A DNA stretch of 20,000 nucleotides. Source: an uncultured virus (IMG/VR IMGVR_UViG_3300021375_002229) (taxonomy: Duplodnaviria; Heunggongvirae; Uroviricota; Caudoviricetes). The translations under genes were made by a program, and so were the position numbers. Below the pieces are notes generated by a model. It was not told where the DNA came from, made no database searches, and saw only the letters and a list, made by a program, of their open reading frames with translations. The stretch lies in the IMG/VR virus record IMGVR_UViG_3300021375_002229. One strand, given 5' to 3'. Positions 1 through 20,000 of the stretch are shown one piece after another; positions within the stretch are counted from its first letter, which is position 1; each line of letters opens with the position of its first letter.

Positions 1-2
1 TG

Positions 3-335
3 TATCCAGAAGTAAATGATGATGATTTGAAAGCAATCGCTGAGATATCTCATCACACAAGAACTCAATCAATGAGTGATTCTGGTAAAGTAACTAACAT
101 GGTTTCAACAAGAGCATCTGTTGAGATGGCTGGATTAATCTACGATGGATTTGATTTATTCGAATCAGCTGAGATTTCAATCTTCCCATTCTTCTCCGCT
201 GATGGTGGTGTTGATTCTGAAAGAACTTACATCAAACAATTGGTTCAGAAATACCAAAAAGATGAAAATGGTGAACCTTTATTCAATGAGGTTGACCAAG
301 AAAAAGATTCGGAAGATGATGTTCCGATGTTTTAG
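3..335 (+). CDS. C-terminal part of an AAA+ ATPase (MoxR/CbbQ/NorQ-like), 5' truncated by the window
   Basis: Frame is open from the window start; VSTRASVE resembles the sensor-2 (S-x-R) lid of MoxR-type AAA+ proteins; acidic tail ending DDVPMF; followed by a terminator. Walker motifs lie outside the window. Confidence 0.55.
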   Translation, partial: YPEVNDDDLKAIAEISHHTRTQSMSDSGKVTNMVSTRASVEMAGLIYDGFDLFESAEISIFPFFSADGGVDSERTYIKQLVQKYQKDENGEPLFNEVDQEKDSEDDVPMF

Positions 336-358
336 GGTTTTAATCATTTACACTAAAT

Positions 359-383
359 AGGGGAGGAAACTCCCCTTTTTTTT
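359..383 (+). terminator. Rho-independent terminator
   Basis: AGGGGAG-GAAA-CTCCCCT perfect hairpin with GNRA loop, then a T-run. Confidence 0.9.
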
Positions 384-400
384 AAATCCAAAAATCAAAA

Positions 401-625
401 GTGAAAAAATACGAATTTACAGATGAAACGAGAGAACTTCTACCAAAGTTGATGGAATTTTGGTGGAAACGTTATAATTATGATTTAGCTATACATCTCG
501 GAATAACCATAGAAGATTATGAATTTATGTATTCTTTGTGGAGTAATGGACTTCCAAAATATGATGATGATGTACGAGATAGATTAAATAGAATTCGTAA
601 TATTTATTTAAAACACAAACAATAA
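401..625 (+). CDS. Hypothetical protein, 74 aa
   Basis: GTG start after an A-rich leader; ends 3 nt before the next ATG. Confidence 0.7.
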   Translation: MKKYEFTDETRELLPKLMEFWWKRYNYDLAIHLGITIEDYEFMYSLWSNGLPKYDDDVRDRLNRIRNIYLKHKQ

Positions 626-628
626 GTT

Positions 629-1342
629 ATGGATGTAGCAGTGCTAACTCAAATTATAAAAGAAACAAAATCTAACTGGAGATTTATATTTGAATCCCCC
701 CTATATAATGAAATAAAATATACTTCTGGTGAACTCGTACAACTTTGTATGAAACCAGGTATGCCTGATTCTGTTGTAAGAAATTATTCAGTAGCATCTT
801 GGCCAGATGGAACAAATAAATTTGAACTTATCATTACCTATCTCAAGGGTGGTGCTATGAGTGAGTATTTGTTTAATGAAGCAAAGGTAGGAGATGAATT
901 TATTTACAGAGGACCAATGGGAGTATTTACTCTACCAGATAATATAATGGATAGGGATATTTATTTTGTATCTACTGGTTCTGGTATATCACCATTTCGT
1001 TCAATGATAAATTATCTTTATGAGAACAAAGTACCATTCAAAAATATTAAATTATTCTTTGGTACTCGAACCGAAGATGATATAGTTTATAGAAAAGAGA
1101 TGGAAAAGATACAAGAAGAATTACCAAACTTTGAATTTATTCCAACACTATCGAGAGAAGATAAACCAGGATTTGCTAAAGGATATGTACATGACCACTA
1201 TCTTCCATTGATAGATTCATCTGAAGAGAAACCATGGGTTTATTATTGTGGTTGGGATAGAATGATTCAAGAAGGTAGAAATCATCTTTCAGAAAGAGGA
1301 TTTGAAATGATGAAAGATATCAGAGTTGAGATATTTGGATAA
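629..1342 (+). CDS. Ferredoxin-NADP+ reductase (FNR) family FAD/NAD(P)-binding oxidoreductase
   Basis: Motifs RNYSVAS (RxYS), GAMSEYL, GPMGVF, STGSGISPFRSM, FFGTR, YYCG and C-terminal EIFG. Confidence 0.92.
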   Translation: MDVAVLTQIIKETKSNWRFIFESPLYNEIKYTSGELVQLCMKPGMPDSVVRNYSVASWPDGTNKFELIITYLKGGAMSEYLFNEAKVGDEFIYRGPMGVFTLPDNIMDRDIYFVSTGSGISPFRSMINYLYENKVPFKNIKLFFGTRTEDDIVYRKEMEKIQEELPNFEFIPTLSREDKPGFAKGYVHDHYLPLIDSSEEKPWVYYCGWDRMIQEGRNHLSERGFEMMKDIRVEIFG

Positions 1343-2613
1343 TGAAGAATGAAACTAAGAATATTTACTTTGATGTAAAGGTAAATTTGGATTCTAATTT
1401 TGATAAAAAATACTTTGATGCTAAATATTTTTGGATTAACTTAGCTAATCAATCACATGAATTTTATAGAAATGAAGAGCAACATAAATACATTGTAAAT
1501 GAGTTAGTAAGTAACCATAAACATAAGGTTGAAAACTGGTATTTTTTAGAACAACATGAAATAATTGATTCTTCTCATTTTGATGATATGAAATATATAA
1601 GTAATATTATTAAGATACTGAAATCTCATAATGAATTTTATAAATTTAAAATTATAGATATTGATATGGGTGATTCACCTAAACTCAATTATAAACGAAA
1701 GTTAAAATACTATGAATCATATCCAATACTTACAGGTAATATATCTTATAGCTCTACCTTCAAAAACGTATCAGAGTTTCCTATAAATTTAGATACTATG
1801 ATAAAACTAAAAGATAAATATGTACAAAATGGATTTCAAAAACAGTTTGTATCTTTCATGGGTAGACCATCCTATCAGAGAGCTCGCATTTTTAAATTCT
1901 TATCTGAAAACTTATCTGAAAATTGCTTTGTTAGCTATAATACAAGAGGAGCAAAAGAGGACTTAAAATTTGAATCTGATAAAAATAAAAGTATAATTTC
2001 TGAAGAATATGATTTTCCATTTAACTCTGATACGAGCTCATCAGTAGATTACTGGGGTAAAAAGTATGGACAGGGTAGTTGGGCATATTCAAATTATAAA
2101 CTATCAAATCTTTACTTAAGTACATTTTGTAATATTTTGTGTGAAACTAAAGATGGAAATGAACCATATACACAAATCACAGAAAAAATAGATAAATGTA
2201 TTATAGGATTACAGCCTTTTATTGTAGTTGGAACCCCTTCTTATTTAAAAACAATTAAAGAACTGGGTTTCAAAACATTTAGTAATTGGTGGGATGAATC
2301 TTATGATGATATTAAAGACCAAAATGATAGAAGAAAAAAAGTAATTGAGATAATAACAAATATCAGTACAAAATATAGTGATGATGATTTAAAAAATATT
2401 TATAAAGAAATGCAACCTACGTTATACCATAATTTCAAATTAATGGAATCATATGGAAAAAAATATAAATATTTTTACATTAACTCTAAACAAGAGGGGC
2501 TTTCTGTATGTTATAATAAAGATACATTAAAAGAAAGTTTAGTTCCTTATCAAGATCCAGAACTTCCTGATATGAATTTAGATTCAATATTTCAAAATAA
2601 TTTTGATAATTAA
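1342..2613 (+). CDS. Putative glycosyltransferase, GT10/GT-B-like paralog 1
   Basis: C-terminal FCNILCET...ITEKIDKCIIGLQPFIVVG...GFKTFSNWWDESYD, shared with ORFs at 12992 and 14959; resembles the FxLxFEN...TEK...PIxxG motif of GT10 fucosyltransferases. Confidence 0.55.
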   Translation: MKNETKNIYFDVKVNLDSNFDKKYFDAKYFWINLANQSHEFYRNEEQHKYIVNELVSNHKHKVENWYFLEQHEIIDSSHFDDMKYISNIIKILKSHNEFYKFKIIDIDMGDSPKLNYKRKLKYYESYPILTGNISYSSTFKNVSEFPINLDTMIKLKDKYVQNGFQKQFVSFMGRPSYQRARIFKFLSENLSENCFVSYNTRGAKEDLKFESDKNKSIISEEYDFPFNSDTSSSVDYWGKKYGQGSWAYSNYKLSNLYLSTFCNILCETKDGNEPYTQITEKIDKCIIGLQPFIVVGTPSYLKTIKELGFKTFSNWWDESYDDIKDQNDRRKKVIEIITNISTKYSDDDLKNIYKEMQPTLYHNFKLMESYGKKYKYFYINSKQEGLSVCYNKDTLKESLVPYQDPELPDMNLDSIFQNNFDN

Positions 2614-2632
2614 AATATTTTTTGTATATTAG
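2601..2632 (+). promoter_or_regulatory. Bacteroidota-like promoter, copy 1
   Basis: TTTTGATAATTAAAATATTTTTTGTATATTAG aligns without gaps to the copy at 6648; lies just upstream of ORF 2652. Confidence 0.65.
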
Positions 2633-2651
2633 TAATATAAAAATTTAAGAT

Positions 2652-2861
2652 ATGAGTTTAAGAGATACAGTTAAAGATTGGATACGAGATGGAAAAGAAT
2701 TCAAAGTTAAAAATCCTCTTTGTTCCAAACGATTGGTAAAGAAAAATCTTTCCCAAATATTAGAGTTGTTAGATTCAGATTCACCCCTCATAGCATCAGA
2801 GAGAATCAAGTTTCTAATTACAGATATAGAAAATGGTAAATTGGATGCTGGAAAACTATGA
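2652..2861 (+). CDS. Hypothetical protein, 69 aa
   Basis: ORF downstream of a promoter motif; ATGA overlap with the next ORF. Confidence 0.7.
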   Translation: MSLRDTVKDWIRDGKEFKVKNPLCSKRLVKKNLSQILELLDSDSPLIASERIKFLITDIENGKLDAGKL

Positions 2862-2980
2862 CGTATAAACCAGGTTATCTTGTTGATAATATTTGGAAGT
2901 GTGGGTGTGGAGCAATGAACGCAGCATATAGAACCACTTGTGGTAAATGTGGAAAACCTAAAATTGAAAAAGATGAATAA
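2858..2980 (+). CDS. 40-aa zinc-finger microprotein (RanBP2-like)
   Basis: Hand translation MTYKPGYLVDNIWKCGCGAMNAAYRTTCGKCGKPKIEKDE has W-x-C-x-C-x3-N-x6-C-x2-C; overlaps both neighbours; not in the ORF track. Confidence 0.75.
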   Translation: MTYKPGYLVDNIWKCGCGAMNAAYRTTCGKCGKPKIEKDE

Positions 2981-3128
2981 AGAATTAGTTAAAATATTAG
3001 AAACTCTCAAAGAAGATTTTGAGATGTTACAAGATGGTACTTGGGATTTGAATTACTCAGATGGTTCAGAAATTCAAGCATCAATAGATAACGTAGATAA
3101 GGCAATAAAAATAGTTAAAGATGAGTAA
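2973..3128 (+). CDS. Hypothetical protein, 51 aa
   Basis: ATG at 2973 (MNKELVKILE...) overlaps the previous stop; preferred over the 2940 start in the track. Confidence 0.7.
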   Translation: MNKELVKILETLKEDFEMLQDGTWDLNYSDGSEIQASIDNVDKAIKIVKDE

Positions 3129-3252
3129 AACAAAACAAGATTGGTTGGAAGAATTAGTAAAAAAATACTCCATTCCTACCGAAGAAAAACCAGATAAAAG
3201 GGGTATGTTAAACGAAACACAATTAAAGAATTTAAAAGATGGGAAGAACTAA
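3121..3252 (+). CDS. Hypothetical protein, 43 aa
   Basis: Hand translation MSKTKQDWLEELVKKYSIPTEEKPDKRGMLNETQLKNLKDGKN fills the gap and overlaps both neighbours. Confidence 0.6.
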   Translation: MSKTKQDWLEELVKKYSIPTEEKPDKRGMLNETQLKNLKDGKN

Positions 3253-3538
3253 AGAGTTATTAGATGAACTTCATATAACTGAAGAAGATATATTGACTGA
3301 ATTGACTGCTAGAAATGATGATGACTATCAATATCAGAAATGGATGGAATCCGAAGAGTTTGTAGAATATGTAAATGCAGAAATTGATTCAACAAAACCA
3401 TTGTATTCAGAATCAGATATTATGGGAGCAACAAGGTACGCATCTAAATCTATTACAATACCACCAAGTGAGGTTGGTAAAGAAGTTTATGATATGTTAT
3501 TTTCAGAAAAGATAGAGGAATATCTTTCATTAAAGTAA
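3239..3538 (+). CDS. Hypothetical acidic protein, 99 aa
   Basis: D/E-rich ORF; TAATG coupling to apt. Confidence 0.75.
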   Translation: MGRTKELLDELHITEEDILTELTARNDDDYQYQKWMESEEFVEYVNAEIDSTKPLYSESDIMGATRYASKSITIPPSEVGKEVYDMLFSEKIEEYLSLK

Positions 3539-4041
3539 TGGAATTCTACAAAGAATACATAGGAAAGATAGAAAACTTTCCTATCGAGGGAATTACTTAT
3601 AGAGATATTCAACCATTACTTGCAAACCATACTGTATTTATGGAAGCAATTAAAGATATGGGAAATCTAATAGAAGTCAAACCTGATTATTGGATAGCAT
3701 TAGAATCAAGAGGATTCTTATTTGCATCAGCACTTTCAATGTTATTTGGAGGTGGAGTTAGACTAATCAGAAAAAAAGGTAAATTAGGTAATTCAGAATT
3801 ATGTTCAGTTGATTATGGTTTGGAATATGGTAAAGATTCATTTGAAATGGCTCATTTACCAGAATTTACTTCAGGTAATATTGTAATAGTAGATGATGTT
3901 TATGCAACCGGTGGTACTATGAAAGCAGCACAGGGATTATGTGAAAAAATTGGTTACAATGTAACTGATAAATTATGTTTGATGGATATTGGTATTGTAA
4001 AAAACCATAATGTTAAATGTTTGATAAAATATGATGGGTAA
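3538..4041 (+). CDS. apt: Adenine phosphoribosyltransferase
   Basis: NFPIEGITYRDIQPLL, LESRGFLF, IRKKGKL, YGLEYG and the PRPP-binding loop IVIVDDVYATGGT are characteristic of APRT. Confidence 0.93.
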   Translation: MEFYKEYIGKIENFPIEGITYRDIQPLLANHTVFMEAIKDMGNLIEVKPDYWIALESRGFLFASALSMLFGGGVRLIRKKGKLGNSELCSVDYGLEYGKDSFEMAHLPEFTSGNIVIVDDVYATGGTMKAAQGLCEKIGYNVTDKLCLMDIGIVKNHNVKCLIKYDG

Positions 4042-4606
4042 AATAATATTAGTATCAGCAACACCTTTAGAACATGGTGGGTTGAAAGATATAAATGGTG
4101 TACCAATTTTCCAAACAGGTATTGGTAAAATAAACTCCGCGATGAATTTAACAGAAATTATTCTAAACGAGAAACCAGATTTGGTTGTTAACTTTGGTTC
4201 TTGTGGTAACTTACAAAAACATAAGGTAGGTGAGGTGATAAAAGTTGGAACAGTTTATAATAATATAGATGTAAGACCATTTGCAGAATATGGATGTACA
4301 CCAGAAACACCAAACTGTGAACTAAAACTTTCAGATAGTGGAATCAAATGTTTTACAACAGACCAGATATATGATAATACTCGTACAGATTATGCAGAGA
4401 AGTACTTAGAAATGGTTGCTGGATGTGATATTGTCGAGATGGAGTGTTATTCACTTGCATATGTTTGTAAGAAATATGGTGTATCATTTGAATCATACAA
4501 ATGGGTATCTGATGATGGTAATGTAGATACATGGGAAGAGAATGCAGCAATTGGATTCCAAAACTTTAGAGAACATTTTGGACAAACTTTCTTTTCTGAA
4601 TATTGA
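4031..4606 (+). CDS. MTA/SAH nucleosidase-like protein (PNP/UDP phosphorylase superfamily)
   Basis: TGIGKINSA, VVNFGSCG, TTDQ, VEMECYSLAYVC and KWVSD match MtnN/Pfs motifs; exact substrate uncertain. Confidence 0.82.
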   Translation: MMGKIILVSATPLEHGGLKDINGVPIFQTGIGKINSAMNLTEIILNEKPDLVVNFGSCGNLQKHKVGEVIKVGTVYNNIDVRPFAEYGCTPETPNCELKLSDSGIKCFTTDQIYDNTRTDYAEKYLEMVAGCDIVEMECYSLAYVCKKYGVSFESYKWVSDDGNVDTWEENAAIGFQNFREHFGQTFFSEY

Positions 4607-5217
4607 TTATGTTAAAAACTTACAATAAAAAAGGATGGGTACATTTAAAGGAAGTTGTTCCTGATGATGTTATTAGTGAATTACGAAAAAGAGCTATAAA
4701 ATTAAGAGAATGGGTCAATGATAAAGTAGGAACTCCTTGTGAGTATGGTTCTAATGTACATTGGTTAGGTGTTGGTTGTGCCGGAATGTATGATAAGTAT
4801 CTAATGGGATTTTACAAACACGATATAATGTATGAGATATCGAGTGAGTTATTAGAAACAAAAGATGTTTGGTTATATAATGACCAGATTGTTGTTAAAC
4901 TACCAAATGATGAGTTTGATTTCAAAGCCCATTCAGATAATGAAGCAGAAGGAACAAATTCGGTAAATCTTTGTGTAATATTAGATGACTTCACAGATGA
5001 AAATGGAACATTAGAAATGTACAACAAAGATAATAATGAAATAGAAAAAGTATATCCAAAGGCTGGGGATATAGTAGCAATACATGGAGATACATTACAT
5101 AAATCACAACCAAACACATCAGATAATCCAAGATGTTTATATGCTTGTGTTTATGCAGCTAATAGATTAAATCATATGAATTTTTATAGAACAAAATTTA
5201 AACCAGATTTACTATGA
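4603..5217 (+). CDS. PhyH-family 2-oxoglutarate/Fe(II) dioxygenase
   Basis: K..HxD (AHSD), LDDFTDENGTL, AGDIVAIHG.TLHKS.PN.S..PR give the HxD...H triad and the 2OG-binding Arg. Confidence 0.85.
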   Translation: MIMLKTYNKKGWVHLKEVVPDDVISELRKRAIKLREWVNDKVGTPCEYGSNVHWLGVGCAGMYDKYLMGFYKHDIMYEISSELLETKDVWLYNDQIVVKLPNDEFDFKAHSDNEAEGTNSVNLCVILDDFTDENGTLEMYNKDNNEIEKVYPKAGDIVAIHGDTLHKSQPNTSDNPRCLYACVYAANRLNHMNFYRTKFKPDLL

Positions 5218-5804
5218 TTACTCAGAGATTTAATCCAACCGATAAATGGAGTCCATTTCATTTTAATTATGAATTTATAGGTTTTATTGAGATGTTATCA
5301 GAACTTTCATCTTTGTTACATCAAAATCTTTTAAATGGTTCTAACATGATTGAAATTGGAAGTTACATGGGCGAATCTACTAAGTTGTTTGGATGTACCA
5401 AATTATTTAATAAAATATATTCAATAGACCCGCATACTGGTCAAGAAAAATTTAATGAAATTGCAAATATAACTTGGGGTGAGGTGATTGAAGAATATGA
5501 ACTTAATACTAAACTCTTTAATAATATAGAACATATAAAAGATTTCAGTTACAATGTTGTTGATAAATTTGAAGATAATAGTATAGATTTTATTTATGTA
5601 GATGGTGCACACGATTATGAATCAGTAAAGAGAGATTTAAAATTATATTTACCTAAGTTAAAAAATGGTGGTATTATTGGTGGTCATGATTATAATCCAA
5701 AACATTGGCCTGATGTATGCAAAGCAGTAACTGAAATTGTGGGTAATCCATATAAAGTATTTAGAGATACAAGTTGGATTTACGTTAAAAAAAACTTAAT
5801 ATAA
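5214..5804 (+). CDS. Class I SAM-dependent methyltransferase (Methyltransf_24-like)
   Basis: IEIGSYMGES, SIDP, IDFIYVDGAHDYESVKRDL, LKNGGIIGGHDY. Confidence 0.88.
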   Translation: MITQRFNPTDKWSPFHFNYEFIGFIEMLSELSSLLHQNLLNGSNMIEIGSYMGESTKLFGCTKLFNKIYSIDPHTGQEKFNEIANITWGEVIEEYELNTKLFNNIEHIKDFSYNVVDKFEDNSIDFIYVDGAHDYESVKRDLKLYLPKLKNGGIIGGHDYNPKHWPDVCKAVTEIVGNPYKVFRDTSWIYVKKNLI

Positions 5805-6490
5805 TGATTTATGCTACTTTGTGTGTTGGAGAAAAATGGTGTAAACAAAACGCTGATGATATAAATGATTTAGGAAAAGATAATTTAGTGTATGTTTATA
5901 CAGATTTTGCTGAATATTTCCCAAACTGTAAGATAGTACAATATACAAGAAAAGATTTTAGTTACTATGAAAAACTACCATTTTGGCTTAACTTAATAAT
6001 CAAACACAAAGAAAGAGTAGTGTATATTGATTCAGATTCAACTCAAACAATTCCAATGCAAATACTTCGTAATGGTACTGCTAATTTGGATAACGAATCA
6101 GTTTATACATTTACTATGTTTAATAATCCATCATATGCTTACGAACTACTTAAAAAAAATCCTTCTTTAGTACAGCTAATGGAAATATATGAGGAATTGG
6201 GATATGACCCCATTTGTTTTTATTTACATGAAAAATTACTTTCATTACCTTATAAAAAAGATGAAACTGAATTGATACTAAAAGAAATACTTAATCTTCA
6301 ATCTATATTTGAAGAAAAATATTATAAAGGTAGGTTTTGGAAAGGTATTCCTCATGATGAGACTGGAACGCATGAATGTAATAAATGGTCAAAATATGGT
6401 TGTGGATATGGTGAAGGTGGAGCTATTTCAATTTTGATTCATAATTTAAACATACCAATTAAAACAATAAGAGAATATTCAGTTATATGA
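5804..6490 (+). CDS. Putative GT-A fold glycosyltransferase
   Basis: VYVYTD strand and VVYIDSD (DxD after a hydrophobic strand) at positions typical of GT-A enzymes; context of glycan genes. Confidence 0.45.
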   Translation: MIYATLCVGEKWCKQNADDINDLGKDNLVYVYTDFAEYFPNCKIVQYTRKDFSYYEKLPFWLNLIIKHKERVVYIDSDSTQTIPMQILRNGTANLDNESVYTFTMFNNPSYAYELLKKNPSLVQLMEIYEELGYDPICFYLHEKLLSLPYKKDETELILKEILNLQSIFEEKYYKGRFWKGIPHDETGTHECNKWSKYGCGYGEGGAISILIHNLNIPIKTIREYSVI

Positions 6491-6666
6491 TAGAATTTTT
6501 AAGACATATATTAGGAGTATGTGGTGAACACTTTCACCCAAACATTTGGAACACCATGGCATCTATTCCAATAATAGCAACAACAGTACATTATATTAAA
6601 TGTAAATGTGGTGGATGGTTCAGACACAAAAAGAGTTGTGAAAATAATTTGGATAATCAAAAATAA
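6487..6666 (+). CDS. 59-aa Cys/His-rich microprotein
   Basis: Hand translation MIEFLRHILGVCGEHFHPNIWNTMASIPIIATTVHYIKCKCGGWFRHKKSCENNLDNQK; ATGA overlap upstream. Confidence 0.65.
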   Translation: MIEFLRHILGVCGEHFHPNIWNTMASIPIIATTVHYIKCKCGGWFRHKKSCENNLDNQK

Positions 6667-6679
6667 TTTCGTATATTAG
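6648..6679 (+). promoter_or_regulatory. Bacteroidota-like promoter, copy 2
   Basis: TTTGGATAATCAAAAATAATTTCGTATATTAG, ending 24 nt before the ATG at 6704. Confidence 0.72.
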
Positions 6680-6703
6680 TAGTAAACATTAAACTATAAA
6701 ATT

Positions 6704-7171
6704 ATGGCTTACAATCCCTTCAGATGGTTCACAAAAGGTAAATATAGAAAGAGACCTTTAAAATCAAAAGAACCTTTATTACTTAAAATACAAAATGGTG
6801 ATTTCGAATATTCACCATATCTTCTTGAATCTATTGATGAAGCGAATAATTATCAAAAGAAATTTGATGATTTTATGGAAACATCTTTACTACAAAATGG
6901 TCTTGATAAAGAAGTTGAGGCACACGAGCATGCAAAAATGAGAAGAATTGCATCTCAAAAACTTATGGAGAAGGGATTAGAAGAAGAGCAGACACGATTG
7001 ATGGAGTTGAGAACCCAATTAACTTCTGAGTTTGGTAAAGACCTTTGGGATAAGTGTATGGAAAAGCAAAGAGGAAAAGGTACTACTGAGGATATGTATT
7101 GGTGGTACAAAAAACAAATGGGATTAACCTACACTAAATCAGAACTTCAGATTAGAGGTATTAATTTATGA
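6704..7171 (+). CDS. Hypothetical protein, 155 aa
   Basis: ORF after a promoter; ATGA overlap with the next gene; no motif recognised. Confidence 0.8.
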   Translation: MAYNPFRWFTKGKYRKRPLKSKEPLLLKIQNGDFEYSPYLLESIDEANNYQKKFDDFMETSLLQNGLDKEVEAHEHAKMRRIASQKLMEKGLEEEQTRLMELRTQLTSEFGKDLWDKCMEKQRGKGTTEDMYWWYKKQMGLTYTKSELQIRGINL

Positions 7172-8031
7172 TTGAAAAAATATATGCATTTGGAACATCT
7201 CATACCGCAGGTGGTGGGTTTGAGTTTAATGTTTCAGATAGATACAGAAAGAATCCTAATTTATACAAGAAAATATTTGATACAGAGGACCACTTTGATT
7301 TCTCTTATCCAAATATATTAGGTAGGATGATAAATGTTGAGGTTGTAAATTTAGCCAAACAAGGATTTGGATATGAGCGAGTCAATCGTAAACTAATTGA
7401 AGTAGTATCTAGTCCTAAATTTAATAAAGATAGCTCACTTGTTCTTATAGAAATATCTGATTGGGATAGAAAAGAATGGTATTCTAAAGAAATAGGAAAG
7501 TATTTTATAACTAATTTTGGTCCTCGTAGTATTGATACGTTATCATTTTCTACTGATTATCACTATGAAAATAAAAAAGAGGCAGAAGTAATTTCTAAAT
7601 ATCAAAATACATTGATAGATTTTTATAAGATAACTCACAATGATTACCAATATCTAATTTCAAAGCTTCAAGAATCTTTTATATTTATGATATCATTTCT
7701 TCAAAGATTTGGTGTTAAGTTTTATCTAACTAATGGTGGTCTACCAATAGAGCCAAAATTTAAACAACAAATGAATTATGATTCAAATATAGTTGAATAT
7801 AAATTTCATAAAAATGTATTAAATTTTGTACAAGATATGAGTGAATTTAATATAGATAAAGAATCACGAGGAATTGTATCTGATAACCATCAAGGGGTTT
7901 CTGTTAATCTAACAATAGCAGAACACATATTTAATAAAATGATTGATGATAAGTATTTATTATCAGATAAAATTATTATAGATTTTAATAAGAATTGGGA
8001 ACTTATTCAAAATAAATTATTTGATGATTAA
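7168..8031 (+). CDS. SGNH/GDSL-like hydrolase or acyltransferase, paralog 1
   Basis: FGTSHTAG (block I Ser), NLAKQGFG (block II), C-terminal DNH (block V). Confidence 0.65.
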   Translation: MIEKIYAFGTSHTAGGGFEFNVSDRYRKNPNLYKKIFDTEDHFDFSYPNILGRMINVEVVNLAKQGFGYERVNRKLIEVVSSPKFNKDSSLVLIEISDWDRKEWYSKEIGKYFITNFGPRSIDTLSFSTDYHYENKKEAEVISKYQNTLIDFYKITHNDYQYLISKLQESFIFMISFLQRFGVKFYLTNGGLPIEPKFKQQMNYDSNIVEYKFHKNVLNFVQDMSEFNIDKESRGIVSDNHQGVSVNLTIAEHIFNKMIDDKYLLSDKIIIDFNKNWELIQNKLFDD

Positions 8032-8965
8032 GAAAATATATACTTTTGGAACATCTTATACAGAAGGTGGGGGATATGAGTGGCATAATGACCATCTTAA
8101 ATACTCAGTAATACACGCATATAAAGGTGTACCTGATGAATTAACTATGAAAAACTTTTCATATCCTGGTCAGTTACAAAAGTTATTATCAGATACTAAG
8201 TATGGTATTGAGGTTATAAACTTAGGCAAAAGTGGATATGGTAATGAAAGGTTATACAGAAAAGCAACCGATATAACAATGATGGATGATTTTGATAAAG
8301 ATACCACACTATTTTTATTTGAATTCTCTTGGACCGGTAGAAAAGAATTATACTCAAGAGCTTTAAAAGATTACATAATACTAAATTATAGTAATCCAGA
8401 CCACGAGAATAGACCGGACTTTACAACGGTACATGGATATGCAAGTGATTATGTATATGATGATAACAATACACATAACCAAAAAATGGATAAGATACCT
8501 GATGGACGTTTTTATCAACAATACTGTGATACTGTTATCAACCACGATATTCAGTTTAGCTTGTTAAAAAACTCAACAACTACATTTTTATCTTACTTAA
8601 CTTTAAATAAAATTAATTTTCTTACTGTTGTTCCTCCACATTATATTGAACCTTGTTATTGGGATACATTATTATATCCAAACATTATAAATACATTTCC
8701 TGATTATGATGGACATAATCTTGTAGGAGAATCGGGATTAATACAAAACGAAACATTAGATTTCCACCATGACCGACATTGGGGATATATTTCTAACAAA
8801 TGGATTGCCAGTTTGGTATATGATGAACTTATAGATAGAAATTTTATTGATGGTACAAAACTTAATAAAAAAAGAAAAGATTTTGATTATATTAATAATA
8901 TTATTCTTAATAATATAAAAAATTCACCAGATTGTAAACGAATTATTAAGGATAGAGAGAAATGA
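8021..8965 (+). CDS. SGNH/GDSL-like protein, paralog 2
   Basis: FGTSYTEG, NLGKSGYGN, DRH. Confidence 0.65.
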   Translation: MMIKKIYTFGTSYTEGGGYEWHNDHLKYSVIHAYKGVPDELTMKNFSYPGQLQKLLSDTKYGIEVINLGKSGYGNERLYRKATDITMMDDFDKDTTLFLFEFSWTGRKELYSRALKDYIILNYSNPDHENRPDFTTVHGYASDYVYDDNNTHNQKMDKIPDGRFYQQYCDTVINHDIQFSLLKNSTTTFLSYLTLNKINFLTVVPPHYIEPCYWDTLLYPNIINTFPDYDGHNLVGESGLIQNETLDFHHDRHWGYISNKWIASLVYDELIDRNFIDGTKLNKKRKDFDYINNIILNNIKNSPDCKRIIKDREK

Positions 8966-9888
8966 TTAAAAGAGTTATAACATATGGAACATCTAATACA
9001 GCTGGTGGTGGATTTGAATTTGATTCTACTATAATAGAAAAGGAATATTGGAAGGGGCAGATGGGTAACTCTCCTAAAACAAGAGGAGAACTTCTAAAAT
9101 CAATATACTCTGAAACACCACTAACACAAGATAATTATTCATGGCCAGGACAACTAAAAAGATTATTTAATGAAAATAATTTAAATATAGAGATAGAAAA
9201 CATATCTAAGCAGGGTTATGGTAATGATAGATTATACAGAAAGTTTTTTGAAGATTTTGATTTACATACTGATTACAAAAAAAACATTTATATCTTTGAA
9301 TTTAGTGATTTAAGTAGAAAAGAGTTTTATTTCAATCCTTTAAAAAACCATGTTGTACTTAATTATGCTTTAAATTACAATAGGAAACAAATAACAATAG
9401 CAGAAAGTTACTTTTACGATAGCAAAGATAAGATAAATCTCTTAAATGATAATTTAGAATTCTTTCATACATTTAGAGAAAATTTCATGGATTATGATAT
9501 TGAAATGAAAGATATATCAAGAAGATTATTGTGGTTTTTGAATTTCTTAAATTTGTATGAAGTAAATTATTACATATCAGCACCACCACAGATTATTCAT
9601 CCACAATATGAATCTCATATAGAATATTCAGATAAGTTAATTGAATTTGGATTTAAAAATAAAAAACAATATAGTTCATTTCATGAGTTTGCATCTCATG
9701 AAGGAATTAAAATTATTGATGAAACTAATGGAGGTTACACAGATGTACATCCTTCTCTATTCGCAACAAAAACTATTTCTAAAATTATTTGGAATAAACT
9801 CGTTCAAGATAATCTTATAAATAAAGATTTGTATGATATTCCGGAAGGTCCTGATTTTTCACAAACAATTAAAAAAAGTATAATGTAA
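8962..9888 (+). CDS. SGNH/GDSL-like protein, paralog 3
   Basis: YGTSNTAG, NISKQGYGN, DVHP. Confidence 0.65.
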   Translation: MIKRVITYGTSNTAGGGFEFDSTIIEKEYWKGQMGNSPKTRGELLKSIYSETPLTQDNYSWPGQLKRLFNENNLNIEIENISKQGYGNDRLYRKFFEDFDLHTDYKKNIYIFEFSDLSRKEFYFNPLKNHVVLNYALNYNRKQITIAESYFYDSKDKINLLNDNLEFFHTFRENFMDYDIEMKDISRRLLWFLNFLNLYEVNYYISAPPQIIHPQYESHIEYSDKLIEFGFKNKKQYSSFHEFASHEGIKIIDETNGGYTDVHPSLFATKTISKIIWNKLVQDNLINKDLYDIPEGPDFSQTIKKSIM

Positions 9889-9901
9889 ATATTTATAAAA
9901 C

Positions 9902-10081
9902 ATGAACAGAGTAAAAGAAGCGGTAATTCAAAAACTATTTAAAGTTATTGATTCAATGGATAAGGCAGAACACATTTATGGTGTAAGAAATTATCTTGAT
10001 TCATACTATAAGTTATATGGATTACAGAATAAAGGTATAATAGAAATATACTTTAGAACTAGAAAAGAAAAGTTTATATGA
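9902..10081 (+). CDS. Hypothetical protein, 59 aa
   Basis: Hand translation MNRVKEAVIQKLFKVIDSMDKAEHIYGVRNYLDSYYKLYGLQNKGIIEIYFRTRKEKFI; ATGA overlap with 10078. Confidence 0.7.
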   Translation: MNRVKEAVIQKLFKVIDSMDKAEHIYGVRNYLDSYYKLYGLQNKGIIEIYFRTRKEKFI

Positions 10082-10827
10082 TACTCTTTTTAGGAGATAG
10101 TATCACTTGGGGGCAGGGATTGCAAATAGAAAAATGGATTTCTGAAGGGAAATCTGTTGATTTTTGTAACAAACACTCAGTACCACATTATCATGGAGAG
10201 CATATTAGTTATGATGATGATATGTTTAGAAAGTCAAAACATTTTCCTAACTTAGTAGCTAAAGAATTAGGTGTTAGCTATTCTACAAAATGGGGTAATG
10301 GTGGAACAAACGATGAAACTACATTTATTATTGAAAATTTAGAAAAGCTCATTCACCCATATACGGTTCAATTGGTAGTTATTCAATTTACAGATATGGT
10401 TCGAGATGATTTGTTTTCATATGTAGATAATAAAAACTTTGGAGATTTAGCTGAACTAAATTTAAAAAATCAAATATTCAGAATTGATAATACTTTATCA
10501 TATCCAAAAAACAAAGATGAAATAATTCCATGGATAGGAATATCTTGGCATAAAGAACATTCTAACTTTTTGAAAGAAAAATATCCTAATAATTTTGTAG
10601 GATTTGAATATAATAATATGAAGTTTGATTGTTTACACGATTTGTATAAATGGAAGAACAATTTATTAAGAGAAGCCGATAGAAAATCCCATAAATTAGA
10701 AATAAAAGATATATATAATGGGATAGGCGATGGACATCCGAGTTCATTTGCCCATGAAATAATAGCTGAGAGTGTATTGAAAAAAATTAAAAGAGAAAAA
10801 ATACAATTTAGTAAGTTATGGAAATAG
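10078..10827 (+). CDS. SGNH/GDSL-like protein, paralog 4
   Basis: Canonical ILFLGDSITWG, GNGGTN, DGHPSSFAHEIIA. Confidence 0.8.
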   Translation: MILFLGDSITWGQGLQIEKWISEGKSVDFCNKHSVPHYHGEHISYDDDMFRKSKHFPNLVAKELGVSYSTKWGNGGTNDETTFIIENLEKLIHPYTVQLVVIQFTDMVRDDLFSYVDNKNFGDLAELNLKNQIFRIDNTLSYPKNKDEIIPWIGISWHKEHSNFLKEKYPNNFVGFEYNNMKFDCLHDLYKWKNNLLREADRKSHKLEIKDIYNGIGDGHPSSFAHEIIAESVLKKIKREKIQFSKLWK

Positions 10828-11087
10828 TAAAAAACAGATACGGTACAGAACGAGTTATTGAAAAAATTGGTGATACCAAACTCAGAATAATGGGAGAATC
10901 TTTATTCTCAAGGGGTTCTGAAGATGAAAATGGTAATCAAACAATGTATGATTTTGAAGGAGGACCATGTTTAAATCTTGGAGGAACAATTAGTTATTTA
11001 GGAGTAGATTTTAAGATAGTTTCAATTAAATCAGAAGAGGTGAAGGAAGAAAATATATCATCTGTTGTAGTGGAGATAGTATTATAA
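10818..11087 (+). CDS. Hypothetical protein, 89 aa
   Basis: Coupled ORF with NRYG and DFEGGP segments; no function recognised. Confidence 0.75.
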   Translation: MEIVKNRYGTERVIEKIGDTKLRIMGESLFSRGSEDENGNQTMYDFEGGPCLNLGGTISYLGVDFKIVSIKSEEVKEENISSVVVEIVL

Positions 11088-11423
11088 ATGATTAACGAAA
11101 AAGTATTTACAGTTCATATTGGAGAAACAGATATTCAGGAATGGATGCAAGGAGTTGGTAAACGAGTTTTAATGCCAATCCTTTTTGAAGTTTGTAAAGA
11201 TGTTATAGAAGGTGAAGAAGAAGAACGAATTGCTGCAAGGGTACAGTTTTCATTGAAAGGAAAACCAAAGATTTATGATTTCATCGTTAAATTAGAAGGT
11301 GTTGGTGATACTCTCAACAAAATAATGAATTGGGCAATTGAAGAAGAAGAGTACGAAATGTGTGGTAAAATAAAAAATACTCAAGAAAGGTTACATAATG
11401 AAGATTTTAGTTATAGGAGATAG
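11088..11423 (+). CDS. Hypothetical protein with C-terminal UvrB/UvrC-like coiled-coil motif
   Basis: AIEEEEYEMCGKIKN resembles the A..E.YE.AA..RD pattern of the UVR motif. Confidence 0.55.
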   Translation: MINEKVFTVHIGETDIQEWMQGVGKRVLMPILFEVCKDVIEGEEEERIAARVQFSLKGKPKIYDFIVKLEGVGDTLNKIMNWAIEEEEYEMCGKIKNTQERLHNEDFSYRR

Positions 11424-12138
11424 TTGTACAGATGTTTTTGTATATGGTAGTTGTGATAGGTTATGTCCTGAAGCACCAATACCTGTATTCAAACCATCAA
11501 AAACCATAACCAATCAAGGTATGGCTGGAAATGTTGTTGATAACCTCAGAGCATTAGGAGTTAGAAAAACTGAACTAATCACTAACAACGAACAAATCAT
11601 AAAAACAAGATATGTAGAAACCAAATCAAACCAAATGCTACTCAGAGTAGATGGTAATGATAAGGTTTCTAATTCATTTGATTATCGTAAGGTAGATTTT
11701 GAATCATATGATGCAGTAATAGTTGCTGATTATGATAAAGGATATCTAACCAACAAAGATATCCAAAAAATTGGTGAATATTCTGAATTATCTTTCATTG
11801 ATACTAAAAAAACTATTGATTTAGAAAACTTCAAAGGATATACTTTCATTAAAATGAATGAAGTTGAGTGGGAGCGTTGTATGGAACATGGAGCAGAATA
11901 TGATGAATGGAAAGATAATCTAATTATAACAATGTCAGAGCGAGGTTGTATGTTTGATAACAAACGATACTCAGTAGATAATACAGTTGAGGTTAGGGAT
12001 TTGAGCGGAGCAGGTGATACTTGGATGGCATCATTTGTAGTAAAATATTTAGAAGAATATAATACAGTAGATGCAATTAAAGATGCAAACAAGAATGCAA
12101 CATTAGTAGTACAAAAACGAGGAGTTTCAACAATATGA
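11398..12138 (+). CDS. rfaE: RfaE/HldE kinase domain (heptose-7-phosphate kinase-like, PfkB family)
   Basis: ILVIGD..D.FVYG.CDRLCPEAPIPV, GMAGNV, IKTRY, LLRVD, DYDKG, RDLSGAGDT, VVQKRG match HldE domain I; no fused nucleotidyltransferase domain. Confidence 0.85.
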   Translation: MKILVIGDSCTDVFVYGSCDRLCPEAPIPVFKPSKTITNQGMAGNVVDNLRALGVRKTELITNNEQIIKTRYVETKSNQMLLRVDGNDKVSNSFDYRKVDFESYDAVIVADYDKGYLTNKDIQKIGEYSELSFIDTKKTIDLENFKGYTFIKMNEVEWERCMEHGAEYDEWKDNLIITMSERGCMFDNKRYSVDNTVEVRDLSGAGDTWMASFVVKYLEEYNTVDAIKDANKNATLVVQKRGVSTI

Positions 12139-12833
12139 AAAATATTCTAATTGGTGGTTGTTCATTTAGTGAAACCTATTTAGACCGAAAAGGACCGCCA
12201 AATCATCCTTGGATTCCATATACAGATTTATTAAAAGTAAATCATCCTAAAACAACTTTTAAAAATACGGCAAGGGAATCATCAGGTAATGCAGAAATAG
12301 CTGAAAATATTGTAGAGCAAGTTATAAATAATGATTATGATTTCGTAATAGTACAATGGTCAGCAATCGGAAGAGGATACGCAACTAATGAAAGTGAATG
12401 GATTGATAAATTATTACAAAGTAATTCAATTGATAGATTACATAGAATAAATAATTATGTAAATACTGGTTTAGCTGAAGGAGCTACTTCTAATGGGTTC
12501 ACTAATATAGTATCATTTTCTCATTACAAAAGTTCTCTGTTAAATATAAAAATGACACAAACATTTTTAGAAAGTAAAAACATACCATACATCTTTTTTT
12601 GGGGATGGAAGCAATTAAACGATGAAATATACGAACAACATCCAAAATTGATTGATAGTATTTATGAAGCAAATTGGTGGTATCCTTCTCAAAAATTCGA
12701 AGGTATGCAACAGTATATACTTTCACAAATGAGTGAAGATGAAGGCCTTGCTGGTGATGGGTTACATCCTTCAACAAAAGGACATGAATTATTTTATAAT
12801 AACATAATAAAGGAGATAATATGGAAGGAGTAA
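12135..12833 (+). CDS. SGNH/GDSL-like protein, paralog 5
   Basis: ILIGGCSFS, NTARESSGN, VIVQWS, DGLHPSTKGHELF. Confidence 0.72.
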   Translation: MKNILIGGCSFSETYLDRKGPPNHPWIPYTDLLKVNHPKTTFKNTARESSGNAEIAENIVEQVINNDYDFVIVQWSAIGRGYATNESEWIDKLLQSNSIDRLHRINNYVNTGLAEGATSNGFTNIVSFSHYKSSLLNIKMTQTFLESKNIPYIFFWGWKQLNDEIYEQHPKLIDSIYEANWWYPSQKFEGMQQYILSQMSEDEGLAGDGLHPSTKGHELFYNNIIKEIIWKE

Positions 12834-12982
12834 TTTGGAATGATAATTCTGTAAGTTGGAAAATGAACGGAAAAATATTTACCACTGCCCCATTTAATAA
12901 TAAAGAAGAAGCTACTGCTTTTTTAGAAAAGTTGGGTAGTTCTCAAATAACAGATTTTAAAGTAGAAGGAATTAAAGTTTAA
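12821..12982 (+). CDS. 53-aa microprotein, paralog A
   Basis: Hand translation MEGVIWNDNSVSWKMNGKIFTTAPFNNKEEATAFLEKLGSSQITDFKVEGIKV; clearly homologous to ORF 19667-19828. Confidence 0.85.
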   Translation: MEGVIWNDNSVSWKMNGKIFTTAPFNNKEEATAFLEKLGSSQITDFKVEGIKV

Positions 12983-12991
12983 TCAAAAATA

Positions 12992-14152
12992 ATGAAAAAT
13001 AACTTCTTACATAAAGGAGATATAGTTTGTAATCCTAAAATGAATTATGTTAGGATTTATACAGGAGCATCATTGGCAGATTGGTTAATAGATGATATTA
13101 AATCATATTCCATGTTAAAAAGTGTTTTAGATTCAGTACTCTCTGCAGTAAAACATTATGATGCTAAAATAGTTTTAGATTCATCATCAGAAGCTGAACG
13201 TCCGTATAGAGATTTGTTGGAAAAAAAACAAGTTTTCAAGTTAGGATGGATAGAAAAATGGAAGAATGAAAATAAAATTAGGGATGATAATTTTGAAATT
13301 TGGGTATCTGATTTTGAATGTAGAAATAATAACGAAAGATATGGGTATTTATTCAGAGCAGTAAATCAATATAAAAATAATGTTTCATATGCAGTAGATA
13401 TAAATTATTTATATAAAAGAAAGTTTCTCAGAAAGTTTTTATGTCCAATGAGTAGAAATACAATTGAAAGAAAAAAATTGTATGAATTATTTGAATCAGA
13501 TGATAACTTGAAACAAAATACATTTTATTCATTTAATTATAGAGAAAATCCACCATATCCTAATCCAGAAGAGGATGATTTACTACCTCATTTACCTTTA
13601 GAACGTTACGGATTAAATAATAATATTGATATTGTTAGAAGAGATGAAACGGCGGGTATTGAATATCAATATACTTCTATTGTTAATATTTTATGTGAAA
13701 CTTTTTTCTATAAATTCAATACTCAAAATGAAGAGCAAGTTCAAAGATTCTTTACAGAGAAAACGTTTAGACCATTAGCTATATGCCAACCTTTTATTTA
13801 TGTAGGAATGTATGGGATGTTAGATAAATTAAAATCATATGGATTCAAAACTTTCGGTGACTTTTGGGATGAAAGCTATGATAATATCGAAGATGATGAT
13901 ATTAGATTAGATATCATAATGAATATAATTAAAAAACTAAATGAAAAAAGTTTAGAGGAATTACATGAAATGTATATTGAAATGATTCCAATATTAAAAC
14001 ATAATTTTAATAGATTATATAATATTGAAAAAGAACACTATGAATTTCATATTTCTCATAATTATAATCAGGTAGGTAATGATGAATCCTACTTTGCAGA
14101 ATTTAGAAAAATATTTGAAAACTATGAGAAAATACCTACCAACATTAGGTGA
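12992..14152 (+). CDS. Putative glycosyltransferase, GT10/GT-B-like paralog 2
   Basis: IVNILCET...FTEKTFRPLAICQPFIYVG...GFKTFGDFWDESYD. Confidence 0.55.
   Translation: MKNNFLHKGDIVCNPKMNYVRIYTGASLADWLIDDIKSYSMLKSVLDSVLSAVKHYDAKIVLDSSSEAERPYRDLLEKKQVFKLGWIEKWKNENKIRDDNFEIWVSDFECRNNNERYGYLFRAVNQYKNNVSYAVDINYLYKRKFLRKFLCPMSRNTIERKKLYELFESDDNLKQNTFYSFNYRENPPYPNPEEDDLLPHLPLERYGLNNNIDIVRRDETAGIEYQYTSIVNILCETFFYKFNTQNEEQVQRFFTEKTFRPLAICQPFIYVGMYGMLDKLKSYGFKTFGDFWDESYDNIEDDDIRLDIIMNIIKKLNEKSLEELHEMYIEMIPILKHNFNRLYNIEKEHYEFHISHNYNQVGNDESYFAEFRKIFENYEKIPTNIR
13839..13887 (+). repeat. Exact 49-nt direct repeat, copy 1
   Basis: atggattcaaaactttcggtgacttttgggatgaaagctatgataatat, identical to 15815-15863. 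Confidence 0.95.
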
Positions 14153-14531
14153 ATTAATAGATAGATTATCTATTGTACAATTAAAAGAAGTGAAGATTCC
14201 ACAACATAAAGAGGAATATGCTAAAGAAATTGAAGATATTATACATGATATCACAGAAATCTTAGATACTAATAAACAATTAAAAATTGATGGAGATTTC
14301 ATCAGAGCAATCGTAGTACTATCTCAAATGAATTTACATATTTGGGTTAATGAAGATAATGCTAGAAGTGGTGATGAGCAAGGTAACCAACTGATGTTAA
14401 CACATGGATTGAATGGAATTAGAAATACTGCTAAGAATAAGATACAAGAATTAGATGGTGGTAGAAAAGATTATAAAGTTGATTGTATCGCATCAGAATT
14501 TAAAGATTGGGAAATAAGTTGGAATAAATAA
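14124..14531 (+). CDS. Helical protein resembling DUF4254/DUF6165 families, 135 aa
   Basis: TLGELIDRLSIVQLK recalls the GELIDK/IDRLSI motif of these families (from memory); ATG at 14124 gives a shorter overlap than 14079. Confidence 0.5.
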   Translation: MRKYLPTLGELIDRLSIVQLKEVKIPQHKEEYAKEIEDIIHDITEILDTNKQLKIDGDFIRAIVVLSQMNLHIWVNEDNARSGDEQGNQLMLTHGLNGIRNTAKNKIQELDGGRKDYKVDCIASEFKDWEISWNK

Positions 14532-14532
14532 A

Positions 14533-14949
14533 ATGACACCAGAGCAGTTTTATTGGAATAATAAACTTTCAAATCAACAATACATGAAGGAAATTAGAAT
14601 TCGTTCATTAAGTTGGATGCTAGACTGTTATGATAGAGGAAAAATTAGAAGAAGAACAATAACACAACTTATACCAGAAGCAAATCTTATTTCATTACTT
14701 CGAGAAATGGAAGAAGTAGAGAGATATGAAGATTGTTCAATAATAAAACAAGTTTTAGATAGAATATATAATCCAGTACAATTTAATACAAAAGAAGTTA
14801 TGAGTAAAAAAAGACAAAAAGAAATAATAGGTTTATTAACAAATACAATTGAAAGAGAAAAAGAAAAGTCCGGTGGTGGTAACTCCGATATTATAGAACA
14901 GCTTTCTAAAAAGTTAGAACAAGTAAAAAATCACCCCAAAGCAAAGTAA
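14533..14949 (+). CDS. Hypothetical protein with UVR-like motif, 138 aa
   Basis: MEEVERYEDCSIIKQVLD resembles the motif in ORF 11088. Confidence 0.6.
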   Translation: MTPEQFYWNNKLSNQQYMKEIRIRSLSWMLDCYDRGKIRRRTITQLIPEANLISLLREMEEVERYEDCSIIKQVLDRIYNPVQFNTKEVMSKKRQKEIIGLLTNTIEREKEKSGGGNSDIIEQLSKKLEQVKNHPKAK

Positions 14950-14958
14950 CTAAATGTT

Positions 14959-16113
14959 ATGAAAGCAAGAGTAATTAGATACGATAATTTAGGTGTAGAA
15001 TCAATACCATGTAATTACAAATCTTTCAACATAGGTTCAATTTTTTTTGTAGATAATTCTCAATCAGCTGATGATAAATTTGAATATTTAAACTTTTCCA
15101 AAAAGAATATTATTGAAAATAAAGATTCATTAGTAAAACTTTTTAACGAGTTAATTGATGAATTTGATGATAAAACAGATAAATTTACCTTCTACCGAAT
15201 ACATGAATGCTTTTGGTGGGATGGGTTTTATTTTTTATATAAAATTCTAAATGAAGTGTTCACAAACCGAGGTATTCATTCAAAGTTAAAATTTATTGAT
15301 AATAACCCTAATTTTAAATTAAAAGACAATTATAGTAACTATAAAGGATTTCCTTATATGTTAGCTATTCCCTTTTACAAACCTACTAAAGAAGATGTTA
15401 ATTTTGAAGCCAGAATAGTAGATAAACATTTTCTTTGCTTAAATCGAAGAATTAAACCATTTAGAGAACAGATAGTTGAAATGATTCATGAAAATAATCT
15501 ATTAGATAAATTTCATTATTCTTTTGGTGTAGATGGTATATCCAATAAACATCCATTTTTTAATTCAATAGATGGTCTTATATTAACAGGATTTAATCCA
15601 ATAACCGGCTATGAAAAATCAACATTTTGTATGTTAATTACGGAAAATACAATTGATAATAGATTTAAAACCGATGATGAATATGTAAATTCCCAAATTC
15701 ATATTAGAGATGGATTATTTATACATCTTACAGAAAAAACTACAAGAGCGCTTACTTTAGGAATACCATTTATTATGATATCCAGTCCATATTCACTAAA
15801 AGTTCTCAGAGAGCATGGATTCAAAACTTTCGGTGACTTTTGGGATGAAAGCTATGATAATATAATAGATTGGGATGAAAGATATAAAATGATTGAAAGT
15901 ATAGTACTTCAGTTATCAAATTATTCAATTGAAAAATGTAATGAAATTTACAAAGAAATGCTTCCTATTTTAAAACATAATAGAAATAGATATTTAGAAC
16001 TAAATAAATATTGGGAAGATAATATAAAAGAGGATGATGATTTTATTGATTATCAATTAGATAATGAAGATGAATATTATAAACTATTTGAACAAATGAA
16101 ATTTACAAAATGA
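14959..16113 (+). CDS. Putative glycosyltransferase, GT10/GT-B-like paralog 3
   Basis: FLCLNRRIKPFR; STFCMLITENT...LTEKTTRALTLGIPFIMIS...GFKTFGDFWDESYD. Confidence 0.55.
   Translation: MKARVIRYDNLGVESIPCNYKSFNIGSIFFVDNSQSADDKFEYLNFSKKNIIENKDSLVKLFNELIDEFDDKTDKFTFYRIHECFWWDGFYFLYKILNEVFTNRGIHSKLKFIDNNPNFKLKDNYSNYKGFPYMLAIPFYKPTKEDVNFEARIVDKHFLCLNRRIKPFREQIVEMIHENNLLDKFHYSFGVDGISNKHPFFNSIDGLILTGFNPITGYEKSTFCMLITENTIDNRFKTDDEYVNSQIHIRDGLFIHLTEKTTRALTLGIPFIMISSPYSLKVLREHGFKTFGDFWDESYDNIIDWDERYKMIESIVLQLSNYSIEKCNEIYKEMLPILKHNRNRYLELNKYWEDNIKEDDDFIDYQLDNEDEYYKLFEQMKFTK
15815..15863 (+). repeat. Exact 49-nt direct repeat, copy 2
   Basis: Identical to 13839-13887. Confidence 0.95.
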
Positions 16114-16898
16114 GTACTTTAGTTACATTAGGATGTTCTTTTTCACAAGGAGATGGTTGTTATGATATAGATACTATGCCAGAAAATTGTGATAATAATA
16201 ATAAAGATTTTCAAGAATATCGAGAGAATAATATGGATAGATTTAATAAAAACTCTATTGGTGCAAATCTTCAAAAAAGATTTGGTTATGAAACCTTTAT
16301 AAATTATGGATACGCTGGTTCTTCAAATGAATCACAATTACTCAATTTTTTCAATAACTTACCAAATGATGAAAATGTTACTATATTTTGGCAACTTACA
16401 TTTTATGATAGAGCATTTGAGATAATAGGCCGAGGTTTTCATGATGCAGGGCAACATAGAAAATGGGTATTGGAAAAAATAGAAGAAAAGGTAAAATCCC
16501 ACAATCAATCTTTACCTCAAATGACGCTAGATAGTAGAATTGAAACAATTCTTAGAATAAATGTATTGAAAGAATATTGTATAGCTAGAGGTTGGAATTT
16601 ATTCATATGGTCTTGGACCAATGATGGTAATGGATTAATATCAATTCAACCAAGCTTATCAGAAATATTAGTAAATTTTAAAAATAAAATACATGAATAT
16701 TCAGATGATTTACCAAACGAATACAAATCACCTATACCAAATGATTCTCATCCAAATGAAAAAGGATATAAGTTAGTATCGGATGATATGTGTAATTGGA
16801 TAGATAAAAATAATCACAGATTAAAGGTACCAATGCCTAATGAAATACCATTGGAACAAATAAAAGTTAGTAATAATCAACAAATCAAATTTAAATAA
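16110..16898 (+). CDS. SGNH/GDSL-like protein, paralog 6
   Basis: LVTLGCSFSQGDG, NYGYAGSSN, IFWQLT, DSHPNEKGYKLVS. Confidence 0.75.
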   Translation: MSTLVTLGCSFSQGDGCYDIDTMPENCDNNNKDFQEYRENNMDRFNKNSIGANLQKRFGYETFINYGYAGSSNESQLLNFFNNLPNDENVTIFWQLTFYDRAFEIIGRGFHDAGQHRKWVLEKIEEKVKSHNQSLPQMTLDSRIETILRINVLKEYCIARGWNLFIWSWTNDGNGLISIQPSLSEILVNFKNKIHEYSDDLPNEYKSPIPNDSHPNEKGYKLVSDDMCNWIDKNNHRLKVPMPNEIPLEQIKVSNNQQIKFK

Positions 16899-16910
16899 AA
16901 GGAAACAATT

Positions 16911-17039
16911 ATGGGAAGTAAATTTTTTGGAAACAAACACGATAAACAAAACAATAAGAATACAAAATCACAAGTGAAAACCAATTCAAAAGGAAAAGGT
17001 GCAAACATGGGGGTTAGAAAAGTAGGACGTGGTAAATAA
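16911..17039 (+). CDS. 42-aa basic low-complexity microprotein
   Basis: Hand translation MGSKFFGNKHDKQNNKNTKSQVKTNSKGKGANMGVRKVGRGK; leader AAAAGGAAACAATT. Confidence 0.65.
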   Translation: MGSKFFGNKHDKQNNKNTKSQVKTNSKGKGANMGVRKVGRGK

Positions 17040-17154
17040 AGATAGAGAGTGGGATTTCTTATATTGGGATGATGAAGATACGGAAGATGGAATAGATGAT
17101 TTCACCATAAAAGAAAAAAATAAACCCTATAACGATGATGAATACGATTATTAA
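17029..17154 (+). CDS. 41-aa acidic microprotein
   Basis: GTG start; MVNKDREWDFLYWDDEDTEDGIDDFTIKEKNKPYNDDEYDY; overlaps the previous stop. Confidence 0.5.
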   Translation: MVNKDREWDFLYWDDEDTEDGIDDFTIKEKNKPYNDDEYDY

Positions 17155-17162
17155 ATAACGAA

Positions 17163-17317
17163 TCGAACCCCCTCCATGAACAAGCGGGAACTCATGTACA
17201 TATTGTGGATAATAGCAGCTTGGATAATTTTACAAATTATAGTGTATAATTGGATAATCTCATTTTACTTATAGTACCCCTACTCCCCCTTTCGTTCTTT
17301 TGTCGTGGGGGGTTCGA
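17163..17317. repeat. Long-range inverted repeat enclosing a micro-ORF
   Basis: TCGAACCCCC(TC)CATGA at 17163-17179 is complementary to TCGTGGGGGGTTCGA at 17303-17317: 10 perfect bp plus a 5-bp extension past a bulge. Confidence 0.8.
17176..17274 (+). CDS. 32-aa hydrophobic single-pass membrane peptide
   Basis: MNKRELMYILWIIAAWIILQIIVYNWIISFYL: charged N-terminus and ~25 apolar residues. Confidence 0.5.
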   Translation: MNKRELMYILWIIAAWIILQIIVYNWIISFYL

Positions 17318-17370
17318 AGAGTCGTTAAGAAAATTTTTTCACCTATTTTTATTGATAGTATTTATAGGAT

Positions 17371-17511
17371 ATGAAGATATGTAGGAAATGTAACATACAA
17401 TTAGAGTACTATAAACCCACAAGTGGAGCATATTATATATGTGTTAAATGTAATGATGTATCGTATCCAATAGAAGATATCGATAAAGTAGTGGATAGAG
17501 GTAGAGATTAA
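17371..17511 (+). CDS. 46-aa zinc-ribbon microprotein
   Basis: MKICRKCNIQLEYYKPTSGAYYICVKCNDVSYPIEDIDKVVDRGRD has CxxC-x16-CxxC; ends 4 nt before the next ATG. Confidence 0.7.
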   Translation: MKICRKCNIQLEYYKPTSGAYYICVKCNDVSYPIEDIDKVVDRGRD

Positions 17512-17515
17512 TATT

Positions 17516-17929
17516 ATGAGTAGAAGCAAAGATATACAAGATAACAAATTCAAAGTGATTATTTCAACAAGAGGAAGAAAGAATAAACAACCTCGTAAGG
17601 AAAGCTCGGTAAAAAGAGTAATAAAGAAAATAATACAATGGAGATTAATAGGGTATATAGTAATAGGAGTATCCTTATGGAAACTAAACAAGGATATAAA
17701 CACCCTATCTATTCAGATGTTTTTACTTATAGTATTCACAGAACTACAATCAAGAGGAGTATCTAAACAAGAGATTGACTCACTTAAAGAAGAACTCAAT
17801 ATAGATGGAAGTATGGAAGTGAAATACTCCCAAAGGAAAGATTTAAAGAGAGAGGCTCTTCTAGCTCAAGAAGAAAGAGATTTAGCTTCATCCAAACAAG
17901 ATATAGAAGAGAATTACAAGCCTCGATAA
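17516..17929 (+). CDS. Hypothetical membrane protein, 137 aa
   Basis: Basic N-terminus, hydrophobic segments (LIGYIVIGVSLW; LSIQMFLLIVF), charged C-terminus; terminator follows. Confidence 0.65.
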   Translation: MSRSKDIQDNKFKVIISTRGRKNKQPRKESSVKRVIKKIIQWRLIGYIVIGVSLWKLNKDINTLSIQMFLLIVFTELQSRGVSKQEIDSLKEELNIDGSMEVKYSQRKDLKREALLAQEERDLASSKQDIEENYKPR

Positions 17930-17970
17930 AGCACCCTAATCTAAATATAGTAGGGAAATGAACACAAACG

Positions 17971-18005
17971 GAGGATAGCTCAATACAAAGAGTTATCCTT
18001 TTTTT
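17971..18005 (+). terminator. Rho-independent terminator
   Basis: GAGGATAGCTC-aatacaaa-GAGTTATCCTT hairpin followed by a T-run. Confidence 0.85.
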
Positions 18006-18284
18006 AGCTCCCTACGTTCCTTACTCCCTTGAGTGAAGATTTCCCCTAAAACCCAACGAATTACTGAGGGATTTTAAGAGGATTTAAGAGGCTGAGAATT
18101 GTATCCGTATCAAGATATCACACCCCTTTAAAAGTTAACTCCTATATACCCCTATTCCTTCCTATAAGCCTCCTATCGAGGTTTAAAACTTTATAAGGAG
18201 TTTCACAATAGGGATATATCAAAATAGAATTGTGATACATTCTCCCTATATGATATAGTGGTAATGAATGTGGAAGCATAGTTG

Positions 18285-18322
18285 AAGGGCTCAAGTGTGT
18301 GTTCGTGTAGAGCCTTTTTTTT
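18285..18322 (+). terminator. Possible terminator in the non-coding region
   Basis: AAGGGCTC...GAGCCTTT stem with a 17-nt loop, running into T8. Confidence 0.5.
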
Positions 18323-18351
18323 CTCGTAGTGAATTTTCTAGCCTAATAACC

Positions 18352-18465
18352 TGACACATTGTCATGTTTTACTTGTTTACAATTGTGAACACAAATGAGG
18401 ATTTCACAATAGAAGCTCATATTTGATGATAATACCCTAAATCGGAGCTTCATGACAAATTGTCA
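18352..18465. promoter_or_regulatory. Pair of TGACA-N3-TGTCA palindromes (putative protein-binding sites)
   Basis: TGACAcatTGTCA at 18352-18364 and TGACAaatTGTCA at 18453-18465. Confidence 0.6.
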
Positions 18466-18474
18466 CCTGTTTTA

Positions 18475-18507
18475 TTTGGAATTCTCATAAAAAAGTTGTA
18501 TCTTTAG
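18475..18507 (+). promoter_or_regulatory. Bacteroidota-like promoter, copy 3
   Basis: TTTGGA...GTATCTTTAG with the same spacing as the other copies. Confidence 0.65.
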
Positions 18508-18601
18508 GGTGGTTGTGGGTGGGAGTATTCCAATATTTTGAGGATTTCACATCTCACAGCGATGCCTATATGAGAATAATTCAAAAAAAAGTGGTAAATA
18601 A

Positions 18602-18634
18602 TTTGGATTTCTCAGGAATTATTCGTATATTTAC
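18602..18634 (+). promoter_or_regulatory. Bacteroidota-like promoter, copy 4
   Basis: TTTGGA...TCGTATATTTAC. Confidence 0.75.
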
Positions 18635-18641
18635 TATGTAA

Positions 18642-18854
18642 ATGAGAGATAATAAAACAAAAGAGAGTATGAGAGCTAGAGATTGGGTACTGATAGGGAT
18701 AATATCGATAGTAGGAATAGCGTTAATACCTATAACGATAGATATATTCTTTAGTGTACTACTGTATATGATGAAAGAACCGTTATCTGCGCTTGGAATA
18801 CTGAGCTTGGTGATGATTTCGTTCATTATTGGTATGAGTACCGAAAAAAAGTAA
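18642..18854 (+). CDS. Small two-helix membrane protein
   Basis: Two long hydrophobic stretches; the true start may be the ATG at 18669. Confidence 0.65.
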   Translation: MRDNKTKESMRARDWVLIGIISIVGIALIPITIDIFFSVLLYMMKEPLSALGILSLVMISFIIGMSTEKK

Positions 18855-18871
18855 AGAAAAGTACGAAAAAA

Positions 18872-18904
18872 TTTGGATAATTAAAATATTTTTCGTATCT
18901 TTAC
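18872..18904 (+). promoter_or_regulatory. Bacteroidota-like promoter, copy 5 (tRNA transcript)
   Basis: TTTGGA...TCGTATCTTTAC about 70 nt upstream of the tRNA. Confidence 0.75.
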
Positions 18905-18957
18905 ATAGTAAATGAGGTTGATGATTGAGAATCGCTCTAATTAACCGAGGTTACAAA

Positions 18958-18970
18958 CGTTCTTTAAAAA
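18958..18970 (+). promoter_or_regulatory. boxA-like antitermination element
   Basis: CGTTCTTTAAAAA versus consensus GYTCTTTAANA; preceded by a hairpin and 5 nt upstream of the tRNA. Confidence 0.55.
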
Positions 18971-18975
18971 TATCT

Positions 18976-19047
18976 GCGGGTGAGGGGTTAAGAGAAACCT
19001 GCTTGGCATCCAGTCAAGAGAAGTTGGGGCAGTTCCAACCATCCGCT
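18976..19047 (+). tRNA. tRNA-Gly(TCC), non-canonical loops, CCA not encoded
   Basis: Acceptor GCGGGTG/CATCCGC, D-stem GGGT/ACCT, anticodon stem CTTGG/TCAAG with loop CA-TCC-AG, T-stem GTTGG/CCAAC, discriminator T; Gly identity elements G1-C72, C2-G71, G3-C70, U73, C35, C36 are all present. Confidence 0.85.
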
Positions 19048-19054
19048 CAATATA

Positions 19055-19220
19055 ACGATGAGGTGTCACAGGCGATGAAATGATACTACGCACCGAAAAT
19101 CGTATTTATCTGAGGTTAAGGGGTTTTCCTCAGTATTAAATGGAGACTATACACTCTCTCCTATCCAAAAAGTGTTCGTCCGAACCACCCGCTAAGAAGC
19201 TTAGTCTCCACTTAGTGGGT
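19055..19220 (+). ncRNA. Unidentified structured RNA downstream of the tRNA
   Basis: No ORF; GC-richer than the flanks; stems ACGAT/ATCGT, GGTG/CACC, CTGAGG/CCTCAG, TGGAGACTA/TAGTCTCCA, ACACT/AGTGT. Confidence 0.45.
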
Positions 19221-19227
19221 TTTTTTT
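19187..19227 (+). terminator. Rho-independent terminator of the tRNA transcript
   Basis: ACCCGCTAAG-N14-CTTAGTGGGT (10 bp, one G-U) followed by T7. Confidence 0.8.
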
Positions 19228-19256
19228 GCTCTTTAGTGAAAATAATTGAAGAAAAG

Positions 19257-19289
19257 TTTGGATATATCAAATATTTGTTGTATATTTAC
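19257..19289 (+). promoter_or_regulatory. Bacteroidota-like promoter, copy 6
   Basis: TTTGGA...TGTATATTTAC upstream of ORF 19344. Confidence 0.75.
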
Positions 19290-19343
19290 TATGTAATAAA
19301 GATTGAGAGATAAATAAAATATAAACCTTAAAAAACAAAAATC

Positions 19344-19661
19344 ATGAGAAACTTTAATTTTTACAAAAACGAAATAGAGGAAATAGTAAAGGAACTACCT
19401 TCTAACATTAAGGAGTGGGGTGTATCGGAAATGTTACTCCATTCAGCCGAGGGTTCCTATCTTCGATTGAATTTAAACGATGGAAGAGATATGTTTGTTC
19501 TGTTCTACGAACTTTTGGAAGAAATATATAAGAACGACGAAGAATTTAACAACGATGAGTACTATGATAAGTTCTTTGAAGAAGTTATAAAGAATAGTTC
19601 ATTATGGGAGTTATCTGAAGATATACGAGAACTTGCTATAAAGGAGAGATATAAACTTTAG
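19344..19661 (+). CDS. Hypothetical acidic protein, 105 aa
   Basis: Own promoter and A-rich leader; E/D-rich. Confidence 0.8.
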   Translation: MRNFNFYKNEIEEIVKELPSNIKEWGVSEMLLHSAEGSYLRLNLNDGRDMFVLFYELLEEIYKNDEEFNNDEYYDKFFEEVIKNSSLWELSEDIRELAIKERYKL

Positions 19662-19666
19662 AATAT

Positions 19667-19828
19667 ATGGAAGGTGTAATTTGGAAAGATAAATCCGTTA
19701 GTTGGAAAGATGGGGATGGTAGAGTATATACTACCGGCGCATTCAAGACTAAGAAAGAAGCAAAGGAGTTCCTAACTAAGTTGGGTACAACTCCTATAAA
19801 AGAAATCAACATAAAAGGAATTCGGTAA
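19667..19828 (+). CDS. 53-aa microprotein, paralog B
   Basis: Hand translation MEGVIWKDKSVSWKDGDGRVYTTGAFKTKKEAKEFLTKLGTTPIKEINIKGIR; homologous to 12821-12982. Confidence 0.85.
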   Translation: MEGVIWKDKSVSWKDGDGRVYTTGAFKTKKEAKEFLTKLGTTPIKEINIKGIR

Positions 19829-19856
19829 GTGTAATAATAATTAAAATAGCTCACAT

Positions 19857-20000
19857 ATGAATAAAACTAATACTAACACTATGAAGTATAAACACAGAAA
19901 CTGTATAATAGAACTTACTCCTACTGAACTGTATCCAGAGCTAGTAACTATTGTACAAACTCCTAAGTTAAGAGGAGATTTCCTTAATAGGAGATACTTA
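19857..20000 (+). CDS. Hypothetical protein, 3' truncated
   Basis: ATG at 19857 (or 19881) open to the window end: MKYKHRNCIIELTPTELYPELVTIV... Confidence 0.55.
   Translation, partial: MNKTNTNTMKYKHRNCIIELTPTELYPELVTIVQTPKLRGDFLNRRYL

Follow-up and report, generated by a model that had tools for sequence, protein, structure and literature searches.

What does a phage gain from a tRNA gene that keeps all four stems and the letters for glycine identity, and in which most of the invariant loop bases have been replaced? The question is raised by 20,000 nucleotides of DNA from an uncultured virus (hereafter the window, meaning the whole stretch analysed), which has a GC content of 29% and carries its genes on the plus strand. 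Near its end, the gene in question forms part of a cassette in which promoter, leader, tRNA, three-hairpin element and terminator follow one another:

18872–18903, plus strand: Bacteroidota-type promoter (TTTG ... TAnnTTT), from a pattern match.
18905–18975, plus strand: conserved leader between promoter and tRNA, from blastn matches in 16 of 173 loci.
18976–19050, plus strand: non-canonical tRNA-Gly (anticodon UCC at 19009–19011; U73 at 19047; CCA not encoded), from fold, family alignment and model score.
19052–19206, plus strand: conserved structured non-coding element of three stem-loops, from blastn matches in 25 of 173 loci.
19207–19229, plus strand: intrinsic terminator-like hairpin and U tract at the end of the cassette, conserved in the alignment of the element.

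The gene folds into a cloverleaf of 7+4+5+5 pairs, G-U pairs at 5-68, 10-25 and 31-39 included. This cloverleaf is the minimum free energy fold (−27 kcal/mol, z −2.1; 7 of 200 shuffles were equally good), and 300 shuffles of the window produced no perfect cloverleaf with the geometry of the tRNA. The canonical architecture (RF00005) is present in the form of four stems and of an anticodon loop and a T loop of 7 nt each. Of the canonical set U8/A14, G18G19, U33, U54-U55-C56 and A58, only G19 and C56 are retained: the tRNA has A8, U14, A33, the T-loop GGCAGUU and the pair U51-A63, its D-loop reads UAAGAGAA, without GG, and it ends in CAA (19048–19050). The GlyRS identity set, which we take to be G1-C72, C2-G71, G3-C70, C35, C36 and U73, is complete. 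An initial annotation had described paired stems, an intact identity set and changed loop letters, and all the features that it listed are present. It had also proposed scoring with tRNA finders: ARAGORN at default settings does not call the gene in the window and at -ps80 calls it alongside 10 junk calls, and an Rfam search of the window returns no tRNA match. Applied to four family loci, Rfam detected five canonical tRNAs but passed over every family copy. Since ARAGORN and Rfam are blind to such genes, inventories of phage tRNAs miss them. Against the family model R1, the training set of which included it, the tRNA scores 93.9 bits.

The TTTG ... TAnnTTT consensus, presumably of the Bacteroidota type, is matched at 18475, 18602, 18872 and 19257, that is, four times in the last 1.6 kb of the window, as against a mean of 0.05 and a maximum of 1 in shuffles, the pattern having been defined after the sites were seen. 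These four tandem promoters precede short ORFs and the RNA cassette. Among the matches listed, promoter-like stretches are covered in GenBank phages whose hosts are nearly all Bacteroidota. In the three-hairpin element, the alignment displays compensating variation in the stems and near-invariant loops, and Rfam gave no match to it. The element begins 1–3 nt 3' of the tRNA in several relatives and is probably co-transcribed with it. Taken with the terminator (19052–19229, about 175 nt), it is possibly a separate small RNA. Elsewhere in the window, complementary GC-rich arms about 130 nt apart lie in a non-coding gap at 17160–17320 and possibly belong to a structured RNA; related contigs in four runs cover these arms. 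The window also holds two similar 53-aa ORFs (12821–12982 and 19667–19828, the latter with a weak Arm-DNA-bind_4 match), six similar ORFs across 7168–10827, 12135–12833 and 16110–16898, the starts of which resemble SGNH/GDSL hydrolases (one weak Pfam match), and three similar ORFs of 380–420 aa at 1342, 12992 and 14959 with no Pfam match.

That both ARAGORN and Rfam miss the gene speaks for a pseudogene in decay or a mistake of assembly. In run X6 (study P3, 2018) a contig covers 17899–19092 with a single differing letter, outside the tRNA; being identical across the tRNA and from an independent study, it argues against an error of assembly. At least 93% of the words of 17000–20000 are present in 14 DNA runs of 11 marine studies (two of these runs are possibly the source), and RNA runs contain 0–8% of them. 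In X18, a 196-nt contig of a relative crosses the tRNA with ten differing letters, a compensating 27-43 change among them; as a sign of transcription it has to be read with the fact that contigs of RNA libraries may derive from DNA. When the letters of the tRNA or of the hairpin behind it were required exactly, pattern searches of IMG/VR gave zero matches, as did searches with two flanking window proteins. When only the identity letters, A8 and A33 were fixed, a pattern scan of IMG/VR returned 53 loci, of which 37 carry the family of the window, four have atypical Gly cloverleafs of another kind and 12 matched by chance. A structure-only scan, in which no loop letter was used, revealed partner copies beside the pattern-matched ones, with U33, G33 or ACC anticodons. 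A metagenome scan, with many loop letters fixed in the pattern, added at least 120 stretches. The pooled set (the window, the 53 IMG/VR loci and 79 of 119 metagenome loci) comprises 193 copies, 112 of them distinct, a lower bound for the family. The changes are thus not private to one sequence with canonical relatives, the outcome that the initial annotation had named as refuting its reading, and its view that the gene is not decaying is borne out: 109 of 112 distinct copies are paired at all 21 positions, and in 35 distinct copies pairing holds in 735 of 735 cells, with two-sided changes at 12 of the 21 pairs. Conservation refutes the pseudogene, which we consider scarcely credible.

The unbiased test of conservation is the IMG/VR set of 24 pattern-matched and 10 structure-only copies. 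In these 34 copies A8, U14, A18, G19, G55, C56, U51, A63, C35, C36 and U73 are invariant, and G54 and G58 are present in 33, so that the A8-U14 and G54/G55/G58 positions singled out by the initial annotation are indeed conserved. In the pattern-matched copies the Gly identity letters were fixed by the search pattern itself; all ten structure-only partners have A8 together with G1-C72, C2-G71, G3-C70, C35, C36 and U73. The gene family is under selection for the cloverleaf and for these letters. These rebuilt glycine tRNAs of T4-like aquatic phages are thus a genuine family that has been overlooked, abundant in both marine and freshwater data. The cultured phages of the GenBank set contain no copy, and the literature search, with most subscription journals outside its scope, found no account of the family or of phage tRNAs dedicated to Mom.

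Variation is found in the anticodon loop. Position 33 is A in 73, U in 36 and G in 3 of the 112 distinct copies, so A33 is not the hallmark that it had been taken for, and position 34 is U in 98 and A in 14. Because positions 33 and 34 are free, recognition by GlyRS is a better fit than decoding. Two or three family copies, often in tandem, occur at 75 of 117 loci, and canonical tRNAs, Gly(GCC) among them, often share the clusters. Of the canonical tRNA-Gly(GCC) genes at the same loci, 16 are distinct; 14 of these share the CAA end earlier regarded as an oddity, and none ends in CCA. One variant has 18/55 back to G/U together with 54/58 back to U/A, and a second has reverted at 54/58 alone; these reversions hint that both A18/G55 and G54/G58 are substitute contacts in the elbow. 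An intermediate form (L101:781–855), with A8-U14 and A33 and with canonical GG and UUC loops, has a full copy of the family some 270 nt away.

These data bear on the possibility that the tRNA is divergent and yet competent in translation, reading GGA or all GGN codons during infection and resisting host tRNA nucleases. Neighbouring phage tRNAs for other amino acids have canonical loops, A33 or G33, ACC anticodons (rare in glycine tRNAs) and the loss of U54, U55 and A58 are expected to impair decoding, and pair 51-63 is fixed as U-A in the family, unlike the G-C or C-G of 12 of the 16 canonical phage Gly(GCC) genes. A decoding role would suit the codon usage of the window, in which 140 of 317 Gly codons in ORFs are GGA, the retention of U33 in about one-third of copies, and the ARAGORN results for two carriers of the family, G004 (no canonical Gly tRNA) and G014 (GCC only). 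On balance, we hold this explanation to be quite unlikely.

The carriers offer a more specific clue. The genome G004 (213.6 kb, 100% complete) is syntenic with the window, several of its proteins are 54–85% identical, and its family tRNA occupies the equivalent place. Both G004 and G014 are T4-like and encode ribosomal protein bS21, and their nearest cultured capsid relatives are Mel-JY01 and Flavobacterium phage immuto. From these relatives and the promoter type, carriers of the family are probably phages of Bacteroidota. The capsid protein of Mel-JY01 (L310, PP395634), a phage deposited under Microcystis, places it with immuto and these putative Bacteroidota phages.

The Mom family (PF25680) was searched for in the 45 records behind 50 loci. 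It is present, with two to three copies each, in all 10 family-bearing records that are at least 87% complete, which represent about five lineages, and likewise in one at 70% completeness. No Mom was found in 21 fragmentary family-bearing records (≤63% complete), nor in nine chance-match records and four of other type. Eighteen records were chosen by capsid protein, and the complete ones among them are G047, with two Mom genes and the family tRNA, and G049, a sister of G004 and G047, with one Mom, a DruA gene and canonical Gly tRNAs only. Mom and the tRNA thus occur together in 11 of 11 near-complete carriers (the 10 records and G047), representing about six lineages in two clades; the phage of the window would have Mom genes too, as read from its syntenic relative G004. 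The two are about 50–70 kb apart in G001, G002, G004 and G005. The five GenBank relatives lack the family tRNA; Mom is absent in four and represented by weak matches only in one (LR756508), where they fall in long ORFs resembling the Mom-endonuclease fusions described in the available text of PMC7824862. Immuto and Mel-JY01 lie inside the capsid tree with neither Mom nor the family tRNA; according to the accessible part of a preprint (bioRxiv 2023.04.13.536721), immuto relies on guanine modification. In this tree the carriers form two supported groups, with G049 sister to one and immuto and Mel-JY01 beside the other. For the pairing of tRNA and Mom this amounts to both being absent together once or twice and to a single discordant case, a suggestive pattern and not a test. 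The genome-wide RNA search lost one canonical tRNA of 44 bits, so weak matches can escape it; family copies score above 90 bits.

DruA (PF14236) is present in nine of 10 IMG/VR records of the clade and in none of six GenBank records. As G049 has it, DruA was rejected as a feature separating the carriers from G049. The DruA-family gene of G004 (L071:62–1279) lies among replication genes and is a candidate second user of the tRNA; the protein is 67% identical between G004 and G014. The Mom paralogs of the clade match PF25680 at E 1e-35 to 1e-50. G004 and G014 Mom retain H58, Y59, R111, S124, D149 and Y159 of Mu Mom, and these six putative active-site residues are invariant across seven aligned Mom proteins; of the catalytic residues R111, S124, D149 and R151, the last is not conserved.

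The initial annotation had suggested a non-ribosomal glycyl donor and a search for FemAB or GNAT transferases and a CCA-adding enzyme. The donor proposal gains candidate partners in GNATs of the Mom and DruA type and loses FemAB: Pfam finds no Fem transferase in the 25 ORFs of the window, and no Fem, GlyRS or CCA-enzyme family among the 220 ORFs of G004. A 1202-aa CTP_transf_like+HD protein of G004 was discarded as a CCA enzyme, as it matches no CCA-enzyme family. A glycyl donor could also be imagined for some other enzyme, viral (one of the uncharacterised transferases of the clade) or of the host, that modifies surface glycans, lipids or proteins. The lack of linkage between Mom and the tRNA in the clade of the window is in keeping with such a role, as are the small GNATs of the carrier phages and their many genes for glycosyl-, methyl- and carbamoyltransferases. 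Against this, the 220 G004 ORFs contain neither MprF-type nor other known aminoacyl-tRNA transferases, and Mom is the sole family detected that uses Gly-tRNA. We judge this alternative decidedly improbable.

Physical linkage between glycine tRNAs and Mom or GNAT genes was found elsewhere. A pattern scan of GTDB gave mostly chance matches, with four cloverleafs among the 120 matches listed. One of these, in a prophage of an alphaproteobacterial MAG (L324), has the D and T loops of the window, scores 75.9 bits with the family model and overlaps the 3' end of a Mom gene (E 4.5e-44); a second runs into the end of an ORF similar to the ParB-like gene of L049. The other two are A8-U14 Gly tRNAs within large tRNA arrays (L356:3999–4073 and L363:3286–3360), and their contigs were assigned to MAGs of Promethearchaeota and Myxococcota. 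At three related IMG/VR loci, an A8/A33 Gly cloverleaf lies in the gene directly downstream of a Dam-like/GNAT fusion (PF22555+PF22559). In the best 80 of 559 loci of this fusion (L441–L520), a Gly-identity cloverleaf is found at 29; with any one of seven control dinucleotides the count is 0 of 80. ARAGORN reports 28 Gly and three Met tRNAs there. The Gly tRNAs comprise 26 distinct sequences over 14–21 protein clusters, with 22 within 400 bases upstream; all four bases occur at position 34, and six of the 26 look canonical. The 29 of the best 80 loci suggest that the fusion may be a Gly-tRNA-dependent enzyme. The fusion gave no sign of a specific kinship with Mom (hhalign probability 0.15%; Mom not among the listed Foldseek matches), its fold matches being Dam and general GNAT only. 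The notion of an adjacent Gly tRNA at every mom gene was rejected: no Gly cloverleaf was near Mom in 13 cultured-phage loci, nor in 16 other loci from 1601 scored bacterial genomes. A Gammaproteobacteria-centred sample of 400 genomes contained no Mom at E 1e-12.

This linkage also weighs on the idea of a decoy or counter-defence, according to which a charged or uncharged tRNA-Gly mimic titrates a host factor aimed at tRNA-Gly. The target could be a tRNA-modifying toxin, an anticodon nuclease or a starvation sensor, with the variation at 33-34 representing escape or diversity of the bait. Several copies with differing anticodon loops per genome are what such a function might look like, and so is the placement of the tRNA in a small non-coding cassette with a second conserved stem-loop RNA, far from Mom. 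The L324 copy, however, has loops of this design and overlaps a mom gene, and Gly tRNAs cluster specifically at the phage GNAT cassette. We regard a decoy as unlikely.

The explanation that we prefer, with reasonable though not strong confidence, is that the tRNA is a phage-encoded, dedicated glycyl donor for DNA hypermodification that avoids EF-Tu. From the conservation, the identity letters and the co-occurrence with Mom, all of which are observed, we infer the following biochemical steps. The tRNA would be transcribed from its Bacteroidota-type promoter and trimmed, after which host enzymes would add CCA and host GlyRS would glycylate it. Maturation and charging by the host would be in line with the retention of G19-C56 and with the canonical phage tRNAs, in which CCA is not encoded either. 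By analogy with staphylococcal non-proteogenic tRNA-Gly, its rebuilt elbow, a 51-63 pair fixed as U-A and the freedom at positions 33-34 would shield the tRNA from EF-Tu and the ribosome; a U51-A63 pair, like A51-U63, is taken to be weak for EF-Tu binding. The Mom paralogs, and perhaps the DruA-family protein, would then move glycine from the tRNA to N6 of adenine in phage DNA, a modification that would protect the genome of about 200 kb from restriction while the translation pool is not drained. The tRNA would be a booster and not a requirement, because Mu Mom accepts any host tRNA-Gly.

A wider reading, to which we give slightly less than an even chance, is that phages widely encode ribosome-orthogonal Gly tRNAs in which one alternative elbow (A8-U14, A18/G55, G54/G58, free 33-34) has been employed again and again, as private substrates for Mom and other GNAT enzymes that modify DNA. 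In this reading, A33 copies and the U33/ACC copies paired with them may each supply a different paralog in an adenine modification of several steps. If so, an adjacent Gly tRNA would flag uncharacterised GNATs (PF22559, DruA) as Gly-tRNA-dependent, and it would be a genomic marker for tRNA-dependent enzymes still to be found. Dedicated non-proteogenic tRNAs have been demonstrated in staphylococci only, as far as the available text of PMC7826273 goes; a viral example in the service of DNA chemistry would be the second and would broaden that principle. The family also provides a natural set of more than 100 tRNAs that may be charged and yet avoid translation.

Among known systems, the bS21-encoding Bacteroidetes phages (PMC9723584) resemble G004 and G014 in their T4-like core with bS21, and the capsid proteins of G004 and immuto are 49.5% identical. 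The genomes of those phages are 293–331 kb, their tRNAs were identified with tRNAscan-SE, and the accessible portion of that paper mentions neither an atypical Gly tRNA nor Mom. Another likeness, as described in the available text of PMC3146451 (2011), is found in the ssrA islands of Dehalococcoides, which harbour a 76-bp tRNA-Gly-like ‘pseudo-tRNA’ with anticodon DCC inside mom homologs. It shares with the window family an atypical Gly cloverleaf, a free first anticodon base and a tie to mom. The Dehalococcoides element belongs to an integrative island and lies within the 5' part of mom itself, whereas the gene of the window is free-standing and far from mom.

Mu Mom, according to the part of PMC13219725 available, moves glycine from Gly-tRNA-Gly onto adenine N6, is active with all three E. 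coli isoacceptors and depends on R151 as an essential residue. The paralogs of the clade have PF25680 and the six putative active-site residues in common with it, and differ in that there are two to three of them, accompanied by DruA, and in that R151 is not kept. Mu uses host tRNA-Gly, and no phage-encoded tRNA is mentioned for it in that part of the paper.

A functional parallel is offered by the staphylococcal non-proteogenic tRNA-Gly species NP1–3, for which the available text of PMC7826273 proposes diversion from EF-Tu to the GNAT-fold transferases FmhB/FemA/FemB, with G51-C63 giving tight and A51-U63 weak EF-Tu binding. As described there, the NP tRNAs and the window family both have Gly identity, G55 in place of U55 and no G51-C63, and both coexist with canonical tRNA-Gly. 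The staphylococcal species have U8, A49-U65 and A51-U63. In contrast, the window family is phage-encoded and has A8-U14, A18, G54/G58, variable 33-34 and G49-C65, and by the NP sequence criteria in that text it falls outside the group, having GGC almost throughout together with G49-C65 and U51-A63. The acceptor would differ as well, being peptidoglycan for the staphylococcal Fem system and, as proposed here for the window family, DNA.
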